In this document: piece after piece, positions 1-51,061 of the stretch | Numbering within the stretch: position 1 is the first letter of the stretch | How the letters are laid out: every line of letters starts with the position of its first letter | Source of the DNA: an uncultured Candidatus Saccharibacteria bacterium | GTDB taxonomy: Bacteria; Patescibacteriota; Minisyncoccia; Minisyncoccales; JAHCRE01 | Direction of reading: 5' to 3' | DNA length: 51,061 nt | Assembly: GCA_964354555.1 (NCBI GenBank) | Contig: CAYHAF010000001.1 | Location: 1 to 51,061, forward strand | Notes under the pieces: generated by a model | Told to the model about the DNA's origin: nothing | The model's input: only the letters and a program-made list of their open reading frames with translations | Databases searched by the model: none | Made by a program: the position numbers and the translations under genes

Positions 1-929
1 TTTTTGTTTTTTCTTCTTCCAACTGATAAATCTTGGCGTATAAAATCTTCATTGCTTTCTCCCTGTTCTGGGCTTGCGATCTTTCACTTTGGCAGGAAAC
101 ATTAATACCGGTTGGCAGATGAATCATTCTTACTGCTGATTCAGTTTTATTGACATATTGACCACCAGGCCCTGAAGACTTAAATGTTTCTAATTTTAAA
201 TCACTCTGATTGATTTTAATTTCCGAATTTTCTCGCCCGCCTGAATTTTCTCCAGAAATTTTGGCGGGTAAAGGAATATCAGGCAAAACTTCAACTAAGG
301 CGAAAGAAGTGTGGCGTAGTTTTTTGGTTGAAAAAGGCGAAATCCTGACTAATCTATGGACCCCCGTTTCTTTTTTCAAAAAACCATAAGCCAAGTTTCC
401 CTTGATTTCTAAAGTTACTGATTTCGTTCCTATTCTACCTTCCGGTCCGCCGCCTTCGCCAAAAGACTGAGAAAGTATCTGGGTTTTGTATCCTTTTCTT
501 GTGCAGTATCTCTCATACATTCTAAGCAGCATTGTTACCCAGTCCTGGGCATCTTGTCCACCAGCTCCAGAAAAAATCTCTAAAATTGCGTTTCCCTTAT
601 CGTATTTGCCTGAAAGAAAAATTTCCAATTCTTCTGACCTAATCTTTTTTTCCAATCCCTGAATTCCTTTCTCAAATTTATCGTCCTGAACCGTTTTTAA
701 TTCCCCTACTTCTTTCTCTAATTCATCAATTTTTAATACTTTTTCCTCCAGATAAGCTATTTCTTGATTAATCTTAGCTGCCTCTTGAGGATCGTGCCAA
801 AAATCAGGATTTTGGGCCCTTTTTTGCAATTCTTCAAGTCTTTTTTTCTTATTATCTAAGTCAAAGACAGTCCATCAACTGATGGAACCTTTTTTCTAAT
901 TCTATTAATTTTTGAGCTGTTTCAGACAT
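1..929 (-). CDS. prfB: peptide chain release factor 2, 3' end runs off window, programmed +1 frameshift
   Basis: Manual translation from ATG at 929: [22 protein letters not shown], then in-frame TGA (861-863) inside CTTTGAC (860-866). The +1 frame continues [12 protein letters not shown]...RISPFS...[24 protein letters not shown] (SPF and GGQ motifs). Absent from the ORF track because of the frameshift and truncation. Confidence 0.9.
236..268. repeat. 33-nt palindromic insert (PE-F arms CCCGCC/GGCGGG), in-frame inside prfB
   Basis: CCCGCCTGAATTTTCTCCAGAAATTTTGGCGGG is exactly 11 codons ([11 protein letters not shown] on the minus strand), in the linker preceding the GGQ domain. The arms resemble those flanking tRNA-Met at 14226-14333. 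Confidence 0.7.
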
Positions 930-940
930 TTGTATCTCTA

Positions 941-1020
941 CCCAGTAGAGAAATTTTGACTCGCTAAGCAATATTAAGGTTTTCTAAAAGAAAACCTTTG
1001 TCAAAATTCTTCTACCTGGG
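941..1020. repeat. PE-C palindromic element in the prfB 5' leader
   Basis: Arms CCCAGTAGAGAAATTTTGAC (941-960) and GTCAAAATTCTTCTACCTGGG (1000-1020). Inner hairpin AAGGTTTTC/GAAAACCTT. Same arm family as 38330-38478. Confidence 0.75.
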
Positions 1021-1081
1021 TCTATTTTAGCAAAAATTTTGTAAATTAAAAGAGTAACTCTTCGGATTTGAACTCCAAATA

Positions 1082-1145
1082 ACCCCACCCTCTATGCTTG
1101 CAACTTGATTTTTACTAAAAATAACTAAAGCTTAGAAGGCGAGGT
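1082..1145 (-). repeat. degenerate PE-B hairpin next to a T-arm-like remnant (1060-1079)
   Basis: Minus strand reads ACCTCGCCTTCTAAGC ... GCATAGAGGGTGGGGT. All three arm differences from consensus are G.U-compatible only on the minus-strand transcript. Confidence 0.6.
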
Positions 1146-1226
1146 ATACAGGGCAAGCCAACAACTTAATATTGAGCTGACGGTCGGATTTGAACCGACA
1201 ACTTTACCCCCACACCTTAATTTCTG

Positions 1227-1383
1227 AGCCAGCGGTCGGAATCGAACCGACGGCCTACCCCGCCCTCTAAGCAAGCCGATGGGCAGAATCGAACTGCCAT
1301 CGATGGTTTACGAAACCATTGCTTTACCATTAAGCTACATCGGCATAAAGGGCGGGGTTGCTCTACCACTGAGCTATCCCAGC
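1227..1383 (-). pseudogene. middle split tRNA-like shell; anticodon arm replaced by the PE-B hairpin that contains tRNA-Thr
   Basis: GCTGGGA-TA-GCTC-AGTGGTA-GAGC-A then ACCCCGCCCT (1349-1358 on plus) ... AGGGCGGGGT (1257-1266), then AGGCC-GTCGG-TTCGATT-CCGAC-CGCTGGC-T. No anticodon loop. Acceptor only 5/7 pairable. Confidence 0.5.
1274..1344 (-). tRNA. tRNA-Thr(CGT)
   Basis: GCCGATG TA GCTT AATGGTA AAGC A ATGGT TTCGTAA ACCAT CGAT GGCAG TTCGATT CTGCC CATCGGC T. All four stems pair. 71 nt, no encoded CCA. Confidence 0.9.
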
Positions 1384-1532
1384 ATAAAAGGTGTGGGGGC
1401 TACGTTCCACTTCGCGAAACAGTTGCTCTACTATTGAACTACATCGGCACTATACGAAATTTATTTTATAAGTTTCGTCGTGCCCGATCAAAAATTTAAG
1501 TAATTAAATTTTTGATATAGGGCAAAAAATTA

Positions 1533-1603
1533 AGCGGGATACCAGGATCGAACTGGCGCCCCTTCCTTGGGAAGGAAGTGTACTACCACTATACTAATCC
1601 CGC
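1533..1603 (-). tRNA. tRNA-Gly(CCC)
   Basis: GCGGGAT TA GTAT AGTGGTA GTAC A CTTCC TTCCCAA GGAAG GGGC GCCAG TTCGATC CTGGT ATCCCGC T. Canonical cloverleaf, 71 nt. Confidence 0.9.
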
Positions 1604-2007
1604 AGTTTATTTTTTATCCACTCCCACCAATTTTTAGGATTCCATGGATTTTTAGTTTCTTCTTTCTTCTCTTCCGTCTTAATTTCCTCTGGCTCAGCCT
1701 GCTGGACTGAAACCACTTCTTCGCCTGGTTTCTTAAGACCTAATTTTTCCCTAGCTTCCTGTTCCAGGTAATTTTGATCTAAAACCTGAGAAACTCCAGC
1801 TTTTAATTCGGCATTCTTTTTTTCCTGAGTCTTGATTTCTTCTTCTAATTTAGCAATTTGAGACAAAAGGCTCTTTCGTCTCTGATTTATTTTTAAGTTG
1901 GAAAAAACCAAAAAAGCTATTCCTATAATAACCAAAACAGCTATAAAAATAGGAAAGATAATTTCCCGGCCTGAACTCTTTTTATTTTTCCTTGATTTTG
2001 TTAGCAT
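1594..2007 (-). CDS. septum formation initiator (FtsB/DivIC-like)
   Basis: ORF track 137 aa. N-terminal TM helix, coiled coil, and YLEQEAREKLGLKKPGE motif typical of the family. The 3' end overlaps tRNA-Gly by 10 nt. Confidence 0.7.
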   Translation of the reverse strand: MLTKSRKNKKSSGREIIFPIFIAVLVIIGIAFLVFSNLKINQRRKSLLSQIAKLEEEIKTQEKKNAELKAGVSQVLDQNYLEQEAREKLGLKKPGEEVVSVQQAEPEEIKTEEKKEETKNPWNPKNWWEWIKNKLRD

Positions 2008-2013
2008 AATATA

Positions 2014-2112
2014 ATGAAAGAAAATAGATTCAGGAGAATATTGATAATAATCGTGGCGATCGTAACAATCCTCGTTATGGTTTTACCTTTAGTTGCCTCC
2101 TTCTTTAAATAG
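2014..2112 (+). CDS. speculative 32-aa hydrophobic small ORF
   Basis: ATG...TAG encoding MKENRFRRILIIIVAIVTILVMVLPLVASFFK (single TM-like segment). Below the ORF-track length cutoff and no homology claim. Confidence 0.2.
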   Translation: MKENRFRRILIIIVAIVTILVMVLPLVASFFK

Positions 2113-2161
2113 TATAGAAAATTTAATGAATTTGTCAACCCATTCGATTCCACTCAGGGTT

Positions 2162-2184
2162 GACACTGAGCTTGTCGAAGTGTC
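2162..2184. repeat. PE-H hairpin, intergenic copy (stem GACACT/AGTGTC, loop GAGCTTGTCGA)
   Basis: The same 11-nt loop recurs at 41134-41144 (one substitution), 45675-45686 (1-nt longer) and 46555-46565. Overlaps a second hairpin GTCAACCC/GGGTTGAC (2134-2164). Confidence 0.65.
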
Positions 2185-2212
2185 AAAAGCCTAAAAGGGC
2201 TTTTTTGATTTT

Positions 2213-2237
2213 AATAAAAAACGGCTCTTTTGAGCCG
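2213..2237 (-). terminator. rho-independent terminator after the 125-aa gene
   Basis: Minus strand CGGCTC AAAA GAGCCG followed by TTTTTTATT. Confidence 0.5.
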
Positions 2238-2260
2238 AATTTGGTTTTTTATAAATCCAT

Positions 2261-2638
2261 TTATTTCGTCAATCCTTTCAATCTCTTTATTAGAAAGTCT
2301 CGTAACTCTGAAACATAGCTTATCGAAATATCATCGATCGTAGCGGAAATTTTAGAAAGGGCCTCTCTCAAATGAGGATCATCGCTCATTATTCCGCCCT
2401 TAATTTTGAGCATCTCACAAGCCATGCTAAATCGCGCATCTTCATCATTAAGTCCTTCCTCTCTTAATTCTAGATACCTAATCAAGATAGCTATTTCATT
2501 TTTGGTTAATTCTATTGTTCCTTTGCCATCACAATTTGGACATCTACCTCTTGTCACGCCTTCCCCAAGCACTCTTTCGCCCCTGGTATCGCAATGCCTG
2601 CAATCAATCTTTAATGGTGTTATTTCCTTTTTAAGCAC
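2261..2638 (-). CDS. small protein with DnaJ-type CxxCxGxG zinc-finger repeats
   Basis: ORF track 125 aa with CRHCDTRG and CPNCDGKG. GTG start preceded by GGAGGTG. Confidence 0.6.
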   Translation of the reverse strand: MLKKEITPLKIDCRHCDTRGERVLGEGVTRGRCPNCDGKGTIELTKNEIAILIRYLELREEGLNDEDARFSMACEMLKIKGGIMSDDPHLREALSKISATIDDISISYVSELRDFLIKRLKGLTK

Positions 2639-2711
2639 ATTATCACCTCCATTTTCAACGAACTATTTTGAACTATATCTAACTTAACAGATTATTTCAG
2701 ATAAATCAACT

Positions 2712-4517
2712 TTAACTCCTGAAGATTTCCAAAAACACCTTTTGGGGAATTCTGATTTCTCCCTTTTCCTTAAGCTCTCGCTTCCCTTTTTTCTGCTGTT
2801 CGAGTAATTTCCTTTTCCTTGTATAATCTCCTCCATAAAGAGGGGCAATAACATCCCTACCTTTGGCCCGCATGGTTTCTCTGGCGATAATTTTTCCGCC
2901 AATTATAGCCTGAATAGGAACCGAGAATAACTGGGAAGGCAAAATCTCTTTTAGTTTAGTCACTATTCTTTTCCCCTCTTCAAAAGCTTTGAAACTTGGG
3001 ACGATTCTGGAAAAAGCTTCTTCCTTTTTCCCGGCAATAAGAATTTCTAACTTTATCAAATCCCCTTTTTTGTATCCCAAAAGCTCATAGTTCATTGAAG
3101 CAAATCCTTTTGTTTGACCCTTCAATTTGTCAAAAAATCCAGCAATTATTTCACGCAGAGGAACCTCATAAATTAAAAATACTTTTTCCGGATTAAGATA
3201 CCTCGTTTCTACTTGCTTTCCTTCCAGACTTTCCAAAATTTCCAAGGTTTGGCCTAAAAAAATAGTTGGAGTTAAAACTTCCAATCTTGCCCAGGGCTCC
3301 TGGACTTCTTTTATTTTAAATGATTCCGGCCAATCAGCCGGATTGAAAATTAAAGTTTCTTTGTCTTTTAAATCAATAATATTATAAATTACGCTGGGAG
3401 TAGAAATCACTAATTCCAGATCGAATTCATTTTTTAATCTTTCGGTTACTATTTCAATATGCAAGTTGCCCAAAAACCCGCAACGAAATCCTCTGCCCAA
3501 ACCCTCCCTGATTTCTGGTTCAAAAGTAAAAGACGGGTCATTTAATTTTAATTTAGAAAGAGAATCTTTTAAGTTTTCAAACTCGCCTAAATCTTGAGGG
3601 TATAAACTGGCAAAAACAACCGGTTTTGGCTCCTGGTAGCCCGGCAAGGCTTCATTTTCAATTAATTTTGGATTTTGAATTTTGAGCTTTGAACTTACTA
3701 TCGTATCCCCTACCTTAACTTTTCCAGGTTCTTTAATCCCAGTGGCAATATAACCAATCTCCCCTGCTTTTAATTCTTGAGCTGGGGTAAATTTTGGATT
3801 AAAGAAACCAACTTCTTTTATTTCGCTTTCTATCTGTGAATGAATCAAATAAATTTTTTCTCCAGAACGAATTTTTCCGGAAAAAACTCTTACGAAAACA
3901 ATAATTCCTTTAAAAGAATCAAACTGGGAATCAAAAATCAGGGCTTTGAAAGAGCTTTCTGTCTCTATTTTGGGCGGAGGTGTTTTTTCAATTATCTCTT
4001 CTAAAAGTTCTTTTGTATTTAAGCCTTCTTTAGCCGAAACCGCCCGAATATTTTCTTCTGGAACCCCCAAAAGCTTGCTTAACTCTTTTTTTGTTTCTTC
4101 GGTTCTGGCTTCTGGAACGTCAATTTTATTAACAACAGGCAAAATTATTAAGTTTTGCTTTTTAGCCAATTCTAAATTATAAATGGTTTGAGCCTGAATG
4201 CCTTTTGTAGCATCCACTAATAAAACCGCTCCTTCAACAGCTGCTAAAGATCTTGAAACTTCGTAAGAAAAATCTACATGACCCGGAGTATCAATCAGAT
4301 TTAAGATATAAGATTTAAGATTGAAGTTATGGGTCATGCGGACCGGATGCATCTTAATGGTTATTCCCTTTCCCCTTTCTAACTCCATCACATTAAGAAA
4401 CTGAGGCCTCATCTCTTTCTCTTCAATAGTTTTAGTTAATTCCAAAAACCTGTCAGCCAGAGTTGATTTTCCATGATTAATGTGGGCGATAATAGTAAAA
4501 TTTCTAATGTTCTCCAT
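2712..4517 (-). CDS. lepA: elongation factor 4 (LepA)
   Basis: 601 aa. AHINHGKST, DTPGHVDF, NKID G-motifs and LepA C-terminal region. Confidence 0.95.
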   Translation of the reverse strand: MENIRNFTIIAHINHGKSTLADRFLELTKTIEEKEMRPQFLNVMELERGKGITIKMHPVRMTHNFNLKSYILNLIDTPGHVDFSYEVSRSLAAVEGAVLLVDATKGIQAQTIYNLELAKKQNLIILPVVNKIDVPEARTEETKKELSKLLGVPEENIRAVSAKEGLNTKELLEEIIEKTPPPKIETESSFKALIFDSQFDSFKGIIVFVRVFSGKIRSGEKIYLIHSQIESEIKEVGFFNPKFTPAQELKAGEIGYIATGIKEPGKVKVGDTIVSSKLKIQNPKLIENEALPGYQEPKPVVFASLYPQDLGEFENLKDSLSKLKLNDPSFTFEPEIREGLGRGFRCGFLGNLHIEIVTERLKNEFDLELVISTPSVIYNIIDLKDKETLIFNPADWPESFKIKEVQEPWARLEVLTPTIFLGQTLEILESLEGKQVETRYLNPEKVFLIYEVPLREIIAGFFDKLKGQTKGFASMNYELLGYKKGDLIKLEILIAGKKEEAFSRIVPSFKAFEEGKRIVTKLKEILPSQLFSVPIQAIIGGKIIARETMRAKGRDVIAPLYGGDYTRKRKLLEQQKKGKRELKEKGEIRIPQKVFLEIFRS

Positions 4518-6159
4518 CTTTACGAAATTGTTTTAAAACTGAGGAATAAATTGTTTTCAGCTCAGGCGATTTAAAATAAAGGGAGGGTAAGACGTAGAAA
4601 ACCACACCAGTAACCGCAGCAAAAACCGTCTGACTAAAAATTCCCAAAACAGTATGGGTGTCAACGAAAATAGCTACAATATAAAGACTGAGGTAAGTAA
4701 AAACTGTTAAAATAATACTGCTAAAAATAATCTTCTTAAGAGAAGTATAAATTTCCTTAGCTCTTAAATCCCCAACCTTTTTATAGAGAAAAAATAGCAA
4801 CAAAAGAAACTGGAATATCGCTGCAACAATATAGGCCAAAGATAGACCAACAACTGAAATATTATCAATTCCTTTTAGCTTGAGTACATTAATAATAAAG
4901 TTTTGAAACACATTGGAAAATTTTAAAATGTTGACAAAAAAGAAACTTAAAACAATGTTCAAAATAATTGAGAAAATGGCGATCAGAGTTGGAGTTTTGG
5001 TATCCTTAAGAGCGAAAAAAGCACGGAAAATAAAAGGGATTAGAGCTGAAGCTAAAATACCTATTGAAAAAATACCCAAAGAGGCCGCAGTCAGTCTTGT
5101 GGGTCCCCAATCAAATTTATTCGCTCCAAAAGTGCCGTAAACCAATCTAATTATTTGAGCTCTCAGAATAAAAATCAAAAGAGAAACCGGAATAACCAAA
5201 AAAAGAATCTGCCGGAAAGTTACGGAAAAATTATCAAAAAAATCTTTTTTCTGGCCGTTTGCCCAGTGCCGGGAAAGCGTCGGAAAAACAGCTATAGCAA
5301 AAGAGGTACCAATAATACCTATGGGGAATGAGAAGATTGCATTAGAGAAACTAAAGATGGCGATTCCACCGGAAATAGTCGAGGCAATAGCAGTAATCAC
5401 CATCAGGTTTATCTGCTGACCAGCCAAGGCAAAAACTCTCGGCACCATCAAATAGAAAATTCTTTTTATTGCCGGGAATTTGAAATCGAAAATGGGTTTA
5501 TAAGAAAAGCCGGAATTTATTACAGACGGAATCTGAATTATCCAGTGCAGAAAGGCACCGATAATCACACCATAGCCCAATCCTAAAACTCCGAATCTCG
5601 GCTCCAAAACAACCATGCCGAAAATTATGCCGAGATTATACAATATTGGCGCAATTGAATAGACAAGAAAACGATTAAAATACTGCAGAATTCCGGAAAA
5701 AACAGATGATAAGCCAAAGAAAATTGGGCTCAAAAACATAATTCTCGTCAGAGATACAACCTTAGCTTTATCTTCCAGAGAAAAACCGGGAGCAATAAAC
5801 CTGATAAGAACGGGGGTAAAAATAAAAAGAATTAGGGAAATCAAAAAAAGCAAAAATAAGAAAATATTCAAAACTAAATTTGTCATTTTCCAAGCCTCTT
5901 CCTTGTCTTTTGAGTAGTATTCCGAAAATATCGGCAAGAAAGCAATCCCCAATCCCCCGACGATCAACAAGTTGTAGACCAGATCAGGAATTCTGAAAGC
6001 AGCAAAATAGATATTTGATTCTGCTTTGATCCCGAATTTACCAGCCAAAATTATGTCGCTGACCAAACCTAAAATACCGCTAATCACAGCTGAAATTCCA
6101 AGCAAAATTGCGGCAAAAGTAACAGTCTTAGATTTTGAATTTAAAATTCTTTTTAACAT
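4504..6159 (-). CDS. murJ: lipid II flippase MurJ/MviN
   Basis: 551 aa polytopic membrane protein with MviN-like N-terminus (GLVSDIILAGKFG). Confidence 0.85.
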   Translation of the reverse strand: MLKRILNSKSKTVTFAAILLGISAVISGILGLVSDIILAGKFGIKAESNIYFAAFRIPDLVYNLLIVGGLGIAFLPIFSEYYSKDKEEAWKMTNLVLNIFLFLLFLISLILFIFTPVLIRFIAPGFSLEDKAKVVSLTRIMFLSPIFFGLSSVFSGILQYFNRFLVYSIAPILYNLGIIFGMVVLEPRFGVLGLGYGVIIGAFLHWIIQIPSVINSGFSYKPIFDFKFPAIKRIFYLMVPRVFALAGQQINLMVITAIASTISGGIAIFSFSNAIFSFPIGIIGTSFAIAVFPTLSRHWANGQKKDFFDNFSVTFRQILFLVIPVSLLIFILRAQIIRLVYGTFGANKFDWGPTRLTAASLGIFSIGILASALIPFIFRAFFALKDTKTPTLIAIFSIILNIVLSFFFVNILKFSNVFQNFIINVLKLKGIDNISVVGLSLAYIVAAIFQFLLLLFFLYKKVGDLRAKEIYTSLKKIIFSSIILTVFTYLSLYIVAIFVDTHTVLGIFSQTVFAAVTGVVFYVLPSLYFKSPELKTIYSSVLKQFRKDGEH

Positions 6160-6252
6160 TTTGATACTCTATTTTAATATTTTATCTTAATTTTGCCAAT
6201 CTTATAATCGTTATTCTACTATTGACAAAGACTCCAAAATTGTTAAAATATA

Positions 6253-6681
6253 GCTGTCCTAGTAAGTTGAGTGATTGCCCTAAACTTTCTGAAAAGAAAG
6301 TCGGGAGGAAAGTCCGAACTCTCCCCCGCCCTCTAAGCCTTATGTTTCTCCATCCATGTAAATCAACACAGGGCATAGAGGGCGGGGTAAAAAGATAGTG
6401 GCTAACAGCCATCCACCGTAAGGTGCGAGGTGCGAACAGAGACGCTGAGAGACGAAAGTCTCGAAGCGCCCAGTCGAATGACTGGGCGAGCCGAGCACAT
6501 AACTTGTTATGTGCTCGGGTGAAACGGCTAAATCCTTATTGAGTGCAAGAACAAACCAAAAGTTATCCGAATATGGAAAACTTTTGTGAAAAGTAGTTCG
6601 CTTGAGTCAAACTGTAAGGTTTGACCTAGAGTAATAATCACTTTAAAACAGAATTCGGCTTACGGACTTACTAAGGACACC
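6253..6681 (+). ncRNA. rnpB: RNase P RNA (bacterial type A-like), carrying an inserted palindrome
   Basis: GGGAGGAAAGTCCGAAC (P4 5' strand, 6303-6319) and ACAGAATTCGGCTTAC (P4 3' strand, about 6649-6664). P1 pairing TGTCCTAGTAAGT (6255-6267) with ACTTACTAAGGACA (6666-6679). GNRA-type loops GTAA and GAAA. Confidence 0.85.
6324..6387 (+). repeat. PE-B hairpin inserted in the RNase P RNA gene
   Basis: Perfect 12-bp arms CCCCGCCCTCTA/TAGAGGGCGGGG. Left arm is 15/15 and right arm 15/16 identical to the arms flanking tRNA-Thr (1258-1272, 1342-1357). Confidence 0.8.
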
Positions 6682-6716
6682 GAGCACATAAATTTTTATG
6701 TGCTCGGTTTGTTTTC
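6680..6716 (+). terminator. hairpin plus T-tract after rnpB; the stem duplicates an internal rnpB hairpin
   Basis: CCGAGCACATAA atttt TTATGTGCTCGG then TTTGTTTTC. The same 12-bp stem occurs at 6491-6518 inside rnpB. Confidence 0.5.
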
Positions 6717-6734
6717 AAAAAATCAATAATTTAT

Positions 6735-7184
6735 TTAAATCAGTTTTTGAACCTTGTCTTTGCTGTCCAGGGCTTGGTTTGCCAGCCTATCGGCTTCTTG
6801 ATTTTTTTCCCGCGAGATTAATTTAAATTTTATCTTTTTAAAATCAATTTTTAAATTCCAAGTTTCCAAAAATAAAGGTTGTATTTTTTCATCTAAAATT
6901 TTATATTCTCCGTTTAATTGATTAATTAAAAGCTCGGAGTCTGATTTTAATTCGATTTCTGTATTTTTAGCCAACTTGTTTCCGAAAAGAGCTTTAAACT
7001 TTTTTAAGGCTAAAATAACCCCTCTATACTCGGCTTCATTATTGGTAATGTTTTCACCCAAATATTCGGAATATTCCTTAAAAATCTGGCCTTTTTCATT
7101 GCAAAAAACAAAGCCCACTGCCGAAGGACCAGGATTTCCACGGGAGCCGCCATCAACAAATATTATAACTTTCTTCACCCCCAC
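6735..7184 (-). CDS. rnhA: ribonuclease HI
   Basis: 149 aa, DGGSRGNPGPSAVG motif. The GTG start lies inside the PE-A arm (7178-7187). Confidence 0.85.
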   Translation of the reverse strand: MGVKKVIIFVDGGSRGNPGPSAVGFVFCNEKGQIFKEYSEYLGENITNNEAEYRGVILALKKFKALFGNKLAKNTEIELKSDSELLINQLNGEYKILDEKIQPLFLETWNLKIDFKKIKFKLISREKNQEADRLANQALDSKDKVQKLI

Positions 7185-7318
7185 ACCAAACGAGCTTATG
7201 TTTTAAGACTTTTGAGAAGTCTTAAAACTTTTACTCGTACTTTAAATTTATTATTTTATCCTTTATTTTCCCCACACGAAATTTTTTCTATGAACTAAAG
7301 CTCGTTATGGTGTGGGGG
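7178..7318. repeat. PE-A clamp element filling the rnhA / DHH-gene spacer
   Basis: CCCCCACACCAAACGAGCTT (7178-7197) versus AAGCTCGTTATGGTGTGGGGG (7298-7318). Inner hairpin TTTTAAGACTT/AAGTCTTAAAA (7201-7227). Confidence 0.8.
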
Positions 7319-7326
7319 TTCATATT

Positions 7327-8475
7327 TTATCTTACTTCTTTTATCAAACAATTTTTGAATTTTTCCAATTGCTCATTTTTGACTCTAAAACCCGAGGCCA
7401 GAGCATGTCCGCCATAAGTTTCCAAAAGTCTTGCGCATTTTGCCATCAATTTTACACTATCAAATCTTGAAGGAACCCTAACTGCTCCTTGGCTTTCTTT
7501 TTTGTCAATTCTGAATAAAAAAGTTGGTTTTTGGTATTTTTGACAAATCCTTGAAGCGGCTGGTCCCAAAAGCGCAAGAGGCCAACCATTTCCTCCCTCA
7601 AAAACTATCTCCTCTTTTGGTTTTTTAACAATTCTATCTTCTATTTCTCCGACTATTTCCTTAATTCTTAAATGTTTTTGCTGGCTTTTTTTAAAAAGTT
7701 CTTCTGCCATTATTTTAGCTTTTCTTTCGTTCTGTTCCGTTAAAAGAAGATAAGCTTCGTTCAAATGGTCTTTTTTTTCAGCAGCATTTAAAGAAGAGAT
7801 TACTTTTTGAGTAAATTCCTGGAAATTTTTATAATTTTTAGGAGGATCAATAAAGAAATAAACTTTTAAACCAGGCCGCCAGGTATTTCTTAAAGAATTC
7901 AACCCTTCCTCTATAAAAAGATTGTTTTCCTCAATTCGCGGCATCAAATCAGCAATAGTTGCAAGAGCCACTAACTCAAGAAAATTATCTCTTAATTTTT
8001 GAGTTAATTTTTCTTTTAATAGAATTTCTGAAAGTTTGAAAACTATTCCAACCGTTGCTAAGCCCTTAAAAGAATACTTATCATTTTTTTGTTTTGGATC
8101 GACAACAACAGAAGCCTGAGGAACCTTACCCAAAATCTGATGGTGATCAATGATAATCACCTCAAAACCTAATTTCTTGGCAATTTTTACTTCTTCGAAA
8201 TTTCCTATCCCAAGGTCTAAGGTAATAAATAAAGCTGGGGAAAATTCTTTCAAATAATCTAATCCTGTTTTTGTTATTCCATATCCTTCTGTTTCTCTGT
8301 CAGGAAAATAAACAGCGGAAATTTCTCCGCCTAAATTTCTAATGCTTTCTTTTAGTATAATAACCGAAGTTACGCCGTCTAAATCAGCATCTCCGTAAAT
8401 AATGAATTTTTCTTTGTTTTTTACAGCCTTTAGGATTCTGTTAGCTACTTTTTGAAGATTTTTAATCTTTGGCAT
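7327..8475 (-). CDS. DHH/DHHA1 phosphoesterase (RecJ-like core)
   Basis: 382 aa. DADLDGVTS, IIIDHHQ and GGHALASGF motifs. Confidence 0.75.
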   Translation of the reverse strand: MPKIKNLQKVANRILKAVKNKEKFIIYGDADLDGVTSVIILKESIRNLGGEISAVYFPDRETEGYGITKTGLDYLKEFSPALFITLDLGIGNFEEVKIAKKLGFEVIIIDHHQILGKVPQASVVVDPKQKNDKYSFKGLATVGIVFKLSEILLKEKLTQKLRDNFLELVALATIADLMPRIEENNLFIEEGLNSLRNTWRPGLKVYFFIDPPKNYKNFQEFTQKVISSLNAAEKKDHLNEAYLLLTEQNERKAKIMAEELFKKSQQKHLRIKEIVGEIEDRIVKKPKEEIVFEGGNGWPLALLGPAASRICQKYQKPTFLFRIDKKESQGAVRVPSRFDSVKLMAKCARLLETYGGHALASGFRVKNEQLEKFKNCLIKEVR

Positions 8476-8505
8476 CTCATCAAATTTTCCTAATTCCTCT
8501 ATTTT

Positions 8506-9543
8506 TTATCCTAAAGCTTCAACGCCTGGCAGTTTTTCGCCTGAAAGAAAGACCAACATAGCGCCTCCGCCAGTAGAAATATGGGAAAATTTATCAACTA
8601 ATTTAAGACCTTTAATAAACTCAACAGTTTCTCCACCACCAGCAATAGAAAAAACTTTGCTATCAATAATTGCTCTGGCAATCTCTTCCGTTCCCTTTTT
8701 AAATGCTTTTTCTTCAATTTTACCCAAGGGCCCATTCCATATTATCGTTTCAGCTTCTATTATCTTTTCTCTGAATAGCTTTATGGTTTTTGGACCTATA
8801 TCCAAACCTCCCTCTAAAGAATCCAGAGGTTTTATAATCTTTTCTGGATTCTTAATCTCGATTTTCTTTTCTTCGATTTCTTTTTCAATTAAACCGCTGA
8901 TTAAAACCTGATCGCAGATTTCTGAAATTCTATTTATAAATTTCGCCTTAGTTTCTACTTTTTTTCCTCCGATAATTGCTAGCATTGGTCTTTTAGGATT
9001 TTCGAAAATTTTCCTAAGATATTCAATTTCTTGCTCTAATATCAATCCGGCTCCGCACGGTAAATATTTTGTTATCCCGACTATTGAAGCATGGGACCTA
9101 TGACAAACACTAAAAGCCTCGTTTATATAAATATCTCCTAACTTTGATAGTTCTTTAGCAAAATTCAAATCTCCTTCTTCTTCCTCCTTATGGAATCTTA
9201 GGTTTTCCAATAAAATAATTTCGTCTTTAATTTTTAATGTTTTTTCTTTTATATCTTCTCCTATGCAATCTTCTGGTTTTATAACAGATTTTCCTAATAA
9301 TTCTTCTAACCTCTTTTGGACATTAGTTAATCTCAGGGTTTCCACAACTTTTCCCTCTGGATCGTCCAGATGGCTCATTAAAATTATTTTCGCTTCCTTT
9401 TGAGTTAAATAATTGATCGTGGGTAGAGTCTTTTGAATCCTGAAGTCATCTAAAATGTCCCCTTTTTCGCTTAGGGGGACATTGAAATCGCATCTCACTA
9501 AAACTCTTTTATTTTTAAAATTAAAGTCCTTTAGTGTTTTCAC
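8506..9543 (-). CDS. pgk: phosphoglycerate kinase (short form)
   Basis: 345 aa. VLVRCDFNVPL N-terminus and GGGETV / STGGGA C-terminal motifs. Confidence 0.9.
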   Translation of the reverse strand: MKTLKDFNFKNKRVLVRCDFNVPLSEKGDILDDFRIQKTLPTINYLTQKEAKIILMSHLDDPEGKVVETLRLTNVQKRLEELLGKSVIKPEDCIGEDIKEKTLKIKDEIILLENLRFHKEEEEGDLNFAKELSKLGDIYINEAFSVCHRSHASIVGITKYLPCGAGLILEQEIEYLRKIFENPKRPMLAIIGGKKVETKAKFINRISEICDQVLISGLIEKEIEEKKIEIKNPEKIIKPLDSLEGGLDIGPKTIKLFREKIIEAETIIWNGPLGKIEEKAFKKGTEEIARAIIDSKVFSIAGGGETVEFIKGLKLVDKFSHISTGGGAMLVFLSGEKLPGVEALG

Positions 9544-11203
9544 CTTTTTTTTCTTCGTTGTTTTTATTATTTAAAGATTTTTCTATAGCTTCTCTTAATT
9601 CTCCCAAGTTAATCGGCTTTTTTATTTTTTTAGAATTAGAAAATGGTGTTGGCTCAGCCTTAAACGCTTCATTTAAAGAAATGGCTCTGTTTTGAGATGG
9701 GTCTGGAGTAATTCTTTGATTAGTATTTTGGCTTTCCGATTCTTTAATAATAGTATTATTTTTCTGTTTTTTTATTTTGCCTAAGCAAGTCTTGCAATAT
9801 ACTGGCCTTACTCCATCAGGAGGAAAGATGACTTTTGTCCATTTGTTACATGAAGAACATTTAGCATCATATAAAGCTTGTGTCGGCTGCGACTGGGGAA
9901 TGAAAACTTTTGGCACTTCTAAAACTTTTGACCAGCGGGCTATTTTGTCCTCAACTACTTTTCTTGAAGTTCCGTATCTCTCTCTTGAAACTTTAATAAT
10001 TTTTTCTTTATTTGATTTTGGTGGTTTTTCTGTCGGAGGCAAAGTTTGGGCAGAAAAAGGGCTGCTTGCTAATCCATCAATCATTAATTTTAAATAAATA
10101 TTGTATTTTGCTGAATTAACCAAATCTTCAGCAGTAAACTCAGGAGAAAATTCTCTTTCTAAAAATTCAGCGTCTTCGGCTCCAACCCGAAAACACATAA
10201 TTGTTCCAACGTTTCCGAAAACAGCATCTCTTACTTCTTCCTCCATCTGAGTGATATATTGGTGCCCGAGAACGAGGCCTAACCTGTATTTCCTGGCTTC
10301 AGATAGAATATTAACAAAAGATTCAGTGGCGAAATTCTGGAACTCATCAACATATAAGAAAAAATCTCTCCTCTTTTCTTCTAATATATTCACCCGGGAC
10401 ATGGCCGCCAATTGTATTTTTGTTATTAAAAGCGCCCCTAAGAGCATGGAATTGTCCTCTCCGATTCTTCCTTTTGATAGGTTCAAAATTAATATTTTAC
10501 CTTCATCCATAATCTTTCGCATATCAATAGTTGAGCTTACCTGGCCGATAATATTCCTAATCAAAGGGTTGGAAATAAATTGTCCGACTTTATTCTGAAT
10601 GGCGGCAGTTGCCTCAATTTCATACCTTTGGGTGTATCTGGCATATTCGGTAACCCAAAAAGACTTGACCACAGGGTCAGTAATTTTTTCCACCACTTTT
10701 TTTCTGTATTCAACGTCAGCCAACATTCTATTTATCCCAAGCAAGGTAGAATTCGGATACTCCAAAAGCGCCAAAATTGAATTGTTTAAAATATATTCCA
10801 TTCTGGCTGACCAAACGTCCGGCCAGATTTTCTTGAAAACTCCCATCAGTCCCGAAGCTACCAAGTGCCTCTGCGTAAAACCAACGCTCTCCATCACATT
10901 GAAAGCAATTGGATATTCTACATCGGCAGGGTTAAAATAAACAACGTCATTGACTCTGTTAGAAGGTATAAAATCCAGCAAACTTTCTGCCGCTTCCCCA
11001 TGAGGATCAACAAAACCCACTCCTCGACCAGCCATAATATCCTGAATAACCATATTTTCCAAAAGAGCGGTCTTCCCCATCCCTGTTTTACCAACAACAT
11101 AAATATGCCGACGTCTGTCGTCGAGTTTTACCCCAAATTTTTTCCTTTCGTTTCTAAAAGTTGTCTCGCCGAGAAAAATTATATTATTATTGTTATTTGG
11201 CAT
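9521..11203 (-). CDS. TraD/VirD4-like P-loop ATPase with C-terminal CxxC...CxxC zinc ribbon
   Basis: 560 aa. Walker A GKTGMGKT, Walker B FFLYVDEFQNF, no TM segment. C-terminal CSSCNKW...YCKTC. Confidence 0.7.
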   Translation of the reverse strand: MPNNNNNIIFLGETTFRNERKKFGVKLDDRRRHIYVVGKTGMGKTALLENMVIQDIMAGRGVGFVDPHGEAAESLLDFIPSNRVNDVVYFNPADVEYPIAFNVMESVGFTQRHLVASGLMGVFKKIWPDVWSARMEYILNNSILALLEYPNSTLLGINRMLADVEYRKKVVEKITDPVVKSFWVTEYARYTQRYEIEATAAIQNKVGQFISNPLIRNIIGQVSSTIDMRKIMDEGKILILNLSKGRIGEDNSMLLGALLITKIQLAAMSRVNILEEKRRDFFLYVDEFQNFATESFVNILSEARKYRLGLVLGHQYITQMEEEVRDAVFGNVGTIMCFRVGAEDAEFLEREFSPEFTAEDLVNSAKYNIYLKLMIDGLASSPFSAQTLPPTEKPPKSNKEKIIKVSRERYGTSRKVVEDKIARWSKVLEVPKVFIPQSQPTQALYDAKCSSCNKWTKVIFPPDGVRPVYCKTCLGKIKKQKNNTIIKESESQNTNQRITPDPSQNRAISLNEAFKAEPTPFSNSKKIKKPINLGELREAIEKSLNNKNNEEKKGENTKGL

Positions 11204-11205
11204 AT

Positions 11206-12591
11206 TTATTCTTCCTTTATTTCTTCCACAGGAAGCTCTACTTCTTCTATCGGAAGACTAGCGGGGGGACCAGCTTTTTTAGCTTCCACATAGGACATAG
11301 AAGGAATAGTAATTTTTGACGGGAAATGATAAATAGTAGCTAATTCTTCGGAATTCAAAATAATCGTTCCCCTGATCCCCGGGCTTGGAGGATAACGTAT
11401 TAACCGATGAAAAAAAGGGATTTTTCCTTCAAAATTCCAAGGGAAATATGAAGGTATTCTTTCAACATAATCCCTGAACTGCTTTCTTTTTCTCATAAAT
11501 AACCTTCTTTCTCTAAACCAATAATGAATCTTACTCCTTGTCGGGCCCCAATAAACAATAGCGTTCATGTTTGAGGTCGAAAATTGATTAAAATAAGATT
11601 TTGCCATTTTACTGGCACCAAGAGTACGAGCTCCGTCTTTTTTAAAAAGGTATATTCCCCTTATCCAAACTTTATAACCGAGTTTAGAAATTTTAGTTTC
11701 AATTCCGGCCAAAACCTCTCTTTCACCCGGAGTCAATTTCATTTCAGGAGGAATAATTTCTTCGGATTTCTTTTCCTCTTCTGCTTCTTCTGATAACGGT
11801 ATCCCTCTAAAGAAAAGGTCTTCTAGATCGCTGATTAATTTCACCAGCCATCTGAAAAGTGGCGGACTTGAGAGCTCTTTTCTTCTGGCTATCTTATCAG
11901 CCAGCTTCCTCCCGTTAGTTATCCAAGGAATATCTTTATTAAGAATTGGAGCAATATTAATTTGAAGCCAAAATTGTTCAGTTGGTTTTAATTTTGAATA
12001 AGATTCCAAAATATTAGTGATAGGATCCAGTCTTTTTTCTTCTTTTACCGCTTCCGGTTTTTCTTCAAAAAACTTTGAATAAGTATTTATCGGATAAGAA
12101 TCTTCTCTAAACAAAGAGTAGTCCTCTCCATAAAGATCCCACTCTTTATTCGGAACATCTTGGGGAACGTTTTTTGTATAATCATCAACTACCTTAATTT
12201 CAGCATCCGGATACTGGGAATAAATTGTTGATTCGGCCAAATCGCGCCAAACATCTAAAATCCTTAAATAAAAATGAATCTCTCCACCAATCCCCACTAT
12301 CTCGCAAGAAAACCAGTGTGGGGCCTTTGGCAGTTGACCTTCACAATTTGCTTCTCTCCAATTACAGCTATCATAAACTCCCCACATAACAGAATAGATA
12401 GTCTCCATTGCCCTGAAGGGTTTCAAAATTTCTTTTGGCGGTATAACTTCAATTAAAATCCATTTCTTTTTCTTGTTCCAAAGCTCCCAATTTACCCACC
12501 ACAAATAAAGATATCGGGTTGGAAAATAAAGAATAACTGGAAGTATAAACCACCACCAAGCCTTTAAAAATTCAAAAATTAAAGAAGTCAT
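11206..12591 (-). CDS. membrane protein (2 N-terminal TM helices), unknown function
   Basis: 461 aa. Separated by 2 nt from the ATPase gene and 1 nt from the upstream small membrane ORF. Confidence 0.6.
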   Translation of the reverse strand: MTSLIFEFLKAWWWFILPVILYFPTRYLYLWWVNWELWNKKKKWILIEVIPPKEILKPFRAMETIYSVMWGVYDSCNWREANCEGQLPKAPHWFSCEIVGIGGEIHFYLRILDVWRDLAESTIYSQYPDAEIKVVDDYTKNVPQDVPNKEWDLYGEDYSLFREDSYPINTYSKFFEEKPEAVKEEKRLDPITNILESYSKLKPTEQFWLQINIAPILNKDIPWITNGRKLADKIARRKELSSPPLFRWLVKLISDLEDLFFRGIPLSEEAEEEKKSEEIIPPEMKLTPGEREVLAGIETKISKLGYKVWIRGIYLFKKDGARTLGASKMAKSYFNQFSTSNMNAIVYWGPTRSKIHYWFRERRLFMRKRKQFRDYVERIPSYFPWNFEGKIPFFHRLIRYPPSPGIRGTIILNSEELATIYHFPSKITIPSMSYVEAKKAGPPASLPIEEVELPVEEIKEE

Positions 12592-12592
12592 A

Positions 12593-12847
12593 TTAAATAG
12601 GGAAAAAATTTCTAAGAGCCGGTATATAATTAACTAAAACCGGGAGTATTAAAGAAACCAAAAACAAAACGACTAGGCCTATAGCTAGGATTTTAAAACC
12701 AACAAGAAAAGGGAGGACGATAGCGATAGTAATTCTTTCTTTTCTCTTATGCATTACCGACCAGGCATAGCATAAATAAAAAAAGACCAAAAAAAAGAAA
12801 GAAATAAATACAATTAAAGTAAAAATTGCGTTTTCAAAAAATTGCAT
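12593..12847 (-). CDS. small integral membrane protein (about 3 TM)
   Basis: 84 aa, highly hydrophobic, tightly packed in the same gene string. Confidence 0.5.
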   Translation of the reverse strand: MQFFENAIFTLIVFISFFFLVFFYLCYAWSVMHKRKERITIAIVLPFLVGFKILAIGLVVLFLVSLILPVLVNYIPALRNFFPI

Positions 12848-12849
12848 TT

Positions 12850-13872
12850 TTAGGCTTCTCTAACTTGATATTTTCCGTCGGGATTCTTAAAAAAGTATTT
12901 CTTATTGTTTAAGTTTAGAAAAACAGTGTTGGATTTTACTATTCTTTGTTTTAAAACTTTATCAAGTATCTCTTTCCTGGCTAAGGGTTTTTGCGATTCT
13001 TTCAAAACATTCAAAATTACATCCTTTACCTGACCTGGCTGATATCCCCACTCTCCCAAAGCATAAAGCCCTCTTCCAACCAAAACAAATCTGGAATCTT
13101 TTATTAATTCATTATGAACGGTCTGGGTAAGGGCTTTTTCGTGCAGAATCTTTCCAAATTCCGAACTATTAATTAATTTGGTAACTTCAGTAAAGTGGAG
13201 GGGTTTCTTTTCTCTCTTTAATATCAAATAAGCTTTATCTTTTACTCCCCTTGGATTAATTTCTGACCAATCTTTTAAACCATATTTTCCATCAACTCCA
13301 ACCTTAATCTGTTTTGAAATTTCAAACAAAGACTGCAGGGATTCGGAAGTTAACTTTTTTTCAAAGTGAGAATTAACCTCTTTTTTGACTTCTTCAAATG
13401 TTAGGGGTTTCTTTAGTTCCGAAAATCTCTTAATCAAAAAATCTATGGCTTCTTTGGCAAATTTTACTGAATTTTCATCAGTTGTCCAAAGAGAATAAAA
13501 ATCTTTTGTCTGATATAATTTTTTAAAATTACCACCCAAATTCAAAAAGAAAAAGGCCTGATTTTGGGATTTTAATCCACCCAATGATTCGAGTAATACA
13601 TCCTCTTTTCTTAAATTACCCGCTAACTTTATCTGCTCCTGGAAATAATTTAAAACTTCTTGATGTTCTTCAAGTCTTGGCCTTAATTTGGCAAAACCCG
13701 CTTCTTCTATCTGCCTTACTCTTTCTCGGGTTATACCATAAGCTTTTCCAATTTCTTCTAAAGTCTTTCTTTCGTTATTTTTGAGACCAAAACGCTGCTC
13801 AATAACGTCCTTTATTCTGGATGGCAACCCCTTTATTAAATTGTTACAAATTGTTTGATAATTATATTTCAT
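12850..13872 (-). CDS. sigma-70 region-4-like HTH plus HARE-HTH-like DNA-binding protein
   Basis: 340 aa. LEEIGKAYGITRERVRQIEEAGFAKLR resembles sigma-70 region 4.2. Repeated winged-helix-like PLHFTEV / PLARKEI segments. Confidence 0.55.
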   Translation of the reverse strand: MKYNYQTICNNLIKGLPSRIKDVIEQRFGLKNNERKTLEEIGKAYGITRERVRQIEEAGFAKLRPRLEEHQEVLNYFQEQIKLAGNLRKEDVLLESLGGLKSQNQAFFFLNLGGNFKKLYQTKDFYSLWTTDENSVKFAKEAIDFLIKRFSELKKPLTFEEVKKEVNSHFEKKLTSESLQSLFEISKQIKVGVDGKYGLKDWSEINPRGVKDKAYLILKREKKPLHFTEVTKLINSSEFGKILHEKALTQTVHNELIKDSRFVLVGRGLYALGEWGYQPGQVKDVILNVLKESQKPLARKEILDKVLKQRIVKSNTVFLNLNNKKYFFKNPDGKYQVREA

Positions 13873-13994
13873 GTTTATTATTTATATCATCTTAAAAGAC
13901 ATATGTCAATACCTTTTGCGGGACATAATAATTCCTTTTTCAGGAATTACACGTTCCAGCCGCGTTTAAATTTTTCTTTAAAAAATTTATTACG

Positions 13995-14073
13995 TGGCGG
14001 ACCCAAGGGGATTTGAACCCCTGATCTTCTCCGTGACAGGGAGACGTGTTAGACCAGGCTACACTATGGGTCC
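13995..14073 (-). tRNA. tRNA-Asp(GTC), CCA encoded
   Basis: GGACCCA TA GTGT AGCCTGGTCTA ACAC G TCTCC CTGTCAC GGAGA AGATC AGGGG TTCAAAT CCCCT TGGGTCC G CCA. Confidence 0.9.
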
Positions 14074-14098
14074 ACAAATGCCGGCGGTCGGATTTTCA

Positions 14099-14153
14099 CC
14101 CTGTTAAATAATTTCTCTTTTGGGAAATTCCCGCTTTGCGGGATTTAACAGGG
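14099..14153. repeat. PE-E palindromic element in the T loop of the outer shell
   Basis: CCCTGTTAAAT ... CCCGCTTTGCGGG ATTTAACAGGG. The same arms and inner hairpin occur at 45018-45081. Confidence 0.75.
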
Positions 14154-14199
14154 CGGGCCGACGACCTAGCGCTTACTCGCCCCCACACCATAATTATTG

Positions 14200-14385
14200 T
14201 GCCAGAGGTGGGGGTCGAACCTTCACCCGCCTAAATTTCTAATTATGGCTGCGAGAGGATTTGAACCTCTGACCCAACGCTTATGAAACGTTCGCTCTAC
14301 CACTGAGCTACGCAGCCAAAAATTTTTGGCGGGCAAGCGACCTCTCGCTTATGAAACGAATGCTCTACCACTGAGCTACTCTGGC
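14200..14385 (-). pseudogene. middle split tRNA(CAT)-like shell, interrupted at the T stem by PE-F arms enclosing tRNA-Met
   Basis: GCCAGAG TA GCTC AGTGGTA GAGC A TTCGT TTCATAA GCGAG AGGTC, then CCCGCC (14328-14333 on plus) ... GGCGGG (14226-14231), then GAAGG TTCGACC CCCAC CTCTGGC A. Acceptor 7/7, residual T stem only 3/5. Confidence 0.6.
14246..14317 (-). tRNA. tRNA-Met(CAT), elongator or Ile2-type, innermost gene of the nest
   Basis: GGCTGCG TA GCTC AGTGGTA GAGC G AACGT TTCATAA GCGTT GGGTC AGAGG TTCAAAT CCTCT CGCAGCC A. Canonical, 72 nt. Confidence 0.9.
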
Positions 14386-14529
14386 CGAATTTGGTGTGGG
14401 GGTGAAAAACGAATGCTCTTCCGGGGTGATTTTTAACGCCTCGCAGGGACGCTCAACTAAATCACCCGTGTAAGACAAGCAGTTGTCTTACACCCACTGA
14501 GCTACGCCGGCCCAGACCAAACTCTCTTG

Positions 14530-14600
14530 TTGCGGGGCTAGGAATTGCACCTAGGCTTCCAGCTTATGAGACTGGCGACCTACTACTGGTCCACCCCGCT
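14530..14600 (-). tRNA. atypical tRNA(CAT) with 1:72 A-A mismatch (possible initiator)
   Basis: AGCGGGG TG GACC AGTAGTA GGTC G CCAGT CTCATAA GCTGG AAGC CTAGG TGCAATT CCTAG CCCCGCA A. The T loop has TGC instead of TTC and there is no GGG/CCC anticodon-stem signature. Confidence 0.6.
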
Positions 14601-14672
14601 ATTTTACCTTGTTAGAAAAATTTATTAACAGAAGGGTAATTAAAATTTTAACAGGAAATAAGAATTAAGTCA

Positions 14673-14840
14673 ACCCCGCACTAATTTTGCCATAACATTC
14701 CTTGCAGCGCACGATGAGCGAATAGCTCAGTCCGCCAAAGGCGGACAATACTATTCGTATTAAGTGCGCTGCGATAATTTAATCTAATTCTGTAATGATT
14801 AAAATACGATACAATTGGAAAAGCAAAATTAGTGCGGGGT
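14673..14840. repeat. 168-nt clamped structured element (18-bp perfect arms ACCCCGCACTAATTTTGC)
   Basis: Arms 14673-14690 / 14823-14840. Nested inner helices GCAGCGCAC/GTGCGCTGC (14704-14712 / 14764-14772), CGAATAG/CTATTCG, TCCGCC/GGCGGA. Confidence 0.7.
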
Positions 14841-14855
14841 CAAGCCCAAAATCCT

Positions 14856-15383
14856 CTAAAAAGATTCTACTGATTTTATGGCCCTTCCATAGGTTTCTAA
14901 GTTTTTTTTCGCTTCTTCCAAACTTAATCTGTAGTCAGGGTCATGGATAATATTGTTTCGTACTTTATGGCTTTCATTGACTTCTTCCAAGTTTGGAATA
15001 ATGTCTGGAGTTATTTCGTCTAATTTCTCCCCCAATGATTCCTCTTTTTTGTATCCTATACTGGCTAAAGCTTCATTTAAAAGATCCTCGGCTTCAATAA
15101 TAGCCAATTTTAATTCATCCTCGCTTCCTGTTTCCAATCTTTTAATAATTTTTTTCCAAGCTTCACTGCTTTTTGGCGCTCCATAAGATTTAAAAGTAAA
15201 ATATTCTATAAAATCCTGAAGAAAAATCCTTTCAAACCAAGTTGTCTTTTTTAAAAAATAAATTATAACCAAAAAGAAAAATAAGGCAAAGAGCAAAAAT
15301 ATAATTTTTACAAAAACATGGGGGTGGGGAGAAAATTTCCATATTAAATATGAAATTTGATTTTGAAAATTTTCTGTTGTCAT
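14856..15383 (-). CDS. hypothetical membrane-anchored protein
   Basis: 175 aa, one TM helix, no recognised motif. Overlaps the gatA stop by 4 nt. Confidence 0.5.
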   Translation of the reverse strand: MTTENFQNQISYLIWKFSPHPHVFVKIIFLLFALFFFLVIIYFLKKTTWFERIFLQDFIEYFTFKSYGAPKSSEAWKKIIKRLETGSEDELKLAIIEAEDLLNEALASIGYKKEESLGEKLDEITPDIIPNLEEVNESHKVRNNIIHDPDYRLSLEEAKKNLETYGRAIKSVESF

Positions 15384-16801
15384 AAATTCTCAAAAAATTG
15401 TCCTACTTCAAAAATTTTATTTTCTTCAAATTTATTCCCGATTATTTGGAAATTAACCGGTAATTTTCCGATCTTGCCGCAGGGTATGGAAATAGCTGGT
15501 AATCCCGCCAGATTCACTGCACCCATATAAATATCTGAAAGATACATGGATAAAGGATCTGCCATCTTCTCTCCTATTTTAAAAGCCGGGGTTGGCGAAA
15601 CTGGAGTAATTAAAACGTCAACCTTCTGAAATGCTTTATCAAAATCTTCTTTTATCAAAGTTCTTATTTTCTGGGCTCTTAAATAATAAGCATCATAATA
15701 TCCTGCCGATAAAGTATAGGTACCAAGCATAATCCTTCTCCTAGTTTCCTGGCCAAATCCTTCTCTTCTTGATTTTAAATAAAAATCAAATAGATCTTTA
15801 GCTGTTTTTGAGAAATGGCCGTATTTTATTCCATCATATCTGGCCAGATTAGCTGAAACTTCAGAAGGCATAATAATATAATAAGTCGCCAGAGAATGGT
15901 CTGTGCTGTAAGGAAGACTTACTTCTACAATATTGGCTCCCAAATCTTCATATTTTTTAATTACTGACCTTACTATTTTTTCTACTTCAGGATCGATGCC
16001 TTTGGCAAAATATTCTTTTGGCATTCCTATTTTTAAATCTTTAATTTTCAATTCCCATTCCCCTCTTTCTTCTTTCTCTACACTAGTAGAATCCATTTCA
16101 TCCTTGCCAGAAATCAGATTAAATACTATTTCTGCGTCTTTCACTGTTTTTGCGATTGGCCCAATTTGGTCTAAAGAAGAAGCCATGGCTATTAAACCAT
16201 AACGAGAAACTGCTCCATAAGTCGGTTTAAAACCCACGACTCCGCAAAAAGAAGCTGGTTGGCGGATTGAACCACAAGTATCAGACCCTAAGGCAAAAAT
16301 CGTAAGATCAGCTGCTACGGCCGCCGCTGAACCCGCAGAAGAACCACCTGGAACTCTTTCTAAATCGTGAGGGTTCCTGGTAATGAAATAGGCCGAATTT
16401 TCACCAGAAGAACCCATCGCAAACTCGTCTAAATTAGTTTTTCCCAAAATTGCTACTCCTTGCCTTTTTAATCTTTTAATGCAGGTAGCATCATAAGGAG
16501 CTATATAATCTTCTAAAATTTTAGAACCAGCAGTGCATTTTACCCCTTCCACAAGAATATTATCTTTCACAGCCAAAGGAATTCCAGCTAAAGTCGGTAT
16601 TTCTCGGCCAGCTGATATTAAAGCATCAATTTCTTTAGCTTTTAAAAGAGCTAAATTTTCAGTTACTGTTAAAAAAGAATGGAGATCTTTATCCAATTTT
16701 TCAATTCTTCCTAAAAATGATTTATTTAATTCAGTGGCGGAAAATTCTTTTGTAATTAAACCTTGGTGTGCTTTTTGAATTGTTAAGTCAGAAATCTCCA
16801 T
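15380..16801 (-). CDS. gatA: Glu/Asp-tRNA amidotransferase subunit A
   Basis: 473 aa. Amidase signature GGSSAGSAAAVA. Confidence 0.95.
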   Translation of the reverse strand: MEISDLTIQKAHQGLITKEFSATELNKSFLGRIEKLDKDLHSFLTVTENLALLKAKEIDALISAGREIPTLAGIPLAVKDNILVEGVKCTAGSKILEDYIAPYDATCIKRLKRQGVAILGKTNLDEFAMGSSGENSAYFITRNPHDLERVPGGSSAGSAAAVAADLTIFALGSDTCGSIRQPASFCGVVGFKPTYGAVSRYGLIAMASSLDQIGPIAKTVKDAEIVFNLISGKDEMDSTSVEKEERGEWELKIKDLKIGMPKEYFAKGIDPEVEKIVRSVIKKYEDLGANIVEVSLPYSTDHSLATYYIIMPSEVSANLARYDGIKYGHFSKTAKDLFDFYLKSRREGFGQETRRRIMLGTYTLSAGYYDAYYLRAQKIRTLIKEDFDKAFQKVDVLITPVSPTPAFKIGEKMADPLSMYLSDIYMGAVNLAGLPAISIPCGKIGKLPVNFQIIGNKFEENKIFEVGQFFENL

Positions 16802-16809
16802 ATCTTTAA

Positions 16810-17100
16810 CTAAAGAATCTCTTTAACTTTTATATATCTTTCTTCTTTTTCCGGAGCTGCATCTATTAATTTATCAGCTTCCTCCAAGTTTTTTTTCTTT
16901 GCATTATCTTCACGACCGAAAACTCCTGATTTCGATATAGAATGGGAAGTCGGCTCAACTTTTGAGACATCAACTCCTTTCAATAGATTAAAATAATCCA
17001 AAACCAGAGAGAGGTCTTTTTGCATTTTTTCTATCTCTTTTGGGACCAGTCCTAATCTGGCTAATTTAGAAATATGTTTAACTTCTTTTGTGCTTATCAT
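16810..17100 (-). CDS. gatC: Glu/Asp-tRNA amidotransferase subunit C
   Basis: 96 aa. GatC-like sequence directly upstream of gatA. Confidence 0.85.
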   Translation of the reverse strand: MISTKEVKHISKLARLGLVPKEIEKMQKDLSLVLDYFNLLKGVDVSKVEPTSHSISKSGVFGREDNAKKKNLEEADKLIDAAPEKEERYIKVKEIL

Positions 17101-17114
17101 AAATTTTATAATTT

Positions 17115-18206
17115 CTATTTTGGGGGGCCAATGTATTCTGTTTTAGCCAAGACTTCTTCTAAAGTATCAATATTCTCCAAAACTATTCCCCCGCCCCTAA
17201 CCACTGCTGTCATTGGATCGTCAACGATTTTGGCTGGAATCTTCATCTCTTTTGTGATTAAAGTGCTTAATCCACGCAGAAGGGCTCCGCCGCCAGCTAA
17301 ATAAATTCCTTTTGTCATAACATCAGCCAGTAATTCAGGAGGGGTTACCTCAACCATATTTTTTATGGCGTTTACAATTTGTTTTATTGACTTTTCCATG
17401 GCTTTCCTTATTTCGTCATCTGTAACCATTATTTCCTCTGGCAGGCCAGTTACTAAATTCCTACCCCTAAGCGGCATTTCTTTCTTTTCCCTTATGGGAT
17501 AAACTGAACCAATTCCAATTTTAATTTCCTCTGCTGTTCTTTCTCCAATTAATAGCCTATATTCTTCCTGACTAAAATCTATTATATCTTGATTAAGCTT
17601 ATCTCCGGCTATCCTTAAGCTTTTAGATAAAACAATGCCTCCTAAAGAAATAACTGCCACTTCGGTTGTTCCTCCTCCAATACAAACAATAAAGTTTCCG
17701 TTTGGATCCTGGACTGGCAACCTTGCTCCAATAGCTGCTGCCATGGGTTCCTCAATCAAGAAAACTTCCCTGGCACCGGCATTTTTAGTGGCGTCTTCAA
17801 CCGCCTTTTTCTCTACTTCCGTCACGCCGCAAGGGATAGCCACGATTACCCTTGGGCCCGGCCCCAAAATAAATCTTTTTTTAACCTTCTCAATAAAATA
17901 TCTGAGCATCTGCTCAGTGACTTCAAAATCAGAAACAACGCCATTAACCAAAGGTCTATTCGCCACAATATAAGCTGGAGTTCTTCCTACCATTTTTTTA
18001 GCTTCATCCCCAATAGCTAAAATCTGACCAGTCTTTTGGTTAACTGCTACAACTGAAGGCTCTTGAATAACTATTCCTTCCCCTCTGACATAGACACGGG
18101 AGTTGGCTGTCCCTAAATCAATAGCAATATCTTTTGAAAGATAGTGCAGAATTCTTTTTAAAATCTTAGTGTCGAAATTTAAAAAAAATAAATTAGTAGT
18201 GTTCAA
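17115..18206 (-). CDS. mreB: rod shape-determining protein MreB (paralog 1)
   Basis: 363 aa. IDLGTANS, GGGTTEVAVISLGG, LAGGGALLRGL. TTG start. Confidence 0.9.
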   Translation of the reverse strand: MNTTNLFFLNFDTKILKRILHYLSKDIAIDLGTANSRVYVRGEGIVIQEPSVVAVNQKTGQILAIGDEAKKMVGRTPAYIVANRPLVNGVVSDFEVTEQMLRYFIEKVKKRFILGPGPRVIVAIPCGVTEVEKKAVEDATKNAGAREVFLIEEPMAAAIGARLPVQDPNGNFIVCIGGGTTEVAVISLGGIVLSKSLRIAGDKLNQDIIDFSQEEYRLLIGERTAEEIKIGIGSVYPIREKKEMPLRGRNLVTGLPEEIMVTDDEIRKAMEKSIKQIVNAIKNMVEVTPPELLADVMTKGIYLAGGGALLRGLSTLITKEMKIPAKIVDDPMTAVVRGGGIVLENIDTLEEVLAKTEYIGPPK

Positions 18207-18207
18207 A

Positions 18208-19512
18208 TTAATATTTTAAGTCTGATTTTAAAAATTTTAGCAGATTTTCTATCTTTTCTAATTTCTCACCTTTTTCGTTTCTCTTTTTTATCTCCACGCT
18301 GTTTTCAGATAAAGTTCTTTCGCTCACTACCACCCTGATCGGTATTCCAATTAAATCAGCTTCAACGAATTTTTCCCCTGGTGTTTTTTCTTCTCTATCG
18401 TCATATAATACTTCGATTTCGTTCTTTTGTAAATTTTGGAATATTTCCTCAGCGGTCTTTTTTACTTTTTCGGCCTCCCTGCTATTTTTCCCAGAAATTC
18501 CAATGAGATGAACTTGAAATGGCGCCACAGCTTCCGGCCAAACAATTCCTTCTTGGTCGTGGTTGATTTCAACTATAGCCGCCATTAACCTTCCCAGACC
18601 TATTCCGTAACATCCCATAAATACTGGTTTTTCTTTACCGTCTTTATCCCTGAATTTTAAATTAAAGGGTAAAGAAAAACTAGTTCCTAATTTAAAAATA
18701 TTACCAACCTCAACTGCTTTTCGTTCTTCAAATTCTTTAGAATCACAGGGGCTATTTGGACAAGCTTTGATTTCGTTTTTTATTTCTTTATTAATTGCAA
18801 TATAGCATTTCTTGCAAATAAAAATTGTATCTTCGCCTGATTCCGTTACTGTTTGGAACTCATGGGAATATCTGGAAAAAGTGCCGCCCGATGCCAGCGT
18901 TGGATAAGTAATTTTATCCATTAGCTTGTTTTTTCTTATTCCGCACTCAGTAAAAATATTGATGTATCTTTCATAAACCTTTTCATAGTAATCATTCAAG
19001 TCTTCCTGGCTCGCATGAAAAGAGTATAAATCTTTCATTAAAAACTCTCTGGTTCTCATTAAACCGGATTTAACGCGGAGCTCGTCGCGGAACTTTGTCT
19101 GGATCTGGAAAAGATAAAATGGCAGATCTTTATAGGAAAAAACGAACTTTTTAGCTAAAGGCGAAACAATTTCTTCATGAGTGGGACCTAAAGCATATTC
19201 TTTTCCCTCTCTCCCTTTCATTTTAAATAAAATATCAAGGCTTTCCCAACGGCCTGTTTTCTGCCAGTTTTCTTTTGGATTCAGTACCGGCATTAATATT
19301 TCTTGGCCATTTATTGGACTCTCTTCCATTTTCTTTCTAATTATATTTTCAATTTTTTTCAGTACTTTAAACCCCAAAGGCAAAAAAGTATAAACACCGG
19401 CTGTTGTCTGATCAATAAAACCTGCTCTTAATAAAAGCTGGTTAGAAATTGCTTCTTTTTCCCTTGCTATTTTCTTCAATGTTTTTGAAAAAAGTTGTGA
19501 TTGTCTCATCAT
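18208..19512 (-). CDS. proS: prolyl-tRNA synthetase (short form)
   Basis: 434 aa. Class II motifs and ProRS-like N-terminus (AGFIDQTTAGVYTFLPLG). Confidence 0.85.
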   Translation of the reverse strand: MMRQSQLFSKTLKKIAREKEAISNQLLLRAGFIDQTTAGVYTFLPLGFKVLKKIENIIRKKMEESPINGQEILMPVLNPKENWQKTGRWESLDILFKMKGREGKEYALGPTHEEIVSPLAKKFVFSYKDLPFYLFQIQTKFRDELRVKSGLMRTREFLMKDLYSFHASQEDLNDYYEKVYERYINIFTECGIRKNKLMDKITYPTLASGGTFSRYSHEFQTVTESGEDTIFICKKCYIAINKEIKNEIKACPNSPCDSKEFEERKAVEVGNIFKLGTSFSLPFNLKFRDKDGKEKPVFMGCYGIGLGRLMAAIVEINHDQEGIVWPEAVAPFQVHLIGISGKNSREAEKVKKTAEEIFQNLQKNEIEVLYDDREEKTPGEKFVEADLIGIPIRVVVSERTLSENSVEIKKRNEKGEKLEKIENLLKFLKSDLKY

Positions 19513-19521
19513 TTTTAATTT

Positions 19522-20610
19522 TTAAAACATTTTCCGAATATCTTTAATTGTTATTAAAATCGATAAAGCTATCAATAAGATAAAGAAAAAAGTGGTAATA
19601 CTTTGCTCTGTTTTCTGGCTTATTGGTTTTCCTCTTAATTTTTCAATTCCCAAAAAAAGAATTTTCCCACCGTCTAAAGCCGGAATAGGAAGGCTATTAA
19701 AAATGGCGAGGAAAATAGAAATCATCGATAGAAGCCATAAATAATCGCTGGCTCCTCTCTCTAATGTTTGAGCCATTATTTGACTTACCCCCACTATTCC
19801 TTTAAATTCTATCTGGCCTTTTGGTATAGGCTCGCCTCGTACTGCTTTGGATATAATATCGCCAAAAGTAGCAATCGTATAAACGGTAACGTTTTTTGTG
19901 ATTGAAAATCCCTCAATTATTGCTTTATGCCAATTGTAATTCTTCAACACTACTCTAGCTAAAGCTACTCCCATTGCTCCTTCTCCTTCTGGTGGATTCT
20001 GACGAGGAATTAAGGAAATATTCAATATCTCCTTTCCTCTTTTTATAGTTAAAATCATCTCCTTCCCTAAATTAGCATCGGTAAAATCCGTAACTTCTTT
20101 AACTTTAGTAGTTTTTAGTTCGCCATCTTGTGATTTAATGCCCTGGATAATATCTTCAATCTTCAGGCCTGATTTTTCAGCTGGAGATCCTTCGGCTATT
20201 GCAGTAATTTGAACCTCTGGATTCGAAAATCCCTGATCATTATCTTCAATTGTCATTGGTATCCCCCAAACTCCAGCAATAATACTGATTAGAATAACTG
20301 CTATTATCCAAAAAGTAACCACTCCCCCTAAGACAATCATTGCTCTCTGCCAAATCGGTTTCTCACTGAACGACGTTGATTCCTCAACTTTTTCTTCTTC
20401 TCCCTGAAGTTTGACAAAAGCGCCTATGGGCAAAAGATTAATAGAGTAAACCGTCTCCCCTATCTTTTTTCCGATTATTTTTGGTGGTATACCTATTCCA
20501 AATTCTTCAACTTTTACTCCAAATTTTCTGGCTAAAAGAAAATGGCCCAGCTCATGAATGGTAACTAAAAAAAGAAGTGAAATTATTACTATAAAAATAG
20601 TTAAAATCAT
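19522..20610 (-). CDS. rseP: site-2 protease RseP (M50)
   Basis: 362 aa. HELGHF zinc motif, PDZ-like segment, C-terminal TM with LPIPALDGG. Confidence 0.9.
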   Translation of the reverse strand: MILTIFIVIISLLFLVTIHELGHFLLARKFGVKVEEFGIGIPPKIIGKKIGETVYSINLLPIGAFVKLQGEEEKVEESTSFSEKPIWQRAMIVLGGVVTFWIIAVILISIIAGVWGIPMTIEDNDQGFSNPEVQITAIAEGSPAEKSGLKIEDIIQGIKSQDGELKTTKVKEVTDFTDANLGKEMILTIKRGKEILNISLIPRQNPPEGEGAMGVALARVVLKNYNWHKAIIEGFSITKNVTVYTIATFGDIISKAVRGEPIPKGQIEFKGIVGVSQIMAQTLERGASDYLWLLSMISIFLAIFNSLPIPALDGGKILFLGIEKLRGKPISQKTEQSITTFFFILLIALSILITIKDIRKMF

Positions 20611-20622
20611 AAAATAATTTTA

Positions 20623-21195
20623 TTATTCCATTATTTCTTTTTCTTTTTTGTCCTTTATATCCTGGATTTTTTTATTATAATCATCAACTAATTTTTGAAG
20701 ATCATCTTTAGCCCTGAATTTATCGTCTTCCCTTATTTTACTCTCCTGAAATCCATCCTGGATTTCTTTCCAGGCCTTTTCCCGCCAGTGGCGGATTGTT
20801 AATTTCGCCTGCTCTGATTTCTCTGAAAGTAATTTGAACAAACTCTTCCTGTATTCTTCAGTCAAGGAAGGCAAATTTATCCTGATTAAGTCTTTGTCAA
20901 CTATAGGGCTAGCGCCTAAGCTGGATTTTGAAATCGCGGAAGATATTGGCTCTAAATAAGATTTATCCCAGGGCTGAATAATAATCTGCCTTGGCTGGGG
21001 AGATGAAATAGCAGCCAGTTGTTTTAAAGGAAACTTCTGCCCAAAACACTCAACTACTATATTTTCAACTAAAGCAGGGGAAGCTCTGGTAGTCCTTATT
21101 TGAGATACTTCCCTCTCTAAAAAATTAAAAACTTTATCTAATTCCGGTTTAATGTTTTCAATAATTTGTTTATAGCTATCCATAATTTTATTCAT
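20623..21195 (-). CDS. frr: ribosome recycling factor
   Basis: 190 aa, RRF family sequence throughout. Confidence 0.9.
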   Translation of the reverse strand: MNKIMDSYKQIIENIKPELDKVFNFLEREVSQIRTTRASPALVENIVVECFGQKFPLKQLAAISSPQPRQIIIQPWDKSYLEPISSAISKSSLGASPIVDKDLIRINLPSLTEEYRKSLFKLLSEKSEQAKLTIRHWREKAWKEIQDGFQESKIREDDKFRAKDDLQKLVDDYNKKIQDIKDKKEKEIME

Positions 21196-21224
21196 TTTTA
21201 AGTCTGCCTTTTAAGTGGATTATT

Positions 21225-22286
21225 TTATAATCTATTTTTATAATTCTTTGATTTAGCCAAAAGAAAATCTTTAATTTTCTCGGCACTTTCTTTAGGAAGA
21301 CCATTTATAACTAATCTCATTCCGGCTCTTTCTCCAGCTGTCTCAATACTGATTGTAAAAATACCAAATAGACGATCGAAAAGAGCTTGGGAAACATTAA
21401 TATTTTGAATCCGATCATAGTAGAGATAAGAAACAGATTGACCTATAACCTTGCTCCGGATTTCTCCCTTATCTTGAGAGAAATTAAAATAGAAATTTTC
21501 ATACCAAATATTACTATAAATCCAACTCAAAAGAAAAATTATTAAAAATCCGCCCAAAAATAATAAAAAATTGAATAAAAGGAAAATAGAAAAGACGAGC
21601 GTTAGCACTATTGTCTTACTAATAATAACTGATTTAGAAAGAGGATATTCACGAATAGAAATTTCTCCACCCTTTACTTCTTGTTGGCTCGCTACCGGTT
21701 TAACAATTTCTGTACTGACTTTCGAAGCAGACATTGGTTGCTTTGTCTTTTCTTCTAAAAAAACAATTAGTTTATCGGCATTTTCTTTATTTAAACCATC
21801 GACGTGGGAATAAAAACCTGATTTTTCTCCAGCTGTTTCATAGTGAACATCAAAAAGCCCGAAAATTCTGTCAAAAAAATCCTGATCAACGTAGATGTTT
21901 TGCAGTCTTTCATAACGAATAAGTCCGGTAGCTTGACTTATTACTCCTTTTCGAATAGTCGCTTTTTCATCGGTAAATTCGTAAAAATAAAACTTGTAAT
22001 AAAGATATTCATAAATTAAAAATGGTATTAATAAACAAACTATTGTAATAAGTGCCGTTAAGATTATCTTCGGAATCGGCAATGTTTCAGGCTGGTTGCA
22101 ATATAACGACTGCATAGAGGGTGATAGCATTGAGCAAGTTGATTTTTCCATTGTTAAAGAATAATAAAATCCGAATAATATAGGCAATATAAATAAGAAT
22201 AAAAACCAAAACCACTTTATATATCTGGAGATTGTCTTTTTAATTACTTTTTTTGGACTTAATGGCAAGTTTTGAGAATTGTACAT
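21225..22286 (-). CDS. membrane protein with two bacterial PH (YdbT/DUF304-like) domains
   Basis: 353 aa. Duplicated TM-pair plus RYERLQNIYVDQDFFDRIFGL / YYDRIQNINVSQALFDRLFGI motifs. Confidence 0.65.
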   Translation of the reverse strand: MYNSQNLPLSPKKVIKKTISRYIKWFWFLFLFILPILFGFYYSLTMEKSTCSMLSPSMQSLYCNQPETLPIPKIILTALITIVCLLIPFLIYEYLYYKFYFYEFTDEKATIRKGVISQATGLIRYERLQNIYVDQDFFDRIFGLFDVHYETAGEKSGFYSHVDGLNKENADKLIVFLEEKTKQPMSASKVSTEIVKPVASQQEVKGGEISIREYPLSKSVIISKTIVLTLVFSIFLLFNFLLFLGGFLIIFLLSWIYSNIWYENFYFNFSQDKGEIRSKVIGQSVSYLYYDRIQNINVSQALFDRLFGIFTISIETAGERAGMRLVINGLPKESAEKIKDFLLAKSKNYKNRL

Positions 22287-22350
22287 AAATTTAATATAGT
22301 TTAATCTTATTCTTCATAATATCAGAAAAAGGCTAAATAGAAAAGTCAAC

Positions 22351-22389
22351 CCAAAAACGCCCTATACCTATTCGGTCGGGCGTTTTTGG
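22351..22389. terminator. bidirectional hairpin terminator after holB
   Basis: CCAAAAACGCCC (22351-22362) / GGGCGTTTTTGG (22378-22389). Confidence 0.45.
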
Positions 22390-22404
22390 ATTGATTCAAA
22401 TTAA

Positions 22405-23397
22405 TTATAACTCAAGCATTAAAACCTCAAGGGCTAATTTTGGGTTGATATTGGTTTTCGAAATTAAAAAAATAGTTTCCTGAATATGGTTTATTATAGA
22501 TTCCAGTTTTGGAACCGAATAATGAGTGAGAGATTCTGTTTTTTGTTCTTGACCTTGCTTGATTCGAAAAAGCAGAATACCCCTGAAATATCTCAACCAA
22601 ACTTCCAAGGTTTCTTTTAAATCTTTATCCTCCGAAGATACATCTTTTGCATAATTAAACTTAGAAGATATAGTGGAATTTTTTGATGCGATTTTCAAAA
22701 GTTCAGTTATCTTTTGCTTCTGGTTTTCAAAATTTTTTAAATCTTTTAAAAAATCTAAAGCTAAACCCGGTTTTCCAAAAGAAAAAGAGGTTAGTTCTTT
22801 TGCCTTTTCTTCTGAAACGCCCTGGGATTTAAAAAAGTTTTCTATCTCTATTTTTTCAACCGGATTGAATTTTATCTTCTGGATCCTGGAACGGATAGTT
22901 GACAATAACATTTCCGGATACTCAGTTATCAAAATTAAAACCGTATTCCCTTTTGGTTCTTCAAGTGTCTTTAAAAAACAGCTCTGGGCCTCCTGGTTCA
23001 TGGTATGAGCTTTATCTATGATCGCCGCCTTAAAAGGCGATAAAAAAGAATGAAGACTTAATCTCCAATTGAGATCTCTGATTTGAGAAATCTGAATTTC
23101 TTCTTTTTTCAAAGAAGTTTTTTTTGAAACAAATTTTTTTGGCTCAATAACAGCTAAATCAGGGTGCTGCTCTATATCTAATAAGAGGGATTTTTTAATT
23201 TCTTGACAGGGAGGACAAATCTGACAAGGTCTTTTTGAAAAGTCAGGATTTTGACAATTAAGCATCTTAACGAACTCAAAAGCTATAGTCTTTTTGCCTA
23301 TTTTTTCCTGTCCGTAAAATAAATAAGCGTGGGAAACTTTTCCCAGCTCAGCTGATTTTTTAAGTAGTTTCCACTGCTTATGATGACCTATTAGCAC
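22405..23397 (-). CDS. holB: DNA polymerase III delta-prime subunit
   Basis: 330 aa. HAYLFYGQEKIGKKT P-loop-like motif and CxxCxxC zinc module. Confidence 0.8.
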   Translation of the reverse strand: MLIGHHKQWKLLKKSAELGKVSHAYLFYGQEKIGKKTIAFEFVKMLNCQNPDFSKRPCQICPPCQEIKKSLLLDIEQHPDLAVIEPKKFVSKKTSLKKEEIQISQIRDLNWRLSLHSFLSPFKAAIIDKAHTMNQEAQSCFLKTLEEPKGNTVLILITEYPEMLLSTIRSRIQKIKFNPVEKIEIENFFKSQGVSEEKAKELTSFSFGKPGLALDFLKDLKNFENQKQKITELLKIASKNSTISSKFNYAKDVSSEDKDLKETLEVWLRYFRGILLFRIKQGQEQKTESLTHYSVPKLESIINHIQETIFLISKTNINPKLALEVLMLEL

Positions 23398-23406
23398 TTA
23401 GGTTTT

Positions 23407-23466
23407 AGCTTCTAGTTAGTCAGCTTCTAGTTAAACCAAATTCCTAGAAGCTAGAACCTAGAAGCT
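23407..23466. repeat. AGCTTCTAG x2 / CTAGAAGCT x2 composite palindrome
   Basis: Two direct 9-mers and two inverted copies form a long interrupted hairpin between mreB2 and holB. No T-tract. Confidence 0.6.
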
Positions 23467-23475
23467 GAAAGCTTA

Positions 23476-24483
23476 CTATTTCTTACTGGCTATACTTTTT
23501 TTATAGACTCCTAAGTTTTCTAAAACTACTCCCGTGCCCTTGGCTACGCAAAGCATAGGTTCTTCAGCCAAGAAACAGGGAACGCCGGTTGACTGAGAAA
23601 TTCTTTCATCAATATTTCGAAGCAGAGCTCCACCACCGGCCAAAACCATGCCTTTATCCATAATATCGGCTGCTAATTCAGGGGGAGTATCTCTTAAAAC
23701 TATTTTTACCGCCTGAGTAATCTCAATCAAAACGTCGGAAATTGCATCGCAAACTTCATTAGAAGAAATTTTAATCGTTCTCGGTAACCCTAAAATTAAA
23801 TCCCTGCCCCGAATTTCTAAGAATTTTTCGTCTTTCTCCGGCAAGGCGGTACCAATTTTTATTTTTATTTCTTCAGCCGTCTGCTCGCCTATAGCTAAAT
23901 TATATTTTTTCTTGATATAATCGGCAATTGCCATGTCTAATTTGTCTCCGGCTGTCCTTACGGAATGAGAACAAACAATTCCACCAAGAGAAATTACAGC
24001 TACTTCTGAAGTTCCACCGCCAATATCCACAATCATATGACCAGAACAAGAACTTATGGGGATTCCGGCTCCAATTGCTGCCAAGATAGGTTCCTTAGCT
24101 AGATAGACAGCTTTAGCCCCGGCTACAGTTCCGGCCTCAATAACCGCCCTTCTTTCAGTAGAAGTAATTCCAGCTGGTACCCCAATCAACATCTCTGGCT
24201 TTAAGAATTTAAAATAACCTAAAGTTTTATCTACAAAATATTTTAACATTGCCTGCGTCACTCGGTAGTCAGCTATAACTCCTTCTCTGAGCGGCCGATA
24301 AACTCTCAAGGTATCAGGAGTTCTACCAATCATATCTTTAGCATCTTTGCCCACAGCTAAAATCCTGTTTTCAGAAAGAGTCACAGCGACAACTGACGGC
24401 TCTTGTAAAACCACTCCTTTTTTAGGAACGAAAACAACTGAATTGCAGGTTCCAAGGTCAACACCAATTTTTGTAGTAAACAT
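23476..24483 (-). CDS. mreB: MreB paralog 2 (start trimmed to MFTTKIGVDLGT)
   Basis: The ORF track gives 374 aa from 24600, but the first 39 codons lie in a GC-rich multi-hairpin element. The conserved MreB N-terminus begins at the ATG at 24483. Confidence 0.85.
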   Translation of the reverse strand: MFTTKIGVDLGTCNSVVFVPKKGVVLQEPSVVAVTLSENRILAVGKDAKDMIGRTPDTLRVYRPLREGVIADYRVTQAMLKYFVDKTLGYFKFLKPEMLIGVPAGITSTERRAVIEAGTVAGAKAVYLAKEPILAAIGAGIPISSCSGHMIVDIGGGTSEVAVISLGGIVCSHSVRTAGDKLDMAIADYIKKKYNLAIGEQTAEEIKIKIGTALPEKDEKFLEIRGRDLILGLPRTIKISSNEVCDAISDVLIEITQAVKIVLRDTPPELAADIMDKGMVLAGGGALLRNIDERISQSTGVPCFLAEEPMLCVAKGTGVVLENLGVYKKSIASKK

Positions 24484-24489
24484 AATGAA

Positions 24490-24672
24490 ATACTTAGTTA
24501 ATCGCTTGCCCTTTTCCAGTGCTTCGCACTGGCGCTTGACCTTCGGCCTCGCTTCGGGCTCGCTCTTTAGAAACCCACGGTTTCTAACGTTTTCCGCCAC
24601 TTAGGCGGAAATCCTGTTTTCCTACACGGAAGAACCGAATGGTTCTTCCGACCCATCTCCGATATGGGATGA
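24490..24672 (-). other. GC-rich multi-hairpin element in the mreB2 leader (copy 1 of 2)
   Basis: Hairpins CCAGTGC/GCACTGG, TTAGAAACC/GGTTTCTAA, TTCCGCC/GGCGGAA, CGGAAGAACC/GGTTCTTCCG, CCCAT/ATGGG. The core 24562-24663 is alignable to 35591-35664. Confidence 0.65.
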
Positions 24673-24681
24673 ATAGTTATA

Positions 24682-25947
24682 TTAGATATTAACACGTTTT
24701 ATGTCAGCACCCAACTTTTGCAACCTCTCTTCAATCTTCTCATACCCTCTATCTATTTGATAAACATTTTCAATAATTGTCTGGCCGCTCGCAATTAAAC
24801 CGGCTAAAACTAACGAAGCTCCGGCTCTGATATCCCAGGACTCAATCCTTAAACCGTGAAGCGGAGTTTTCCCGTAGATAAAAGCCCTGTGGGGATCAAC
24901 GATTTCTATATCAGCTCCCATTTTTTTAAGTTCCTGAACGTAATTGAAACGATTCTCATAAAGAGGATCGTGAATCAAGCTCTTGCCCGAAGCCTGAGTT
25001 AAAAGAGGAATAGTAATGGGCAGTAAATCAGTCGGAAAACCGGGATAAGGCAAGGCTTGTACTCTTGTAGCTTTTAAGTTCAGAGAATATTTAACCTTAA
25101 CAAAATCTCTGCCTTTTTCCAAGTTAACTCCTATTTCTTCTAACTTGTCTAAGAAAATATCCAAATGCTCAGGGATTAGATTTCTGACCTCTATTTCTCC
25201 CGGAGTCAAGGCTCCGGCTACGATAAAAGTCCCTGCTTCAATTAGATCAGGAATAATTTTATGAGAAGTTCCTCTTAATTTCTCAACTCCTTCAATTAAA
25301 ATTGTATTAGTACCCAAACCAGCAATTCTCGCCCCCATCTTTTTTAATAGAAAACCTAAATCTTGAATTTGAGGTTCAGCTGCTGCTCCCTTTATAATTG
25401 TTTTACCTGGAGCTGTTACTGCAGCCATCATCATGTTTTCAGTAGCTGTGACACTAAACTCTTTTAGAATAATCTCTTTTCCTTTTAGATTTCTAGCATC
25501 GAAAATATAAAAATCATCCTGGGTTGTGATTTTTACCCCTAATCTTTTTAGGGCTTCGAGGTGAGTAGTAATCGGCCTTACCCCTATCCTGTCTCCGCCA
25601 GGATGGCAGATCTTAAATTTTCCAAAGCGAGAAAGCAAACTTCCAATTAATAAAACCGAAACTCTTGTCTCGGCTACAGGCCCGCAATTCATTTTTTCGA
25701 CATCAATATTTGGGCCAGCTTTTACCTTAATTTTTCTCTTGTCTAGCCAATTGATTTCTACTCCAATACTTTCTAAAACCTTTATCATCTTAAAAACATC
25801 CTCAACTAAGGGTAGATTATCTAAAACCACCTCTTCATTGGTAAGTAAAGTGGCTGCCAAACAGGCACCGGCTGAGTTTTTAGACCCAGCTATTTCAACA
25901 ACGCCCTCTAAAGGTCTTTCGCCTTTTATAATAAATCGCTCTTTCAT
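24682..25947 (-). CDS. murA: UDP-N-acetylglucosamine 1-carboxyvinyltransferase
   Basis: 421 aa, MurA family sequence (GSKNSAGACLAATLL). Confidence 0.95.
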   Translation of the reverse strand: MKERFIIKGERPLEGVVEIAGSKNSAGACLAATLLTNEEVVLDNLPLVEDVFKMIKVLESIGVEINWLDKRKIKVKAGPNIDVEKMNCGPVAETRVSVLLIGSLLSRFGKFKICHPGGDRIGVRPITTHLEALKRLGVKITTQDDFYIFDARNLKGKEIILKEFSVTATENMMMAAVTAPGKTIIKGAAAEPQIQDLGFLLKKMGARIAGLGTNTILIEGVEKLRGTSHKIIPDLIEAGTFIVAGALTPGEIEVRNLIPEHLDIFLDKLEEIGVNLEKGRDFVKVKYSLNLKATRVQALPYPGFPTDLLPITIPLLTQASGKSLIHDPLYENRFNYVQELKKMGADIEIVDPHRAFIYGKTPLHGLRIESWDIRAGASLVLAGLIASGQTIIENVYQIDRGYEKIEERLQKLGADIKRVNI

Positions 25948-26072
25948 ATGCTGTTTTATTGTAAAACAAAATTAAAAAATTAGCAAGCCCTTAATCCTGA
26001 AAGCGAATGAGTAGCGCTAAAATATTTCATATTTCTATTATACACTCCTTTTTAAATTGAGAAAAATTTAAA

Positions 26073-26106
26073 TAAAAAAGCCGAGTTCAAAATAGACATA
26101 CTCGGC
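26073..26106 (-). terminator. rho-independent terminator after the Nudix gene
   Basis: Minus strand GCCGAGT-loop-ACTCGGC followed by TTTTTTATTT. Confidence 0.5.
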
Positions 26107-26160
26107 ATCGTCTTTTTTATTTAGATTTTCCTATACTGAACTTGATTGATTTTCAGACAA

Positions 26161-26694
26161 TCAGTTCGAATGGATTTCAGGTAACCATTGTAACCATTGA
26201 TTAGCTTGTTCTCTATATTCTCTTTTGGGACTATGGAGAAAAGCCTGTAATGATAACCTCCACATTCTTTTTCCCAATCCACTCACTAATCTGTTACCTA
26301 GTGGTCCTTCGGCTAATTCTTTAAGCTCCTGCGGAGAAACAAATTTGGTCTCTCCTTTTGTTGGCTTATCGAAAAAACCAAGCGCAATTACAAACGCCCA
26401 GTCATTTCCTCCTTTGACAACCGCTGGAAACATTGCTGGCATTGGACCGGGTTCAGGTGCAATTCCAATTCCTACCTCTTCCATCACTTCCCGAGCCAGT
26501 TCTTGGCCAACTATTCGTTCATCGAACGCTTTAGCATTATTTTCTGCTTCTACTGCGCCACCAGGAAGATCCCAATCTCCAGGCGAAGACTCTTCTTTTG
26601 TCCTACGTTTCAATAACAATTTCCCTTCTTTGTTAAATATGCCTGCGAACAAACCAATCGTTGGTCTTGCTTTTGTATCAACTTTCTCACTCAT
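26161..26694 (-). CDS. Nudix hydrolase
   Basis: 177 aa. Nudix box GGAVE...ELAREVMEEVGI. Visibly higher GC than its neighbours. Confidence 0.8.
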   Translation of the reverse strand: MSEKVDTKARPTIGLFAGIFNKEGKLLLKRRTKEESSPGDWDLPGGAVEAENNAKAFDERIVGQELAREVMEEVGIGIAPEPGPMPAMFPAVVKGGNDWAFVIALGFFDKPTKGETKFVSPQELKELAEGPLGNRLVSGLGKRMWRLSLQAFLHSPKREYREQANQWLQWLPEIHSN

Positions 26695-26845
26695 TTCGTT
26701 TCACCCCCTTTTCGATTTTCAAAGATCATTGAATTAGCCGTTTGACTAATCCCCCTTTAACGATAAAAGTATAACAATTCATCCAGTTTTTGTCAAATTT
26801 TTTATTGTTTATTCTTAATTTTTAACTTAAAATAAAATAAGACCT

Positions 26846-28282
26846 ATGCTCAAAAGGACTAGAACTATTCTTTTTTTAATCTGCTTGTTTTTATTTTTCT
26901 TGATTGCTCCTCTCATCATTCTCTATTCTCAAGGATATAGAATTGATATAAATTCAAAAAAAATAATTAAAACAGGGGGATTTTATTTTAATATCTGGCC
27001 GGAAGGAGCTGGGATTTTTTTAGATGGAAAATTTCAGAAAAAAACCAGTTTTATATCAAATTCAGCTTATATTAATGACCTTAAGCCAAAAGAATATAAA
27101 ATAGAAGTAAAAAAGGAAGGATTTCATCCATGGCAGAAAAATCTTGAAATTAAGGAGAATCTAGTGATAAGCTTTAATGATATTGTCTTAATTCCAGAAA
27201 ACCCAAAATATACAACTCTTGCTCAAAAAACAGGAGATCTCTTTTTCTCGTCAGACGGAAGAAAAGTAATTTTGAAAGAAGAAGATGAAAAAGGTTGGAG
27301 TCTAAAAATTATTGAACTGGATATAAATTTGAAAGGCGATCTCTTCTCGGGATTTGAATCCACAGAAATTGAATTATTGGATTTAAAATTTTATTCAGAT
27401 TCAGAGAAAATTTTATTCAGTACAAAAGAGAAGGAAAAGCAAAGAAATTGGATTTTAGAATTAGAATCCCCCATTCAGGAAAAAAGATCTAATGATCTTA
27501 TTACCCTTGATTTCTTGGGAGAAAAAGTAAACAATATCTCTCTCAATCCTAATGATTCTCAAAAGATATTCTTTGTAAAAGAACTAATGAAAGAAAATAA
27601 TCTTTTTGAAGCAAATCTTTCAAGCAAGGAGGTAAGTTTAAATCCGATCTTAAGAAATTTAATAACTTATGAAATTTTCGAAGGAAATTTATTTTGGCTC
27701 TCAAAAGATGGCTTTATTTTAAAGACTAGTTTTACCGGTGAAATGAAAGAAAGGCTAAATCTTAAACCGTTATTAATAAAGGAAGAAGAGGAATACCAAA
27801 TTTATATTAAAAACCATTTAATTTTTTTAAAAGAAGGTGGTACTGTTTATATCTTTAATTCTGATTCTCAGATTTTTGAAAAACTATCCGATTTCACAAA
27901 AGAATTAGAATTTTCTCCGGATGGAAGAAAAATGCTATACTTTAACAATTACGAAATCTGGATTTTATTCTTAGAAAAAAACGAGAACCAGCCAAAAAGG
28001 AAATTTTTGGAAAAGTTATTTTTAACAAGGTTTTCAGAAAAAATTGATCAGGTTTTATGGTACAACTCAAATTATCTGATTTTTAATATTGGAAACAAAA
28101 TCAAAATTTCTGAAATTGATAATAGGAATAATATAAATATTTGTGATTTTAGTAAATTTCCCGCCCCAGATGAATCTACCACGGACGGAAAATCTCTAAA
28201 GTTCTTCTTTAATCAGTTTGATAAAAAATTATACATTTTAAGCGAAGGAAGCTTCCTTTCTTCTGAAAAGTTGCTCCCCTAA
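26846..28282 (+). CDS. PEGA-domain / TolB-like beta-propeller membrane-anchored protein
   Basis: 478 aa. N-terminal TM, WPEGAGIFLDG PEGA motif, repeated SxDGRK propeller-like motifs. One of only two long plus-strand genes. Confidence 0.6.
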   Translation: MLKRTRTILFLICLFLFFLIAPLIILYSQGYRIDINSKKIIKTGGFYFNIWPEGAGIFLDGKFQKKTSFISNSAYINDLKPKEYKIEVKKEGFHPWQKNLEIKENLVISFNDIVLIPENPKYTTLAQKTGDLFFSSDGRKVILKEEDEKGWSLKIIELDINLKGDLFSGFESTEIELLDLKFYSDSEKILFSTKEKEKQRNWILELESPIQEKRSNDLITLDFLGEKVNNISLNPNDSQKIFFVKELMKENNLFEANLSSKEVSLNPILRNLITYEIFEGNLFWLSKDGFILKTSFTGEMKERLNLKPLLIKEEEEYQIYIKNHLIFLKEGGTVYIFNSDSQIFEKLSDFTKELEFSPDGRKMLYFNNYEIWILFLEKNENQPKRKFLEKLFLTRFSEKIDQVLWYNSNYLIFNIGNKIKISEIDNRNNINICDFSKFPAPDESTTDGKSLKFFFNQFDKKLYILSEGSFLSSEKLLP

Positions 28283-28377
28283 CCACCACACCAAATAGGG
28301 ATATGCGAACTCATTAAATGAGTTCGCCCGCCATCAAATCTGAAGATTTAATGGAAATCCCTGTTATGGTGTTGGGG
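28283..28377. repeat. degenerate PE-A element enclosing a 6-bp stem and two hairpins
   Basis: CCACCACACC (28283-28292) / GGTGTTGGGG (28368-28377). Inner AGGGAT/ATCCCT stem. Hairpins GCGAACTCATT/AATGAGTTCGC and CCATCAAATCT/AGATTTAATGG. Confidence 0.65.
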
Positions 28378-28391
28378 TAAATCTTTAACCT

Positions 28392-28417
28392 AAAAACAGG
28401 CCTTCGGGCCTGTTTTT
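28392..28417. terminator. bidirectional terminator between convergent genes
   Basis: AAAAACAGGCC ttcg GGCCTGTTTTT. Confidence 0.75.
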
Positions 28418-28426
28418 AATTAATGT

Positions 28427-29122
28427 TTAGTTTTGATTTTCAATTTTTTCCTTAAATTTCAGCCATTTTACTTCTTCCTCACCGGTTATTTTACAAATTT
28501 CTCTAAACTGGCAGTACTGACATTGCCAACCAGCCGGCCAGGTTGCCAGTCTCTGAGGAATAATATCTGAATCAATCTTATTCTTTAAGTCAGCTAAATT
28601 GATTAAAAGAGATTGAGCTAATTCCCTGTCATAATCAACTATAAACTCCTTTAATTGCTGGTTGTCTTTGCTCACATAAAGCAGTATTCCTTTTGGAATT
28701 TTAAAAAAATGCAAATAAAGCTGGATTTGATTTATGTTTTCCTCTTTCGGCTCATCCAAATTTTTAAAAATCATGCTGTTCATGCTCTTTATGTCCAAGA
28801 CATAAAGGGTCTTTCCGTCACTGATTATGGCGTCCGCTCTGCCAGAAACTATTTCCTGGGGAGGGATATTTATTTCTGAAGCAACGACATGGATATCTCT
28901 TACGCTCAAAAGTGGTTTCATAATCATGCTGTGGATATGATCTCCATGGTCAAACATTCTCAAAACATTGGGCTCCATCGCTTCCCGAGGAACATTTTTG
29001 AATTTAAAAAAAACAGCTCTGGCGCATTTCCCGGCATCAGTAATATAAAAATGAGTTTGCTCTTTATCTCTTTGCTTATCCAAATAAAATTGGTCAATTA
29101 GTTCTTTAAGCATTTTATTCAA
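28427..29122 (-). CDS. Cas4-like PD-(D/E)XK nuclease with 4-Cys cluster (no CRISPR-cas neighbours)
   Basis: 231 aa. N-terminal Cys (DAGKCARA) plus C-terminal CQYCQFREIC. DIKS and QIQLY motifs. Confidence 0.7.
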   Translation of the reverse strand: MNKMLKELIDQFYLDKQRDKEQTHFYITDAGKCARAVFFKFKNVPREAMEPNVLRMFDHGDHIHSMIMKPLLSVRDIHVVASEINIPPQEIVSGRADAIISDGKTLYVLDIKSMNSMIFKNLDEPKEENINQIQLYLHFFKIPKGILLYVSKDNQQLKEFIVDYDRELAQSLLINLADLKNKIDSDIIPQRLATWPAGWQCQYCQFREICKITGEEEVKWLKFKEKIENQN

Positions 29123-29160
29123 TTATTATATTCCTTTAAAAAATTTTGGCAAATTTTAAA

Positions 29161-29193
29161 ATAAAAAAGAGGTAAAAATGAGATTTTACCTCT
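29161..29193 (-). terminator. rho-independent terminator after the 159-aa gene
   Basis: Minus strand AGAGGTAAAA-loop-TTTTACCTCT followed by TTTTTTATTTT. Confidence 0.6.
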
Positions 29194-29221
29194 ATAGATT
29201 AGGAAAAAATTTTATCCTTTA

Positions 29222-29701
29222 TTATTGTTCCGAATCGATTTTTCCGTGTGACCTTCCGATTTCTGACGCTTCTCTTTCTTTAAGAAGCTCAAAGACAATG
29301 TGTTCCGTAGAATCAATCGGTGGTTCTGCGAAATTTGAATCTCCGATTTCTTCTTCCTCTTCATCGCTAAGTGATTCAAAAGCAGCTGTTCGATCTAATC
29401 TTATATCTGTATCGATTTTTTTGAGTTCTTCTGTTGATAACTTAGACAACTCCTCTTTTCGCTTGTGATATTGCAAGACTCTTCCGAGATTGTCTGGGAA
29501 TGCCTGATATTTGTATCCTAAAAGGTCGTGAATTTTTTCTTTCTCCTTAAGCAAAGAGTCGATTTCTTCCTTACTTATCTTAGTGGGATCTTTTAGTAGT
29601 AAAAGCCACAGCTTTTCGAGTTGAGCTTCTTTTTCGGCTTTTTCTAAGTCGGTTCCTCCCTTATTTGATTTTTCCAAAGTGCATTCACCTCTTTCTGGCA
29701 T
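29222..29701 (-). CDS. acidic hypothetical protein
   Basis: 159 aa, Glu/Lys-rich, no recognised motif. Confidence 0.45.
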   Translation of the reverse strand: MPERGECTLEKSNKGGTDLEKAEKEAQLEKLWLLLLKDPTKISKEEIDSLLKEKEKIHDLLGYKYQAFPDNLGRVLQYHKRKEELSKLSTEELKKIDTDIRLDRTAAFESLSDEEEEEIGDSNFAEPPIDSTEHIVFELLKEREASEIGRSHGKIDSEQ

Positions 29702-29741
29702 AATAAGCTTAACGCCTTAAATATAGAAAGTCAATACTTTT

Positions 29742-30356
29742 TTACTTATTTACAATCTGCAATAATTCGTTCAGCGAATTTATTATTTTTGTCACTCCTG
29801 CTTTTTGAAACTCTTTTTTGATTGTCCCTCCGCTTAGAATACCAATAAAATCCATACCAGCATTTTTGGCTGTTTCAAAGTCTATCAAACGATCGCCAAC
29901 ATAAACAGTTTCTCTTGGTTTAACACAAAGCTTTTTGCAAGCCAATAATAACGGCTCTGAATCTGGTTTATGCTTTTTTGTTGATTCTTGAGTGATTATC
30001 ACCTCAAAATAATCCAAAAATTCTTTCAGTCTCCTTTTTGCAAAAAGCGTTGACGCAGAAGTGACAACTGCCTTTTTTGTTACTAATCTATCCAGAGTTT
30101 CCCTTATTCCGGGCATGAATTTCATCTCTTTTTCTTTTTCCATCCAAACTTGATGCAATATTTCTTTACTTTTTTCTCCCTTACCCAATATTATTTCAAC
30201 CATATCTATTGCTATCAAACCCAAGGTGTCTGTGACGCTTTTTTTATCTGGAACTTTCAAACCGCTTCTTCTGGCTGCTTCCTGAAATATCCCCACAATT
30301 AATTGGGTGTTATCAAGTAAAACACCGTCTAAATCAAAAATTACAGCTTTTAGCAT
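29742..30356 (-). CDS. HAD-superfamily phosphatase
   Basis: 204 aa. FDLDGVL motif I and GDRLIDFETAKNAG motif IV. Confidence 0.85.
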   Translation of the reverse strand: MLKAVIFDLDGVLLDNTQLIVGIFQEAARRSGLKVPDKKSVTDTLGLIAIDMVEIILGKGEKSKEILHQVWMEKEKEMKFMPGIRETLDRLVTKKAVVTSASTLFAKRRLKEFLDYFEVIITQESTKKHKPDSEPLLLACKKLCVKPRETVYVGDRLIDFETAKNAGMDFIGILSGGTIKKEFQKAGVTKIINSLNELLQIVNK

Positions 30357-30372
30357 AATATTTTATTCTACC

Positions 30373-30407
30373 AAAAAACCCCGTAGCAGAACAAGTTCGC
30401 TACGGGG
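30373..30407 (-). terminator. rho-independent terminator after the 666-aa gene
   Basis: Minus strand CCCCGTAGC-loop-GCTACGGGG followed by TTTTTTGG. Confidence 0.75.
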
Positions 30408-30425
30408 CAGGTCGCCTTTTATTCT

Positions 30426-32426
30426 TTACCACTCAAGTTCCAATTCTTTCACTCTTTCCCAGTTTAACTCATTAAGAACCACGATATTGTTATCGCCGAT
30501 AATATATAGATAATCATCAATATAAATTGCCCTTCTGACCGAGGTCTCGCTGACAGTTTTCACCAGGTTTAATTCGTTGTTTTTATAAGAAAAGATATAT
30601 CCGCCCTTTGAACCCGGCACGAAAAATATCTCGTGTTTTTTATCAAGCAGGAAAGCGTGATGATTATTTAGTATGTCTGACCAGGATTCATCCAAGATAT
30701 ATTTATCTTGTTCTTTTGGATTAGAAGCTGAAGAAACATCAAACAAAGAAACCTTTACCTGCCAGCTTTCCTGACCAATGCCCAAAATCTTGTCTTTGGT
30801 TATCGGATGCAAATAACCAGAGTATCCTGGTATCTTAAGTTCTCCTTTTAGTTCCGGCTTTTTTGGATTGGATAAGTCCAAGACATAAAATGGATCTGTT
30901 TGCCTGAAAGTTACAACATAACCCTTATCCTCTATGAATCTCACTGAATAGATTCTTTCGGTTTTTCCCAAATCTTTTACTAAACCTTGAACTGACAAAT
31001 TTCCATCCAGAACATAAACATCGCTGACGCTTTCAGCTCCTGATACGCCAAAAGGAAGCCCCCACCACCTATCACCCACAGTTGTTGCTATTCTTAAATT
31101 TTCTTTGTATTCATCAAGAGAAAATTGATTTAAAGGAGAGCCGGAAACGCTTCCGTGCGCTTTTATCTCAAAATCCCCCAAAGCTATTTTAACTATGCCG
31201 GTTTTTTCCAAGTCTCTTTTATGTTCTTTGTAATAATCTGACATTCTGTTTGAAAGTTCATTTTCCATCCTCAATCTTTCGTCACTATCCAAAGAGTTAA
31301 TGTATTTTTCATAAAGAACCTGAAATTCTGTCAATTTGGCTGACTGGCTGATGTCATAAGTGTCTAATTTTTCCATTTTCTCAACAAACCAGGACGGGAA
31401 AATATCTTTGGCTTTTTCGGTTAAGAAGTTAGAGAAGAATTTAATTGTGCTTTCGTAATAAGTATAAGTCACGTAAATAGCATTCTCTGACATATAAACA
31501 ATTGAGGAAGCCGAGGATCCGAGAAAAGAAGTTTTCTCTTCAACTTTTCCCGAATCAGTATTGATAATCATTGCTACAAAAGTGGCATCGCTGGGAACCG
31601 GTAAAATCGGATGATAAATATCTGAACACGCAATTGATAATTCAACTCCATTGGCTATTAAGGGTTTTATCGGACAAGGATGAACTTCGTTTATCTGGTT
31701 TCTGGTAATTAAATGTAGTTTATCTTTATAAAGCCTGGCTCCGACTAAATAATTCTGACTCTCTAAAGAAATATCCCATTTCTTTGATGGTGACTTGGGA
31801 TTAGAAACATCATACCCATAAATCTTATCACCTGAAAAAATCATTAAAACCTTTCCTGAAAGCAGTAAGTTCCCGGATTTTTCTATTTCACCCGCTACGT
31901 CTAAATCAGCAACTGGAAAAGCTTTTATAATGTTTGTTTTTGCCTGCGAATTATATGGAGGAACGATTCTTTCCTCCATAATCATAGGGTCTTTCCACCA
32001 ATACTGATATTCGCGGGAAAAATAAATTTCTTTTCCGTCAGTCTTAACTATATCTGGTTCGTCTATGCCTGAAACCTGAACATTTGTCTCAGAGACTCTA
32101 TCCGGAACTGTGCCTCCATTGGTTAAAGGAACTGCTGGTGCTGGCGCTTCTGACTTCATCATTTCAAAAGCAATGTTACCTCCTCCCATTCCGCCTGACC
32201 AATATTGCTGTTCAGTAGAACTGTTTTGCAAATATTCTTTAAATTCCTCCTCTGAAGAAAATTTTGCAATTCCTTCTACTTTTTGACTCCATGGTAATTT
32301 AGGAAATTTCTGAATTAACCATTCATAATTTAAAAGCTCATATTTCACTGCAATAGGTATAAAAACCAAAAGACAAAAAAATACTATAATTCCTATTGCT
32401 AATTTTTTATTGATTTGATTTTGCAT
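30426..32426 (-). CDS. secreted/anchored beta-propeller domain protein
   Basis: 666 aa. N-terminal TM. SETNVQVSGIDEPDIVKTDGKEIYF resembles the beta-propeller family (COG4880-like, from memory). Confidence 0.6.
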   Translation of the reverse strand: MQNQINKKLAIGIIVFFCLLVFIPIAVKYELLNYEWLIQKFPKLPWSQKVEGIAKFSSEEEFKEYLQNSSTEQQYWSGGMGGGNIAFEMMKSEAPAPAVPLTNGGTVPDRVSETNVQVSGIDEPDIVKTDGKEIYFSREYQYWWKDPMIMEERIVPPYNSQAKTNIIKAFPVADLDVAGEIEKSGNLLLSGKVLMIFSGDKIYGYDVSNPKSPSKKWDISLESQNYLVGARLYKDKLHLITRNQINEVHPCPIKPLIANGVELSIACSDIYHPILPVPSDATFVAMIINTDSGKVEEKTSFLGSSASSIVYMSENAIYVTYTYYESTIKFFSNFLTEKAKDIFPSWFVEKMEKLDTYDISQSAKLTEFQVLYEKYINSLDSDERLRMENELSNRMSDYYKEHKRDLEKTGIVKIALGDFEIKAHGSVSGSPLNQFSLDEYKENLRIATTVGDRWWGLPFGVSGAESVSDVYVLDGNLSVQGLVKDLGKTERIYSVRFIEDKGYVVTFRQTDPFYVLDLSNPKKPELKGELKIPGYSGYLHPITKDKILGIGQESWQVKVSLFDVSSASNPKEQDKYILDESWSDILNNHHAFLLDKKHEIFFVPGSKGGYIFSYKNNELNLVKTVSETSVRRAIYIDDYLYIIGDNNIVVLNELNWERVKELELEW

Positions 32427-32591
32427 AATATAATTTTAGTTAATTAATTATTCTGAATAAATAAAAATTACTATCTAAATACAACGAATCAACCTAAAAA
32501 ATCGTTGCATTAGTTCATTATATTAAACATTTTAACCTTAGGCAAAAACAAAACAACGAGGTGGTTATGCCTCATTATTTTGTTAAATTTT

Positions 32592-33071
32592 TTAACGCTT
32601 TGACCATTGTGGAGCTCTGCGGGCGCGCTTCAGACCGAATTTCTTTCTTTCCCGCATCCGGGGATCGCGGGTTAAAAATCCGGCTCTTCTGAGTCTTTTT
32701 TTAAAATCTAAATTAAAAAGGGTTAGGGCTCTTGCTGTTCCGTGACGGATTGCTTCTGCCTGGCCGGCCAATCCTCCTCCACTGACTAAAGACACGACTC
32801 TGAACTTATCCAGGCATTTCATTTTTTCCAGAGAAGCCTGAGCTGTTTTTTGAAGGTCAGGGATTGGAAAATATTTTTCTAAAGGTTTTTGATTAACTAA
32901 AAATCCTTTTTCTCCACGGGTAAAAAGCCTGACTCTGGCTACAGCTGTTTTTCTTCTTCCTACCGCTTCAAGATACTTTTCAGTTTCTTTTGGCTTTTCT
33001 ATCTTTTCTTTTTCAATTTTTGGCTTTACAGTTTTCTTTTTTTCAATTTTTTGAGTTTTTGTTTTAATCAT
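32592..33071 (-). CDS. rpsI: 30S ribosomal protein S9 with Lys/Glu-rich N-terminal extension
   Basis: 159 aa. C-terminal RDPRMRERKKFGLKRARRAPQWSKR. Confidence 0.95.
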   Translation of the reverse strand: MIKTKTQKIEKKKTVKPKIEKEKIEKPKETEKYLEAVGRRKTAVARVRLFTRGEKGFLVNQKPLEKYFPIPDLQKTAQASLEKMKCLDKFRVVSLVSGGGLAGQAEAIRHGTARALTLFNLDFKKRLRRAGFLTRDPRMRERKKFGLKRARRAPQWSKR

Positions 33072-33091
33072 AGTGCTGATGTTTATATAGA

Positions 33092-33442
33092 CTATTCTAT
33101 CTTAAGCCGTTTCATCATTTTTGCTCTTAACTTGTTTTTGGGCAACATCCCATAAACCGCTATTCTTAAAACCTTAGCTGGCTTTTCTTTCAACATTTTT
33201 TTAAGAGGAGTGGCCTTCAAGCTCCCTATATAACCGGAAAAACTATAATACATTTTTTGTTCCAGCTTCTTGCCGGTTACTTTTATTTTCTCAATGTTTT
33301 GAACAGTAACAGAATCTCCTAAATCCTGGTGGGGCATAAAACTGGGCTTGTCTTTGCCACGCAAAATACTAACGATTTTAACCGCTAATCTTCCGAGTAT
33401 TTGATTTGTAGCATCTATTGTATGAGTTTTGCGCTCTATCAT
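33092..33442 (-). CDS. rplM: 50S ribosomal protein L13 (short)
   Basis: 116 aa, L13 family, upstream of rpsI as usual. Confidence 0.9.
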   Translation of the reverse strand: MIERKTHTIDATNQILGRLAVKIVSILRGKDKPSFMPHQDLGDSVTVQNIEKIKVTGKKLEQKMYYSFSGYIGSLKATPLKKMLKEKPAKVLRIAVYGMLPKNKLRAKMMKRLKIE

Positions 33443-33517
33443 GATGAATAATTAATAATTTATAAAAAGTAATTGAGCTCTCGTTTTCGTCAATTATGTA
33501 TTATTATTTTTTAATTA

Positions 33518-33868
33518 TTATTTAACTAGTTCTATTATCGCCATTCTTGCTCCGTCTGTTTTCCTACTGCCGAGTTTTATAACTCTAGTGTATCCGCCTT
33601 TTCTTTCTTTAAATTTTGGAGCAATATCATTAATTAATTTATTAACTAATTTCAAAGGGAAAGTTCTCAAAAGTAATCTTTTAGCGCTTAAATTGGCATT
33701 TTTTGCAATAGTTATGGTTTTTTCAGCAAAGATCGCAAGCTCTTTTGCTTTAACTTCAGTTGTTTTAATTTTTTCTCTTAAAAAAAATTCTCTGACTAAA
33801 GACTTCAAAAGCGCTTTCCTCTGATCTCTTTTTCTGCTAAGTTTTCGACCGCGGTTAAGTTTTCTCAT
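33518..33868 (-). CDS. rplQ: 50S ribosomal protein L17
   Basis: 116 aa, follows rpoA. Confidence 0.9.
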   Translation of the reverse strand: MRKLNRGRKLSRKRDQRKALLKSLVREFFLREKIKTTEVKAKELAIFAEKTITIAKNANLSAKRLLLRTFPLKLVNKLINDIAPKFKERKGGYTRVIKLGSRKTDGARMAIIELVK

Positions 33869-33872
33869 GTTA

Positions 33873-34811
33873 TTATTTCTCTTCTTTTAATTCAAACCCT
33901 TTTCTCTTTAAAACTCTCTTTATCTCTTTTACTCCTTTTCCACCCATTCCTTTTAATTCTAAAAGAGATTTTTCATTCTTTCTTAAAATTCCACCCAAAG
34001 TCTTAATGTTACTATTCAATAAGGCATTTTTAGTTCTTAAAGAAACTTTTAATTCTTCAACTGCAATTTTTGTCAAATCTTCTTCTGATCCTTTCTTTTT
34101 TGTTTCAGCTTTTTTCTCCTCTTTGGGCACAGTAACGCCTTCAAATAATAAAGAGAAGTGCTTCACTAATATTTCTGACGCCTGCAGAAACGCCTCTTCA
34201 GGAGTAATCGTTCCATCGGTTTCAATTTCTAAAGATAACCTATCAAAATCAGTCCTGTCACCAACTCTCATATTTTCCACATTAAAACTTACTCTTCTTA
34301 AGGGTGTAAAAATAGCATCAAGCGCAATTACCCCTATTTCCAGTTTTTCTTTTTTTCTCCTCTCTACAGAAACATATCCAATCCCTTTTTCAATTTGAAT
34401 TTCGATGTCTAGCTCTGCTTTTTTTTCGGTTAAGGTAGCTATATGGTTAGATTTATTAATTAATTCAACCTGGCTTGGCAATTCAAAATCTGAGCCCTTT
34501 ACCTCTTTTTCACCCTTGATTTTTAATCTCACCTTCTGAGGTTCTTCGGTATACATTTTAAATCTAAGCTGTTTAAGGTTTAAACCTAATGTTATAACAT
34601 CTTCAAGAACTCCTGAAATATTAGAAAATTCATGCTGGACTCCTTTTATCTTCATCTGGGTCACCGCTGCTCCTGGCAAAGAAGAAAGTAAAACGCGCCT
34701 TAGGCTATTTCCAATAGTTGCCCCATAGCCCGGATAAAGACCTTCAATCTCAAAAGTGGCAATATTCGGCGCTTTTTTCGTTATTTTTGGTTTTTGAGGT
34801 AAAGAAATCAT
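33873..34811 (-). CDS. rpoA: RNA polymerase alpha subunit
   Basis: 312 aa. N-terminal dimerisation domain and C-terminal domain (LRTKNALLNSNIKTLG). Confidence 0.95.
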   Translation of the reverse strand: MISLPQKPKITKKAPNIATFEIEGLYPGYGATIGNSLRRVLLSSLPGAAVTQMKIKGVQHEFSNISGVLEDVITLGLNLKQLRFKMYTEEPQKVRLKIKGEKEVKGSDFELPSQVELINKSNHIATLTEKKAELDIEIQIEKGIGYVSVERRKKEKLEIGVIALDAIFTPLRRVSFNVENMRVGDRTDFDRLSLEIETDGTITPEEAFLQASEILVKHFSLLFEGVTVPKEEKKAETKKKGSEEDLTKIAVEELKVSLRTKNALLNSNIKTLGGILRKNEKSLLELKGMGGKGVKEIKRVLKRKGFELKEEK

Positions 34812-34817
34812 ATTTTT

Positions 34818-34904
34818 CCTACCAATTACGAATTTTTACGAATTTACGAATATTCTGTTTTTTCTTTTTAATTCGTATATTCGTACTGATTTGTAATTCG
34901 TAGG
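34818..34904. repeat. PE-G: TACGAAT x3 / ATTCGTA x3 long AT-rich palindrome between rpsD and rpoA
   Basis: The arms begin right after the rpsD stop and end at GTAGGAAAAATATG of rpoA. 18 nt GTAATTCGTAGGATGTTA is identical to 50971-50988. Confidence 0.75.
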
Positions 34905-34907
34905 ATG

Positions 34908-35537
34908 TTATCTTGAATAAAACTCAAAAATTGATGCAATTTCTACTGGAACGATTATGTCTTCCAGCGTCGGCTCTTCTTTCAATTTTCCTTCAAATTT
35001 TTCAACATTAAACTCAAGCCAGCTCGGAACTTTAGCTTTTTTAACAATACTCTTAATATCTTTAAAAACAGCTTTTTTAGTCTTTTGGGGCTTAATAGAA
35101 ATAATATCGCCTTTTTTTAATTGACGGGAGGGAATATTTGTCGGCTTACCATTCACTAAAAAATAACCATGCGAAACTAACTGCCGGGCTTGGCTCCTCG
35201 ACGCAGTAAAACCTAATTTAAAAACGACGTTATCAAAACGCGATTCTAAAATTTTAACCAACAAGTCCGAGGCGTTTTCTACCTTTCCCCGTTTTTTTAA
35301 TACTCCTTTTACGTAATTTTTAAACTGCCTTTCTTTTAAATTATACAAATTTTTCAACTTCTGTTTTTCTCTCAACTCCCGCCCATATTCAGAAAGAGGA
35401 GTTGGTCTCCTTTTCCCTTTTTTGCCTGGCGGATAAGGTTTTTTAATCATCTGACATTTCTGGGTAACGCAACGCTCCCCTTTCAAAAAAAGCTTGACTC
35501 CCATTCTTCGGCAAATTTTACATTTAGGATCTGACAT
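34908..35537 (-). CDS. rpsD: 30S ribosomal protein S4
   Basis: 209 aa. N-terminal CxxC..C..C zinc motif and S4 domain. Confidence 0.95.
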   Translation of the reverse strand: MSDPKCKICRRMGVKLFLKGERCVTQKCQMIKKPYPPGKKGKRRPTPLSEYGRELREKQKLKNLYNLKERQFKNYVKGVLKKRGKVENASDLLVKILESRFDNVVFKLGFTASRSQARQLVSHGYFLVNGKPTNIPSRQLKKGDIISIKPQKTKKAVFKDIKSIVKKAKVPSWLEFNVEKFEGKLKEEPTLEDIIVPVEIASIFEFYSR

Positions 35538-35544
35538 AGTGGTA

Positions 35545-35672
35545 ATACTTACTCAGGTCGCGGCACGCCTCACTTTGTTCGGCTAACGCCGCTCTTTAAC
35601 AACCCTCGGTTTTTAATCTTTTCCTACTCGGGGACACCGAAGGGTTTTCCCGACCCCTTTCCGATTTAATTT
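35545..35672 (-). other. GC-rich multi-hairpin element in the rpsK-rpsD spacer (copy 2 of 2)
   Basis: The core 35591-35664 aligns with 24562-24663, with compensatory changes in two stems. Confidence 0.65.
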
Positions 35673-35689
35673 GCGGTATTCGCATTATG

Positions 35690-36142
35690 TTATACTCTTC
35701 TAACTTTTCTTGGCCTGCAACCATTATGAGGAATCGGAGTCATATCTTTTATTGAAATTATGTTTAATCCTCTCACAGCCAAAGACCTAATGGCTGATTC
35801 TCTGCCTGAACCTATTCCTTTAACAAAAACCTCTACATTTTCTATGCCTATTTTTTTTGCTCTCTGTACCATTGCTTCTGCTACTTTTGAAGCAGCAAAA
35901 GGAGTAGCTTTCTTGGCTCCTTTAAAGCCAATATTACTAGCGCTTGTCCAACATAAAGCATTACCCCTCTGGTCGGTTAGAGTCATGATTGTATTATTAT
36001 ATGAAGAGGAAATATAAATCCTTCCTTCTCTTAGCTTTTGACCTGACTGAACTTTTATCTCTTTTTTCATCGCTGCATCTATTTTTTCTCTTTCTTTTAA
36101 AAGCTCCTCTTCGCTTTTTTCAATTACATGTTTTTTTCCCAT
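35690..36142 (-). CDS. rpsK: 30S ribosomal protein S11 (start trimmed to MGKKHV)
   Basis: The ORF track 204-aa version overlaps rpsM. The ATG at 36142 gives 150 aa with the S11 core SSSYNNTIMTLTD. Confidence 0.9.
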   Translation of the reverse strand: MGKKHVIEKSEEELLKEREKIDAAMKKEIKVQSGQKLREGRIYISSSYNNTIMTLTDQRGNALCWTSASNIGFKGAKKATPFAASKVAEAMVQRAKKIGIENVEVFVKGIGSGRESAIRSLAVRGLNIISIKDMTPIPHNGCRPRKVRRV

Positions 36143-36164
36143 AGAAGTGTTGCCTAAGATATTA

Positions 36165-36554
36165 CTACGTTGGCTCTGGAGGTGGTTTTCTGCCTGAACC
36201 AACTGTTTTCCTAACGTTTCCTCTAACTGTCCTGGTATTTGTCCTCGTTCTTTGCCCCCTGACAGGCAATTTTTTAATATGACGCAGACCGCGCCAAGTA
36301 CCAATATCCTTTAGTCTTTTAACATTCATCATCACTTCTCTTCTTAAATCGCCTTCAACTTTATGTTTTTTCTCGATAATTTCTTTAAGTTTATTAATTT
36401 CTTCTACGCTCAACTCTGAAGCTCTTATTGATGGATTTACTTTTGCTTCAGCCAAAATTTTCCTACTTAATGGTAGACCTATCCCATGAATATAAGTCAA
36501 AGCAATCTCTATTTGTTTTTTTTCCGGAACATTAATTCCCGCTATACGTGGCAT
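36165..36554 (-). CDS. rpsM: 30S ribosomal protein S13
   Basis: 129 aa. [11 protein letters not shown]-terminus. Confidence 0.95.
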
Positions 36555-36625
36555 TTCTTTAGTGTTTAGTGAATAGTACTTAGCCGATAGAACTGATCGC
36601 TAAAGACTAAGCACTAACTGCTATT

Positions 36626-36739
<114 letters not shown>

Positions 36740-36801
36740 AATTATTGGCTGTTTTGAAACATAAAAAAACAACAAAATGTCCAAACTTATTCTTTTCTTT
36801 T

Positions 36802-37023
36802 TTATCTCCCCCTATAAATTATCCTGCCTCTTTTATCATCATACTGACTCATTTCCACAGTAACCTTATCTCCAGGTAGAATCTTAATCCTATTAATTCT
36901 CAATTTTCCGGCCAAATGGGCAATTATTTCACTTCCGTCGTCTAATTTAACCTTGAAGCTCGTGCTCGGCAAAGACTCCAAAACAATTCCTGATTTTCTC
37001 AAAAATTTTTTATTTTGATTCAT
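36802..37023 (-). CDS. infA: translation initiation factor IF-1
   Basis: 73 aa, S1-like fold sequence. GGAGGT Shine-Dalgarno upstream. Confidence 0.95.
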
Positions 37024-37092
37024 CAGTTAGATTTTTTACCTCCTGGCTTTTTAAGCCATTGGTAATGATTAAGGATAACAAATTACTTTTTA

Positions 37093-38328
37093 TTAGTCAA
37101 TAGTCAGCTTAATCTTCATTTTTTCACTATTATCTGGGACATTTTTTATCCAGGGCGGCCATGATATTATTTGGACCTTTTTAATTTGGTCCTGGTTCTC
37201 TAAAATATCCTGAGCCTCTTTAAAGGTTTTACCTTTTAATGTTTCTTTTAAAGACGAACTGTCAATATCTGAGTAAATTTTTGCCGAAAAAACCAACTTC
37301 AAAACTATTTTCCCGATGCTTAGATTTATAGACTCCGGAGAATAATCTGTTTTTAGTGAGCTTTCTTGGATTTTTTTCCTTTCTGTTGTTTTAGATAAAA
37401 TGAATTCTTTAGCAAAATTTTCTATATCACTTTTCTTGAAAACCAAAGCCTGCGATTTAACTTTTACCTTAAAATCAAAATATTGAGTTTCTGAACCCGC
37501 TTCAAAAGAAGAAGAGGCTTCTAAAATTTCTTCTTTTATAACGTCGTCCACATTTAATAAGACAAATTCGTTTGCAGCTTTGTTTTTTAAAGATTCTTTG
37601 GCTTCAGTAAATAATTTTTCAGCTAAGATATTTTTAGCACTCTCTAAATCTTCTTTTTCAACTTTCCATATTTCTCCTTTAAATCCTCCTATCATTGGAG
37701 AAAAAGACTTGCCGTAAATACTGGAATATTGCGGCAAACCAACTAAACCGGGAATAGAAAAAGTGGCTGGTTTAATATTATATTCTTCACCTGGTCTATC
37801 AGCTACGACATCAATATCAAGAGTGCCCTTAGCTGGGACAGTAACTGCTTTAGTTGAACGGAAATAAAGCACATTTTCTTCCGAAGGCGCTTGAAAACGA
37901 GTATTAACAGTTAAAGTTTGAGAAAGATGATAATTATTGAATATCTTTATCTTGCCATTGGCCTTGCTTTCTTTTGATGTTTTGCCGGACGATGGAAATG
38001 ACTGGGAAGTTGTGATTTCTCCGGTATCGATAATATGAGCTGGAATAGTTTTACTCGAAAGTAAATCATTAGCATTTTCCTTTGTTAAATCAGCGGTTAT
38101 TTCCTCTTTGAAATCTAAAGGTTCGGTTTCTAACCAAATTTCAATCCTAACTTCAGAAAAAACAAAATGAATCAAGAAAAAAACCGAAATCAAGGCTAAA
38201 AAAATAGTGATTATTATTTTTTTTCTAAAACTCCAAAATTTTTTAGTTTTATATGGTAAAGAAAAAAGCTTGTCTTTGAAAGCCTTAGTTGACGTTGGTG
38301 GAAAAATATCAATAATCTTTTTCGGCAT
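37093..38328 (-). CDS. hypothetical membrane-anchored protein
   Basis: 411 aa, one N-terminal TM, no recognised motif. Confidence 0.5.
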   Translation of the reverse strand: MPKKIIDIFPPTSTKAFKDKLFSLPYKTKKFWSFRKKIIITIFLALISVFFLIHFVFSEVRIEIWLETEPLDFKEEITADLTKENANDLLSSKTIPAHIIDTGEITTSQSFPSSGKTSKESKANGKIKIFNNYHLSQTLTVNTRFQAPSEENVLYFRSTKAVTVPAKGTLDIDVVADRPGEEYNIKPATFSIPGLVGLPQYSSIYGKSFSPMIGGFKGEIWKVEKEDLESAKNILAEKLFTEAKESLKNKAANEFVLLNVDDVIKEEILEASSSFEAGSETQYFDFKVKVKSQALVFKKSDIENFAKEFILSKTTERKKIQESSLKTDYSPESINLSIGKIVLKLVFSAKIYSDIDSSSLKETLKGKTFKEAQDILENQDQIKKVQIISWPPWIKNVPDNSEKMKIKLTID

Positions 38329-38329
38329 A

Positions 38330-38478
38330 CCTGGTAGTAGAAATTAGACTAAAATTAATTTTAACGTTGCTGCCCGCCCCGTAGTAGAATTTCGACAGGA
38401 GCGAAGCTCTTTATTTACCCGTAGGGTAGTCGAAATTTCACTACGGGGCCCGGCAGCAGTCGAATTTTCACTACCGGG
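38330..38478. repeat. nested PE-C palindromes (hairpin inside hairpin) filling an entire intergenic spacer
   Basis: Outer arms 38330-38349 / 38459-38478. Inner arms 38369-38396 / 38429-38457. Core hairpins GAGC/GCTC and TACCC/GGGTA. Confidence 0.75.
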
Positions 38479-38483
38479 CATAT

Positions 38484-39755
38484 TTAACTAAAAAAGCTGT
38501 CTTTATCGATAGGTAGACAGGCTAAAATTAAATTAATATCCTGGGTAGAAATTAAACCTTTGGTCCTGTCCTCAATAATTTTAAGATCTTGAGGACGAAA
38601 TAATCTTACTTTTGGCTGAGAAAAAAATGGTAATTCTTCCCAATTTCCTTCCTCCAAAATTTCCTGAATTTCGGGTAGTAAACTTCCTCCTCCAAAAAGA
38701 ATAATATAATTTGGTAAAATGGTTTTTTGTTCTAATAAAATAATCCTTAATGATTTTTTAAGACTCTCAAACCAAGACTGACGCTCTTCAGAAAGAATTT
38801 CTCTGACTTTTTTTCTCACTTCCTCTGATAAAAGCAAGTTAGAGTAATTATGTTTTAAATTTCTTGAATCTTCTAGGTTTAATCCTAGAATTTTAGAAAT
38901 CCTTTCTGTAAAATCAAATCCCCCATTATCAAATTCGAAAATTAAATCTATCTTTCCTCTTTTAACCAGAAAAAGCTGAGAAATTTCTCCTCCAACGTCT
39001 AAAAATATTGCTTCCCCATCTTTATCAGAAAACAAATAGCTTAAATTTTGGCTTTTATTTAACAATCCCGGAATATTCAGTTTAAAATTTCCAAAAATTT
39101 TCTCTATATTTTTAAGATAACTTTTAAATAAAAAGGAGAGAATTAACCGAAAATCTAATTTTTTACCCTTAAATCCCTCGAGTTTAGTTATATTATATCC
39201 GTCAAATTTTATTTCTAAAATCTTGGAAGAAAGAAATTGAATATCGTCTGGCATAATACCGAATTGCTGAGAAAAATCTATTAAAATCTTATTTCTGGCT
39301 TTTTGCGAAACGGTTTTATAAATTTCGGCTTCTTCCTTATTGCTGATTTTTAACTCCTGATTTTCTCTCTCAAAAGATTGGAATATTATTTTTTCTTTCA
39401 AAATATTAGGCGACAAACTGACTAAGATTGGCAAATCGTTAATTTGAATATTGGTTTTTCGTCCAAAGTTCTGAAGAAAATTATAATAAGCACCTTTAAT
39501 AGATTCAGAAATTTTATTCTTAATATTAATCTCTCCAAAATCCCTCAGATTAAAAACATCCGATCTTTCGAAATACTCTTGGTGTTTTCCCAAAATTACA
39601 AATTTTATACTTTCTTCTTTTCTAAAAACTGGCTTCTGGAAAATTATCGATTTTATTGCTTCAGTTCCAATATCTAAAGCTAAAAAATAATCAGATTTTA
39701 TCTTATCAAAATATAAAGGTTTTTGATTTTGAAGCAGAATTTTATTAAAATCCAT
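38484..39755 (-). CDS. actin-fold ATPase (FtsA/PilM-like)
   Basis: 423 aa. LDIGTEAIKS, DVGGEISQ and FGGGSLLPEI phosphate/adenosine motifs. Confidence 0.6.
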   Translation of the reverse strand: MDFNKILLQNQKPLYFDKIKSDYFLALDIGTEAIKSIIFQKPVFRKEESIKFVILGKHQEYFERSDVFNLRDFGEINIKNKISESIKGAYYNFLQNFGRKTNIQINDLPILVSLSPNILKEKIIFQSFERENQELKISNKEEAEIYKTVSQKARNKILIDFSQQFGIMPDDIQFLSSKILEIKFDGYNITKLEGFKGKKLDFRLILSFLFKSYLKNIEKIFGNFKLNIPGLLNKSQNLSYLFSDKDGEAIFLDVGGEISQLFLVKRGKIDLIFEFDNGGFDFTERISKILGLNLEDSRNLKHNYSNLLLSEEVRKKVREILSEERQSWFESLKKSLRIILLEQKTILPNYIILFGGGSLLPEIQEILEEGNWEELPFFSQPKVRLFRPQDLKIIEDRTKGLISTQDINLILACLPIDKDSFFS

Positions 39756-39815
39756 ATCTAAATTATACCTTTAGGAATATTTTTAGCTCTACTAAAATTA
39801 TATCAAAAATATTAA

Positions 39816-41573
39816 TTATTCTAAAATCGCACGGATTCTTCTTACTCCAGCACCCGATGATTCTTCTTTTATGATTTTAAATTTACCTAACTCTGAAGTT
39901 CTGTTAGTATGGGGTCCGGCACAGATTTCTCTTGAAAAATTACCTACCGAATAAATGCTGACTTTTCCAGGGTATTTTTCCTTGAAAAAGGCTAAACTGC
40001 CTGATTTTAACGCCTCCTCGTAATTCATTTCTTCTTTTTTAACTTCTAAATCTTCTTTAATTTTTTGATTTACCAAATCTTCCACTTTTTTTATTTCTTC
40101 TGGAGTCATCTTTCGGGGATGAGAAAAATCAAATCTTAATCTTTGAACCGTAATATCAGAACCCATCTGCTTCACATGAGACCCTAAAACATCTCTCAAT
40201 ACTTGGTGTAATAAATGGGTGGCGGTGTGAAGTTTTGCCGACTGATAAGTCGCCTCTTTTCCCACTCCACCAAACTTCTTTTCTGCACCAGCTCGGGAAA
40301 TTTTTCGGTGCTGCTCAAATGCTTTCTTAAAACCTTCGGTATCCAAACTTAAGCCTTTTTCTTTTGCTAATTCCTGAGTTAATTCAAAAGGGAAACCAAG
40401 AGTATCAAAAAGATGAAAGCAATCCTCTCCTGAAATATTCCCTATTTTTGAGATTTTTTCAAATTGCGTCAATCCCCTTTTTAAAGTTTTCTCAAACTTT
40501 TCTTCTTCATTTTGAATTGCAACCAGAATATCATTTTCTCTTGTCTTTACTTCTAAATATATCTCTTTATATATTTCAATTACTTTTTGTGCTAAAGGAA
40601 TTAAAAAATTCTTCGGTAAATTAAGTAATTTTCCGTACCTAATTGCTCTTCTTAAAACTCTTCTTAAAATATAGCCTCTTTCAACATTTGAAGGAAAAAT
40701 TCCTTCTGAAATTAAAAAAACTGCACTTCTTATATGGTCGGCAATAATTCTATATGATTTTAAATCTAAAGTATAGGGTTTATTTGCGTTTTTTTCTATC
40801 TCTTTAATAATCGGAAAAAATAAATCTGTTTCAAAAACTGATTGTTTTTCTTGAACTACAGCCATTAATCTTTCCAAACCCATCCCGGTATCAACACCTT
40901 TTTGTTTTAATGGCGTTAATTTACCATTTTGATCCTGATAATATTCGTTAAAAACTAAGTTCCAAACTTCAAAACCTTTAAGATAAATTTCACTGGTCGG
41001 ACCGCATGGACCTTCTAAACCCGTTGGCCCCCAGAAATTATCTTCTCTCCCCATTTTTTTTATCTTTGATTGGGAAATACCTAAATTCAGCCATATTTTT
41101 TCTGACTCTCTATCTTCAGGAATAACTTGCCCTGAGTCTGTCGAAGGGTCACCGGCGAAAACTGAAACGTAGTCAATTTTTAAGCCTAATTCTTTAACTA
41201 TGAACTCATACGCCGATTCAATTGTTTCTTTTTTAGAATAACCTGCCCCGTAGGCCCCGCCCTTTTCTGAAAAAGAGCGGGGTCCTTCGGGGTCTCCGAA
41301 GCTGAAATTCCCTAACATCTCTACAAAAGTTAAATGGCTTATATCCCCTACTGTTTCTATATCAGAAGTCCTAAAACATTTCTGGCAGGAAATGACTCTT
41401 TTTCCATAAGGAGATTCTTTGCCTAAAAAATACTCTTTAAATTGCTGCATTCCGGCTGTAGTAAATAAAACACTTGGATCAGTTGGCAAAAGCGAAGAAG
41501 AAGGTACAATCTTATGCCCTCGTTTCTCAAAAAAATCCAAAAATTTTTGCCGAATTTCATCAGAATCAATCAT
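39816..41573 (-). CDS. alaS: alanyl-tRNA synthetase, short form (585 aa), with two palindrome-derived in-frame inserts
   Basis: GNFSFGD, editing-domain HTATHLLH and CAGPH motifs. Much shorter than the roughly 870-aa canonical enzyme. Confidence 0.9.
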   Translation of the reverse strand: MIDSDEIRQKFLDFFEKRGHKIVPSSSLLPTDPSVLFTTAGMQQFKEYFLGKESPYGKRVISCQKCFRTSDIETVGDISHLTFVEMLGNFSFGDPEGPRSFSEKGGAYGAGYSKKETIESAYEFIVKELGLKIDYVSVFAGDPSTDSGQVIPEDRESEKIWLNLGISQSKIKKMGREDNFWGPTGLEGPCGPTSEIYLKGFEVWNLVFNEYYQDQNGKLTPLKQKGVDTGMGLERLMAVVQEKQSVFETDLFFPIIKEIEKNANKPYTLDLKSYRIIADHIRSAVFLISEGIFPSNVERGYILRRVLRRAIRYGKLLNLPKNFLIPLAQKVIEIYKEIYLEVKTRENDILVAIQNEEEKFEKTLKRGLTQFEKISKIGNISGEDCFHLFDTLGFPFELTQELAKEKGLSLDTEGFKKAFEQHRKISRAGAEKKFGGVGKEATYQSAKLHTATHLLHQVLRDVLGSHVKQMGSDITVQRLRFDFSHPRKMTPEEIKKVEDLVNQKIKEDLEVKKEEMNYEEALKSGSLAFFKEKYPGKVSIYSVGNFSREICAGPHTNRTSELGKFKIIKEESSGAGVRRIRAILE

Positions 41574-41669
41574 TTATTAATTCTACTCAAAATTACCGAA
41601 TAAAACAAATATAAAAAACCGCTTCCGCGGATCAATTCTCTATTCTACTTTCTAATTTCTATTTTCTGA

Positions 41670-42185
41670 TTACGTGTACCTGTCCGCCACTGTTGAAGCA
41701 ACGAAAGATTCGGGCTTTATTTTGGGCTCAAATCCATTTCCCCGAATTAAACCAATAACTTCTCTTATCATATCTTTTGTCTGGCCATTTTCCCCGATAT
41801 CAGCATGAATATAACGGAATTCATAATCAGGAAATTCCGGCAAAGCTTTCACCTTTTTTTCAAAATTTTCTCTAAAAAACAAAGCTAACTGGCAAGAAAG
41901 CATTACTTCCTCTAAAATTCTAAGTTTCCAGTTAACGAATATTTTTTCAGAACTGGAATATTTTACTTTTCTAATAAAAAACCTGCCTCCTTCTCCCTTT
42001 CTTAAGACAACTACCACTACCGGGAAATTAGGTTCCTCATTAGATGGAGAATCACAACCAACAATAATATCATAAAATCTGTCAGGTTTTTCTTTAATAT
42101 AGTTCATAATCTCTTCCATAACCTGATCTACAGAAATATTCCCTTTGCTGGGATTATAAAAATATCCTTGAGAAAACTCTTCCAT
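41670..42185 (-). CDS. YkuK/DUF458-like RNase H-fold protein
   Basis: 171 aa. IIVGCDS motif and overall resemblance to the YkuK family (from memory). Confidence 0.5.
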   Translation of the reverse strand: MEEFSQGYFYNPSKGNISVDQVMEEIMNYIKEKPDRFYDIIVGCDSPSNEEPNFPVVVVVLRKGEGGRFFIRKVKYSSSEKIFVNWKLRILEEVMLSCQLALFFRENFEKKVKALPEFPDYEFRYIHADIGENGQTKDMIREVIGLIRGNGFEPKIKPESFVASTVADRYT

Positions 42186-42237
42186 ATATGTTTAATATTA
42201 GTCCAAAATAAAAAAAGGTCAACCCCTTCGTAATAGC

Positions 42238-43191
42238 CCAATAGCTTGGAAACGATCTGATACAATATATCTGATACAATATACATGTATCAATAAATCA
42301 TTTCTAAATATGCCATACACAATTAATCCTCAAATGCCTAAACTACGGGCAAGAGCAGTTAATATGGTCAGAGCGGGCAAATCAATCAGCGAAGTGGCCA
42401 GATATTTTGGCTATTCAAAGGGCGCGGTCAGCAAATGGAATCAGAAAGTTCCGCCAGGAGGAGTGCGTGAAATTCCAACTCGGTCTTCTCGGCCCCATCA
42501 TCACCCACGGGAACTATCAGAAGAAATCGTTAAAGCTATCGTTGCTTGTAGAAAGAAATACAAACGTTGCAGCGATGTCATCCACCAACATTTAATTAAG
42601 GATGGAATCAGAGTCTGTTTAAACAGCGTAAAACGAAAATTGGACGATGCCGGATTGATCAAGAAACGCAGTCCCTGGAAAAGATTGCATCTGCCAATTG
42701 AGCGTCCTCTGCCTTTAAAACCTGGGGATTTGGTCATTGTTGATACCATTCATCTAATGGTGAATGGAAAGAAAAGAATCTATGTCTATACTTTAATCGA
42801 CGTCTATTCGCGCTGGTGCTTTGCTTGGGCGACAGGAAGGATTAATACAAGATTAAGCATTGGATTTTTGAAGAAAGCCCGAGCCTTAGCGCCGTTTAGG
42901 TTTAATTGCATCCAATCCGATTATGGCAGTGAATTTTCCCAACATTTCAGCGAACGAATAAAGATATTGCATCGGCATTCCAGGGTTAGAAAACCCAATG
43001 ACAATTCCTATCTTGAAAGATTCAACCGGACTTTGCAGGAAGAATGCTTAAGAAATTTGCCGGTTGATGTTAAAATATTCAATAAAGCATTACCAGAATA
43101 TTTAAACTATTACAACCAAGAAAGATTACATATGGGAATCAATTTTCAAACACCAAATCAATTACTAAAATGTTTCCAAGCTATTGGATAG
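42238..43191 (+). mobile_element. IS481-family insertion sequence
   Basis: Perfect 16-bp inverted repeats CCAATAGCTTGGAAAC (42238-42253) / GTTTCCAAGCTATTGG (43172-43187). Flanking ATAGC / ATAGA may be a target duplication. 14-nt tandem duplication at 42255-42282. Confidence 0.85.
42310..43191 (+). CDS. DDE (rve) transposase, IS481 family
   Basis: 293 aa. N-terminal HTH, and a DDE candidate triad in VIVDTIH, IQSDYGSEF and LERFNRTLQEE. Confidence 0.85.
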   Translation: MPYTINPQMPKLRARAVNMVRAGKSISEVARYFGYSKGAVSKWNQKVPPGGVREIPTRSSRPHHHPRELSEEIVKAIVACRKKYKRCSDVIHQHLIKDGIRVCLNSVKRKLDDAGLIKKRSPWKRLHLPIERPLPLKPGDLVIVDTIHLMVNGKKRIYVYTLIDVYSRWCFAWATGRINTRLSIGFLKKARALAPFRFNCIQSDYGSEFSQHFSERIKILHRHSRVRKPNDNSYLERFNRTLQEECLRNLPVDVKIFNKALPEYLNYYNQERLHMGINFQTPNQLLKCFQAIG

Positions 43192-43218
43192 AAAACGCCC
43201 CCTTTTTGGTTATGCATT

Positions 43219-43968
43219 CTAACTAATTATTTTTATTATTTTAATGAATTCCTCAGGATTCAAGGAAGCACCGCCTACTATAAATCCATCTACTCTCGCA
43301 CTTTTAAAATAATCACCGACATTTTTACTGTTCAAGCTCCCACCATAAAGAATCCTCAAATTGCCTGAGATTTTATCAGAGTAAAGCTCCGATATTATCT
43401 TTTGGATTAATGCGACCATCTTCTTAGTTTCCTCTGACTTACATGGATTTCCGGTTCCGATGGCCCAAACGGGTTCATAGGCAATTACAATATCCTTTAT
43501 TTGGTCTACAGAGATTCCAATCAATCCTTTTTCTATTTGGATTGTTAAGACGCTCTCAGTTTCTCCTTCTTTTTTTTCTTTCTCTGTTTCTCCGATGCAG
43601 AAAATTGGCTTTAATCCTGCCGAAATCGCGGTTTTTATCTTTTTATTTATTATCTCATTAGTATCGCCAAAATGAATTCTTCTTTCCGAATGGCCTAAAA
43701 TCACATAATCACAGCTTAAATTTTTGAGCATAAATGGAGAAATTCCGCTAGTGAAGGCACCTGATTTTTCCCAGAAGCAATCCTGAGCACCAAGCTTAAT
43801 ACAAGATGACCCTGAGTTAACTGCGGGTAAAAATACAAAGGGTGGACAGATAACTGTCTCGGTATTTTTAATATTAGCTAACCCTTCTTTGACTGAATCA
43901 AAAAGCTGCTTCGCTTCAACCAAAGTTTGTGGATTCATCTTCCAATTTGCAACGATTAATGGTTTCAT
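43219..43968 (-). CDS. tpiA: triosephosphate isomerase
   Basis: 249 aa. ANWKMN, GHSERR and AYEPVWAIGTG motifs. Confidence 0.95.
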   Translation of the reverse strand: MKPLIVANWKMNPQTLVEAKQLFDSVKEGLANIKNTETVICPPFVFLPAVNSGSSCIKLGAQDCFWEKSGAFTSGISPFMLKNLSCDYVILGHSERRIHFGDTNEIINKKIKTAISAGLKPIFCIGETEKEKKEGETESVLTIQIEKGLIGISVDQIKDIVIAYEPVWAIGTGNPCKSEETKKMVALIQKIISELYSDKISGNLRILYGGSLNSKNVGDYFKSARVDGFIVGGASLNPEEFIKIIKIIS

Positions 43969-43971
43969 AAA

Positions 43972-44008
43972 TTATTCGTATATTTGTAGTTATTCGTAAT
44001 TCGTAGGG
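43972..44008. repeat. PE-G half element (three ATTCGTA units, one orientation only)
   Basis: ATTCGTA at 43974-43980, 43992-43998 and 43999-44005. Starts right after the galT-like stop and ends 3 nt before the tpiA ATG. Confidence 0.6.
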
Positions 44009-45106
44009 CTATTGTTTTCTTAAATATTCGGCGGCTTTTTCCGGCTCAATGGTTGAAATCTCCATTCGAGTTCCGATTTCAAATCCTGCCCAAACAGAAG
44101 TTTTTGGTAAAATTGTCCAATGCCAATGATAATAATCGTATTTTCTGCCATCGCATGGAGCAGTATGCAAATAAAAATTGTAAGCAGGATCGTTAAGGGC
44201 TTTAAAAATTTTACCTAAAGCTGCTTTAAAAGCTTGAGCCAGCTGCCATTTTTCTTTTTCGGTAATTTTTTCGAAATAAGGTAGGTGTTTTTTGGGTGAA
44301 ATTATCAGTTCAAAAGCTGATTTTGATGCAAAGGGACATAGGACTAAAAAATCTTTATTTTCAAAAACAATTCTTTTCTTTATCTTCTTTTCCCATTTAT
44401 CCATCTCACAATAAATGCATTTTTTTTCTCTTTTAAAATATCTCTTAGAATTGGAAAGGCCTCTGGTCAAATCAACATCAACCAAAGGAGTGGTGATGAT
44501 TTGGGAATGGGGATGAAATATGGAAGCCCCGGATTCTAAACCATGGTTATGAAATATTGAAATATGATTAACAAATGGTTTTACCATCAAATCTAAATAT
44601 CTCTGATGATAAATATCAATTACTTCCTTAACTTTTTCTAAACTAAGCAGAGCAAGTGATTTCTTATGATTCCTGGTAACAACTATCTCGTGAAAACCTG
44701 CGGCATTTATCGTTTCATAAAGATTGCCTTCTATTTTCTTGTCTAGCTTAGAAGATGGCAAAAAAGCGGGAAATTTATTCGTAATCGAAATAGTCGTCCA
44801 TTTTTTTTGTTCCTTCCCCCTGACCTTTTTCCCTCGAGAAAAAACTAATGTCGCATCTTTTATAATGTCTTTTTTGCAAAAAGGGCAGGTTTCTTTAGAA
44901 AATTCTTGGCTTACTTTTTTTTCTCTTCTAAAGGTTTCGGGTCTCCTCGCCCTGCCTGTAGCAATAACAACCCAGTCTTTTGAGATTAAATCAAGTCTAA
45001 GCTCTGAAGGAAACCTTACCCCGTTAAATACCCCGCCCTTCTGCGAAGGGCTGGGTCCCGCTTTGCGGGATTTAACAGGGTGAATTTTTTTAGGCTTTTT
45101 AGTCAT
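44009..45106 (-). CDS. galactose-1-phosphate uridylyltransferase-like (HIT superfamily)
   Basis: 365 aa. CPFC zinc motif and HPHSQI active-site motif. The first 30 or so codons are encoded by PE-E. Confidence 0.75.
   Translation of the reverse strand: MTKKPKKIHPVKSRKAGPSPSQKGGVFNGVRFPSELRLDLISKDWVVIATGRARRPETFRREKKVSQEFSKETCPFCKKDIIKDATLVFSRGKKVRGKEQKKWTTISITNKFPAFLPSSKLDKKIEGNLYETINAAGFHEIVVTRNHKKSLALLSLEKVKEVIDIYHQRYLDLMVKPFVNHISIFHNHGLESGASIFHPHSQIITTPLVDVDLTRGLSNSKRYFKREKKCIYCEMDKWEKKIKKRIVFENKDFLVLCPFASKSAFELIISPKKHLPYFEKITEKEKWQLAQAFKAALGKIFKALNDPAYNFYLHTAPCDGRKYDYYHWHWTILPKTSVWAGFEIGTRMEISTIEPEKAAEYLRKQ
45018..45081. repeat. PE-E element within the 5' coding end of the galT-like gene
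   Basis: ACCCCGTTAAAT / ATTTAACAGGGT arms. Inner hairpins ACCCCGCCCTTC..GAAGGGCTGGGT (PE-B-like, 45030-45056) and CCCGCTTTGCGGG. Confidence 0.75.
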
Positions 45107-45950
45107 ATTTATGCGTTATGAAATTCCATCTTATTTTAACTAAATCAAGAGCCATTTTAACCATGCTTTTAAATTTTACCTTGCTTTCCAAGTCATTTTT
45201 CCAAAAAATAGGAATTTCTTTTATCTTATATTTTAATTTTTTGGCAATTAATAAGACTTCGGTATCAAAAGAAAAACGCAAAATTTTACATTTCGGAAAA
45301 ATAGTTTCGGTTGCTTTTTTCGTAAAGCATTTAAAGCCGCATTGGCTATCCTGAATTTCCCATAAACCAACGATAATTTTTCTGACTAATTTAAAAACTT
45401 CCCCTGTAAATCTCCTTTGCCAAGGCTGGGGCGGATCTAAAACTGCTCCTTTTAAATCTCGAGAACCAATAACAATGTCAAAACCCTCCTTAAAATAAGG
45501 CCACATTTTTTCAATCTGTTCAAGAGGAGTTGAATTATCAGCATCAGTAAAAATGCGGTAATCACCTTTTGCCTCCAACATTCCTTGGTGGACTCCGAAC
45601 CCCTTGCCTCTTTTTTTAGGAAATTCAAGCAGTCTTAAGTTTTTAATGGTTCGATTCGGCTCACCATTAACCCTGAGCTCTGTCGAAGGGTTAATTTCTG
45701 TCATCAAATTTCTGACAACTTCGCAAGTTTTATCGGTGGAGCCATCAGAAACAACAAGAATTTCAGACTCATAATTCTGTTTTCTTAAGTATTTGTCTAT
45801 TTCTTTTAAAGTCCCAGTCAATCTTTTTTCTTCGTTATAAGCAGGGACAATAACGGAAAGATAAACCCCCACACCATAAGGAGCACTAGCGCCTTCGGCG
45901 CTAAAAGATGAATAATGTGCTCCTTTGGTGTGGGGGTAAATTTCTGACAT
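45099..45950 (-). CDS. family 2 glycosyltransferase (start uncertain: 45950 or GTG at 45872)
   Basis: 283 aa. SVIVPAYNEE and TDADN motifs. Codons 1-26 lie in a PE-A palindrome. Confidence 0.8.
   Translation of the reverse strand: MSEIYPHTKGAHYSSFSAEGASAPYGVGVYLSVIVPAYNEEKRLTGTLKEIDKYLRKQNYESEILVVSDGSTDKTCEVVRNLMTEINPSTELRVNGEPNRTIKNLRLLEFPKKRGKGFGVHQGMLEAKGDYRIFTDADNSTPLEQIEKMWPYFKEGFDIVIGSRDLKGAVLDPPQPWQRRFTGEVFKLVRKIIVGLWEIQDSQCGFKCFTKKATETIFPKCKILRFSFDTEVLLIAKKLKYKIKEIPIFWKNDLESKVKFKSMVKMALDLVKIRWNFITHKYD
45866..45936. repeat. PE-A clamp element at the GT2 gene start
   Basis: CCCCCACACCATAAGGAGCAC / GTGCTCCTTTGGTGTGGGGG with inner hairpin TAGCGCC/GGCGCTA. Confidence 0.8.
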
Positions 45951-45963
45951 ATTAAATTATTTT

Positions 45964-46029
45964 ACCCCGTTAGAAACTTAAAAGCAACGATAGAAAAAAT
46001 GTAATCTTATAAGAAATTTCTAACGGGGT
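45964..46029. repeat. hairpin ACCCCGTTAGAAA / TTTCTAACGGGGT (PE-D)
   Basis: 13-bp arms, 40-nt AT-rich loop, between map and the GT2 gene. Confidence 0.6.
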
Positions 46030-46094
46030 TTACCACAAATCTTAAAACAAAAAAAACGGCGCTCATTTTTGGAATACCCAGCAGAGAAGTTTAT

Positions 46095-46889
46095 TTAATT
46101 ATTTGTTAATATTTCAGCTCCTTTTTTTGTCACTGCTATCGTGTGCTCAAAATGGGCTGATAAAGAATCATCAAAAGTCTGGTAACCCCACCCGTCTTTG
46201 GCTCTTTTTATTGTCGGGTCTCCGATTGCCACCATTGGCTCTAAACACAAAACCATCCCTTCTTTTATTTCAGGGCCCGATCCTTTTTTTCCGAAATTCA
46301 AAATTTGGGGATCTTCGTGCAGCTCCCTACCAATTCCATGGCCGCACAAATCCCTGACAACTTCAAAACCCTGGCTCTCAACAAATTTCTGAATAGCGCT
46401 TTCAATATCACCCAAGTGGTTTCCGGATTTAATTTCTGCTATCCCTCGTTTCAACGCCTTTTTTGTTACCCTAATCAATCTTTGGGCTTCCGGAGATATT
46501 TTTCCCACCGGAACCGTAATTGCCATATCGGTATGAAAACCTTCAACTTGCCCTGAGCTTGTCGAAGGGTAAAAAATTCCCAAGTCCAAGGAAATAATTT
46601 CACCTTCTTTTAAAATTCTATCTGAGGGCAAGCAATGAACAATTTCTTCATTAATTGAAGTGCATAAACTTGCAGGATAAGGATCTAAAATACCATCTTT
46701 TCGATTGGTATAACCCTTAAAAGATGGCTTGGCCCCATAATTAAAAATCAGGCTCTCTGCGAGCCCGTCTAATTCTTTGGTAGCAATTCCTGGCTTAACT
46801 ACTTTTTCCAATTCTTTCATAATCTTTGCCAGTATTTTTCCGCCTTCTCTCATTATTTCTATTTCCTTTTGATTTTTTAGAGGAATCAT
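46095..46889 (-). CDS. map: methionine aminopeptidase type I
   Basis: 264 aa, MetAP metal-ligand pattern. Carries the PE-H insert PSTSSGQV. Confidence 0.95.
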   Translation of the reverse strand: MIPLKNQKEIEIMREGGKILAKIMKELEKVVKPGIATKELDGLAESLIFNYGAKPSFKGYTNRKDGILDPYPASLCTSINEEIVHCLPSDRILKEGEIISLDLGIFYPSTSSGQVEGFHTDMAITVPVGKISPEAQRLIRVTKKALKRGIAEIKSGNHLGDIESAIQKFVESQGFEVVRDLCGHGIGRELHEDPQILNFGKKGSGPEIKEGMVLCLEPMVAIGDPTIKRAKDGWGYQTFDDSLSAHFEHTIAVTKKGAEILTNN

Positions 46890-46894
46890 TAAAA

Positions 46895-47557
46895 CTATTT
46901 TATTTTTTTCAAAATTTCTTTAAAAACGTTTTCAATGCTTTGCTCTCCATTTATTTTTATGACTCTGCCCTGTTTTTTATAATAATTTATTACGGGCACT
47001 ATATGTTCTTCAAATTCTTCCAATCTTTTTCTTATAGCACTTGGTTTATCATCGGGTCTAAAAATAAGTTCGCCGCCGCATTTATGACACTTATTAATAT
47101 TTTTAAACTCCCCAAACCAGGGAATTAGTTCTCCGCATTTTTTACATTGCCTTCTTTTAGTTAAACGATCAAGAGCTACTTTTTCTGAAATATCTACCAG
47201 AATAAATTTTGTATTTTCTTCCCAATCATACCACCTTAAAGCTATATCTAAAATTTTTGCTTCTAACATAAATCTTGGACCACCATCATAAATCCATCCC
47301 TTAAAATTTCTTTTTTTCTTAAACTCTTCAAGTTTATCCATCCAAATTTTACAGACGATTGAGGGAGGAACCCATTCTCCTCTATTCATAACCTCTGCAA
47401 GTTTCCTGCCGGTAAAATCGCTTACTTTTTGGCGCTGGCGAAGAGCTTCTCCGCTGCTAAAATGCTCCAGTTTAAATCTCTCGGCAAGTAAATCAGCCTG
47501 AGTTCCCTTTCCCGAACCTGCCCGACCAAAAATAATTATAGAAAGTGGAGTTCTCAT
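46895..47557 (-). CDS. adk: adenylate kinase (zinc-lid type)
   Basis: 220 aa. GRAGSGKGTQ P-loop and CKKCGE...CHKCGGE lid. Confidence 0.9.
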   Translation of the reverse strand: MRTPLSIIIFGRAGSGKGTQADLLAERFKLEHFSSGEALRQRQKVSDFTGRKLAEVMNRGEWVPPSIVCKIWMDKLEEFKKKRNFKGWIYDGGPRFMLEAKILDIALRWYDWEENTKFILVDISEKVALDRLTKRRQCKKCGELIPWFGEFKNINKCHKCGGELIFRPDDKPSAIRKRLEEFEEHIVPVINYYKKQGRVIKINGEQSIENVFKEILKKIK

Positions 47558-47624
47558 ACAGATTTAAGATTAAAGATTTAGGATTAAAGTAAACTTAAAT
47601 TTTTCAACTTAAATTATTTAGTCT

Positions 47625-48911
47625 CTAGAATGTCTCGTATTCCCGCATTTCTAATTGGGCATTTATTTGTTTTACGGTTTCCAAAACAACGTTAACCAAG
47701 ATCAACAAACTTGTGCCTCCAACTAAAAACTTGAAGGCTAATATATGTGTTAAATTCCCGATAATTGTCGGCATCAGAGCTATTAATGCTAAAAATAAAG
47801 CTCCGATTGGCAGGATTCGGTTCAAAGTATGGGACAAAAATTGGGCAGTGGAAACCCCCGGCCTTATTCCAGGGATAAATCCGCCTGATTTTTGCAAATT
47901 CTCAGAAACGTTTTCAGGATCAAAGGCAATCATCGTGTAGAAAAAAGTGAAAAGAAAAACTAAGAAAAACTCAAGCCCTCCATAAACCCAGGGGTTCTCA
48001 AAAAAATTACTAACGCTGACCGCAATAGTTCCTATCTTTCCTTCAAATCCTCTCAAAAAACCTGCGATCATTGCCGGAAAGCTTAAAATAGATAAGGCAA
48101 AAATCACAGGCATTACTCCTGCCGGATTAATATTTAAAGGCAAATAAGTAGAGACGCCTCCGTACATCTTAGATCCCCTGACTCTTTTAGCATAAGAAAC
48201 AGGAATATTGCGCCTGGCTTCGTTTACTACTACAACGCCAATTAGAATAAACAATGCCATTACTAAAAAAAGAAAATAAGAATATGTAGGATTGCCGCCA
48301 GACTTAACCATATTATATATTGCGCCTGCGTTAGTAGGGAAATCAGCAATAATTCCGGCGAAAATCAAAAGCGAAGTTCCCTCTCCTATTCCTTTTTCAG
48401 AAATTAGTTCCCCAAGCCACATTAAAAAAATAGCTCCAGCTGTAACGGTTACAACGGAATTAAATATTGAAAATCGGGAAAGATGTCCAATGACTCCCTG
48501 CCTCTGAAATAAAACCAGCATCCCATAAGCATTAAGCGCGGCTAAAGGAACAGTTAAGATTCTTCCATACTGATTGAATTTCTGGCGGCCGGCTTCTCCT
48601 TCTTCGCGGTACATTCTTTCCAACTGGGGAAAAATCATTGTTAAAAGCTGTAAAATAACAGTTGAGGTAATATAAGGACCTAATCCCAGCATAACTATAG
48701 AAAATTTATCCAAAGCACCTCCTGTAAAAACATTTAAAACGCCGAAAGTTTTAAATTGCTCAAAGAAAAGCTTTGCCATCTCTTTATTTGTTATAATGCC
48801 TGGAATTGGTATATTAGCCATTAGTCTAAAAACGGCAAATACAAAAAGAATAAAGAGAATTTTATTTCTTAAATCACGAATTTTAAAAACTTGTATTGCT
48901 TTTTCAAACAT
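47625..48911 (-). CDS. secY: preprotein translocase SecY
   Basis: 428 aa, 10-TM SecY sequence. Confidence 0.95.
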   Translation of the reverse strand: MFEKAIQVFKIRDLRNKILFILFVFAVFRLMANIPIPGIITNKEMAKLFFEQFKTFGVLNVFTGGALDKFSIVMLGLGPYITSTVILQLLTMIFPQLERMYREEGEAGRQKFNQYGRILTVPLAALNAYGMLVLFQRQGVIGHLSRFSIFNSVVTVTAGAIFLMWLGELISEKGIGEGTSLLIFAGIIADFPTNAGAIYNMVKSGGNPTYSYFLFLVMALFILIGVVVVNEARRNIPVSYAKRVRGSKMYGGVSTYLPLNINPAGVMPVIFALSILSFPAMIAGFLRGFEGKIGTIAVSVSNFFENPWVYGGLEFFLVFLFTFFYTMIAFDPENVSENLQKSGGFIPGIRPGVSTAQFLSHTLNRILPIGALFLALIALMPTIIGNLTHILAFKFLVGGTSLLILVNVVLETVKQINAQLEMREYETF

Positions 48912-48923
48912 AATTTAGAATTT

Positions 48924-49388
48924 TCATTTTTTTATCTTTCCACCTGCTTTTTCAATTTTTTCTTTCGCCTCTTTGGAAACCAAGCAATCCTCAATTATCA
49001 GCGCCTTTTTTATTTCTCCCTTCCCTAAGATTTTCACTTTTGGCATCCTTCCTTCTATTTTACGGATTAATCTTTTTTCTAACAAGATCTGGGGGCTAAT
49101 TTTAATTTCCATTTTTTCCCCTTTTTTGCTATCGTCTCCAACAAAAAACCTTTTTTCAATATCTCTGACATTGATTACTGCCGGCTCTGGCCAGTCTTTT
49201 TTAAATCTATAGCCTCTCAATTTTGGGTATCTTTTAATCAGACTGCGAATAAAGGGCTCGAAATTATGACCGGATCTTGCCCTCTGGCCTTTTACCCCTT
49301 TCCCAGAATAAGCTCCTTTCTTTCCTCCTCTGCCAATTGTCCTTCTCTTTTTTGATTTATGCCTTGGTTTTAATTCATTTAGCTGCAT
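48924..49388 (-). CDS. rplO: 50S ribosomal protein L15
   Basis: 154 aa. GRGGKKGAYSGKGVKGQRARSG. Confidence 0.95.
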   Translation of the reverse strand: MQLNELKPRHKSKKRRTIGRGGKKGAYSGKGVKGQRARSGHNFEPFIRSLIKRYPKLRGYRFKKDWPEPAVINVRDIEKRFFVGDDSKKGEKMEIKISPQILLEKRLIRKIEGRMPKVKILGKGEIKKALIIEDCLVSKEAKEKIEKAGGKIKK

Positions 49389-49881
49389 AATTTTTTTTCA
49401 ATTTTTTAAAGGCTGCAATTGTTGCCCGGCCATTATTCAATTTATTTCCTGTTCTGCCCAAAATCTTTGAAGAGACATTCTTTATTCCTGCTAAATTGCA
49501 AATCACTCTGACGGTTCCGCCAGCCACCAAACCCCTACCTTTTCTTTGAGGTTTTAATAAAACTTCGGCTGGGCCGTATTTAGCATAGGTTTCGTGTGGT
49601 ATGGTTTCATTAATAATCGGGACTTCAATAAGATTTTTCTTTGCTGACCTTGTTGCCTTTTCTATTGCCTGAGCGACATCCAAGCCCTTTCCCACTCCCA
49701 AGCCCACCTTCCCGGTTTTGTTGCCGGCAACTATTATTGCTCGGAAGCTCATTTTTTTCCCACCGGCCCGAACATGCACAACTCTGGCCAAATCTAAAAG
49801 TTTAGTGTCGAATTCATCTTTCACTTCCGGGGTTCTTCTTGAAGAAAATCTACTTGGTCTCCTGAATCTTGTTTCTTCCAT
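49375..49881 (-). CDS. rpsE: 30S ribosomal protein S5
   Basis: 168 aa. Overlaps rplO by 14 nt, with no L30 gene between them. Confidence 0.95.
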   Translation of the reverse strand: MEETRFRRPSRFSSRRTPEVKDEFDTKLLDLARVVHVRAGGKKMSFRAIIVAGNKTGKVGLGVGKGLDVAQAIEKATRSAKKNLIEVPIINETIPHETYAKYGPAEVLLKPQRKGRGLVAGGTVRVICNLAGIKNVSSKILGRTGNKLNNGRATIAAFKKLKKNYAAK

Positions 49882-49898
49882 GTTTGTTTTTGTTTAAA

Positions 49899-50288
49899 TT
49901 AAAACTTTAGTCCGCCTTTTCTTGCCCCATCAGCTAAAGCCTTTACCCTTCCATGATATTTATAACCCCCCCTATCAAAAACTACTCTCTCAATTTTGTT
50001 TTTTAAGGCCTTTTGGGCGATTAATTGACCCACCTCATAAGCCAAAGCAACTTTAGCTGATAACTTCCCCTCTTTTTCTGAATTTATTTTTTCAGTCTTA
50101 GGTTTTTTTATTTCCTTATCGCTTGCTACTAAAATTGTGCTATTTTTTTCATCATTAATCAAAGTGGCATAAATATGCTGATTTGAGCGGAAAACACAAA
50201 GACGAGGTTTTTGAACTGTGCCTGAAACTTTAGCCCTAACCCTGAGGTGGCGCCTAGCTCTTGTTTCTTTTTTTATTTTATTTTCCAT
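49899..50288 (-). CDS. rplR: 50S ribosomal protein L18
   Basis: 129 aa, L18 family. Confidence 0.95.
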
Positions 50289-50306
50289 TTTTAAAATTGG
50301 GTAATC

Positions 50307-50867
50307 TTAAGTGGTTGCAACAACCTTTTTACCTTCTTTTCTCTTTACAACTTCTCCAGAATATCTGATTCCTTTTCCTTTATATGGTTCTGGCGGCTGA
50401 ACCCTTCTTATTTCGGAAGCTAACTGGGAAACAACTTCTTTATCAATTCCTGAAACGATAATGGTATTTTTCTCAATTGAGAATTTAGTTCCTGGTTGAG
50501 CTTTAATTTTAACCAGGTGAGAAAACCCGACTTTCAGGCTTAAATCCTGGCCCTCTAAAACTGCTTTATATCCAATACCTTCTATTTCTAACCTCTTTTC
50601 GTGCCCTTTAGTCACTCCTTCAACCATTCCGAATATTAAAGCCCTTGTTAGCCCCAGGAAAGCTTTTACTCTTTTAGACTCTTGCTTGCGAAGTCTGACG
50701 TTTTTTGCTAAAACAAAAATCTGGCCGTCTTTTATTTCTATTTCAAATTCGGGTCTTATTATTCTTTCTAAGCTCCCTTTTGGACCAGAAATCAAAACTT
50801 TTTGATCCTGGGTTTCTACTTTCACGCCTTCCGGTATTAAAATTGGTTTTTTTCCTATTCTGCTCAT
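50307..50867 (-). CDS. rplF: 50S ribosomal protein L6
   Basis: 186 aa. MSRIGKKPI N-terminus. Confidence 0.95.
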   Translation of the reverse strand: MSRIGKKPILIPEGVKVETQDQKVLISGPKGSLERIIRPEFEIEIKDGQIFVLAKNVRLRKQESKRVKAFLGLTRALIFGMVEGVTKGHEKRLEIEGIGYKAVLEGQDLSLKVGFSHLVKIKAQPGTKFSIEKNTIIVSGIDKEVVSQLASEIRRVQPPEPYKGKGIRYSGEVVKRKEGKKVVATT

Positions 50868-50873
50868 ATTATT

Positions 50874-50982
50874 CCCTATTAATTACGAATATTTACGAAT
50901 CTACGAATAATTTATGTTAAACTTTTTCTTGGGGGACGAATTAAATAGATTCGCATATTCGTAGTGATTCGTAATTCGTAGG
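50874..50982. repeat. PE-G TACGAAT/ATTCGTA palindrome between rpsH and rplF
   Basis: Left arm 50874-50909, right arm 50949-50982. Starts at the rpsH stop and ends at TAGGGAATAATATG of rplF. Confidence 0.75.
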
Positions 50983-50985
50983 ATG

Positions 50986-51061
50986 TTACCAAACTTCAAG
51001 AATAATCTCTCCTCCTAATCTTTTCTTTCTCGCTTCTTTATTGGTCATCAAACCCTTAGGA
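50986..51061 (-). CDS. rpsH: 30S ribosomal protein S8 (C-terminal fragment; 5' end beyond window)
   Basis: Manual translation ends ...GGEIILEVW-stop. Position upstream of rplF. Confidence 0.8.
   Translation of the reverse strand, partial: PKGLMTNKEARKKRLGGEIILEVW

Follow-up and report, generated by a model that had tools for sequence, protein, structure and literature searches.

A probable miniature of a GIY-YIG hairpin element lies in frame within the release factor 2 gene of a Candidate Phyla Radiation bacterium

Rickettsia palindromic elements (RPEs; Ogata et al. 2000, summarised in PMC10969869) are selfish palindromic repeats of ~100–150 bp that reside in frame in many Rickettsia housekeeping genes, where they add peptide segments at positions tolerated by the fold, as well as in RNA genes and spacers. 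MITEs such as Correia/NEMIS and RUP are short copies that share their ends with a longer element, some of which make in-frame fusions (PMC10969869). The REP superfamilies have a GTAG or CGTC head beside the hairpin (PMC3733652). The Ssn proteins are single-domain GIY-YIG nucleases that cut single-stranded DNA (ssDNA) at specific sites beside the hairpin repeats (SRM/NTS) flanking their genes; more copies of these repeats are dispersed, each nuclease lineage has its own repeat, and the layout resembles an insertion sequence (Nat Commun 2025;16:2388, PMC11893778). The word 'Patescibacteria' is absent from the main text of that paper, in which the Candidate Phyla Radiation (CPR) is not treated. 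Full-text literature searches returned no description of such palindromic, MITE or REP elements in CPR. Among organelles, the mobile GC clusters of yeast mitochondria are GC-rich palindromes that spread in an AT-rich, compact genome and occasionally lie in frame in genes.

The sequence considered here (the window, 51,061 nt in length) belongs to a CPR/Patescibacteria genome (G000; 0.9 Mb, 35% GC, 141 contigs, assembly 94% complete) and opens with the minus-strand gene for release factor 2 (RF2), prfB (2–929, ATG at 929–927). The 3′ end of the gene is cut by the contig end and the last 18 residues of the window's prfB overlap contig C16. It encodes the PCRF and RF-1 domains (PF03462 and PF00472) and the GGQ motif, with the programmed +1 frameshift site CTTTGAC (866–860) further upstream. 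Within prfB, positions 236–268 (CCCGCCTGAATTTTCTCCAGAAATTTTGGCGGG) form a GC-clamped imperfect palindrome with the layout CCCGCC TGAATTTTCTCCAGAAATTTT GGCGGG, the 33 nt of which correspond on the minus strand to 11 codons and to an 11-residue peptide in RF2. A sequence-only reading of the window had described this palindrome as perfect; the window copy instead has a 6-bp G/C clamp, one mismatch, and 7 further positions, two of which are G.T pairs on the plus strand and mismatches on the mRNA strand. RNA folding of the same positions gave −19.8 kcal/mol for the plus strand (z −3.3) and −14.1 kcal/mol for the mRNA strand (z −1.9). The only long frame over the palindrome is the minus-strand RF2 ORF, which is open past the contig start, and an Rfam search over the window returned tRNAs, without any other known RNA family.

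With the 4-nt flanks that are conserved in 80 copies from CPR genomes, the full repeat unit is 41 nt long (232–272; CTCG...TAAA on the plus strand, TTTA...CGAG in the coding direction) and displaced 5 nt of its prfB target. At the level of codons, an alignment of carrier and non-carrier DNA places the exchange at TTA...CGA (233–271, minus strand), which replaces one AAA or AAG of the empty allele, such that 13 residues stand in for a single Lys. The earlier description gave an insert of 11 codons, the length of the core; the net insertion relative to the nearest empty alleles amounts to 36 nt, or 12 codons.

The insertion is polymorphic among related RF2s and specific to a lineage. In all of the order-level relatives with a readable RF2 (27/27), the insert is missing and the linker is 11 residues shorter than that of the window, before the strand leading to GGQ. 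Solved RF2 structures have a 13-residue gap at the insert, after the final strand of domain 2 and ahead of the initial strand of domain 3. Both comparisons agree with the position assigned from sequence alone, in the linker upstream of the GGQ domain. Among the nearest metagenomic RF2s, the only carriers besides the window are P0001, P0002, P0003, and P0019 (85–92% identity); the RF2s at 77–86% identity lack the insert (P0020, P0021–23, and P0004–18). With the junctions marked by slashes, all carriers read TCT/TTR CCCGCC...GGCGGG CGR/GAA and all non-carriers TCW GAA AAR GAR. All carriers share the junctions, the net gain of 36 nt, and the accompanying absence of the Lys codon, and the insert is open and in register in 5/5. 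An assembly artefact was ruled out, as the insert recurs in five independent assemblies.

In an AlphaFold2 model of P0001 (pTM 0.70), pLDDT is <50 at residues 187–202 only, between two well-modelled strands, and on the basis of this model we read the RF2 insert as probably forming a surface loop that the protein tolerates, within the hinge that precedes the GGQ domain. The copy of P0019 (locus L031) is a perfect palindrome of 15+3+15 nt (CCCGCCAAAATTTTC GGA GAAAATTTTGGCGGG) with an mRNA hairpin of −25.1 kcal/mol (z −4.9). The window and loci L032, L033, and L160 have an identical core that differs from L031 by four substitutions, two of them exchanging Phe for Ser, at a cost of ~11 kcal/mol in mRNA stability. 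The window copy is a decayed version of a perfect palindrome, and the prfB insertion appears to be young.

After removal of the insert from the alignment, the carriers were not monophyletic among the RF2s (AU test, p = 0.003 with protein and p = 0.02 with 540 nt of DNA), and a single clean gain on the RF2 tree was ruled out by the AU tests. The identities flanking the insert are a mosaic, with L035 nearest to L033 upstream and nearest to L032 downstream, and no clear recombination tract was found around the prfB insert. The carriers and the non-carrier P0020 originate from JGI samples with neighbouring accession numbers, which were taken as one series. Because the junctions are identical and the flanking identities mosaic, we favour one origin over repeated insertion, with related lineages probably exchanging the insert afterwards by homologous recombination; loss or regain may also have occurred.

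The palindrome is a member of a repeat family, here called family B, that is dispersed through the genome. G000 contains ~12 family copies, and its 12 hairpins of the class compare to 0–1 in ten Markov-1 simulated genomes; CCCGCC occurs 116 times where ~25 are expected; a chance palindrome was excluded by this simulation and by the collection scans detailed below. Within the window, a second pair of family B arms (14226–14333, minus strand) brackets a tRNA-Met(CAT) gene (14245–14318), reading CTTG CCCGCCAAAAATTT ... AAATTTAGGCGGG TGAA on the tRNA strand, and this bracket sits within the T-arm of what remains of an older tRNA-Met gene. The likeness between the two sites had been noticed from the letters of the window and extends beyond the arms, which are the same, to the flanks, both TTTA...CGAG at prfB and CTTG...TGAA at the tRNA being canonical for the family. 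Elsewhere in G000, family B lies in frame in TrmD (C26:5658), KsgA (C39:384 and C86:2289), RtcA (C62:2772 and C97:797), Ogt (C15:2013), and a nucleotidyltransferase (C2:35069), which together with RF2 makes six genes with in-frame copies. A nested pair is located upstream of dnaE (C24:4500–4557), further copies are located at C13:283 and C2:36061, and an apparently solo arm at C13:7615.

Exact matching of the pattern CCCGCCWAAATTTN{1,30}AAATTYWGGCGGG against 185,579 species, each represented by a single genome (596 Gb in total), recovered 87 stretches, compared to ~0.1 expected by chance (calculated). Judged by record titles, nearly all occurred in Patescibacteria MAGs from many candidate phyla, the exceptions being a single bin labelled 'Gammaproteobacteria' and another of Bathyarchaeia. 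The sequence-only reading had proposed a search for more arm copies, and such copies are present both in G000 and across CPR. The strict pattern is low-copy: in a search of 41 genomes, G000 and its 40 relatives, it matched in three (G000 itself and two relatives), once in each. Approximately 25 of the 80 fetched copies lie inside ORFs >200 aa, and the hosts confirmed by Pfam outside G000 are GatB, UvrC, MnmA, GAPDH, KsgA (at two different sites), PCMT, and DnaX, with TrmD assigned by motif. As a palindrome, the sequence has no more than three reading frames, and these produce three recurring peptides: PAKI[SF]..N[LS]GG (the RF2 frame), [RSNCHY]PPKF...KFRR[AV] (the TrmD frame), and [AT]R[LQ]NF...N[LF]GG. 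Among the 80 fetched copies, frames that place TAA or TAG in an arm were not seen inside ORFs, an absence that is the expected remnant of translation and purifying selection.

The flanks of the 80 CPR copies have the consensus YTYR-CCCGCC..GGCGGG-YRAR, a conserved inverted pair, with CTTG/CAAG, TTCA/TGAA, TTTA/TAAA, and CTCG/CGAG as the common forms. No target-site duplication was found in these copies, for which a direct flank match of 3 nt was seen in 5/80 and of 4 nt in 4/80. The arms are conserved and the tip is variable yet complementary, and newer copies are often nested in the tip of an older copy, as in the C24 pair. Arm position 7 was considered as an orientation mark and rejected, as the W positions are free to mismatch (46/80 mismatched); they correlate only loosely with CTTG...TGAA versus TTCA...CAAG flanks. 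Two sites have been occupied recurrently. The YTRP site of TrmD is filled in seven unrelated lineages (7 changes on the TrmD tree, AU p = 0.01) and a C-terminal KsgA site is common to G000 and a Nealsonbacteria MAG, recurrences that point to a site preference. Overlap is also seen between the arms and native codons of matching sequence, for example R-P in TrmD, P-A-K in GAPDH, and W-R-V in the TrmD of G003 and G004, which hints that microhomology may be involved.

A scan of metagenomes for family B arms separated by 241–301 nt linked the hairpin to a gene-carrying parent. Of the 40 loci recovered, ~35 enclose one GIY-YIG ORF of 84–100 aa, with the form YVYVL..K....LY.G.T.DLK.R...HN.G.V.ST..R.P..LIY.E.....DA..RE..LKTGWGRN. 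The enclosed ORFs score 53–57 bits against PF01541 (cut-off 22.6) and possess no other domain; the nearest solved structure to the enclosed protein is 1ZG2, UPF0213. The full element is ~275–317 bp, with CCCGCC-W-AAATTTT arms around the nuclease gene alone, and gene-carrying copies occupy short intergenic gaps, where they frequently abut a start or stop codon.

The 94%-complete assembly of G000 yielded no autonomous family B copy; the closest GIY-YIG paralogs in it share 54% identity and are bounded by different arms. A search of G000 for the GIY-YIG domain yielded 11 matches, one of which is a 463-aa frame taken to be UvrC and ten of which are tiny ORFs or fragments. Nine of these ten are bracketed by their own 11–19 bp inverted repeats, in units of 171–332 bp, and the tenth (C26:4912–5133) has no bracketing inverted repeat. 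The arms of one such unit, CCCCGCCCTCTATGC, also bracket a tRNA-Thr in the window. Beyond G000, 26 of 30 species genomes with a family B hairpin have 1–7 GIY-YIG minigenes, and among 30 GIY-YIG loci fetched from genomes holding the hairpin only four have family-B-type arms. A search of the species-genome loci for long-cargo family B elements produced the tRNA-Met bracket and, in L122, two pairs that were uninformative, but no others. An HNH enzyme was rejected as a driver in G000, for which one match exceeded the Pfam cut-off, in a 625-aa frame, and one was sub-threshold.

Overall, family B combines properties of several of the described systems. In behaviour it is RPE-like, residing in frame in unrelated housekeeping genes of a reduced genome at positions tolerated by the fold, and its residence in many such genes supports the parallel with Rickettsia that had been drawn from the window. 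It differs from RPEs in that the 33-nt core and 41-nt unit fall short of the RPE size range, the hosts are CPR rather than Rickettsia, and a GIY-YIG gene-carrying parent has been identified. In its genetics family B is closest to the Ssn systems: the protein of the parent consists of a GIY-YIG domain only and is of comparable length (84–100 aa versus ~85–100 aa), and by analogy only may it be supposed to cleave ssDNA. Each Ssn flank is a complete hairpin, whereas in family B one palindrome is split between the two flanks, and its halves are found joined in the dispersed copies; in-frame residence in ORFs does not form part of the Ssn description. As in MITEs, the miniatures share terminal inverted repeats with a longer coding parent (~35/40 loci), but target-site duplication is absent, the parent is only ~280 bp, and its sole ORF is a GIY-YIG nuclease domain and not a recognised transposase. 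Imperfect palindromes of 20–40 nt, an orienting flank, and one small enzyme gene bracketed by repeats are shared with REP/RAYT systems, in which the enzyme is an HUH Y1 protein rather than GIY-YIG; the family B flank is YTYR, with no GTAG/CGTC head. The yeast GC clusters differ in being organellar, in having other sequences, and in the lack of a nuclease gene within the element. We file family B as an in-frame hairpin that is RPE-like in behaviour and whose GIY-YIG parent is Ssn-like.

The conservation of the prfB copy bears on whether the hairpin is kept by the host. Among the window, L032, and L033, 0/11 core codons differ synonymously compared to 35–40% of the identical-residue codons elsewhere in prfB (about p = 0.005 per pair), and all four GC-clamp codons are retained in five lineages of an AT-rich (35% GC) genome. 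This counts against a dead neutral relic, because such a relic would not predict it. Codons preferred in an AT-rich genome account for part of the core conservation and not for the clamps, and either the hairpin is still read by something or the elapsed time is shorter than the flanks imply. The main rival is a function for the host, with the mobile origin reduced to history. The hairpin could serve as a DNA or RNA structure (as a binding site, as a translational pause between the RF2 domains, or as a mark of the Ssn type that limits recombination of incoming ssDNA) or provide a useful loop, and this would suit the silent core, the surviving clamps, and the conservation of the arms at the nucleotide level across CPR phyla, and the Ssn/NTS pair is known to modulate transformation in Neisseria (PMC11893778). 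Such a function nonetheless appears unlikely. The three frames of the arms give peptides that have no relation to one another, in host proteins that are likewise unrelated, so that no function is shared at the protein level; the version conserved in the lineage of the window is the weakened hairpin and not the perfect one; close relatives manage without the insert; and the AT-rich preferred codons of the core reduce synonymous change anyway.

Alternatives that concern the origin or the reading of the hairpin carry less weight still. That family B is a REP-type element moved by an HUH Y1 (RAYT-like) transposase and not by a GIY-YIG nuclease is improbable: Y1_Tnp proteins do occur in G000 and in 22/40 relatives, and the conserved mismatch position and 4-nt flanks are as in HUH substrates, but the RAYT-like gene of G000 (C4:1850–2566) is flanked by a separate repeat of its own (TACGAGWCCSGGWCTCGTA, 10 copies), on which ground a RAYT was rejected as the family B driver, the heads of the REP superfamilies are lacking, and it is a GIY-YIG gene that stands between the arms in ~35/40 loci. 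A local origin by template switching at the AT-rich quasi-palindrome of the empty allele (ATTTCTGAAAA), with the likeness among copies due to convergence, is very improbable. The empty site is indeed a weak quasi-palindrome resembling the inner arms, the arms in TrmD and GAPDH share sequence with the native codons that they overlap (R-P, W-R-V, and P-A-K), and the tips vary while staying complementary; yet the empty prfB allele offers no template for the GC clamp and flanks (TTTA CCCGCC ... GGCGGG CGAG), and identical 13-nt arms with their flanks are found at dozens of loci unrelated to one another, as well as on either side of a nuclease gene. In Magnusiomyces mitochondria, bypassing occurs at GC-rich hairpins within AT-rich coding sequence, a setting that the prfB copy shares, and the insert could in principle escape translation by ribosome hopping or mRNA excision, like the byp elements of yeast mitochondria. 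We give this scarcely any credence, as the 36-nt insert is open and without frame interruption, every intragenic copy within a long ORF (spanning ORFs of ~118–580 aa) is likewise open and in register, arm frames giving TAA or TAG were not seen within ORFs, and the carriers conserve the inserted residues, the two exchanges of Phe for Ser being of a kind that suits an exposed loop.

The data show the prfB palindrome to be an arms-only member, lacking a gene, of a family whose full members are GIY-YIG minigenes bounded by palindrome arms, and to be a lineage-specific, stop-free, in-frame insertion in a flexible linker. We consider it likely that it represents a miniature of a CPR-wide mobile element and is translated as a tolerated loop. 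The hairpin would be a non-autonomous form in which the arms of the parent are joined by a 3-nt tip, and its point of entry would be the linker that joins RF2 domain 2 to domain 3 (the GGQ domain), a variable segment exposed at the surface. The event would date to an ancestor of a few related species, or to a population of them that was recombining. prfB stayed functional because the net gain is a multiple of three without a stop codon, and the ribosome presumably reads the hairpin through, translating its 12 codons as a disordered 12-residue loop. The short form probably arrived already short, as a 280-bp autonomous copy would bring stop codons into an essential gene, and may have been mobilised in trans or copied from another hairpin. 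In the lineage of the window, four substitutions would then have converted two Phe codons to Ser and weakened the mRNA hairpin from about −25 to −14 kcal/mol. As Ssn-type GIY-YIG enzymes cut ssDNA beside their own hairpin repeats, we infer by analogy that the cognate nuclease may start copying by cutting at or near the hairpin in single-stranded DNA, after which repair or template switching may install the copy, possibly aided by microhomology of the arms. To our knowledge, no strand-transfer chemistry has been described for GIY-YIG enzymes, and this counts against the reading, as do the lack of a target-site duplication, the absence of an autonomous family B copy from the G000 assembly, and the small share (4/30) of fetched GIY-YIG loci with family-B-type arms.

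A bolder and more doubtful proposal, one that we advance tentatively, is that the 84–100 aa GIY-YIG protein represents a mobilising enzyme of a new mechanistic class, which would see its own ends as an ssDNA hairpin and move the 33–41 nt hairpins in trans, and that some of these hairpins have been kept as Ssn-type recombination marks. If so, the ~275–317 bp element would be the smallest autonomous prokaryotic DNA element known, and hairpins kept as marks that govern recombination of imported DNA, in bacteria reliant on DNA uptake, would explain the nucleotide conservation in prfB and the recurrent TrmD and KsgA sites.

These findings extend to the Candidate Phyla Radiation the occurrence of selfish DNA inside protein-coding genes, so far a hallmark of Rickettsia, and provide a candidate driver in the form of a minimal GIY-YIG nuclease bounded by the same arms; the element that carries it may be the smallest autonomous mobile DNA unit known. 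The arms and gene offer a testable link to the recently described site-specific ssDNA-cutting Ssn nucleases, and the hairpins are useful markers of recombination among closely related uncultured lineages. For the proteins of these organisms, family B is a source of lineage-specific loops in essential CPR proteins, which annotators and structural modellers should expect in, among others, RF2, TrmD, KsgA, GAPDH, GatB, and UvrC.

The family B hairpin (the CCCGCC...GGCGGG palindrome family with a copy in frame in prfB) lies directly 3' of the conserved YTRP motif of TrmD in seven unrelated lineages of the Candidate Phyla Radiation (CPR), including the genome that holds the window (G000, C26:5534-6247; the others are the loci L038, L040, L041, L141, L079 and L116), and one of the seven has two tandem copies at this site. 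The R-P codons of the motif are contributed by the left arm of the hairpin. The TrmD of two relatives, G003 and G004, also has a copy in this loop, at a different position, where its right arm falls on the W-R-V codons. Carriers were dispersed in the TrmD tree (AU test, p = 0.01). Both strain variants of the RtcA gene (C62:2772-2850 and C97:797-840) also carry the hairpin, and because the two differ by an extra 12-residue segment, PAPYRNEISGAG, just after it, RtcA may have received a second small insertion.

Several other palindromes occur in frame in protein genes of the same genome. A 30-nt double mini-hairpin, TCCGCCnnnGGCGGATCCGCCnnnGGCGGA, is present in SecA (C37:3436-3465), where the conserved AIVDEVDSILIDEA motif immediately follows it, and in MiaA (C21:7449-7478), the encoded peptide being SAGGGSAFGG in the former and SAQGGSAVGG in the latter. 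The AlaRS motif GNFSFGD|Y is interrupted in frame by a 51-nt insert (window 41241-41291) that reads PEGPRSFSEKGGAYGAG and contains the palindrome CCCCGCCCT...AGAGCGGGG. In-frame GC palindromes were also found in PolA (C32:7676), PolX (C15:3920), MnmA (C20:11307) and an amidohydrolase (C2:21779).

An exact repeat of the final 18 residues of the window's RF2 fragment (2-55) opens contig C16 (C16:1-54); prfB therefore runs on into C16 and the two contigs abut. Immediately upstream of the prfB start is a long hairpin, ACCCAGTAGAGAAATTTTGAC ... GTCAAAATTCTTCTACCTGGGT (window 941-1025), retained in relatives (L033, about 9700-9790; L035, about 9720-9800). This hairpin is possibly a REP of the GTAG type, or else a leader structure; about 15 similar GTAG-bearing palindromes (CCCGGTAGTGAAAATTCGAC ..., CCCCGTAGTAGAATTTCGAC ...) occur in the genome. 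A RAYT-like Y1 transposase gene (C4:1781-2566; 238-aa frame, HFH motif) has a REP of its own on its flanks, TACGAGWCCSGGWCTCGTA, of which there are 10 copies across the genome, two of them in frame within the transposase ORF itself. Duplicated fragments of an apparent prepilin peptidase gene are present on both sides of this gene.

Complete tRNA genes are surrounded by nested arms within remnants of older tRNAs of the same identity, for Thr and Met in the window (1150-1440 and 14100-14460) and for Gly in L033 (8180-9330), one of the loci that carry the prfB insert. In L033, CCCCGCCC arms surround an HNH-like ORF and a tRNA-Thr gene; at the corresponding position of L035, a non-carrier, the tRNA-Gly and tRNA-Thr genes are plain. 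The short contig C82 has 1.4 kb packed with eleven tRNA genes (C82:331-1720), several of which duplicate tRNAs elsewhere in the assembly; this may be a tRNA array of the phage type, or the contig may be a contaminant. A 28-nt palindrome, CCGAGCACATAA(C/A)..TTATGTGCTCGG, occurs twice (window 6491-6518 and 6680-6707), with 161 nt between the copies, and resembles dif/Xer-type sites in form.

Follow-up and report, generated by a model that had tools for sequence, protein, structure and literature searches.

Phages and genomic islands integrate at the 3' ends of tRNA genes, carrying a copy of the tRNA segment that they displace. Free-standing homing endonucleases are known from tRNA gene clusters, as in the case of SegB of phage T4 (PMC2330249), and, with mobE (PMC2790892), represent what has been called intronless homing. 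Rickettsia palindromic elements and other bacterial MITEs have been reviewed (PMC10969869; PMC2229807). In archaea, disrupted tRNA genes occur in split, tri-split, multi-intron and permuted forms, and tRNA introns can transpose (PMC10714607; PMC3293823; PMC4090602). The rRNA genes of CPR bacteria contain insertion sequences, some encoding homing endonucleases (PMC11270868); the words tRNA, palindrome and HNH are absent from the main text of that paper. An earlier reading of the DNA described here, made from its letters and called below the sequence-only reading, knew of no description of tRNA genes nested in tRNA genes in bacteria. The literature that we searched, which covered few subscription journals, likewise yielded no description of such nesting or of a module of HNH gene and tRNA-Thr.

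The window, i.e., the whole stretch of 51,061 nucleotides that was analysed, has near one end a single working tRNA-Thr gene enclosed by the broken halves of two or three older tRNA-Thr genes (locus 1; Table 1). Two palindromes, PE-A and PE-B, separate the layers. On the minus strand, from 1448 to 1173, the order is outer 5' part, CCCCCACACC, middle 5' half, ACCCCGCCCT, tRNA-Thr(CGT), AGGGCGGGGT, middle 3' half, GGTGTGGGGG and outer 3' part, which on direct reading of that strand is exactly as the sequence-only reading described it. We hold with good confidence that gene replacement, repeated at one tRNA-Thr(CGT) locus, has left locus 1 as its scar.

Table 1. Features of locus 1 and related tRNA and palindromic features of the window.
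Feature	Position	Strand or site	Remarks
Additional partial 3' relic	1052-1165	-	T-arm-like, split by PE-B-like palindrome; acceptor-like strand at end
Outer shell, 3' part	1173-1206	-	Remaining variable loop, T arm, acceptor 3' strand, TCA
PE-A 3' arm GGTGTGGGGG	1207-1216	-	Preceded by spacer GAAATTAA (1217-1224)
Middle shell, 3' half	1225-1256	-	Variable loop, T arm, acceptor 3' strand, TCA
PE-B 3' arm AGGGCGGGGT	1257-1266	-	Preceded by spacer TGCTTAG (1267-1273)
Innermost intact tRNA-Thr(CGT)	1274-1344	-	ARAGORN; Rfam RF00005 73.4 bits, E 2.9e-14, threshold 29
PE-B 5' arm ACCCCGCCCT	1349-1358	-	Perfect 10-nt inverted repeat with 1257-1266
Middle shell, 5' half GCTGGGATAGCTCAGTGGTAGAGCA	1359-1383	-	Acceptor strand, D arm and A26
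PE-A 5' arm CCCCCACACC	1390-1399	-	Followed by spacer TTTTAT (1384-1389)
Outer shell, 5' part	1400-1448	-	Acceptor, D arm, decayed anticodon arm, portion of variable loop
Promoter-like TTGATC-17-TAAAAT	1463-1491	-	Just 5' of outer shell; consensus match only
Neighbouring intact tRNA-Gly(CCC)	1533-1603	-	ARAGORN, Rfam; nested in relatives L008 and L011
PE-B hairpin	6323-6388	Inside RNase P RNA gene (6259-6678, +)	P3 hairpin position
Cargo-free PE-A	7178-7318	After ATG of RNase H gene	TGAA on both sides
Second nested locus, tRNA-Met type	14090-14520	-	Same PE-A arms (14180/14393)
Cargo-free PE-A	45866-45936	N-terminus of glycosyltransferase-like ORF	In frame, 71 nt plus TTTA duplication

The innermost tRNA-Thr(CGT), confirmed by both programs named in Table 1, is the only functional-looking gene of the nest. 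The PE-B around it replaces 17 nt and is not a plain insertion. It stands in place of the anticodon arm of the middle shell, as had been claimed, and neither ARAGORN nor Rfam calls a tRNA in that shell. The arm ACCCCGCCCT together with the adjoining TTAT (1345-1348) matches a longer PE-B consensus, ACCCCGCCCTCTAWGC. The identity of the outer 5' half to the inner tRNA, put at about 76% in the sequence-only reading, is slightly lower (36/49, 73%). This half is nearer to the uninterrupted resident tRNA-Thr of relatives (40/49 with that of L003), to which the outer 3' half is identical at 28/31 positions. The middle 5' half is identical at 23 of 25 positions to the intact tRNA-Thr that occupies its place in relative L007, and the middle 3' half fits the tRNA-Thr type of L011 (27/30) better than the L007 type (19/30); the acceptor strands of this shell pair at five of seven positions. 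Since its halves best match different tRNA-Thr types, the middle shell is chimeric, which is compatible with co-conversion and also with other recombination. Further 3', the palindrome of the additional relic has its arms at 1130-1145 and 1082-1097; the relic is homologous to the T-loop-interrupted 3' half of L001 and to the equivalent stretch of L007 and L008.

Neither the outer nor the middle shell has an Rfam tRNA match at the gathering or E<=5 thresholds. No other RNA families were found in the nest by Rfam at permissive thresholds, where chance microRNA-type matches fell on hairpins only. tRNA calling with and without the inserts, which had been suggested as a check, finds the inner tRNA. 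When the outer halves are joined, the product is called as an 82-nt 'tRNA-Arg(tcg)', degenerate and with its anticodon stem broken, and the middle halves give no tRNA because the anticodon arm is absent. In 12 intact copies of tRNA-Thr(CGT) all stems are kept, with changes on both sides in 15 of 23 pairs. The shells are decaying, whereas the intact copies are under constraint.

The halves of split tRNAs in Nanoarchaeum and Caldivirga join through GC-rich complementary leaders. The nest bears a superficial likeness to these tRNAs (PMC10714607), and the sequence-only reading had entertained the idea that the shells are functional, either as two-piece tRNAs or as intron-containing tRNAs whose inserts are removed in RNA. 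The outer acceptor still pairs with 1448-1442 at six of seven positions, and in two metagenome contigs (L076, L101) the outer copy is nearly intact except for an insert in the T loop. This idea is not supported, and we consider it very improbable. In addition to the failure of the joined halves to give a threonine tRNA, the outer anticodon stem retains only two of five pairs and its loop has mutated from TTCGTAA to TTCGCGA, and the two middle halves come from different source genes. The PE-A and PE-B helices are continuous over 10-13 bp and have no 3-nt bulges, so there is no bulge-helix-bulge motif. The host is bacterial by its LepA, MurJ and RNase P RNA, and its close relatives keep an ordinary gene. 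LepA matches place it among the ultra-small Patescibacteria (CPR), as a Parcubacteria-like member.

The same locus in relatives is informative about how the nest may have formed. In L003, L004 and L005 (LepA 89-90% identical) the site is empty: tRNA-Gly, 12 nt and an uninterrupted tRNA-Thr(CGT) lie between the DivIC and RF genes. The closest relative, L007 (LepA 95%), carries the PE-A cassette with junctions as in the window and an intact tRNA-Thr at the position of the middle shell. The junction ACGTAG-CCCCCACACC-TTTTAT-GC is identical in the two, and GAAATTAA-GGTGTGGGGG-TAAAGTT is common to both, with a decayed copy, GATGTGGAGG, in L006. In L008/L009 the PE-B cassette includes an HNH ORF, the order being resident 5' half, ACCCCGCCCT, decayed 5' remnant, a leader carrying TTGACG..TATACT, HNH ORF, window-type tRNA-Thr, AGGGCGGGGT and resident 3' half. 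The L008 junction, TACCAA AGGGCGGGGT AAAGTC GTCGG, is homologous to the PE-B 3' junction of the window, as is that of L013. L006 has its HNH ORF immediately 5' of another type of tRNA-Thr, after which come the PE-A right arm, in decayed form, and the 3' half of the resident gene. In the window both cassettes are found and the HNH gene is missing. Close relatives thus differ in presence or absence at one homologous site. L001-L008 come from JGI sediment samples, and empty and filled alleles can share a sample, as in ERZ27247591, the source of both L002 and L004.

The sequence-only reading had proposed, among other possibilities, that palindrome-flanked tRNA cassettes were inserted serially, each with a replacement of its own, and had called for comparison with syntenic loci. 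The empty, one-layer and HNH-bearing stages retained by the relatives support this proposal and indicate that the shells are decaying relics of serial insertions. The arrangement is also mosaic, in that the left arm of PE-B lies outside PE-A in L007 and the middle shell is chimeric, and for this reason only a broad order of events is claimed; gene conversion and rearrangements have blurred the rest.

The relatives also bear on whether the nest could have been created by collapse or chimeric joining of repeats in metagenome assembly. The source is evidently a metagenome-assembled genome, and many contigs with the HNH family are about 1 kb long, which suggests that assemblies break there. The repeats, at 10-16 nt, are nevertheless far shorter than reads. 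The same junctions are seen again in samples and assemblers independent of one another (L007; L008 and L009; L001 and L002), and similar nests are found in unrelated samples (L093, L104). Misassembly is unlikely, and as an account of the nest as a whole we give it hardly any weight.

The palindromes are not confined to the nest. With up to one mismatch, the window has 10 occurrences of GGTGTGGGGG (0.65 expected), a count reached in none of 100 shuffles, and 12 of AGGGCGGGGT (1.18 expected). All GGTGTGGGGG matches and most arm matches overall fall in inverted pairs, which make up five PE-A pairs and about six PE-B-like pairs within the 51 kb. A scan of metagenomes for exact arms with interiors of 88-118 nt found PE-A in at least 120 contigs. 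Among the matches listed, 49 of 124 PE-A copies have identical 4-nt flanks, and 74 of 124 lengthen the stem, with 63 different complementary sequences. The insertion site at the RNase H start is empty in L003, L001 and L011, has PE-A in the window and L008, and a different PE in L010. The RNase P RNA gene that contains a PE-B hairpin (Rfam RNaseP_bact_a, E 2.9e-26, its 89 bits falling short of the gathering score, 100) has short unrelated hairpins at the insertion position in relatives. PE elements are mobile; the palindromes are not specific to the cassettes but form a family of their own, made up of MITE-like hairpins that occur throughout the genome and duplicate 4 bp of the target. PE-A in locus 1 has no clean target duplication (GTAG vs TAAA).

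No transposase with PE-matching ends was found in the 51-kb window. An IS481/IS3-like transposase (rve domains, 42310-43191) was rejected as the mobiliser of PE because its inverted repeats, CCAATAGCTTGGAAA, are unrelated. Site-specific insertion at the hairpin centre, of an integron-like or Xer-like kind, was also set aside, since the arms are not duplicated and the 4-bp duplications indicate transposition.

The minimum-free-energy RNA fold of 1165-1455 (minus strand) reproduces the whole nest (-120.1 kcal/mol, z = -6.35) and predicts a 13-bp closing helix round each layer. It could be asked whether the nested helices are an evolved processing device, in which pairing of leader and trailer, as in rRNA stems cut by RNase III, releases or regulates the tRNA. 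From the promoter-like site the entire nest would be one transcript, although that call is weak, being a consensus match of which two were observed against 1.4 expected. The 4-6 nt spacers give the inner tRNA no promoter of its own, and it would have to be excised from a longer transcript. A PE-A-like hairpin with a T-run 3' of tRNA-Thr in L032 resembles a terminator, and the complementary stem extensions noted above suggest that the hairpin is maintained. Protein-coding genes and RNase P RNA, however, also contain these palindromes, together with target duplications. Relatives differ in having them or not, and can do with a plain tRNA-Thr that lacks a helix. A processing device also leaves the tRNA halves unaccounted for. 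The chance that the helices evolved for this purpose is slight, and the leader-trailer pairing considered in the sequence-only reading would be a by-product at most, given the same palindromes in other kinds of genes.

Among the matches listed, nine of 125 metagenome PE-A elements contain a tRNA (Ala, three Arg, Thr, Met, two Gly and Pro). Each of the nine is flanked on both sides by tRNA pieces that share its strand and, where this could be judged, the isotype of its tRNA, and none of them is at an intergenic or coding site typical of the 116 empty elements. Deletion of the element restores a tRNA spanning the junction in five of the nine loaded PE-A, compared to none of the 116 empty ones listed. 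The PE-A elements inside tRNA genes are those containing a tRNA. Other nests include an independent triple nest of tRNA-Thr (L093) and nested tRNA-Gly in L008 and L011. In the second nested locus of the window, an intact tRNA-Met at 14245-14318 is accompanied by the 5' part of a middle shell at 14332-14385. A single metagenome contig, L104, on which the synteny of this locus rests, shows locus 2 at the preceding layer, in which the middle tRNA-Met is unbroken.

These distributions bear on another account, in which PE hairpins occasionally capture a tRNA gene and transpose like a MITE, with no homing and with the HNH gene as an unrelated later passenger. Same-isotype nesting would then be a survivorship filter, because insertions would survive only with matching tRNA cargo. 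PE-A is indeed MITE-like with 4-bp target duplications, including a clean CAAG duplication around the loaded PE-A in tRNA-Gly (L008, L142), and none of the 116 empty PE-A among the matches listed is inside a tRNA gene. By general wobble rules, isoacceptors with C34 or G34 may be dispensable for a time, and most of the invaded tRNAs are of these types. On the other hand, random transposition should place most loaded copies at neutral non-tRNA sites, whereas tRNA pieces enclose all nine among the matches listed, and also the loaded copies in the window and in its relatives. At least three different tRNA-Thr backgrounds, moreover, have the PE-B::tRNA-Thr cassette at one and the same position (26|44). 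We regard capture and transposition without homing as improbable.

The PE-B cassette of L008/L009 contains a gene for a 151-aa HNH endonuclease, whose stop codon is inside the tRNA. The ORF matches HNH endonuclease families (PHROG 1271, E 3.1e-17; Pfam HNH_3, weakly) and is 76% identical to that of L006. A tRNA-Thr of the inner type of the window follows the HNH gene in L008, L013 and L015; in the window itself, tblastn with the HNH protein found neither the gene nor a remnant. The family comprises 1,873 clusters. In about 40 of 47 genome loci, from several phyla, a tRNA-Thr lies within ~210 nt downstream of the ORF, so that HNH and tRNA-Thr are tightly linked. In most Patescibacteria loci the tRNA directly adjoins the end of the ORF or overlaps it, and in cyanobacterial ones it is ~90-210 nt downstream; Patescibacteria have the anticodon CGT, and cyanobacteria and Chloroflexi mostly TGT. 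Some loci have a tRNA 5' remnant upstream of the conserved leader (4/26 by strict score, more by eye); in the strict cases these end at tRNA position 26-41, two of the four in the anticodon loop. From the relatives we infer that HNH may have had a role in making the nest of the window. In both L006 and L008, a tRNA seems to have been at the tip of a PE hairpin before the HNH unit invaded it, for which reason HNH may not be what creates PE::tRNA nests. The palindromes as an independent mobile family, and an HNH gene attached to the cassette, are additions to the sequence-only reading.

The history of locus 1 under serial replacement may be outlined as follows. The outer shell would be the original resident tRNA-Thr gene. 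A PE-A cassette with a tRNA-Thr at the hairpin tip (CCCCCACACC...GGTGTGGGGG) would have entered the variable loop of the resident gene and assumed its function. Later, a PE-B cassette, also with a tRNA-Thr at the tip (ACCCCGCCCT...AGGGCGGGGT), would have displaced the anticodon arm of the first replacement. The promoter-bearing leader and HNH gene of this cassette, kept in relatives, would have been lost from the window; a plausible route is that the 5' tRNA remnant recombined with the tRNA of which it is a duplicate. The decaying halves would now serve as 5' leader and 3' trailer of the inner tRNA on one transcript, from which RNase P and 3'-end processing would free it.

As to what drives the replacements, the HNH enzyme may cut intact tRNA-Thr genes around the anticodon loop, and nested alleles may then spread by homologous repair, with the conserved tRNA halves as homology arms. 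This would be homing without an intron, the replacement tRNA standing in for splicing. More generally, and as a tentative proposal to which we attach rather less than even confidence, the cassettes may be a tRNA-specific gene-replacement drive, in which an endonuclease cuts the loop of an intact tRNA and repair proceeds from the invaded allele. For threonine, the cutting enzyme would be the widespread HNH family, and the cassette would bring a cleavage-resistant replacement tRNA instead of a self-splicing intron. As the only homology needed would be the universally conserved tRNA halves, a cassette could cross species boundaries. Successive drives with new specificities would overwrite one another, giving rise to concentric shells and to rapid turnover of tRNA alleles across Patescibacteria.

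If the reading of serial replacement holds, selfish DNA has a way into a short RNA gene that needs no self-splicing intron, namely to bring a replacement copy, and the process can be reconstructed and tested because its intermediate stages persist in living relatives. It would account for odd tRNA-like debris and for fragmented assemblies near tRNA genes in CPR genomes, and would warn annotators that partial tRNA matches at such loci are scars and not split genes. It would also provide a bacterial counterpart to the debate on mobile elements disrupting archaeal tRNA genes. The analysis also identifies the large HNH family upstream of tRNA-Thr in several phyla; should it target tRNA-Thr, it could be a natural sequence-specific nuclease.

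Each of the known systems shares some features with the nests. Like tRNA-targeting integrative elements, the cassettes disrupt a tRNA gene and restore its function with the sequence brought in, leave partial tRNA duplicates as scars, and use a site that can be reused serially. They differ in supplying a whole tRNA and not a 3' segment, and their insertion sites are the D, anticodon, variable and T loops in the body of the tRNA; no integrase is seen beside the nests, and att-type direct repeats are lacking. The result is nested and not tandem since scars lie on both sides of the new gene. Like Rickettsia palindromic elements and MITEs, the PE are short palindromes dispersed through the genome. 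Unlike the Rickettsia elements, they are a new sequence family in Patescibacteria with ACCCC...GGGGT ends, in which variable but complementary sequences extend the stem beyond the conserved 10-nt ends and a subset, found only inside tRNA genes (of matching isotype in the cases that could be judged), has a complete tRNA at the tip.

Archaeal disrupted tRNAs share with the nests canonical and non-canonical interruption sites, GC-rich complementary break points and signs of insert mobility. Their pieces are spliced into working tRNAs via the bulge-helix-bulge, a motif lacking in the bacterial nest, where the interrupted copies decay and a separate complete tRNA in the insert functions. The rRNA insertions of CPR bacteria (PMC11270868) are likewise invasions of structural RNA genes in the same bacterial radiation, but many are group I/II introns that are removed from RNA, unlike the tRNA nests. 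Intronless homing, as here, involves no self-splicing intron but a small endonuclease gene next to tRNA genes or inside them, which some close relatives have and others lack. The presumed mode of spread is also alike, in that alleles free of the endonuclease would be cut and then repaired from a filled allele, flanking sequence being co-converted. In contrast, the putative endonuclease gene here is bacterial-chromosomal, with no copy found in the IMG/VR viral contigs, and its ORF ends inside its companion tRNA. The cassette interrupts the target tRNA gene while supplying a full replacement, and repeated rounds would leave concentric pseudogene shells.

The nested tRNA-Thr locus of the window (locus 1) lies on the minus strand, and re-reading it from 1448 to 1173 gives exactly the order of parts described in the sequence-only reading: an outer and a middle shell of split tRNA-like halves around an intact inner tRNA-Thr(CGT), with an outer palindrome (PE-A) and an inner one (PE-B). 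Both 10-nt palindromes are perfect, and their arms are strongly enriched in the window (GGTGTGGGGG 10 times with up to 1 mismatch vs 0.65 expected; AGGGCGGGGT 12 times vs 1.18). Within the nest, ARAGORN and Rfam both call the inner gene only (Rfam 73.4 bits), and a permissive Rfam scan of the nest gave nothing further. Folded as RNA, 1165-1455 (minus strand) is predicted to take up the same concentric layout (-120.1 kcal/mol, z = -6.35).

Features of the nested loci and hairpin families (window positions unless a relative's contig is named; locus 1 parts in minus-strand order)
Feature	Position	Strand	Sequence or remark
Outer 5' part	first from 1448	minus	GCCGATGTAGTTCAATAGTAGAGCAACTGTTTCGCGAAGTGGAACGTAG
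PE-A 5' arm, then spacer TTTTAT	after outer 5' part	minus	CCCCCACACC
Middle 5' half (acceptor strand, D arm, A26)		minus	GCTGGGATAGCTCAGTGGTAGAGCA
PE-B 5' arm, then spacer TTAT		minus	ACCCCGCCCT
Inner complete tRNA-Thr(CGT)	1344-1274	minus	ARAGORN and Rfam
Spacer TGCTTAG, then PE-B 3' arm	after inner tRNA-Thr	minus	AGGGCGGGGT
Middle 3' half		minus	AGGCC GTCGGTTCGATTCCGAC CGCTGGC TCA
Spacer, then PE-A 3' arm		minus	GAAATTAA, then GGTGTGGGGG
Outer 3' part	ends 1173	minus	TAAAGTT GTCGGTTCAAATCCGAC CGTCAGC TCA
Extra partial 3' relic	1165-1052	minus	interrupted by its own PE-B-like palindrome (1082/1130)
Other PE-A pairs	7178/7309, 14180/14393, 28283/28368, 45866/45927
PE-B-like pairs	6323/6379, 14673/14831, 41254/41274, 45030/45047, 1082/1130
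Intact tRNA-Met of locus 2	14245-14318	minus
Two-hairpin D-loop element	14402-14510; L001 8787-8858; L008 9417-9490		locus 2 outer gene (Met-type); Thr in L001 and L008
IS481/IS3-like transposase (rve, HTH domains)	42310-43191	plus	inverted repeats CCAATAGCTTGGAAA

The minus-strand genes of the window include LepA, MurJ, RNase H, a RecJ-like DHH protein and a DivIC-like protein. The nearest LepA relatives are metagenome proteins (82-95% identity), and the named matches below ~73% identity are Parcubacteria or Patescibacteria. Together with a bacterial class-A RNase P RNA detected by Rfam, these matches place the host among the CPR bacteria and not the archaea. Downstream of the nest, the release-factor gene (ATG at 929) has CTT TGA C in frame behind its first 21 codons (860-929, minus strand); this is the classic site of programmed +1 frameshifting in prfB, and it is kept in the relatives' contigs L001, L003, L006, L007, L008 and L011.

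The DivIC - tRNA - release-factor interval was compared across eight relatives. In L003, L004 and L005 (LepA 89-90%), tRNA-Gly(CCC) is followed after 12 nt by a plain, uninterrupted tRNA-Thr(CGT), GCCGATG...CGTCGGCT, which is the empty site of locus 1; the outer halves of the window match the L003-type gene at 40/49 and 28/31 positions. The outer 5' half had earlier been put at about 76% identity to the inner tRNA-Thr; the kinship stands, the figure becomes 36/49, and the relatives' plain gene is closer. The closest relative, L007 (LepA 95%), shares both PE-A junctions with the window (ACGTAG-CCCCCACACC-TTTTAT and GAAATTAA-GGTGTGGGGG-TAAAGTT) and has between them an intact tRNA-Thr, GCCGGGA...TCCCGGCT, identical to the window's middle 5' half at 23/25 positions. 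In two independent assemblies, L008 and L009 (LepA 89%), the order is resident 5' half, ACCCCGCCCT, decayed tRNA 5' remnant, ~55-nt leader (TTGACG...TATACT), 151-aa ORF, tRNA-Thr of the window's inner type, TACCAA-AGGGCGGGGT and resident 3' half. The inner cassette of the window is the L008 cassette minus the 5' remnant, leader and HNH gene, and tblastn found no HNH sequence in the window; the deletion would plausibly follow if the 5' remnant recombined with the tRNA of which it is a duplicate. In L006 (LepA 92%), an ORF 76% identical to that of L008 immediately precedes a tRNA-Thr of another type; CA-GAAATTAA-GATGTGGAGG comes next, then the resident 3' half. In L001 a further, different tRNA-Thr cassette splits the resident gene, whose D and T loops hold additional hairpin inserts. 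Empty, one-layer and HNH-bearing stages are thus kept in relatives, as expected from the earlier proposal of serial palindrome-flanked cassettes, each bringing its own replacement. They show that self-sufficient tRNA-Thr cassettes were inserted serially into a previously working copy, and that the old gene was left as two flanking halves.

The shells had also been read as split or intron-containing tRNAs. When the inserts are removed, the outer halves give a degenerate 82-nt 'tRNA-Arg(tcg)' in ARAGORN and the middle halves give no tRNA. The outer anticodon loop is mutated from TTCGTAA to TTCGCGA, with 2/5 stem pairs left. The two middle halves find their best matches in different tRNA-Thr types (L007 type, 23/25, for the 5' half; L011 type, 27/30, for the 3' half), and only 5/7 positions of their acceptor strands pair. 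With the outer anticodon stem broken and no tRNA from the joined middle halves, the nest lacks defining properties of a split or intron-containing tRNA, and that reading is not supported. All four stems are kept in the 12 intact tRNA-Thr(CGT) genes of these loci, with both-sided compensatory changes in 15/23 pairs; the shells are decaying and the intact copies constrained.

A metagenome scan for CCCCCACACC-N88-118-GGTGTGGGGG matched at least 120 contigs. Among the matches listed, 9/125 PE-A elements carry a tRNA (Ala-CGC, Arg-GCG twice, Arg-CCG, Thr-CGT, Met-CAT, Gly-CCC twice and Pro-GGG), and all nine are flanked by tRNA 5' and 3' pieces on the same strand; in these matches, tRNA-loaded hairpins occur inside tRNA genes only. 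Deleting the element creates a junction-spanning ARAGORN tRNA in 5/9 loaded vs 0/116 empty elements of the same matches; two of the five restored tRNAs have the same anticodon, and the other three are interrupted in the anticodon loop. The metagenome contig L093 is an independent three-layer tRNA-Thr nest. In the tRNA-Met-type nest of the window (locus 2, 14090-14520, minus strand), three loops of the outer gene GCCGGCG...CGCCGGC are interrupted: the D loop, the anticodon loop (by the same PE-A arms) and the T loop. The middle gene GCCAGAG...CTCTGGC keeps its CAT anticodon arm and has its T arm split by CCCGCC/GGCGGG arms. L104 (159-267) is this same locus, but there the middle tRNA-Met remains whole and the D loop has no insert. 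In resident tRNA-Gly(CCC) genes, L008 (9035-9310) carries PE-A::tRNA-Gly in the anticodon loop with a clean CAAG duplication, and a T-loop palindrome too, while in L011 (9408-9590) a different palindrome, ACCCCGTATAAATTTT, carries a new tRNA-Gly within the anticodon. The loaded elements and these nests make the window nest one case of a general phenomenon in these bacteria. A ~75-nt two-hairpin element, GTGTAAGACAACTGCTTGTCTTACAC GGGTGATTT...AAATCACCC, follows AGTGG in D loops of dead tRNA shells; its presence in different isotypes suggests loop-specific targeting.

The PE palindromes themselves are a separate mobile family. Identical 4-nt flanks (TTTA, TAAA, TGAA, CAAG and others) border 49/124 unique PE-A elements among the matches listed, and in 74/124 the stem extends at least 4 bp past the conserved ends, with 63 different sequences. 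The copy at 7178-7318 lies directly after the RNase H ATG with TGAA at both sides, and its removal restores ATGAAGAAAGTT (MKKV). This site is empty in L003, L001 and L011, holds PE-A in L008, and in L010 (about 3166-3306) holds a different ACCCC...GGGGT family (ACCCCGTTAGAAG...) at the identical TGAA. The window's RNase H now apparently starts at a GTG within the right arm of the element. The copy at 45866-45936 sits in frame in an ORF's N-terminus with TTTA flanks; in-frame hairpins in protein-coding ORFs are also seen at 45030-45056 and 41254-41283. At the N-terminus of ORF 44009-45106, PE-B is nested in another palindrome (CCCTGTTAAAT...ATTTAACGGGG), which is also the T-loop insert of locus 2. 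The RNase P RNA (6259-6678, plus strand; 89 bits vs the Rfam gathering threshold of 100) has a 64-nt PE-B hairpin (6323-6388) where relatives carry short unrelated hairpins, at the P3 position by reading of the bacterial class-A fold. Its hairpins at 6491-6518 and 6679-6708 share CCGAGCACATAA with the relatives' hairpin at the 6323-6388 position, as if hairpin modules had been swapped. The sole transposase in the window, among its few plus-strand genes, was rejected as the mover of PE, as its ends bear no relation to those of the hairpin family. Directly after tRNA-Thr in L032 (~661-700) and L013 (downstream of 2017) comes a minimal PE-A-like hairpin, ACCCCCACACC AAAATTT GGTGTAGGGGT, with a T-run; it is intrinsic-terminator-like and may represent the origin of PE-A ends or a second use.

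The 151-aa ORF of L008 encodes an HNH endonuclease (PHROG 1271, E 3.1e-17; Pfam HNH_3, weak match). Its family has 1,873 clusters in the protein database, was not found in IMG/VR, and occurs at 47 genome loci (L013-L058) in Patescibacteria, filamentous cyanobacteria, Anaerolineae, Ktedonobacterales and others. A tRNA-Thr lies downstream of the ORF in ~40/47 loci, abutting or overlapping its end in most Patescibacteria and ~90-210 nt away in cyanobacteria; Patescibacteria have the CGT anticodon here, cyanobacteria and Chloroflexi (incl. Anaerolineae and Ktedonobacterales) mostly TGT. Two Armatimonas loci have tRNA-Trp upstream instead. The stop codon TAG is formed by tRNA positions 8-10 in L008 (and, by reading, in L016), and in many other CPR loci the ORF end overlaps the tRNA start. 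A tRNA 5' remnant directly upstream of the conserved leader AATCTACAACCACTTCTAATTTTGACGCTGGTCG...TATACT is seen in many CPR loci; by a strict score it is present in 4/26, ending at tRNA position 26-41. Insertion of leader, HNH gene and a copy of the tRNA 5' part around the anticodon loop would leave this footprint. With a GIY-YIG gene just after tRNA-Gln(CTG) in L006 (12223-12504) and a LAGLIDADG-like ORF immediately preceding that tRNA gene in L011 (12832-13470), three endonuclease families are tied to tRNA genes in this lineage.

The nest would be transcribed from upstream, where a weak promoter match lies at 1491-1463, and RNase P together with 3' processing would release the inner tRNA. 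The HNH enzyme presumably cuts uninterrupted tRNA-Thr genes, and nested alleles would spread by repair with the conserved tRNA halves as homology arms. In L008 and L006 the HNH unit seems to have entered, at a later stage, a tRNA already within a hairpin, so HNH may add drive rather than create the nest.

In the literature searched, neither tRNA-in-tRNA nesting in bacteria nor this HNH-tRNA-Thr module is described; the nearest study on CPR bacteria deals with insertions in rRNA and makes no mention of tRNA (PMC11270868). The PE family shares most of the defining features of palindromic MITEs (e.g., Rickettsia elements). The parts of the nest are like those of free-standing homing endonucleases (T4 SegB in a tRNA cluster, PMC2330249), and its genomic features are consistent with a homing cassette. 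They are also like those of integrative elements that restore the tRNA they disrupt and of archaeal disrupted tRNAs. The locus 1 nest is best read as a selfish insertion with gene replacement.

Follow-up and report, generated by a model that had tools for sequence, protein, structure and literature searches.

A hairpin of a dispersed palindromic family with GIY-YIG nuclease genes in a peripheral helix of a Patescibacteria RNase P RNA gene

The RNase P RNA gene (rnpB) of a Patescibacteria chromosomal segment carries a 64-nt hairpin between helices P5 and P7, which we consider likely to be a gene-less copy of a palindromic element from a GIY-YIG-associated family, lodged in a native helix slot and kept there as a long helix. 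The family to which the hairpin belongs, here called the E family, is widely dispersed, its full-length copies contain a nuclease gene, and its members recur in other helices of rnpB. The main points of interest are the nuclease link, this recurrent colonisation of rnpB helices, and nested tRNA genes in which arms of the same family take part.

The hairpin and the rnpB helix slot

The window, i.e. the whole stretch of 51,061 nucleotides that was analysed, contains housekeeping genes including lepA, murJ, pgk, gatA, mreB, secY and rpoA and represents a Patescibacteria (Parcubacteria/Nealsonbacteria-like) chromosomal segment. Its MurJ shares at most about 60% identity with proteins of Patescibacteria genome bins. 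The rnpB gene and the E-family hairpins first considered are the following.

6259 to 6678, plus strand: rnpB (RNase P RNA), class-A-like, of a diverged Patescibacteria type, recognised by Rfam RF00010, P4 strands and synteny
6324 to 6387, plus strand: E-family palindromic element, most likely a gene-less miniature copy, in the helix between P5 and P7 (P5.1 position)
6324 to 6338, plus strand: 5' arm of this element, CCCCGCCCTCTAAGC, identical in 15/15 positions to 1258-1272
6373 to 6387, plus strand: 3' arm of this element, GCATAGAGGGCGGGG, identical together with the flanking T in 15/16 positions to 1343-1358
1083 to 1144, minus strand: degenerate free-standing E-family hairpin with 3 substitutions, all of them forming G.U pairs on the minus (tRNA-sense) strand

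A sequence-only reading of this DNA had placed the hairpin within a genuine RNase P RNA gene, and a scan with the Rfam bacterial class A model supports the assignment. The RF00010 match covers the full model span (1-367) with 89 bits and an E-value of 1.7e-27. The curated gathering score of this model is 100 bits, and a default Rfam scan missed the gene because 89 bits falls under this cut-off, while the rnpB genes of relatives reach 100-143 bits. The P1-P4 framework is present, with both P4 strands (GAGGAAAGUCC ... ACAGAA-N-GGCUUA) aligned at high posterior probability. In addition, rnpB adjoins murJ in the window, as it does in more than 30 relatives. RNase P RNAs of CPR bacteria have been described as diverged, with large helix extensions and scores below the Rfam cut-off, and as requiring lowered thresholds (PMC8172020). 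Elements such as the one described here explain part of this irregularity, both in the long helix extensions and in the scores below standard-model thresholds.

Within rnpB, the segment GGGAGGAAAGTCCGAACTCTC (6303-6323) is followed by CCCCGCCCTCTAAGC, 34 nt of interior sequence, and GCATAGAGGGCGGGG. Inspection of the sequence confirmed the perfect 12-bp arms reported earlier for the 64-nt hairpin; these outer pairs are followed by an A.A mismatch and then by further pairs, and RNAfold on the hairpin segment gives 21 bp and -35.7 kcal/mol. The near-identity of the arms to the sequences flanking tRNA-Thr at 1258-1357 was likewise verified, the difference being located in the 3' arm with its T (GCATAGAGGGCGGGGT in the rnpB hairpin vs GCATAAAGGGCGGGGT at 1343-1358). 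When the 15-mer arm was searched for in the window with up to 3 mismatches, 6 sites were obtained (1083-1097, 1130-1144, 1258-1272, 1343-1357, 6324-6338 and 6373-6387), against a chance expectation of 0.5; this number was reached in 0 of 100 shuffles. The segment 6324-6387 shows all attributes of the E family, namely the arms (A)CCCCGCCCTCTAAGC / GCATAGAGGGCGGGG(T), here in their exact form, the A.A mismatch and the variable interior.

To compare the position of the hairpin among relatives, we used rnpB genes located near murJ in 33 related genome bins, together with those of two metagenome contigs. P5 (ACUC/GAGU) and P7 (GAUA/UAUU in the window, GGCA/UGCC in L005) were assigned from pairings read from the sequence. 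A hairpin of 3-17 bp is present in the slot in 34/34 related rnpB genes, 29 of which were folded and 5 read by eye. In these genes the slot is bounded by GAGGAAAGTCCGAAC and P5 on one side, and by the conserved (T)AAAAAGATAG-P8 stretch on the other. The slot helix is thus a native, clade-wide peripheral element, and the window copy is unusual in its length and sequence. Because a hairpin occupies this slot in all 34 Parcubacteria relatives examined, the hairpin in the window is not an added helix, and its earlier description as an extra helix inserted into rnpB had to be abandoned. The E-family element instead fills or replaces a native peripheral helix of rnpB.

In ordinary class-A RNAs, of which the rnpB of WOR-3 (L182) is an example, the slot has no hairpin and consists of a single-stranded junction alone. 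The slot hairpins of the related genes have mostly species-unique sequences, and the proposal that most of them are repeat-family members was rejected for that reason. Clear multi-copy arms at the slot were detected in this data set in the window (E family) and in L034 (K family) only, while the slot hairpins of L013 and L016 may qualify as repeat-family members when inspected by eye. The slot hairpin can be likened to P5.1 of class-B (Bacillus-type) RNase P RNA, which also lies between P5 and P7, in RNAs without the P6/P16/P17 arrangement. However, the host RNA in the window is otherwise class-A-like according to Rfam, and the likeness drawn here is one of position.

Dispersal of the E family and its nuclease gene

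When public metagenomes were scanned for the two arms of the family consensus, ACCCCGCCCTCTAAGC - variable interior - GCATAGAGGGCGGGGT, at least 124 copies were obtained on at least 120 contigs, in at least 107 unique flank contexts. Membership of the hairpin in a repeat family, as supposed from the window alone, is therefore supported by dispersal through many unrelated genomic contexts. The consensus built from 107 unique copies takes the form ACC-CCGCCCTCTAAGC ... GCATAGAGGGCGG-GGT. Among the matches listed, 76 of the 124 copies are located outside any open frame. As an illustration of copies within protein genes, the in-frame copy in an Mfd helicase coincides exactly with a stretch of about 22 residues by which this protein exceeds E. 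coli Mfd, and a radical-SAM enzyme carries an in-frame copy after its cysteine motif. Copies were also found inside 16S rRNA on four contigs. No copies were found in viral contigs.

Further copies reside in other helices of rnpB, and Rfam confirms that those in L026, L015 and L104 lie within the gene. In all three the element is located in P3, and in L026 the sequence in common with the window hairpin extends well past the arms, to 25 nt at the 5' end and 18 nt at the 3' end. Another copy is situated in a P12-like helix of L017/L131. The window hairpin shows how such palindromes come to lodge in essential structured-RNA genes and leave them intact, and nature has here set up an experiment that tells which helices an essential ribozyme allows to be replaced. 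Palindromes of this kind in RNase P RNA did not come up in a literature search of incomplete coverage. Both orientations of E-family copies occur in RNA genes, the reversal turning the A.A mismatch into U.U, and the sense orientation to which the sequence-only reading had drawn attention has accordingly little meaning.

The same reading had spoken of a palindrome family. A palindrome it is, but the palindrome alone does not describe the family, since full-length members have a gene for a GIY-YIG (UPF0213/Slx1-like) nuclease of about 73-85 aa packed between the family inverted repeats. In L129 and L165, arms identical to those of the window hairpin enclose a 73-aa ORF, the stop codon of which is placed inside the 3' arm. 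This ORF is carried between identical arms by L129 and 15 further contigs (represented by L165-L170), and it matches Pfam GIY-YIG PF01541 with 38 bits, compared with a cut-off of 22.6. A truncated version of the ORF is found between the arms in L105. Searching with a profile of small GIY-YIG proteins yielded 2927 homologues at E<=1e-5, many of them labelled Patescibacteria. By sequence, the closest solved relatives are UPF0213 proteins and the structure-specific endonuclease SLX1.

Tight bracketing by inverted repeats of 13-23 nt was observed for 7/8 GIY-YIG genes examined, while the maximum score of the null set, 216 trials with random intervals in the same loci, was 9. The bracketing arms are those of sister families (CCCCCACACC, CCCCGTTAGAA and CCGAGCACATAA), which have the same ACCCC...GGGGT ends and coexist in these genomes. 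Because full-length copies and other small GIY-YIG genes have such brackets, the window hairpin has most likely been derived from a GIY-YIG palindromic element as a miniature version that lacks the gene. A search of the 51-kb window for a GIY-YIG gene or a remnant of one was negative, and the proposed link of the window hairpin to the nuclease depends on the arms in common and on a weak similarity of the sub-terminal sequence. Like a MITE, the hairpin is small (64 nt), has no ORF, and possesses terminal inverted repeats in common with a gene-bearing element. Target-site duplications are lacking, as direct repeats of 2-8 nt did not exceed permutation controls at five boundary offsets in 107 copies.

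The rnpB of L013 directly parallels the window case, as a full-length GIY-YIG element stands there in place of P3 and a miniature hairpin with the same arms is located at the P5.1 slot. In rnpB of WOR-3 (L182/L183), a GIY-YIG element is also found in place of P3. We propose that the GIY-YIG nuclease mobilises the palindromic elements, possibly through cleavage at the base of DNA hairpins or cruciforms; such an action is suggested by the replacement of the entire P3 helix of rnpB in five species. If it is true that the nuclease targets DNA hairpins, a new route for selfish DNA into structured-RNA genes would be at hand. The idea that insertion favours the apices of larger hairpins was not supported, the comparison of flank pairing with permuted flanks being marginal (p = 0.07 for pair count and 0.05 for energy), and stems rarely extending past ACC/GGT.

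A more far-reaching proposal, which we put forward tentatively and regard as rather doubtful, is that the palindromes are the ends of an uncharacterised kind of mobile element whose minimal, structure-recognising, Slx1-like GIY-YIG nuclease would provide a general way of remodelling essential RNAs in Patescibacteria. The nuclease would then recognise hairpin or cruciform DNA rather than sequence. Whole helices would be swapped or extended, including P3, the P5.1 slot and P12 in rnpB, helix tips in rRNA, and loops in tRNA, and tRNA genes would be left with an intact tRNA copy nested in a disrupted one.

We have also addressed the possibility that the arms represent a functional RNA motif, i.e. 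a protein binding or processing site selected independently in RNase P RNA, in tRNA surroundings and in rRNA. The arm sequence is kept across species in which MurJ identity is just 50-60%, the A.A mismatch is conserved, and sense-strand G.U pairs are kept in the RNA-gene copies, all of which agrees with such a motif. On the other hand, copies are present in RNA genes in both orientations, with A.A changed to U.U; they are mostly intergenic and some are translated in frame; full-length copies contain a nuclease gene; and the same rnpB slot is occupied by unrelated sequences in most relatives. Orientation and context largely refute an independently selected motif, and we attach hardly any probability to it. 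Derivation of the hairpin from a GIY-YIG palindromic element is the reading retained here.

Nested tRNA genes

Family arms are indeed present on both sides of tRNA-Thr, as had been claimed, but to describe them as a simple flanking repeat is inaccurate, since they form part of nested tRNA genes. Two such nests were identified in the window.

1175 to 1448, minus strand: nest of tRNA genes composed of relic A, C arms, shell B, E arms and an intact tRNA-Thr
1258 to 1357, minus strand: E-family arms (1258-1272 and 1343-1357) enclosing tRNA-Thr(CGU) at 1274-1344
14079 to 14511, minus strand: second nest, in which tRNA-like X contains C-family arms, these contain tRNA-like Y, and Y contains tRNA-Met

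On the minus strand, the first nest is ordered as the 5' half of A, a C arm, the 5' part of B, an E arm and tRNA-Thr(CGU), followed by the mirror arrangement. The outer Thr-like relic A consists of a 5' half (1448-1415) that ends in ACTGT-TTCG, within the anticodon, and a 3' half (1206-1175). Next to it are arms of the C family (the CCCCCACACC family) at 1399-1390 and 1216-1207, and further inwards the tRNA-like shell B (1383-1358 and 1257-1227) surrounds the E arms and the intact tRNA-Thr. In-silico splicing of shell B produces a tRNA frame with no consistent anticodon. The stem that brackets tRNA-Thr comprises 13 bp on the tRNA strand, including one U.G pair.

Orthologous nests exist in L034, L015 and L017, the latter two with different arms, and only 3' relics of the nest are present in L104, L004, L008 and L026. 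In L034, a stem-bracketed inner tRNA-Thr(CGU) splits an outer tRNA-Thr(CGU) between anticodon nucleotides 35 and 36, and exact removal of the insert gives back the canonical outer tRNA. A survey of 99 tRNAs (1.16 Mb) revealed GC-rich brackets of at least 9 bp exclusively at three tRNA-Thr(CGU) genes; a fourth match is an AT-rich stem beside tRNA-Val.

In the second nest, the outer tRNA-like gene X has hairpin inserts in the D-loop, the anticodon loop and the T-loop. The C-family arms (14177-14190 and 14392-14405) enclose tRNA-like Y (14385-14200), which in turn encloses an intact tRNA-Met (14245-14318), and a partial tRNA match was obtained at 14332-14385. ARAGORN run with introns allowed predicted no extra tRNAs in the window.

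Both the tRNA inserts and the rnpB hairpin could in principle be protein-spliced hairpin introns, cut by an endonuclease at the helix base and rejoined by a ligase (e.g. RtcB), by which the outer tRNAs would be rescued as well. The canonical tRNA-Thr(CGU) restored in L034 and the inserts in three loops of X are compatible with this. No archaeal-type bulge-helix-bulge motif (two 3-nt bulges, 4-bp helix) could be recognised, however; the stem of the rnpB hairpin is continuous from its base, and stems are continuous at the tRNA brackets too. When group I/II intron models were run over 6000-6900 with E-values up to 10, the sole intron-family row was a 14-nt match at 6449-6462 (E 9.4). A group I/II intron was rejected on the grounds that no Rfam match above chance was present and that the element is far too short. 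A Pfam scan of the 30 largest ORFs of the window revealed no splicing enzyme gene. Among the long ORFs that appear after in-silico excision, the best case, in L122/L157 (383-389 aa), was discarded as support, being an artefact in the form of a nusB + rnc read-through fusion. Since there is no bulge-helix-bulge, no intron model match, and the L122/L157 ORF is artefactual, splicing with ligation is very unlikely in our view.

The outer tRNAs themselves are decayed, with stem mismatches, truncated anticodon stems and non-canonical T-loops, and in L104 the 5' half is absent. Because of this decay, the outer tRNA genes are interpreted as relics disrupted by insertions that brought a working copy, which suggests that elements can replace a tRNA gene by the copy inside the insertion. 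Pointing the same way, GIY-YIG genes in L110 and L176 abut tRNA-Gln and have an upstream duplicate of tRNA nucleotides 1-26. In a literature search of incomplete coverage, no description of nested tRNA genes in CPR bacteria was found.

Fate of the hairpin in the RNA and comparison with known systems

The hairpin is probably transcribed together with rnpB and remains part of the RNA, where it would form a long peripheral helix. Retention in the mature ribozyme is favoured because the slot always bears a helix and its length is freely variable, so that the hairpin would represent, at 21 bp, a lengthened form of a helix with non-critical length. Furthermore, copies located in frame in ORFs are translated through, and the family is therefore not generally removed from RNA. 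Arm substitutions in the RNA-gene copies are C-to-T on the sense strand in 9/9 cases, with G.U pairing kept. This bias could be a consequence of transcription-associated mutation instead of selection for pairing.

Bacterial rRNA intervening sequences, with which the hairpin had been compared from the outset, proved to be a fair analogy. They are extended stem-loops that take the place of a helix tip in an essential structural RNA and are patchily distributed among relatives, and the hairpin has each of these features. In contrast to them, the host is here RNase P RNA, and the family is dispersed genome-wide, including ORFs and intergenic DNA. Intervening sequences of rRNA are cut by RNase III. 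If the rnpB hairpin had the same fate, RNase III would cut the stem without rejoining, and a two-fragment RNase P RNA held by P1-P5 and P7 would result, in parallel to fragmented 23S rRNA. RNase P RNA is generally known to tolerate breaks in peripheral loops.

A stem of 21 bp and -35.7 kcal/mol is long enough as a substrate of RNase III, and the helix-tip position, the sporadic occurrence among relatives and the E-family copies at helix tips of 16S rRNA are in line with cleavage, as are short non-intron insertions atop stem-loops in CPR rRNA genes, mentioned in passages of PMC11270868. Against this, removal is unneeded where a native slot helix exists in all relatives examined, and the in-frame protein copies speak against general removal from RNA. 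We consider cleavage into two fragments unlikely, and a retained helix remains our preferred reading.

The CPR rRNA insertions deserve comparison in their own right. Passages of Tsurumaki et al. 2024 (PMC11270868) report non-intron insertions, unlike group I/II introns, that are located on top of stem-loops or at their base; some of them encode GIY-YIG proteins, and many are uncharacterised short inserts (< 200 bp) that lack an ORF. The host group is the same, and E-family copies inside 16S rRNA were found in the present study. The difference is that these passages do not connect the short inserts with GIY-YIG copies through shared arms, nor do they include intergenic or ORF copies. By term search, inverted repeats, hairpins, RNase P RNA and tRNA genes are unmentioned in that paper. 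Our results tie short unexplained insertions in CPR rRNA to a single kind of agent, namely palindromic elements with which GIY-YIG nucleases of very small size are associated.

Rickettsia palindromic elements (RPE) are small selfish palindromes that occur in frame in protein genes and in non-coding DNA and are tolerated if non-disruptive. The E family resembles them in size, palindromic structure and location, but differs in its unrelated sequences, in the host phylum, and in having GIY-YIG-bearing full-length copies; to our knowledge, no nuclease gene is associated with RPE. REP/REPIN sequences are short GC-rich palindromes with a GTAG or CGTC tag, mobilised by RAYT, which are Y1 (IS200/IS605-like) transposases. 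Many-copy GC-rich hairpin palindromes and a dedicated single-copy enzyme gene flanked by repeats are common to both systems. Unlike REP/REPIN-RAYT, the E family has neither a Y1 transposase nor the GTAG/CGTC 5' tag; its enzyme is a GIY-YIG nuclease, its arms start with ACCCC, and its copies occur within genes. The E family is thus set apart from intervening sequences, RPE and REP/REPIN-RAYT by its associated gene, by the absence of an end sequence tag, or by in-gene occurrence.

Genome-wide repeats in a peripheral rnpB helix have a precedent in cyanobacteria, where STRR repeats reportedly reside in the P12 helix of RNase P RNA, as is said to have been described by Vioque in 1997, and entail no loss of function. 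These are tandem heptamers, in contrast to the palindromic element with an associated nuclease considered here.

Two more hairpins, both of the K family, are located in or next to rnpB of the window.

6491 to 6518, plus strand: second repeat-family hairpin within rnpB (K family, CCGAGCACATAA...TTATGTGCTCGG), in the distal specificity-domain region
6680 to 6707, plus strand: K-family hairpin with a T-run, directly 3' of the end of the Rfam match

The first of them is the same palindrome that forms the P5.1-position hairpin in rnpB of L034. Judging by its T-run and location, the second looks like the intrinsic terminator of rnpB.

Nested tRNA genes

Intact tRNA genes were found inside other tRNA genes at two places in the window, and the first of these nests recurs in relatives:
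Window 1175-1448, minus strand: tRNA-Thr(CGU) nest
L034 8390-8585, L015 8215-8375 and L017 8279-8455 (relatives): tRNA-Thr(CGU) nests
Window 14079-14511, minus strand: second tRNA nest

In all four tRNA-Thr(CGU) nests, the anticodon region of an outer, Thr-like tRNA gene harbours a tRNA-Thr(CGU) that is intact and enclosed by a stem; in L034 the outer gene is broken between nucleotides 35 and 36. Three levels of nesting are present in the window copy. In the second nest, a tRNA-like gene (X) carries hairpin inserts in the D-loop (two in tandem), the anticodon loop and the T-loop. The insert in the anticodon loop, which has the arms CCCCCACACC/GGTGTGGGGG, contains another tRNA-like gene (Y, CAU), and this in turn encloses an intact tRNA-Met at 14245-14318. 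The outer genes of the tRNA-Thr(CGU) nests look like decaying relics. To our knowledge, tRNA-in-tRNA nesting has not been described from bacteria.

Nuclease genes and palindromes at RNase P RNA, rRNA and tRNA genes

In the RNase P RNA gene (rnpB) of one Patescibacteria bin (L013) and two WOR-3 genomes (L182 and L183), the place of helix P3 is taken by a complete GIY-YIG nuclease gene of small size, flanked on both sides by inverted repeats; in these three, the Rfam alignment is limited to the portion of rnpB downstream of the insert.
L013 925-1230: GIY-YIG gene in place of P3
L182 and L183 1001-1255: GIY-YIG gene in place of P3

A further palindrome, CCGAGCACATAA...TTATGTGCTCGG, is present twice at the rnpB locus of the window:
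Window 6491-6518 and 6680-6707: palindrome copies

The copy at 6491-6518 is an internal helix of rnpB; the one at 6680-6707, followed by a T-run, looks by its sequence like the rnpB terminator. The same palindrome makes up the hairpin in the P5.1 slot of rnpB in L034.

Copies of the dispersed palindromic E family were also detected within 16S rRNA genes:
L121 3781-3824 and 2464-2559; L158 5440-5495: close to the 3' end
L154 506-550; L068 2682-2738: 5' domain

All four compact 16S copies are oriented opposite to the E-family copy in the window rnpB. In addition to its 16S copies, contig L121 has a group I intron match within the 23S rRNA gene (10300-10625).

A small GIY-YIG ORF also occurs at tRNA-Gln(UUG) in two loci:
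L110 1732-2051; L176 1001-1311: GIY-YIG ORF
In both, it overlaps the first 12-15 nt of the tRNA, and nucleotides 1-26 of that tRNA are duplicated ahead of the ORF; in L110 the duplicate has a D-loop hairpin.

E-family copies in protein genes

In-frame copies are translated as PPS...EGG in an Mfd-like helicase and in a radical-SAM enzyme, in the latter directly past the cysteine motif. Rickettsia palindromic elements behave similarly.
L138 1606-1650; L118 2802-2849; also L078 and L080: in-frame copies

Other repeats and a probable insertion sequence in the window

Window 14673-14840: perfect 18-nt inverted repeats, ACCCCGCACTAATTTTGC / GCAAAATTAGTGCGGGGT
Window 42310-43191, plus strand: ORF with integrase core domain (rve)

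The 18-nt repeats are separated by 132 nt with more internal pairing (GCAGCGCAC...GTGCGCTGC); neither an Rfam match nor a GIY-YIG remnant was found at 14673-14840. The rve ORF, on the strand opposite to the majority of genes, is probably an insertion sequence and shows no visible link to the palindromes. Sister palindrome families also form free-standing intergenic hairpins at 45964-46029 and 38376-38449, one being ACCCCGTTAGAAACTT... and the other GCCCCGTAGTAGAATTTCGAC...; the ACCCCGTTAGAAACTT... family is the one that brackets tRNA-Thr in L017.

Follow-up and report, generated by a model that had tools for sequence, protein, structure and literature searches.

A nest of tRNA-Met(CAT) genes bracketed by inverted-repeat clamps in a Patescibacteria chromosome

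Architecture of the nested locus

The chromosome described here is that of a Patescibacteria (Parcubacteria-type) bacterium, and the window, meaning the whole 51,061-nucleotide stretch that was analyzed, includes a cluster of tRNA genes on the minus strand. Within this cluster, from 14511 to 14079 on the minus strand, a disrupted tRNA sequence (shell 1, or Met-A) encloses a second one (shell 2, or Met-B), which in turn encloses an intact tRNA-Met(CAT) (Met-D). The enclosed sequences are bordered by complementary "clamps." Each segment that a first-pass annotation of this DNA had listed was found where it had been placed. The nest and its neighbors consist of the following features, given from the upstream side.

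14674..14839, minus strand: palindromic element of 166 nt with arms CCCCGCACTAATTTTGC, inserted in the -35 box
14645..14673, minus strand: TG-extended promoter-like site TTGACT-17-TAAAAT, on the upstream side of the tRNA cluster
14530..14600, minus strand: intact tRNA(CAT), first in the cluster; the sequence is the same in almost all close relatives, L088 having one mismatch
14494..14511, minus strand: shell 1 5' end (acceptor GCCGGCG, TA, D stem GCTC, D-loop AGTGG), the same as in the intact gene of L087
14468..14493, minus strand: D-loop hairpin 1, GTGTAAGACAA..TTGTCTTACAC, common to the window and L088 only
14423..14467, minus strand: D-loop hairpin 2, GGGTGATTT...AAATCACCC, common to the window and L088 only
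14403..14422, minus strand: shell 1 middle (D-loop remainder, D stem 3' strand, anticodon-stem 5' strand TTCGT, left junction TTTTCA)
14393..14402, minus strand: PE-A left arm, CCCCCACACC, which is an inverted-repeat terminus in the GIY-YIG element family
14338..14385, minus strand: shell 2 (tRNA-Met-B) 5' part (acceptor, D arm, anticodon arm with CAT, variable loop, T-stem base 1)
14328..14337, minus strand: PE-F left arm, CTTGCCCGCC
14246..14317, minus strand: innermost tRNA-Met(CAT), Met-D, intact (Rfam 72.6 bits, ARAGORN)
14221..14231, minus strand: PE-F right arm, GGCGGGTGAAG
14200..14220, minus strand: shell 2 3' part (G, T loop TTCGACC, T stem 3' strand CCCAC, acceptor CTCTGGC, A73)
14180..14189, minus strand: PE-A right arm, GGTGTGGGGG
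14158..14179, minus strand: shell 1 post-clamp part, the 4-nt junction CGAG followed by ancestral positions 36-53 (TAAGCGCT AGGTC GTCGG)
14095..14157, minus strand: PE-E in the shell-1 T loop, a palindromic element with arms CCCTGTTAAAT/ATTTAACAGGG, then TGAA
14079..14094, minus strand: shell 1 3' end (AAT, T stem 3' strand CCGAC, acceptor CGCCGGC, A73)
13995..14073, minus strand: tRNA-Asp(GTC), intact in the window (ARAGORN/Rfam-type tRNA call)

The nest of tRNA genes proposed by the first-pass annotation is real. RNAfold recovers the nested structure at -189.3 kcal/mol (shuffled sequences, -132.8 +/- 5.6; z = -10.1), and positions 14025-14700 recur base for base in L136, a Logan assembly built independently from run ERR3804373, which, like ERR3804374, comes from the source community. 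That the locus is an assembly artefact built from repeated tRNA-like sequence, a concern raised by the three paralogous tRNA-Met 5' halves that lie within 200 nt, has a negligible probability given this identity, the simpler, graded stages of the same nest in four further metagenome assemblies of different samples, and insert boundaries that are inverted-repeat ends rather than repeat joins. The inserts are palindromic elements, as had been claimed. The core of PE-E is a 55-nt inverted repeat (14099-14153), and a related copy lies elsewhere in the window (45016-45085).

The promoter-like site TTGACT...TAAAAT also occurs in L004, L006, and L088. No other strong promoter-like match lies upstream of the nest and none lies within, which makes co-transcription of the nest with the cluster probable. 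On either side of the palindromic element at 14674-14839 is a copy of TTGA, a duplication by which TTGAC is regenerated; L088 has the corresponding empty site, with a single TTGA.

Identity and condition of the two shells

Shell 1 pairs fully in the acceptor (GCCGGCG/CGCCGGC, 7/7), the D stem (GCTC/GAGC, 4/4), and the T stem (GTCGG/CCGAC, 5/5), and the PE-A clamp inside it (CCCCCACACC/GGTGTGGGGG) is 10 bp long. The first-pass annotation described a scaffold with a TTC (Glu) anticodon, all stems intact, and an insert in every loop. The orthologue of shell 1, however, is a tRNA-Met(CAT) gene; shell 1 is thus a former tRNA-Met rather than a Glu-type scaffold. The 3' strand of the anticodon stem first assigned to it (TTCGT/GCGAG) combines the 4-nt CGAG junction with a single base of the clamp; the true ancestral strand is GCGCT at 14168-14172, which pairs with TTCGT at three of five positions. 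The "palindrome" of the variable loop, TAAGCGCTAGGTC, corresponds to ancestral tRNA positions 36-48 and is identical in the intact L087 gene, so not every loop holds an insert, and the TTTTCAC loop that was read as TTC (Glu) is a product of the junction.

The CAT anticodon of shell 1 is split by the insert, and the best product of exact excision has a 9-nt anticodon loop, not the 7-nt loop with U33 on the inherited 5-bp stem that characterizes a functional tRNA. The residual T loop is TGAAAAT in all five nest carriers (TTCGAAT or TTCGATT in intact orthologues) and does not contain T54-T55-C56. In relatives, shell 1 is not retained under constraint: its sequence is decayed in L088 and partly lost in L090 (where the 5' half is gone) and L100, and L087, L004, and L006 have an uninterrupted gene. 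This agrees with the relic status that the first-pass annotation preferred for the shells. In the window itself, shell 1 retains perfect acceptor, D, and T stems and is perhaps more intact than a neutral relic would be; recent gene conversion or weak constraint could account for this.

Shell 2 has a complete acceptor (GCCAGAG/CTCTGGC, 7/7) and intact D and anticodon arms (loop TTCATAA), and is interrupted in the T stem by the CTTGCCCGCC/GGCGGGTGAAG arms that surround a 72-nt tRNA-Met(CAT). Its 5' part matches the tRNA model at 29.7 bits and is identical over 48/48 positions to the intact Met-B of L088. The proposed paralogy of the two shells thus holds, both being tRNA-Met(CAT) genes. The innermost Met-D matches the tRNA covariance model as a full cloverleaf, with 72.6 bits against Rfam RF00005 (gathering score 29), and is called tRNA-Met(CAT) by ARAGORN; judged by its sequence, it looks like the sole functional copy of the nest's tRNA-Met at the locus.

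Syntenic relatives and the order of insertions

At the exact position of shell 1, L087 has a plain 72-nt tRNA-Met(CAT) gene (GCCGGCG...CGCCGGCA). A neighboring protein is 99% identical between L087 and the window, flanking DNA is 93-96% identical, and both spacers are identical; the alignment stops at 14494 and resumes at 14094. The intact gene is likewise present in L004, L005, L006, L092, L093, and L094. Intermediate arrangements occur in other relatives. L089 has shell 1, PE-A, and an intact Met-B with the D-loop hairpins absent, and L088 has the same three components with both hairpins present. In L002, a different cargo tRNA-Met (GGCGGGG...) occupies the same shell-1 junction. The graded stages in these syntenic relatives identify the locus as a series of insertions rather than a multi-intron tRNA, and they establish the order of the insertions and the ancestry of both shells; the multi-intron-like precursor that the first-pass annotation had also considered is not supported.

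Shell 1 is dispensable and decaying in relatives. Its acceptor pairs at 4/7 positions and its D stem at 3/4 in L088, its 5' half is missing from L090, and in L100 it is reduced to a 5' remnant followed by a Met-B-like tRNA. All five nest carriers have the same shell-1 T stem, variable region, and TGAAAAT loop, the acceptor pairs 7/7 in three of the four carriers that have both acceptor strands, and the L088 clamp has one compensatory change (TTCCCACACC / GGTGTGGGGA). The shells of the window and L002 are about 90% identical (flanking DNA, 80%), a difference that spans only about 75 nt and is not clearly higher.

The intact allele of L087 sits inside a clade of nest carriers, so lateral movement has to be invoked for one of the two: the window may have gained the nest, or L087 may have regained an intact allele. 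A search of genome contigs with the PGK protein found no close relative, the best match being 62% identical (Staskawiczbacteria). The same search also returned PE-A copies and GIY-YIG open reading frames (ORFs) in distant CPR genomes.

Clamp elements and a bare GIY-YIG nuclease

The clamp ends CCCCCACACC(A)...(T)GGTGTGGGGG occur at four sites in the window. They also bracket GIY-YIG ORFs (CCCCCACACCATAACGAG.../...CTCGTTTGGTGTGGGGG) in L011, L013 (a decayed copy), L121, and L131, and these ORFs match Pfam GIY-YIG with E values of 4e-15 to 1e-17; the protein has 280 close homologues. Full-length family members are about 300 bp long, and their sole coding content is a nuclease of 85-92 aa, which amounts to the bare catalytic domain. 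The copy at 7178-7318 has the same subterminal arms as the GIY-YIG-bearing elements, and in L004, L006, and L094 its site is empty, with TGAA present once. Target duplications in the PE-A family are 4 bp long (TGAA, TTGA, TAAA, and CTCG), and perfect 4-bp flanking repeats accompany 16 of 76 non-redundant CCC...GGG inverted repeats among the CPR loci. The PE-A family as a whole therefore has the properties of a MITE: its inverted-repeat termini are also those of an ORF-bearing element, its target sites are duplicated, and relatives have empty sites. The clamp elements are mobile and are associated with GIY-YIG genes, and the palindromic-element insertions seen here have struck tRNA genes and an RNase P RNA helix.

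The copy in the nest (14180-14402) has no target duplication, its flanks being TTCA and CGAG on the minus strand, and none is present at the homologous junctions of L002, L088, L089, and L090. These junctions have odd extra bases instead (TT plus TTCA on the left; CAAG, CGAG, or TAAG on the right). Because the nest clamps lack the 4-bp duplication, their cassettes may have entered by a route other than ordinary transposition. A phmmer search of the 51-kb window in all frames found no GIY-YIG ORF. The GIY-YIG protein is the presumed mover of the cassettes, and those bearing tRNAs would be moved by the same machinery as other clamp elements.

Among viral contigs, the pattern CCCCCACACC-N(80-110)-GGTGTGGGGG had seven unrelated matches (giant-virus and high-GC contigs), none with tRNA cargo, and blastn of the nest against phage genomes gave generic tRNA similarity only. 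To our knowledge, no prokaryotic transposon family uses a GIY-YIG enzyme, and none was found in the literature searched; a search for GIY-YIG elements with inverted repeats and target duplications likewise returned nothing relevant.

Same-anticodon cargo in other tRNA genes

The pattern of a replacement tRNA inside a disrupted gene of the same anticodon extends to Thr, Asp, and Val. A tRNA-Thr lies within a tRNA-Thr at 1170-1450 of the window. The orthologue of the window's intact tRNA-Asp(GTC) is split in L002, L089, and L090 by a cassette with a replacement tRNA-Asp. In L009, a tRNA-Val and a GIY-YIG ORF lie together inside a tRNA-Val with a 60-nt target duplication, and here the nuclease gene is within the insert itself. 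L017 has a tRNA 5' fragment and an HNH ORF just upstream of tRNA-Thr, and L097 has a LAGLIDADG-like ORF after tRNA-Met.

The first-pass annotation suggested that insertion is targeted to hairpin loops. This is plausible for the cassettes: in three independent nests, the cargo cassettes lie inside the anticodon, at positions 33-36. The window's innermost cassette, however, interrupts a T stem, and ordinary copies of the same elements go into TGAA/TTGA-like sites of duplex DNA and are flanked by 4-bp duplications. We infer that same-anticodon cargo results from selection rather than from homology-dependent recombination.

Proposed history of the nest

The history best suited to these observations, in which we have considerable though not complete confidence, is that three generations of tRNA-Met(CAT) succeeded one another by way of clamp cassettes carrying replacement tRNAs, the innermost alone being functional and the shells leftover. 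In this history, the resident Met-A was first struck within its anticodon loop by a cassette in which the GC-rich 10-bp clamp CCCCCACACC...GGTGTGGGGG and short AT-rich spacers surrounded a complete tRNA-Met (Met-B). Other palindromic elements then entered the Met-A T loop and, later, the D loop. In the lineage of the window, a second clamp cassette, CTTGCCCGCC...GGCGGGTGAAG, with Met-D as its cargo, subsequently split the T stem of Met-B. Transcription of the entire region probably starts at the promoter-like site ahead of the cluster. Only the innermost tRNA would be freed by RNase P and 3'-end processing, leaving the shell halves as by-products that may decay freely.

In this proposal, the clamps are the inverted-repeat termini of miniature mobile elements, a family whose insertions make 4-bp target duplications. 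An insertion into a tRNA gene that is essential and probably single copy would survive only if a working tRNA of the same identity came aboard, which would explain why the cargo matches the host gene.

Weighing the alternatives

Homing is the alternative that carries the most weight, and we nevertheless regard it as unlikely. A free-standing GIY-YIG, HNH, or LAGLIDADG endonuclease would cut the conserved tRNA gene, which would then be repaired from a donor allele bearing the nuclease or clamp cassette and a variant tRNA resistant to cleavage; imperfect repair would leave the old halves in place, and the nest would spread as a unit by gene conversion across the conserved flanking tRNAs. The window is L087-like to 18 nt inside the 5' end of the gene and again from 16 nt before its 3' end, and L088-like in between, which is the pattern expected of conversion tracts. 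The nest copies without 4-bp duplications, the L009 tRNA-Val with its GIY-YIG gene, and the HNH and LAGLIDADG-like ORFs of L017 and L097 fit this explanation, for which the GIY-YIG homing endonuclease SegB in the T4 tRNA cluster (PMC2330249) is a precedent. Yet the same clamps behave elsewhere as transposons with 4-bp duplications and empty sites, and the cassettes of the window contain no nuclease gene. Homing alone would also leave unexplained both the bracketing of the cargo by inverted repeats and the origin of the first insertion. Two further candidates were rejected. Duplication of an integrase-type att site does not apply, as the fragments are nested 5'...3' rather than arranged as direct repeats and no integrase is nearby. 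As for a group I intron, no Rfam intron family reaches the gathering threshold anywhere in the window, and the cassettes are too short for a ribozyme core.

Two other explanations would give the shells a present role. As a multi-intron or split pre-tRNA, the locus would yield two or three functional tRNAs, with the clamps joining the exon ends for assembly by an endonuclease and a ligase or by simple annealing. The GC-rich complementary clamps beside the tRNA halves do resemble the leader pairing of Nanoarchaeum split tRNAs, the shell stems of the window are intact, the whole RNA folds as a nest, and ARAGORN still calls tRNAs after in silico removal of the inserts. That call, however, changes among Glu, Lys, and Met anticodons with arbitrary cut points, exact excision gives an anticodon loop of at least 9 nt along with the aberrant T loop, and inspection of the predicted fold at the junctions reveals continuous clamp helices with single-base bulges and no bulge-helix-bulge (3-nt bulge/4-bp helix/3-nt bulge). 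No Rfam intron family matches at the nest. The organism is a bacterium with bacterial proteins in the window (MreB, MurJ, LepA, and GatA), and, since a closely related strain has the uninterrupted orthologue and other relatives have a decayed or deleted shell 1, a split tRNA is hardly credible. It is very improbable, too, that the shells persist because the transcript needs them, whether to scaffold the folding or processing of the inner tRNA or to protect it. The invariant parts of shell 1, its mostly conserved acceptor, and the compensatory clamp change in L088 favor such a role. Against it, L087, L004, and L006 would express the equivalent tRNA from a gene with no shell, L090 and L100 have lost half of theirs, the acceptor is broken in L088, and the identity of the shells over about 75 nt is not clearly above that of the flanks.

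Serial replacement by tRNA-bearing clamp cassettes is thus retained as the preferred reading. Its extension is a more tentative proposal, one about which we are nearly evenly divided with some leaning toward doubt: that Parcubacteria-type CPR harbor a new class of element with clamped 10-20-bp repeats, 4-bp duplications, and a bare GIY-YIG nuclease, whose tRNA-swapped derivatives drive a serial, selfish turnover of tRNA genes. In such derivatives, a complete tRNA gene would have been exchanged for the nuclease gene, and the cassettes would invade a gene for the same isoacceptor, often inside the anticodon, while supplying the function they destroy. In a bolder version, the small nuclease may recognize the structured ends as hairpins or cruciforms and represent a new kind of transposition enzyme.

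A selfish element of this type could occupy an essential, probably single-copy gene without splicing, by bringing a spare copy. If the process is general, tRNA genes of streamlined CPR genomes would be replaced laterally and repeatedly, with effects on tRNA-based phylogeny and on tRNA annotation, in which fragments or split genes would be miscalled. It would also bear on ideas about the origin of split tRNA genes, and inverted-repeat elements with a bare GIY-YIG domain would become candidates for a new class of transposable element. For genome scanning, the practical rule is that, before splicing is proposed for a nested tRNA locus, its syntenic relatives should be examined.

Comparison with known systems

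No description of such nested tRNA replacement was found in the literature searched, and searches for nested or split tRNAs in CPR and for MITEs in Parcubacteria tRNA genes found nothing relevant. Several known systems are nevertheless similar in part. The palindromic elements of Rickettsia, which are of the MITE/REP type, sit inside both protein and RNA genes. Like MITE/REP-type elements, the elements described here are 20-300 bp long, have inverted-repeat ends, and occur in many copies that include ORF-less derivatives; they insert into genes, structured RNA genes among them, with target duplications and with empty sites in relatives. Unlike those elements, some copies carry a complete tRNA gene that replaces the disrupted one, and the sole ORF found between the ends is a bare GIY-YIG domain rather than a known transposase.

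The split, tri-split, and multi-intron tRNAs of archaea (Nanoarchaeum, Caldivirga, and Thermoproteales) are joined by bulge-helix-bulge splicing and are the only copy of the tRNA. There, as here, the pieces adjoin GC-rich complementary sequences and the interruptions are in or near loops; the pieces described here, in contrast, are not restorable, are dispensable in relatives, and surround a complete replacement gene. Integrating phages and islands with tRNA genes as their targets bring along only a copy of the 3' segment that they displace; they integrate by means of tyrosine integrases, and the direct repeats that result are kilobases apart. In both cases, the invader restores the interrupted tRNA gene by means of a replacement sequence, whereas the replacement in the nest is a whole tRNA gene, held in about 110 bp between inverted repeats and flanked by the old halves.

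Group I introns are found in the anticodon loops of bacterial tRNAs, some with homing-endonuclease genes (PMC3984707). Insertion in the anticodon loop, association with a homing-type nuclease, and harmlessness to the host are common to both, yet the cassettes, at 110-220 nt, contain no ribozyme (no Rfam match), and their harmlessness would come from a spare tRNA gene in the DNA rather than from RNA splicing. SegB is a free-standing GIY-YIG homing endonuclease of the phage T4 tRNA gene cluster (PMC2330249). As with SegB, a GIY-YIG gene lies among tRNA genes and adjoining tRNA genes are co-inherited, and L009 has a nuclease and a tRNA-Val together inside an old tRNA-Val. SegB, however, is a phage protein of full homing-endonuclease size that has no inverted-repeat ends and replaces alleles rather than nesting them, whereas the nuclease described here is a protein of 85-92 aa, encoded on a cellular chromosome within an element that has 10-20-bp inverted repeats and 4-bp duplications.

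The nested locus and its setting

The window comes from the chromosome of a Patescibacteria (CPR) member, has about 35% G+C and carries nearly all of its genes, those for MreB, MurJ, LepA, GatA and PGK among them, on the minus strand. Among named taxa, Candidatus Staskawiczbacteria and other Parcubacteria are the closest relatives. The nest (14511-14079) sits in a minus-strand tRNA cluster flanked by a 175-aa gene and a 340-aa sigma-region-4/HARE-HTH gene. Three intact tRNAs are recognized in the cluster by both ARAGORN and Rfam, besides a weak tRNA match to shell 2, the broken tRNA-Met-B that forms the middle layer:

14530-14600, minus strand, first tRNA(CAT) of the cluster
14246-14317, minus strand, inner tRNA-Met(CAT), here called Met-D (72.6 bits)
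13995-14073, minus strand, tRNA-Asp

All 433 nt of the nest can be assigned to named segments, with zero bases left over, and every stem, hairpin and clamp listed in the first-pass annotation is present. The nested locus is neither a chance arrangement nor an assembly error, because RNAfold recovers the nested fold (-189.3 kcal/mol, z = -10.1 against shuffles) and positions 14025-14700 occur exactly in an independent Logan assembly (run ERR3804373).

A graded series among relatives

Intergenic tRNA clusters were compared across contigs that carry the many syntenic homologues of the neighboring 340-aa protein.

Table. State of the tRNA-Met gene in relatives of the window (identity is that of the 340-aa protein unless marked DNA)
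L006/L094; 77%; plain intact tRNA-Met(CAT), GCCGGCG...CGCCGGCA, immediately ahead of tRNA-Asp
L004/L005/L092, L093; 78-80%; intact, as in L006/L094
L087; 99% (DNA 93-96%); intact, as in L006/L094
L089; 87%; split at the anticodon by a CCCCCACACC/GGTGTGGGGG clamp around intact tRNA-Met-B (GCCAGAG...); palindromic element in the T loop
L002; 86%; both junctions as in L089, the cargo a different tRNA-Met (GGCGGGG...)
L088; 95%; L089-like with two D-loop hairpins; Met-B still intact; shell 1 decayed (acceptor 4/7, D stem 3/4)
L090; 87%; 5' half of shell 1 lost
L100; 61%; 5' remnant only, then a C-rich clamp and a Met-B-like tRNA

The series reaches its most elaborate state in the window, which combines an L088-type nest with a second clamp cassette (CTTGCCCGCC...GGCGGGTGAAG) that carries Met-D and is placed inside the T stem of Met-B. 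The window's alignment with L087 breaks exactly at 14494 and 14094, both within the tRNA gene, and the spacers on either side of tRNA-Met are identical in the two. In L004 (9622-9800), L005 and L092, the first tRNA(CAT) is separated from the intact tRNA-Met by a 180-nt insert that is richer in GC and has several hairpins; L006 and L087 are without it.

The outermost layer, shell 1, had been described as a scaffold with a TTC anticodon; the series identifies it as a former tRNA-Met(CAT). The supposed variable loop with a palindrome (TAAGCGCTAGGTC) is the stretch of ancestral tRNA positions 36-48, and the GCGAG of the proposed anticodon stem TTCGT/GCGAG consists of one clamp base and a 4-nt junction. 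The ancestral 3' strand of that stem, GCGCT, makes only 3/5 pairs with the present 5' strand. The annotation had weighed loop-targeted insertion against a multi-intron-like precursor and had favored relic status for the shells. The splicing reading is rejected, as removal of the inserts cannot yield a normal tRNA; the insertion-and-relic reading is supported and is extended here. Every carrier has TGAAAAT as the T loop of shell 1, and the anticodon loop left after such removal would be 9 nt at best. When the inserts are removed in silico, the ARAGORN call switches between Glu and Lys with the choice of cut points.

Clamp elements as mobile elements

The 9-mer CCCCACACC (at most one mismatch) occurs 14 times in the window against 2.6 expected, and it makes four clamp pairs: one in each of the two nests, one at 7178-7318 and one at 45866-45936. 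The copies outside the nests behave as transposable elements. The copy of PE-A (the clamp with GC-rich inverted-repeat ends that surrounds Met-B) at 7178-7318 has TGAA on either side, and L004, L006 and L094, which are without the element, have a single TGAA around the RNase H start codon. A 166-nt palindromic element at 14674-14839, flanked by TTGA, is inserted in the -35 box of the tRNA-cluster promoter; L088 is without it and has a single TTGA there, the -35 box itself, and the duplication restores TTGACT beside the element. Perfect 4-bp flanking repeats accompany 16 of 76 non-redundant CCC...GGG inverted repeats from 63 CPR loci. Conservation across clamp copies is confined to the terminal 10-11 bp. 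Subterminal sequences vary yet remain complementary, pointing to a role for hairpin or cruciform formation in these elements.

The insertion at 7178-7318 falls exactly at the RNase H start codon, and the gene's present start codon appears to be a GTG made of the element's last G and the TG of the duplication. At 45016-45085, an element resembling PE-E (the palindromic element of the shell 1 T loop) lies within the 5' end of ORF 44009-45106, and the PE-A copy at 45866-45936 lies within the 5' end of ORF 45099-45950, both ORFs being mechanically listed; translation would turn the two elements into N-terminal extensions (HPVKSRKAGPSPSQKGGVFNGV; YPHTKGAHYSSFSAEGASAPYGVGV) if the real start codons are not further downstream. 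Class A bacterial RNase P RNA is matched at 6259-6678 on the plus strand, opposite to its neighbors, at 89 bits, below the Rfam gathering score of 100. One of its helices (6324-6387) is a 64-nt CCCCGCCCTCTA-clamped palindrome, where L087 has a different, 99-nt clamp element (CCCCCACCACTTTAT) and L088 and L002 have a short native hairpin; clamp elements thus swap into an RNase P RNA helix as well. Arrays of TACGAAT/ATTCGTA motifs, direct and inverted, occupy intergenic positions 34815-34910, 43966-44013 and 50872-50988, and may be operator or binding-site arrays.

GIY-YIG ORFs between clamp ends

In more distant CPR genomes, PE-A-type ends (CCCCCACACCATAACGAG... / ...CTCGTTTGGTGTGGGGG) bracket one small ORF: in L011, in L013 (a decayed copy), in L121 (inside a polysaccharide operon) and in L131 (between atpF and atpH). 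The ORF encodes 85-92 aa that make up a GIY-YIG catalytic domain (Pfam E = 4e-15 to 1e-17), and it has 280 close homologues. In L121, an ORF-less copy is nested within the right arm of the ORF-bearing copy, with a CTCG duplication. In L088, another GIY-YIG ORF lies between the ends of a second clamp family (CCCCGTAGT), of which the window carries an ORF-less copy (38377-38448). This L088 element and an ORF-less palindrome with CCCAGTAGT arms are neighbors within 2575-3015; the window is without the ORF-bearing element at the matching place but harbors the ORF-less palindrome at a different position, 939-1020.

Other nested tRNA genes

A second nest in the window (1170-1450, minus strand) concerns Thr(CGT), the outer gene being broken after TTCG. 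Its core is an intact tRNA-Thr(CGT) at 1274-1344 within CCCCGCCC/GGGCGGGG arms, surrounded by a Thr-type shell without an anticodon arm, then by PE-A arms and finally by the outer ex-tRNA-Thr; mismatches have already arisen in the shell acceptors. In L002, L089 and L090, a clamp cassette with a new tRNA-Asp interrupts the tRNA-Asp gene within GTC. In L009 (11925-12450), a tRNA-Val(CAC) with two T-loop hairpins is interrupted by an intact tRNA-Val(CAC) and a GIY-YIG gene, followed by a 60-nt direct repeat of the target's T-loop region. The cargo anticodon equals that of the disrupted host gene in every case seen (Met, Thr, Asp, Val), and the break lies inside the anticodon in three nests. The L009 hairpin CGCCCAGTCGTATGACTGGGCG recurs in the RNase P RNA region of the window (6466-6487) with one loop base changed (A for T).

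Other selfish genes, homing-type ones among them, also lie near tRNAs in related CPR genomes: an HNH ORF beside the 5' fragment of a tRNA in L017 (12774-14350), a LAGLIDADG-like ORF after tRNA-Met in L097 (7290-7990), and 23S-IVS-protein ORFs between tRNAs in L097 and L100 (2090-2500). An opposite-strand ORF in L017, bracketed by three hairpin-repeat copies, is possibly a candidate of the IS200/RAYT type.

Origin of the nest

A single strong promoter-like site (TTGACT-17-TAAAAT) lies upstream of the tRNA cluster and the nest itself contains none, so the nest is probably transcribed as a single RNA. Standard 5' and 3' tRNA processing would then free Met-D alone. The shells are relics of earlier generations of the tRNA gene. 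The cassettes would derive from the clamp-ended family, with a tRNA gene in the place of the nuclease gene and the acceptor stem of the cargo joining the two ends, a role played elsewhere by the complementary subterminal arms. An essential, probably single-copy tRNA gene would tolerate insertion only if the cargo restored the lost function, which would explain the matching anticodons.

The junctions of the nest are without the 4-bp duplication and have unexplained extra bases, so a homing or gene-conversion route, in which a broken tRNA gene is repaired from a cassette-bearing donor, stays a serious alternative or complement. The L087-like outer ends and L088-like interior of the window fit conversion tracts.

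Comparison with known systems

The locus shares traits with several known systems and belongs to none of them. MITE/REP-type palindromic elements differ from the copies described here, which bear tRNA cargo and have an associated GIY-YIG-domain ORF. The free-standing GIY-YIG homing endonuclease SegB of phage T4 also acts in a tRNA cluster (PMC2330249), but it is without inverted repeats and caused no nesting. Group I introns occupy anticodon loops (PMC3984707), whereas this locus is without a ribozyme. Integrating elements restore a tRNA 3' end, in contrast to the complete gene found here between inverted repeats. Unlike archaeal split tRNAs, the locus has no bulge-helix-bulge motif, and its pieces are not restorable and are dispensable. 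Neither nested tRNA genes in CPR bacteria nor GIY-YIG elements combining inverted repeats with target duplications were described in the literature searched. The nest is best read as a mobile-element insertion with functional compensation, and the element family behind it has a real chance of being a new class.

Follow-up and report, generated by a model that had tools for sequence, protein, structure and literature searches.

The window, i.e., the whole stretch of 51,061 nucleotides analyzed here, carries on its minus strand a galT gene, the product of which belongs to the galactose-1-phosphate uridylyltransferase family: it matches both PF01087 and PF02744 (the N- and C-terminal GalT domains) and has 2797 homologs in Patescibacteria. 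The GalT His-Pro-His motif (H198-P199-H200-S201-Q202) is invariant or nearly so in 48 sequences, and the invariant GalT residues are retained in the window protein. A palindromic element of a family called here PE-E lies in frame near the start of this gene, a second copy occurs elsewhere in the window, and the features concerned are the following:

45099..45950, minus strand: upstream family-2 glycosyltransferase gene, the last codons of which overlap the galT ATG (same arrangement in related loci)
45083..45106, minus strand: native galT start codon and codons 1-8 (MTKKPKKI), based on homology to element-free orthologs
45017..45082, minus strand: 66-nt (22-codon) miniature palindromic element of the PE-E family, in frame in galT, with boundaries taken from the empty sites of orthologs
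45070..45080, minus strand: left arm CCCTGTTAAAT, read P-V-K (arm invariant over 23 aligned copies)
45057..45069, minus strand: short inner hairpin CCCGCAAAGCGGG, 5 bp, based on the sequence and on a compensatory change in strain L029
45030..45056, minus strand: long inner hairpin module ACCCAGCCCTTCGCAGAAGGGCGGGGT, 27 nt, 11 bp with one mismatch
45019..45029, minus strand: right arm ATTTAACGGGG, read F-N-G (the usual form, CAGGG, gives F-N-R)
44009..45016, minus strand: rest of galT, from R31-FPSELR to the stop codon (Pfam PF01087 and PF02744)
41255..41282, plus strand: solo hairpin CCCCGCCCT...AGAGCGGGG, of the same family as the galT long module, inside the AlaRS gene
14099..14153, minus strand: second PE-E copy, with a 55-nt core, at the T-loop position of a broken outer tRNA shell
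14079..14511, minus strand: outer tRNA-like shell, based on acceptor pairing, interrupted in the D, anticodon, and T loops

From the ATG at 45106, the galT frame is open over 365 codons and runs through the element, in agreement with the initial annotation, in which the element was described as open in this frame between the ATG and the conserved core. On the minus strand, the codons ATG ACT AAA AAG CCT AAA AAA ATT are followed by CA, by the left arm, the short hairpin, the long module, and the right arm, in this order, then by TA and by AGG TTT CCT TCA GAG; residues 9-30, encoded by the element, read HPVKSRKAGPSPSQKGGVFNGV. ATG 45106 is the sole in-frame ATG, GTG, or TTG upstream of the conserved residues SELRLDL, none of these codons being present in frame inside the element or between it and the conserved core, as had also been noted. 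Since this sole canonical start and the core lie on either side of the element, it was proposed that the element donates the translation start region along with a basic N-terminal tail, which would mean that the original start has been displaced.

Ortholog alignment, named beforehand as the check able to refute this proposal, was run and yielded homologous N-termini without the palindrome. Most galT orthologs are 345-350 aa long, with (K/R)FPSELR placed behind a short N-terminal tail rich in lysine. The element-free N-termini include MTKQFKIKNNEKFPSELR, MKPKKKTKGKIRFPSELR, MTKQPKKITYGQKASGRIKFPSELR (L003), MTKQPKKI..KFPSELR, and that of L002, which ends in GKIRFPSELR, while the L035 gene starts with ATGACAAAAAAACCTAAAAAACCAAAATTTCCTTCAGAG, translated as MTKKPKKPKFPSELR. 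The window protein consists of MTKKPKKI, the 22 element-encoded residues, and RFPSELR, and removing the 22 codons gives MTKKPKKIRFPSELR, which is equal in length to L035 and resembles L002 at its end (..KIRFPSELR). In all the loci examined, the galT ATG is found at a constant position among the final codons of the glycosyltransferase gene lying upstream, and its overlap with the upstream stop amounts to 8 nt in the window, L029, and L060-L065. The site itself was found to be free of the element in all 48 species-representative relatives. Because the element-free orthologs share a homologous N-terminus at the same ATG, ATG 45106 and codons 1-8 are to be regarded as native on the strength of these alignments, and the element as an internal 22-codon insertion located between I8 and R31. 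That the element provides the start region is thus refuted, as it begins only at codon 9, after eight codons homologous to those of element-free orthologs and placed at the same position with respect to the upstream stop. What stands of the proposal on the basic tail is that 22 in-frame residues, with a net charge of about +4, do come from the element; the first eight residues of the tail do not.

Another alternative is that translation starts past the element, at a non-canonical codon, which would place the element in the 5' untranslated region. A strong hairpin right after the ATG might hinder initiation, but no ATG, GTG, or TTG is available in this frame, the invariant FPSELR starts two codons past the element, so that a later start would delete conserved residues, and the position of the ATG is conserved in more than 40 related loci; we therefore take this alternative to be extremely improbable.

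The gene appears to be functional despite the insertion. Between the window and L029, which are two element-bearing strains, the dN/dS ratio of the galT core is 0.12 at a dS of 0.20, which shows purifying selection on a gene that works with the insert present. In the AlphaFold model of GalT, the confidence of which is moderate (mean pLDDT 62), the pLDDT stays under 50 over residues 1-32, which lack secondary structure, the first strand starting at residue 35: the insert is likely to be located in a disordered tail according to this model. The 22 element-derived amino acids are most likely harmless.

The core of the galT element is a Y-shaped palindrome of 62 nt (45080-45019, minus strand) consisting of two 11-nt arms and two inner hairpins. 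The stretch previously delimited, 45018-45081, corresponds to its perfectly palindromic part, while the unit actually inserted, as defined by the empty sites, is 45017-45082 (66 nt), i.e., the core plus 4 nt (YA...TR). As RNA, the element folds into a three-way junction with an energy of -40.7 kcal/mol (z = -6.2), and none of 200 shuffled sequences was equally stable. This hairpin begins 22 nt past the galT start codon and, being so close to it, could depress the expression of the gene. The arms taken alone provide weak evidence, since their 4 matches in the window were equaled in 9 of 100 shuffles. The full two-arm pattern cannot be put down to chance: there are 13 instances in the genome, 46 of the order's 301 genomes have it (41 of 200 genera), and the reversed control pattern gave no matches. 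A phylum-wide sample of 401 genomes contained 11 with the same strict pattern (again with no control matches), and no matches were obtained in the three genomes of the same family or in viral contigs.

A permissive search yielded about 20 PE-E copies in the 899-kb genome to which the window belongs (G000). The arms of the family are nearly invariant, and the inner hairpins vary yet stay paired: in 23 distinct 56-nt copies, which, as a caveat, were chosen and oriented by their pairing, 97.4% of the cells pair and 13 of the 25 pairs have changed on both sides, and neither shuffles nor slid registers came close to these values. The elements have either one hairpin (35 nt) or two (44, 53-56, 59-65, or 70 nt). 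These miniature copies are small, have terminal inverted repeats, and possess no coding capacity of their own. The positions flanking the core on the outside are T, T, Y, and A in 86-92% of the copies, and the composition returns to background beyond them; the flanks (TT-YA, core, TR-AA) are inverted rather than direct, the net insert is the core plus 4 nt, and no target-site duplication is visible at the copies. A duplication of TA or TTAA is unproven, position -2 being C as often as T. A scan with Rfam of the window and the tRNA region detected only ordinary tRNAs and gave no match at either element.

About one third of the miniatures lie inside genes, in frame, and read xPVKS...FNRV. The six genic copies of G000, which are located in galT, a gene for a MurF-like ligase, an ORF on contig C20, a PheT-like gene, murD, and ksgA, all have the same phase and orientation, with the reading [H/Y]PVK[SC]...FNR[VA]; the alignment of MurD and of KsgA with solved structures extends to either side of a gap, of 21-22 aa and 13 aa, respectively, that coincides exactly with the element. 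Among 64 further copies fetched from 25 other genomes, 13 are internal to long ORFs and 12 lie near an ORF end. All these 25 genic copies are in the frame of the host, 21 of them in the xPVK...FNR phase and four, near the end of the ORF, in the phase LLN...LTG, which means that the phase xPVK[SC]...FNR[VA] is used by 27 of the 31 genic copies overall. Sites are occupied recurrently: this is the case for the same site of PheT in G000 and G075 and for that of KsgA in G000 and G074, the latter two with different forms of the element, while a TsaD-like gene of G143 carries three copies, one of which is common to G107. Copies near the start are also present in other genes, 11-37 codons from it. The genic inserts always consist of the core plus 4 nt; the codon preceding them is NTT (I, V, F, or L) and that following them is usually AAN or ARG, from which we infer that insertion occurs at TT|AA-like sites.

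All 31 genic copies are stop-free and have an insert length of 3n. No copy of a frame-shifting length was found to split a gene (0 of 17), as compared with 31 of 63 frame-neutral copies present in genes (Fisher p 1e-4); this test is frame-agnostic and its candidates were inspected by eye. Five frame-shifting copies with open frames on both sides are located at the junctions of tandem genes, where ..PVK and a stop within the arm close the upstream gene and the start of the following one lies 5-20 codons beyond the element. The core of most of the intergenic copies is also 3n+2 in length; frame-neutrality thus characterizes the family as a whole and is not proof of selection at galT.

Translational bypass is known from gene 60 of phage T4 and from the mitochondrial "byp" elements, and yeast mitochondria have mobile GC-rich hairpins that are passed over during translation. 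The element in galT, which forms a very stable hairpin, might similarly be excised from the mRNA, or the ribosome might jump over it, and the mature GalT would then lack the 22 residues. Inserts that are bypassed or spliced out need not be 3n in length or stop-free, however, whereas all the genic copies are in frame and open and the 17 non-3n copies are all outside genes, as would be expected if the elements are translated. Nor was any Rfam family, ribozyme, or intron match found at the site, and this explanation is very unlikely in our opinion. Judging from the reading frame, translation of the 22 residues within the N-terminal tail is most probable.

We therefore favor, with a probability of roughly 0.8, the explanation that the galT element is a miniature PE-E inserted into a native tail, that the start was kept, and that the 22 residues are translated. 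A gene-less miniature has landed in the lysine-rich tail of galT, between codon 8 and the codon before FPSELR; the frame is kept by an insert of 3n (a core of 3n+2 plus 4 nt) that is stop-free in the xPVKS...FNRV phase. Translation would start from the native ATG 45106, coupled to the stop of the upstream gene, the ribosome would read through the hairpin, and the enzyme would gain 22 residues in a tail predicted to be unstructured. Where annotation is concerned, this means that the upstream ATG should be kept and that the 22 residues should be treated as an element-derived insert, rather than as a mis-called start or a novel signal peptide.

The miniatures share their arms with a full-length element of 281-291 nt, in which 15-nt inverted ends (TTYACCCTGTTAAAT ... 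ATTTAACAGGGTRAA) surround a single gene encoding an 85-aa GIY-YIG nuclease. In G000 (contig C31, 867-1149), the arms enclose 283 nt with the 85-aa ORF, which matches PF01541 over residues 3-71 (E 1e-15); GIY-YIG is the only Pfam match of this protein above the curated cutoff, two weaker ones being sub-threshold, and no NCBIfam match above threshold was obtained. No recognised transposase was thus detected in the parent element with either Pfam or NCBIfam. The nearest PDB entries are the UPF0213 proteins 1zg2 and 1ywl. The last codons and the stop of the ORF (..TTA ACA GGG TGA/TAA) are the arm itself, and the fact that the ORF stops within the arm with TGA or TAA accounts for the Y/R position beside the core. 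The 281-291-nt unit was identified in 7 other genomes (G033, G114, G048, G279, G100, G226, and G263). Both arms are present within 400 nt in 9 of the 12 GIY-YIG hits having at least 65% identity (8 of 10 loci), the remaining three hits (in G139 and G292) having one arm only, and paired arms are lacking at the distant small GIY-YIG genes (below 64% identity). Two copies, at C60:149-315 and C65:3070-3232, retain only the first ~25 codons between the arms and read as deletion intermediates. These intermediates and the shared arms identify the short PE-E copies, at the sequence level, as miniature, non-autonomous derivatives of the nuclease-bearing element.

Counting the window, 9 of 121 galT orthologs carry the element at the same site and 112 do not. 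On a maximum-likelihood tree of the GalT core protein, this distribution requires 7 changes, at least 6 of which are forced by well-supported branches, and galT thus appears to have been hit by the element, or cleared of it, at least 6 times at the identical site. The galT elements of the window and L060 are identical at 61 of 62 positions, while the GalT proteins are only 69% identical. L060/L061 and L062/L063 are more than 99% identical over ~5 kb and their elements differ solely in the long hairpin, where the 27-nt module is replaced by a 21-nt AATTTCNCC...GGCGAAATT module. The module of the long hairpin likewise differs between the window and L029, a 93%-identical strain, in which the short hairpin is CCCACAAAGTGGG and shows a compensatory change from G-C to A-T; the unusual right arm CGGGG is common to both. 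The 27-nt module itself is a member of a hairpin family also found alone elsewhere in the genome, as in the AlaRS gene listed above. One element is nested within another in P0104, and an identical 56-nt element was found in the genome of a member of another class. The recurrence at the site, the module swaps, the identity across classes, and the nested copy indicate that re-invasion or gene conversion may be frequent and that the elements probably also spread horizontally. With a site hit at least 6 times, near-identical elements in 69%-identical host genes, and strains more than 99% identical which differ in one module, the turnover seems to be very fast.

The repeated occupancy could also reflect co-option, in which case the hairpin would tune how galT is translated or how stable its mRNA is, or else a function would reside in the basic peptide. 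The presence of the element at one site in 9 of the 121 orthologs through at least 6 independent changes and the copies close to the start of other genes are in line with this idea. Most of the orthologs lack the element, however, the inner module is freely swapped between strains more than 99% identical, and the recurrence is equally explained by a preference for TT|AA targets together with a tolerant disordered tail; co-option is therefore unlikely, and insertion of a tolerated miniature remains our preferred reading.

What was found at the galT locus is ordinary for the PE-E family, and the family, for its part, represents a little-described variant among the kinds of elements already known; no description of it in CPR bacteria was found in the literature searched, the coverage of which is incomplete. 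A close parallel is provided by the Rickettsia palindromic elements (RPE), palindromes found in frame within housekeeping genes (Ogata et al., 2000, 2002, as summarised in PMC10969869). Like PE-E, these are dispersed palindromes present in frame in unrelated housekeeping genes and in RNA genes, with a peptide conserved in one phase and tolerated by the host protein. The RPE measure ~100-150 bp, whereas PE-E cores are 35-70 nt long, have arms of 11-15 nt, and contain inner hairpins that can be swapped; RPE are restricted to Rickettsia and no parent element is known for them, whereas PE-E occur in CPR bacteria along with a nuclease-bearing full-length form. The galT insertion thus provides a well-resolved CPR case of selfish palindromes of the Rickettsia type inside essential proteins and, unlike in Rickettsia, a candidate parent is available. 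Ssn is a single-domain GIY-YIG nuclease of ~94 aa acting on single-stranded DNA, the gene of which is flanked by SRM/NTS hairpin repeats in an arrangement noted to be insertion-sequence-like (Chenal et al., 2025; PMC11893778). The PE-E parent likewise has a single-domain GIY-YIG protein of about 90 aa (85 aa in PE-E) between hairpin-forming repeats that exist in many gene-less copies, but in PE-E the two ends are terminal inverted repeats that pair with one another, and about one third of the PE-E copies are inside genes as opposed to 2% of the NTS (PMC11893778). The SRM consensus HGTCWY...RNCYNB is matched by none of 19 PE-E copies and only once in the whole genome. Lastly, bacterial MITEs, such as the Coxiella QMITE with its in-frame fusions (PMC5896051), and also ERIC and BOX, are short, not autonomous, bounded by terminal inverted repeats, and able to lengthen an ORF or to break it up, and PE-E miniatures resemble them in sharing their ends with a longer, enzyme-encoding element; the parents of MITEs are classical IS elements with a transposase, usually producing target-site duplications, while the PE-E parent has only a GIY-YIG nuclease and no evident duplication.

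By analogy with Ssn, we infer that the nuclease, probably acting on the folded single strand, may mobilise the element into TT|AA-like sites. To our knowledge, GIY-YIG nucleases are not known as transposases and, as no target-site duplication is visible either, this mechanism of mobility is a conjecture. In a broader proposal, which we put forward tentatively as possible rather than probable, the 281-291-nt unit would transpose autonomously, would represent a mechanistic class undescribed so far, and would be among the smallest transposable elements known, with an Ssn-like nuclease that recognises the folded Y-shaped single strand; the miniatures would have evolved to be frame-neutral and stop-free so as to live in the essential genes of gene-dense CPR genomes, with insertion at TT|AA-like sites, horizontal spread between classes, and hairpin modules exchanged as fast as strains diverge. 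The present data link small cassettes of GIY-YIG genes and hairpin repeats, of which Ssn/SRM is an example, to real and recurrent insertion events.

The initial annotation had also placed a copy of the element in the T loop of a tRNA. The copy at 14099-14153 has indeed the same arms and the same CCCGCTTTGCGGG hairpin as the galT element, and it occupies the T-loop position; the tRNA-like shell around it is disrupted and apparently a dead relic, and hence provides no evidence that a working tRNA tolerates PE-E. The copy is flanked by the T stem of the shell (GTCGG...CCGAC) and then by CGCCGGC-A, complementary to GCCGGCG-TA-GCTC at 14511, the acceptor pairing being formed by GCCGGCG (14511-14505) and CGCCGGC (14088-14082). 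With its inserts in place, the tRNA-like shell was not called as a tRNA by ARAGORN or Rfam, ARAGORN found no tRNA in 14060-14260 when only the PE-E was removed, and a DNA search for 14154-14245 in 40 relatives detected no homologous region. When all three inserts were removed in silico, ARAGORN recognised a tRNA in 61 of 210 splice variants. The D loop and the anticodon loop of the shell hold other palindromes and whole tRNA-Met genes.

The final codons and the stop of the upstream gene are supplied by PE-E, the mobile palindromic element family, at five tandem-gene junctions, where the upstream gene enters a PE-E arm or goes deeper into the element and terminates there:
C95:377-440 (genome of the window, G000), PE-E at junction
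C112:1085-1148 (G000), PE-E at junction
C10:6621-6675 (G000), PE-E at junction
L073, compared locus, PE-E at junction
L110, compared locus, PE-E at junction
Four of these five genes end in ..PVK*, and that at C10, which is read in the LLN phase, ends in ..REII*.

Copies were also found inside genes. In two paralogous Mur ligases of G000, PE-E occupies an equivalent structural position, approximately 17-19 residues past the GKT/S P-loop:
C41:4542-4603, PE-E in MurD
C18:5424-5479, PE-E in the MurF-like ligase
One TsaD/Kae1-like gene carries three in-frame copies in a single genome (L124, G143:C4:54232-56287), and one of these three sites is also filled in another genus (L125, G107). The galT ortholog P0036 has an unusual N-terminal stretch, AIRGPHQNAGGWWVGW, ahead of SPSELR, which may be a different element inserted at the same site as the PE-E of galT.

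Outside the window, a full-length PE-E (G000 C31:867-1149; junction ..TTTTCAT/TCACCCTG) directly adjoins the start codon of a neighbouring 287-aa gene, so that its left arm starts immediately past that ATG, on the other strand. Seven more small GIY-YIG genes, showing 33-57% identity to the PE-E nuclease, were identified in G000, and none of the seven is flanked by PE-E arms:
C16:5540-5788
C43:4111-4353
C27:7001-7234
C123:178-369
C7:8907-9086
C7:9555-9752
C13:8924-9130
A different palindrome (C16 5450-5512, arms CCCTGTTAGAAGC) adjoins the C16 gene. It may be that several nuclease-palindrome pairs exist side by side.

The solo GC-rich hairpins CCCCGCCCT..AGGGCGGGG form a family separate from PE-E:
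window 41255-41282
G000 C9:7195, C10:10141, C17:5284, C55:1333, C71:1070, C96:701
The AlaRS gene holds one in frame, further copies occur at other places, and the long-hairpin module of the PE-E copies in galT, C41 and C52 belongs to this family. These hairpins behave as exchangeable modules.

At the nested tRNA locus, the middle shell is a tRNA-Met-like sequence lacking the T arm (window 14332-14385, minus strand), which scores 29.7 bits, at threshold, with the Rfam tRNA model.
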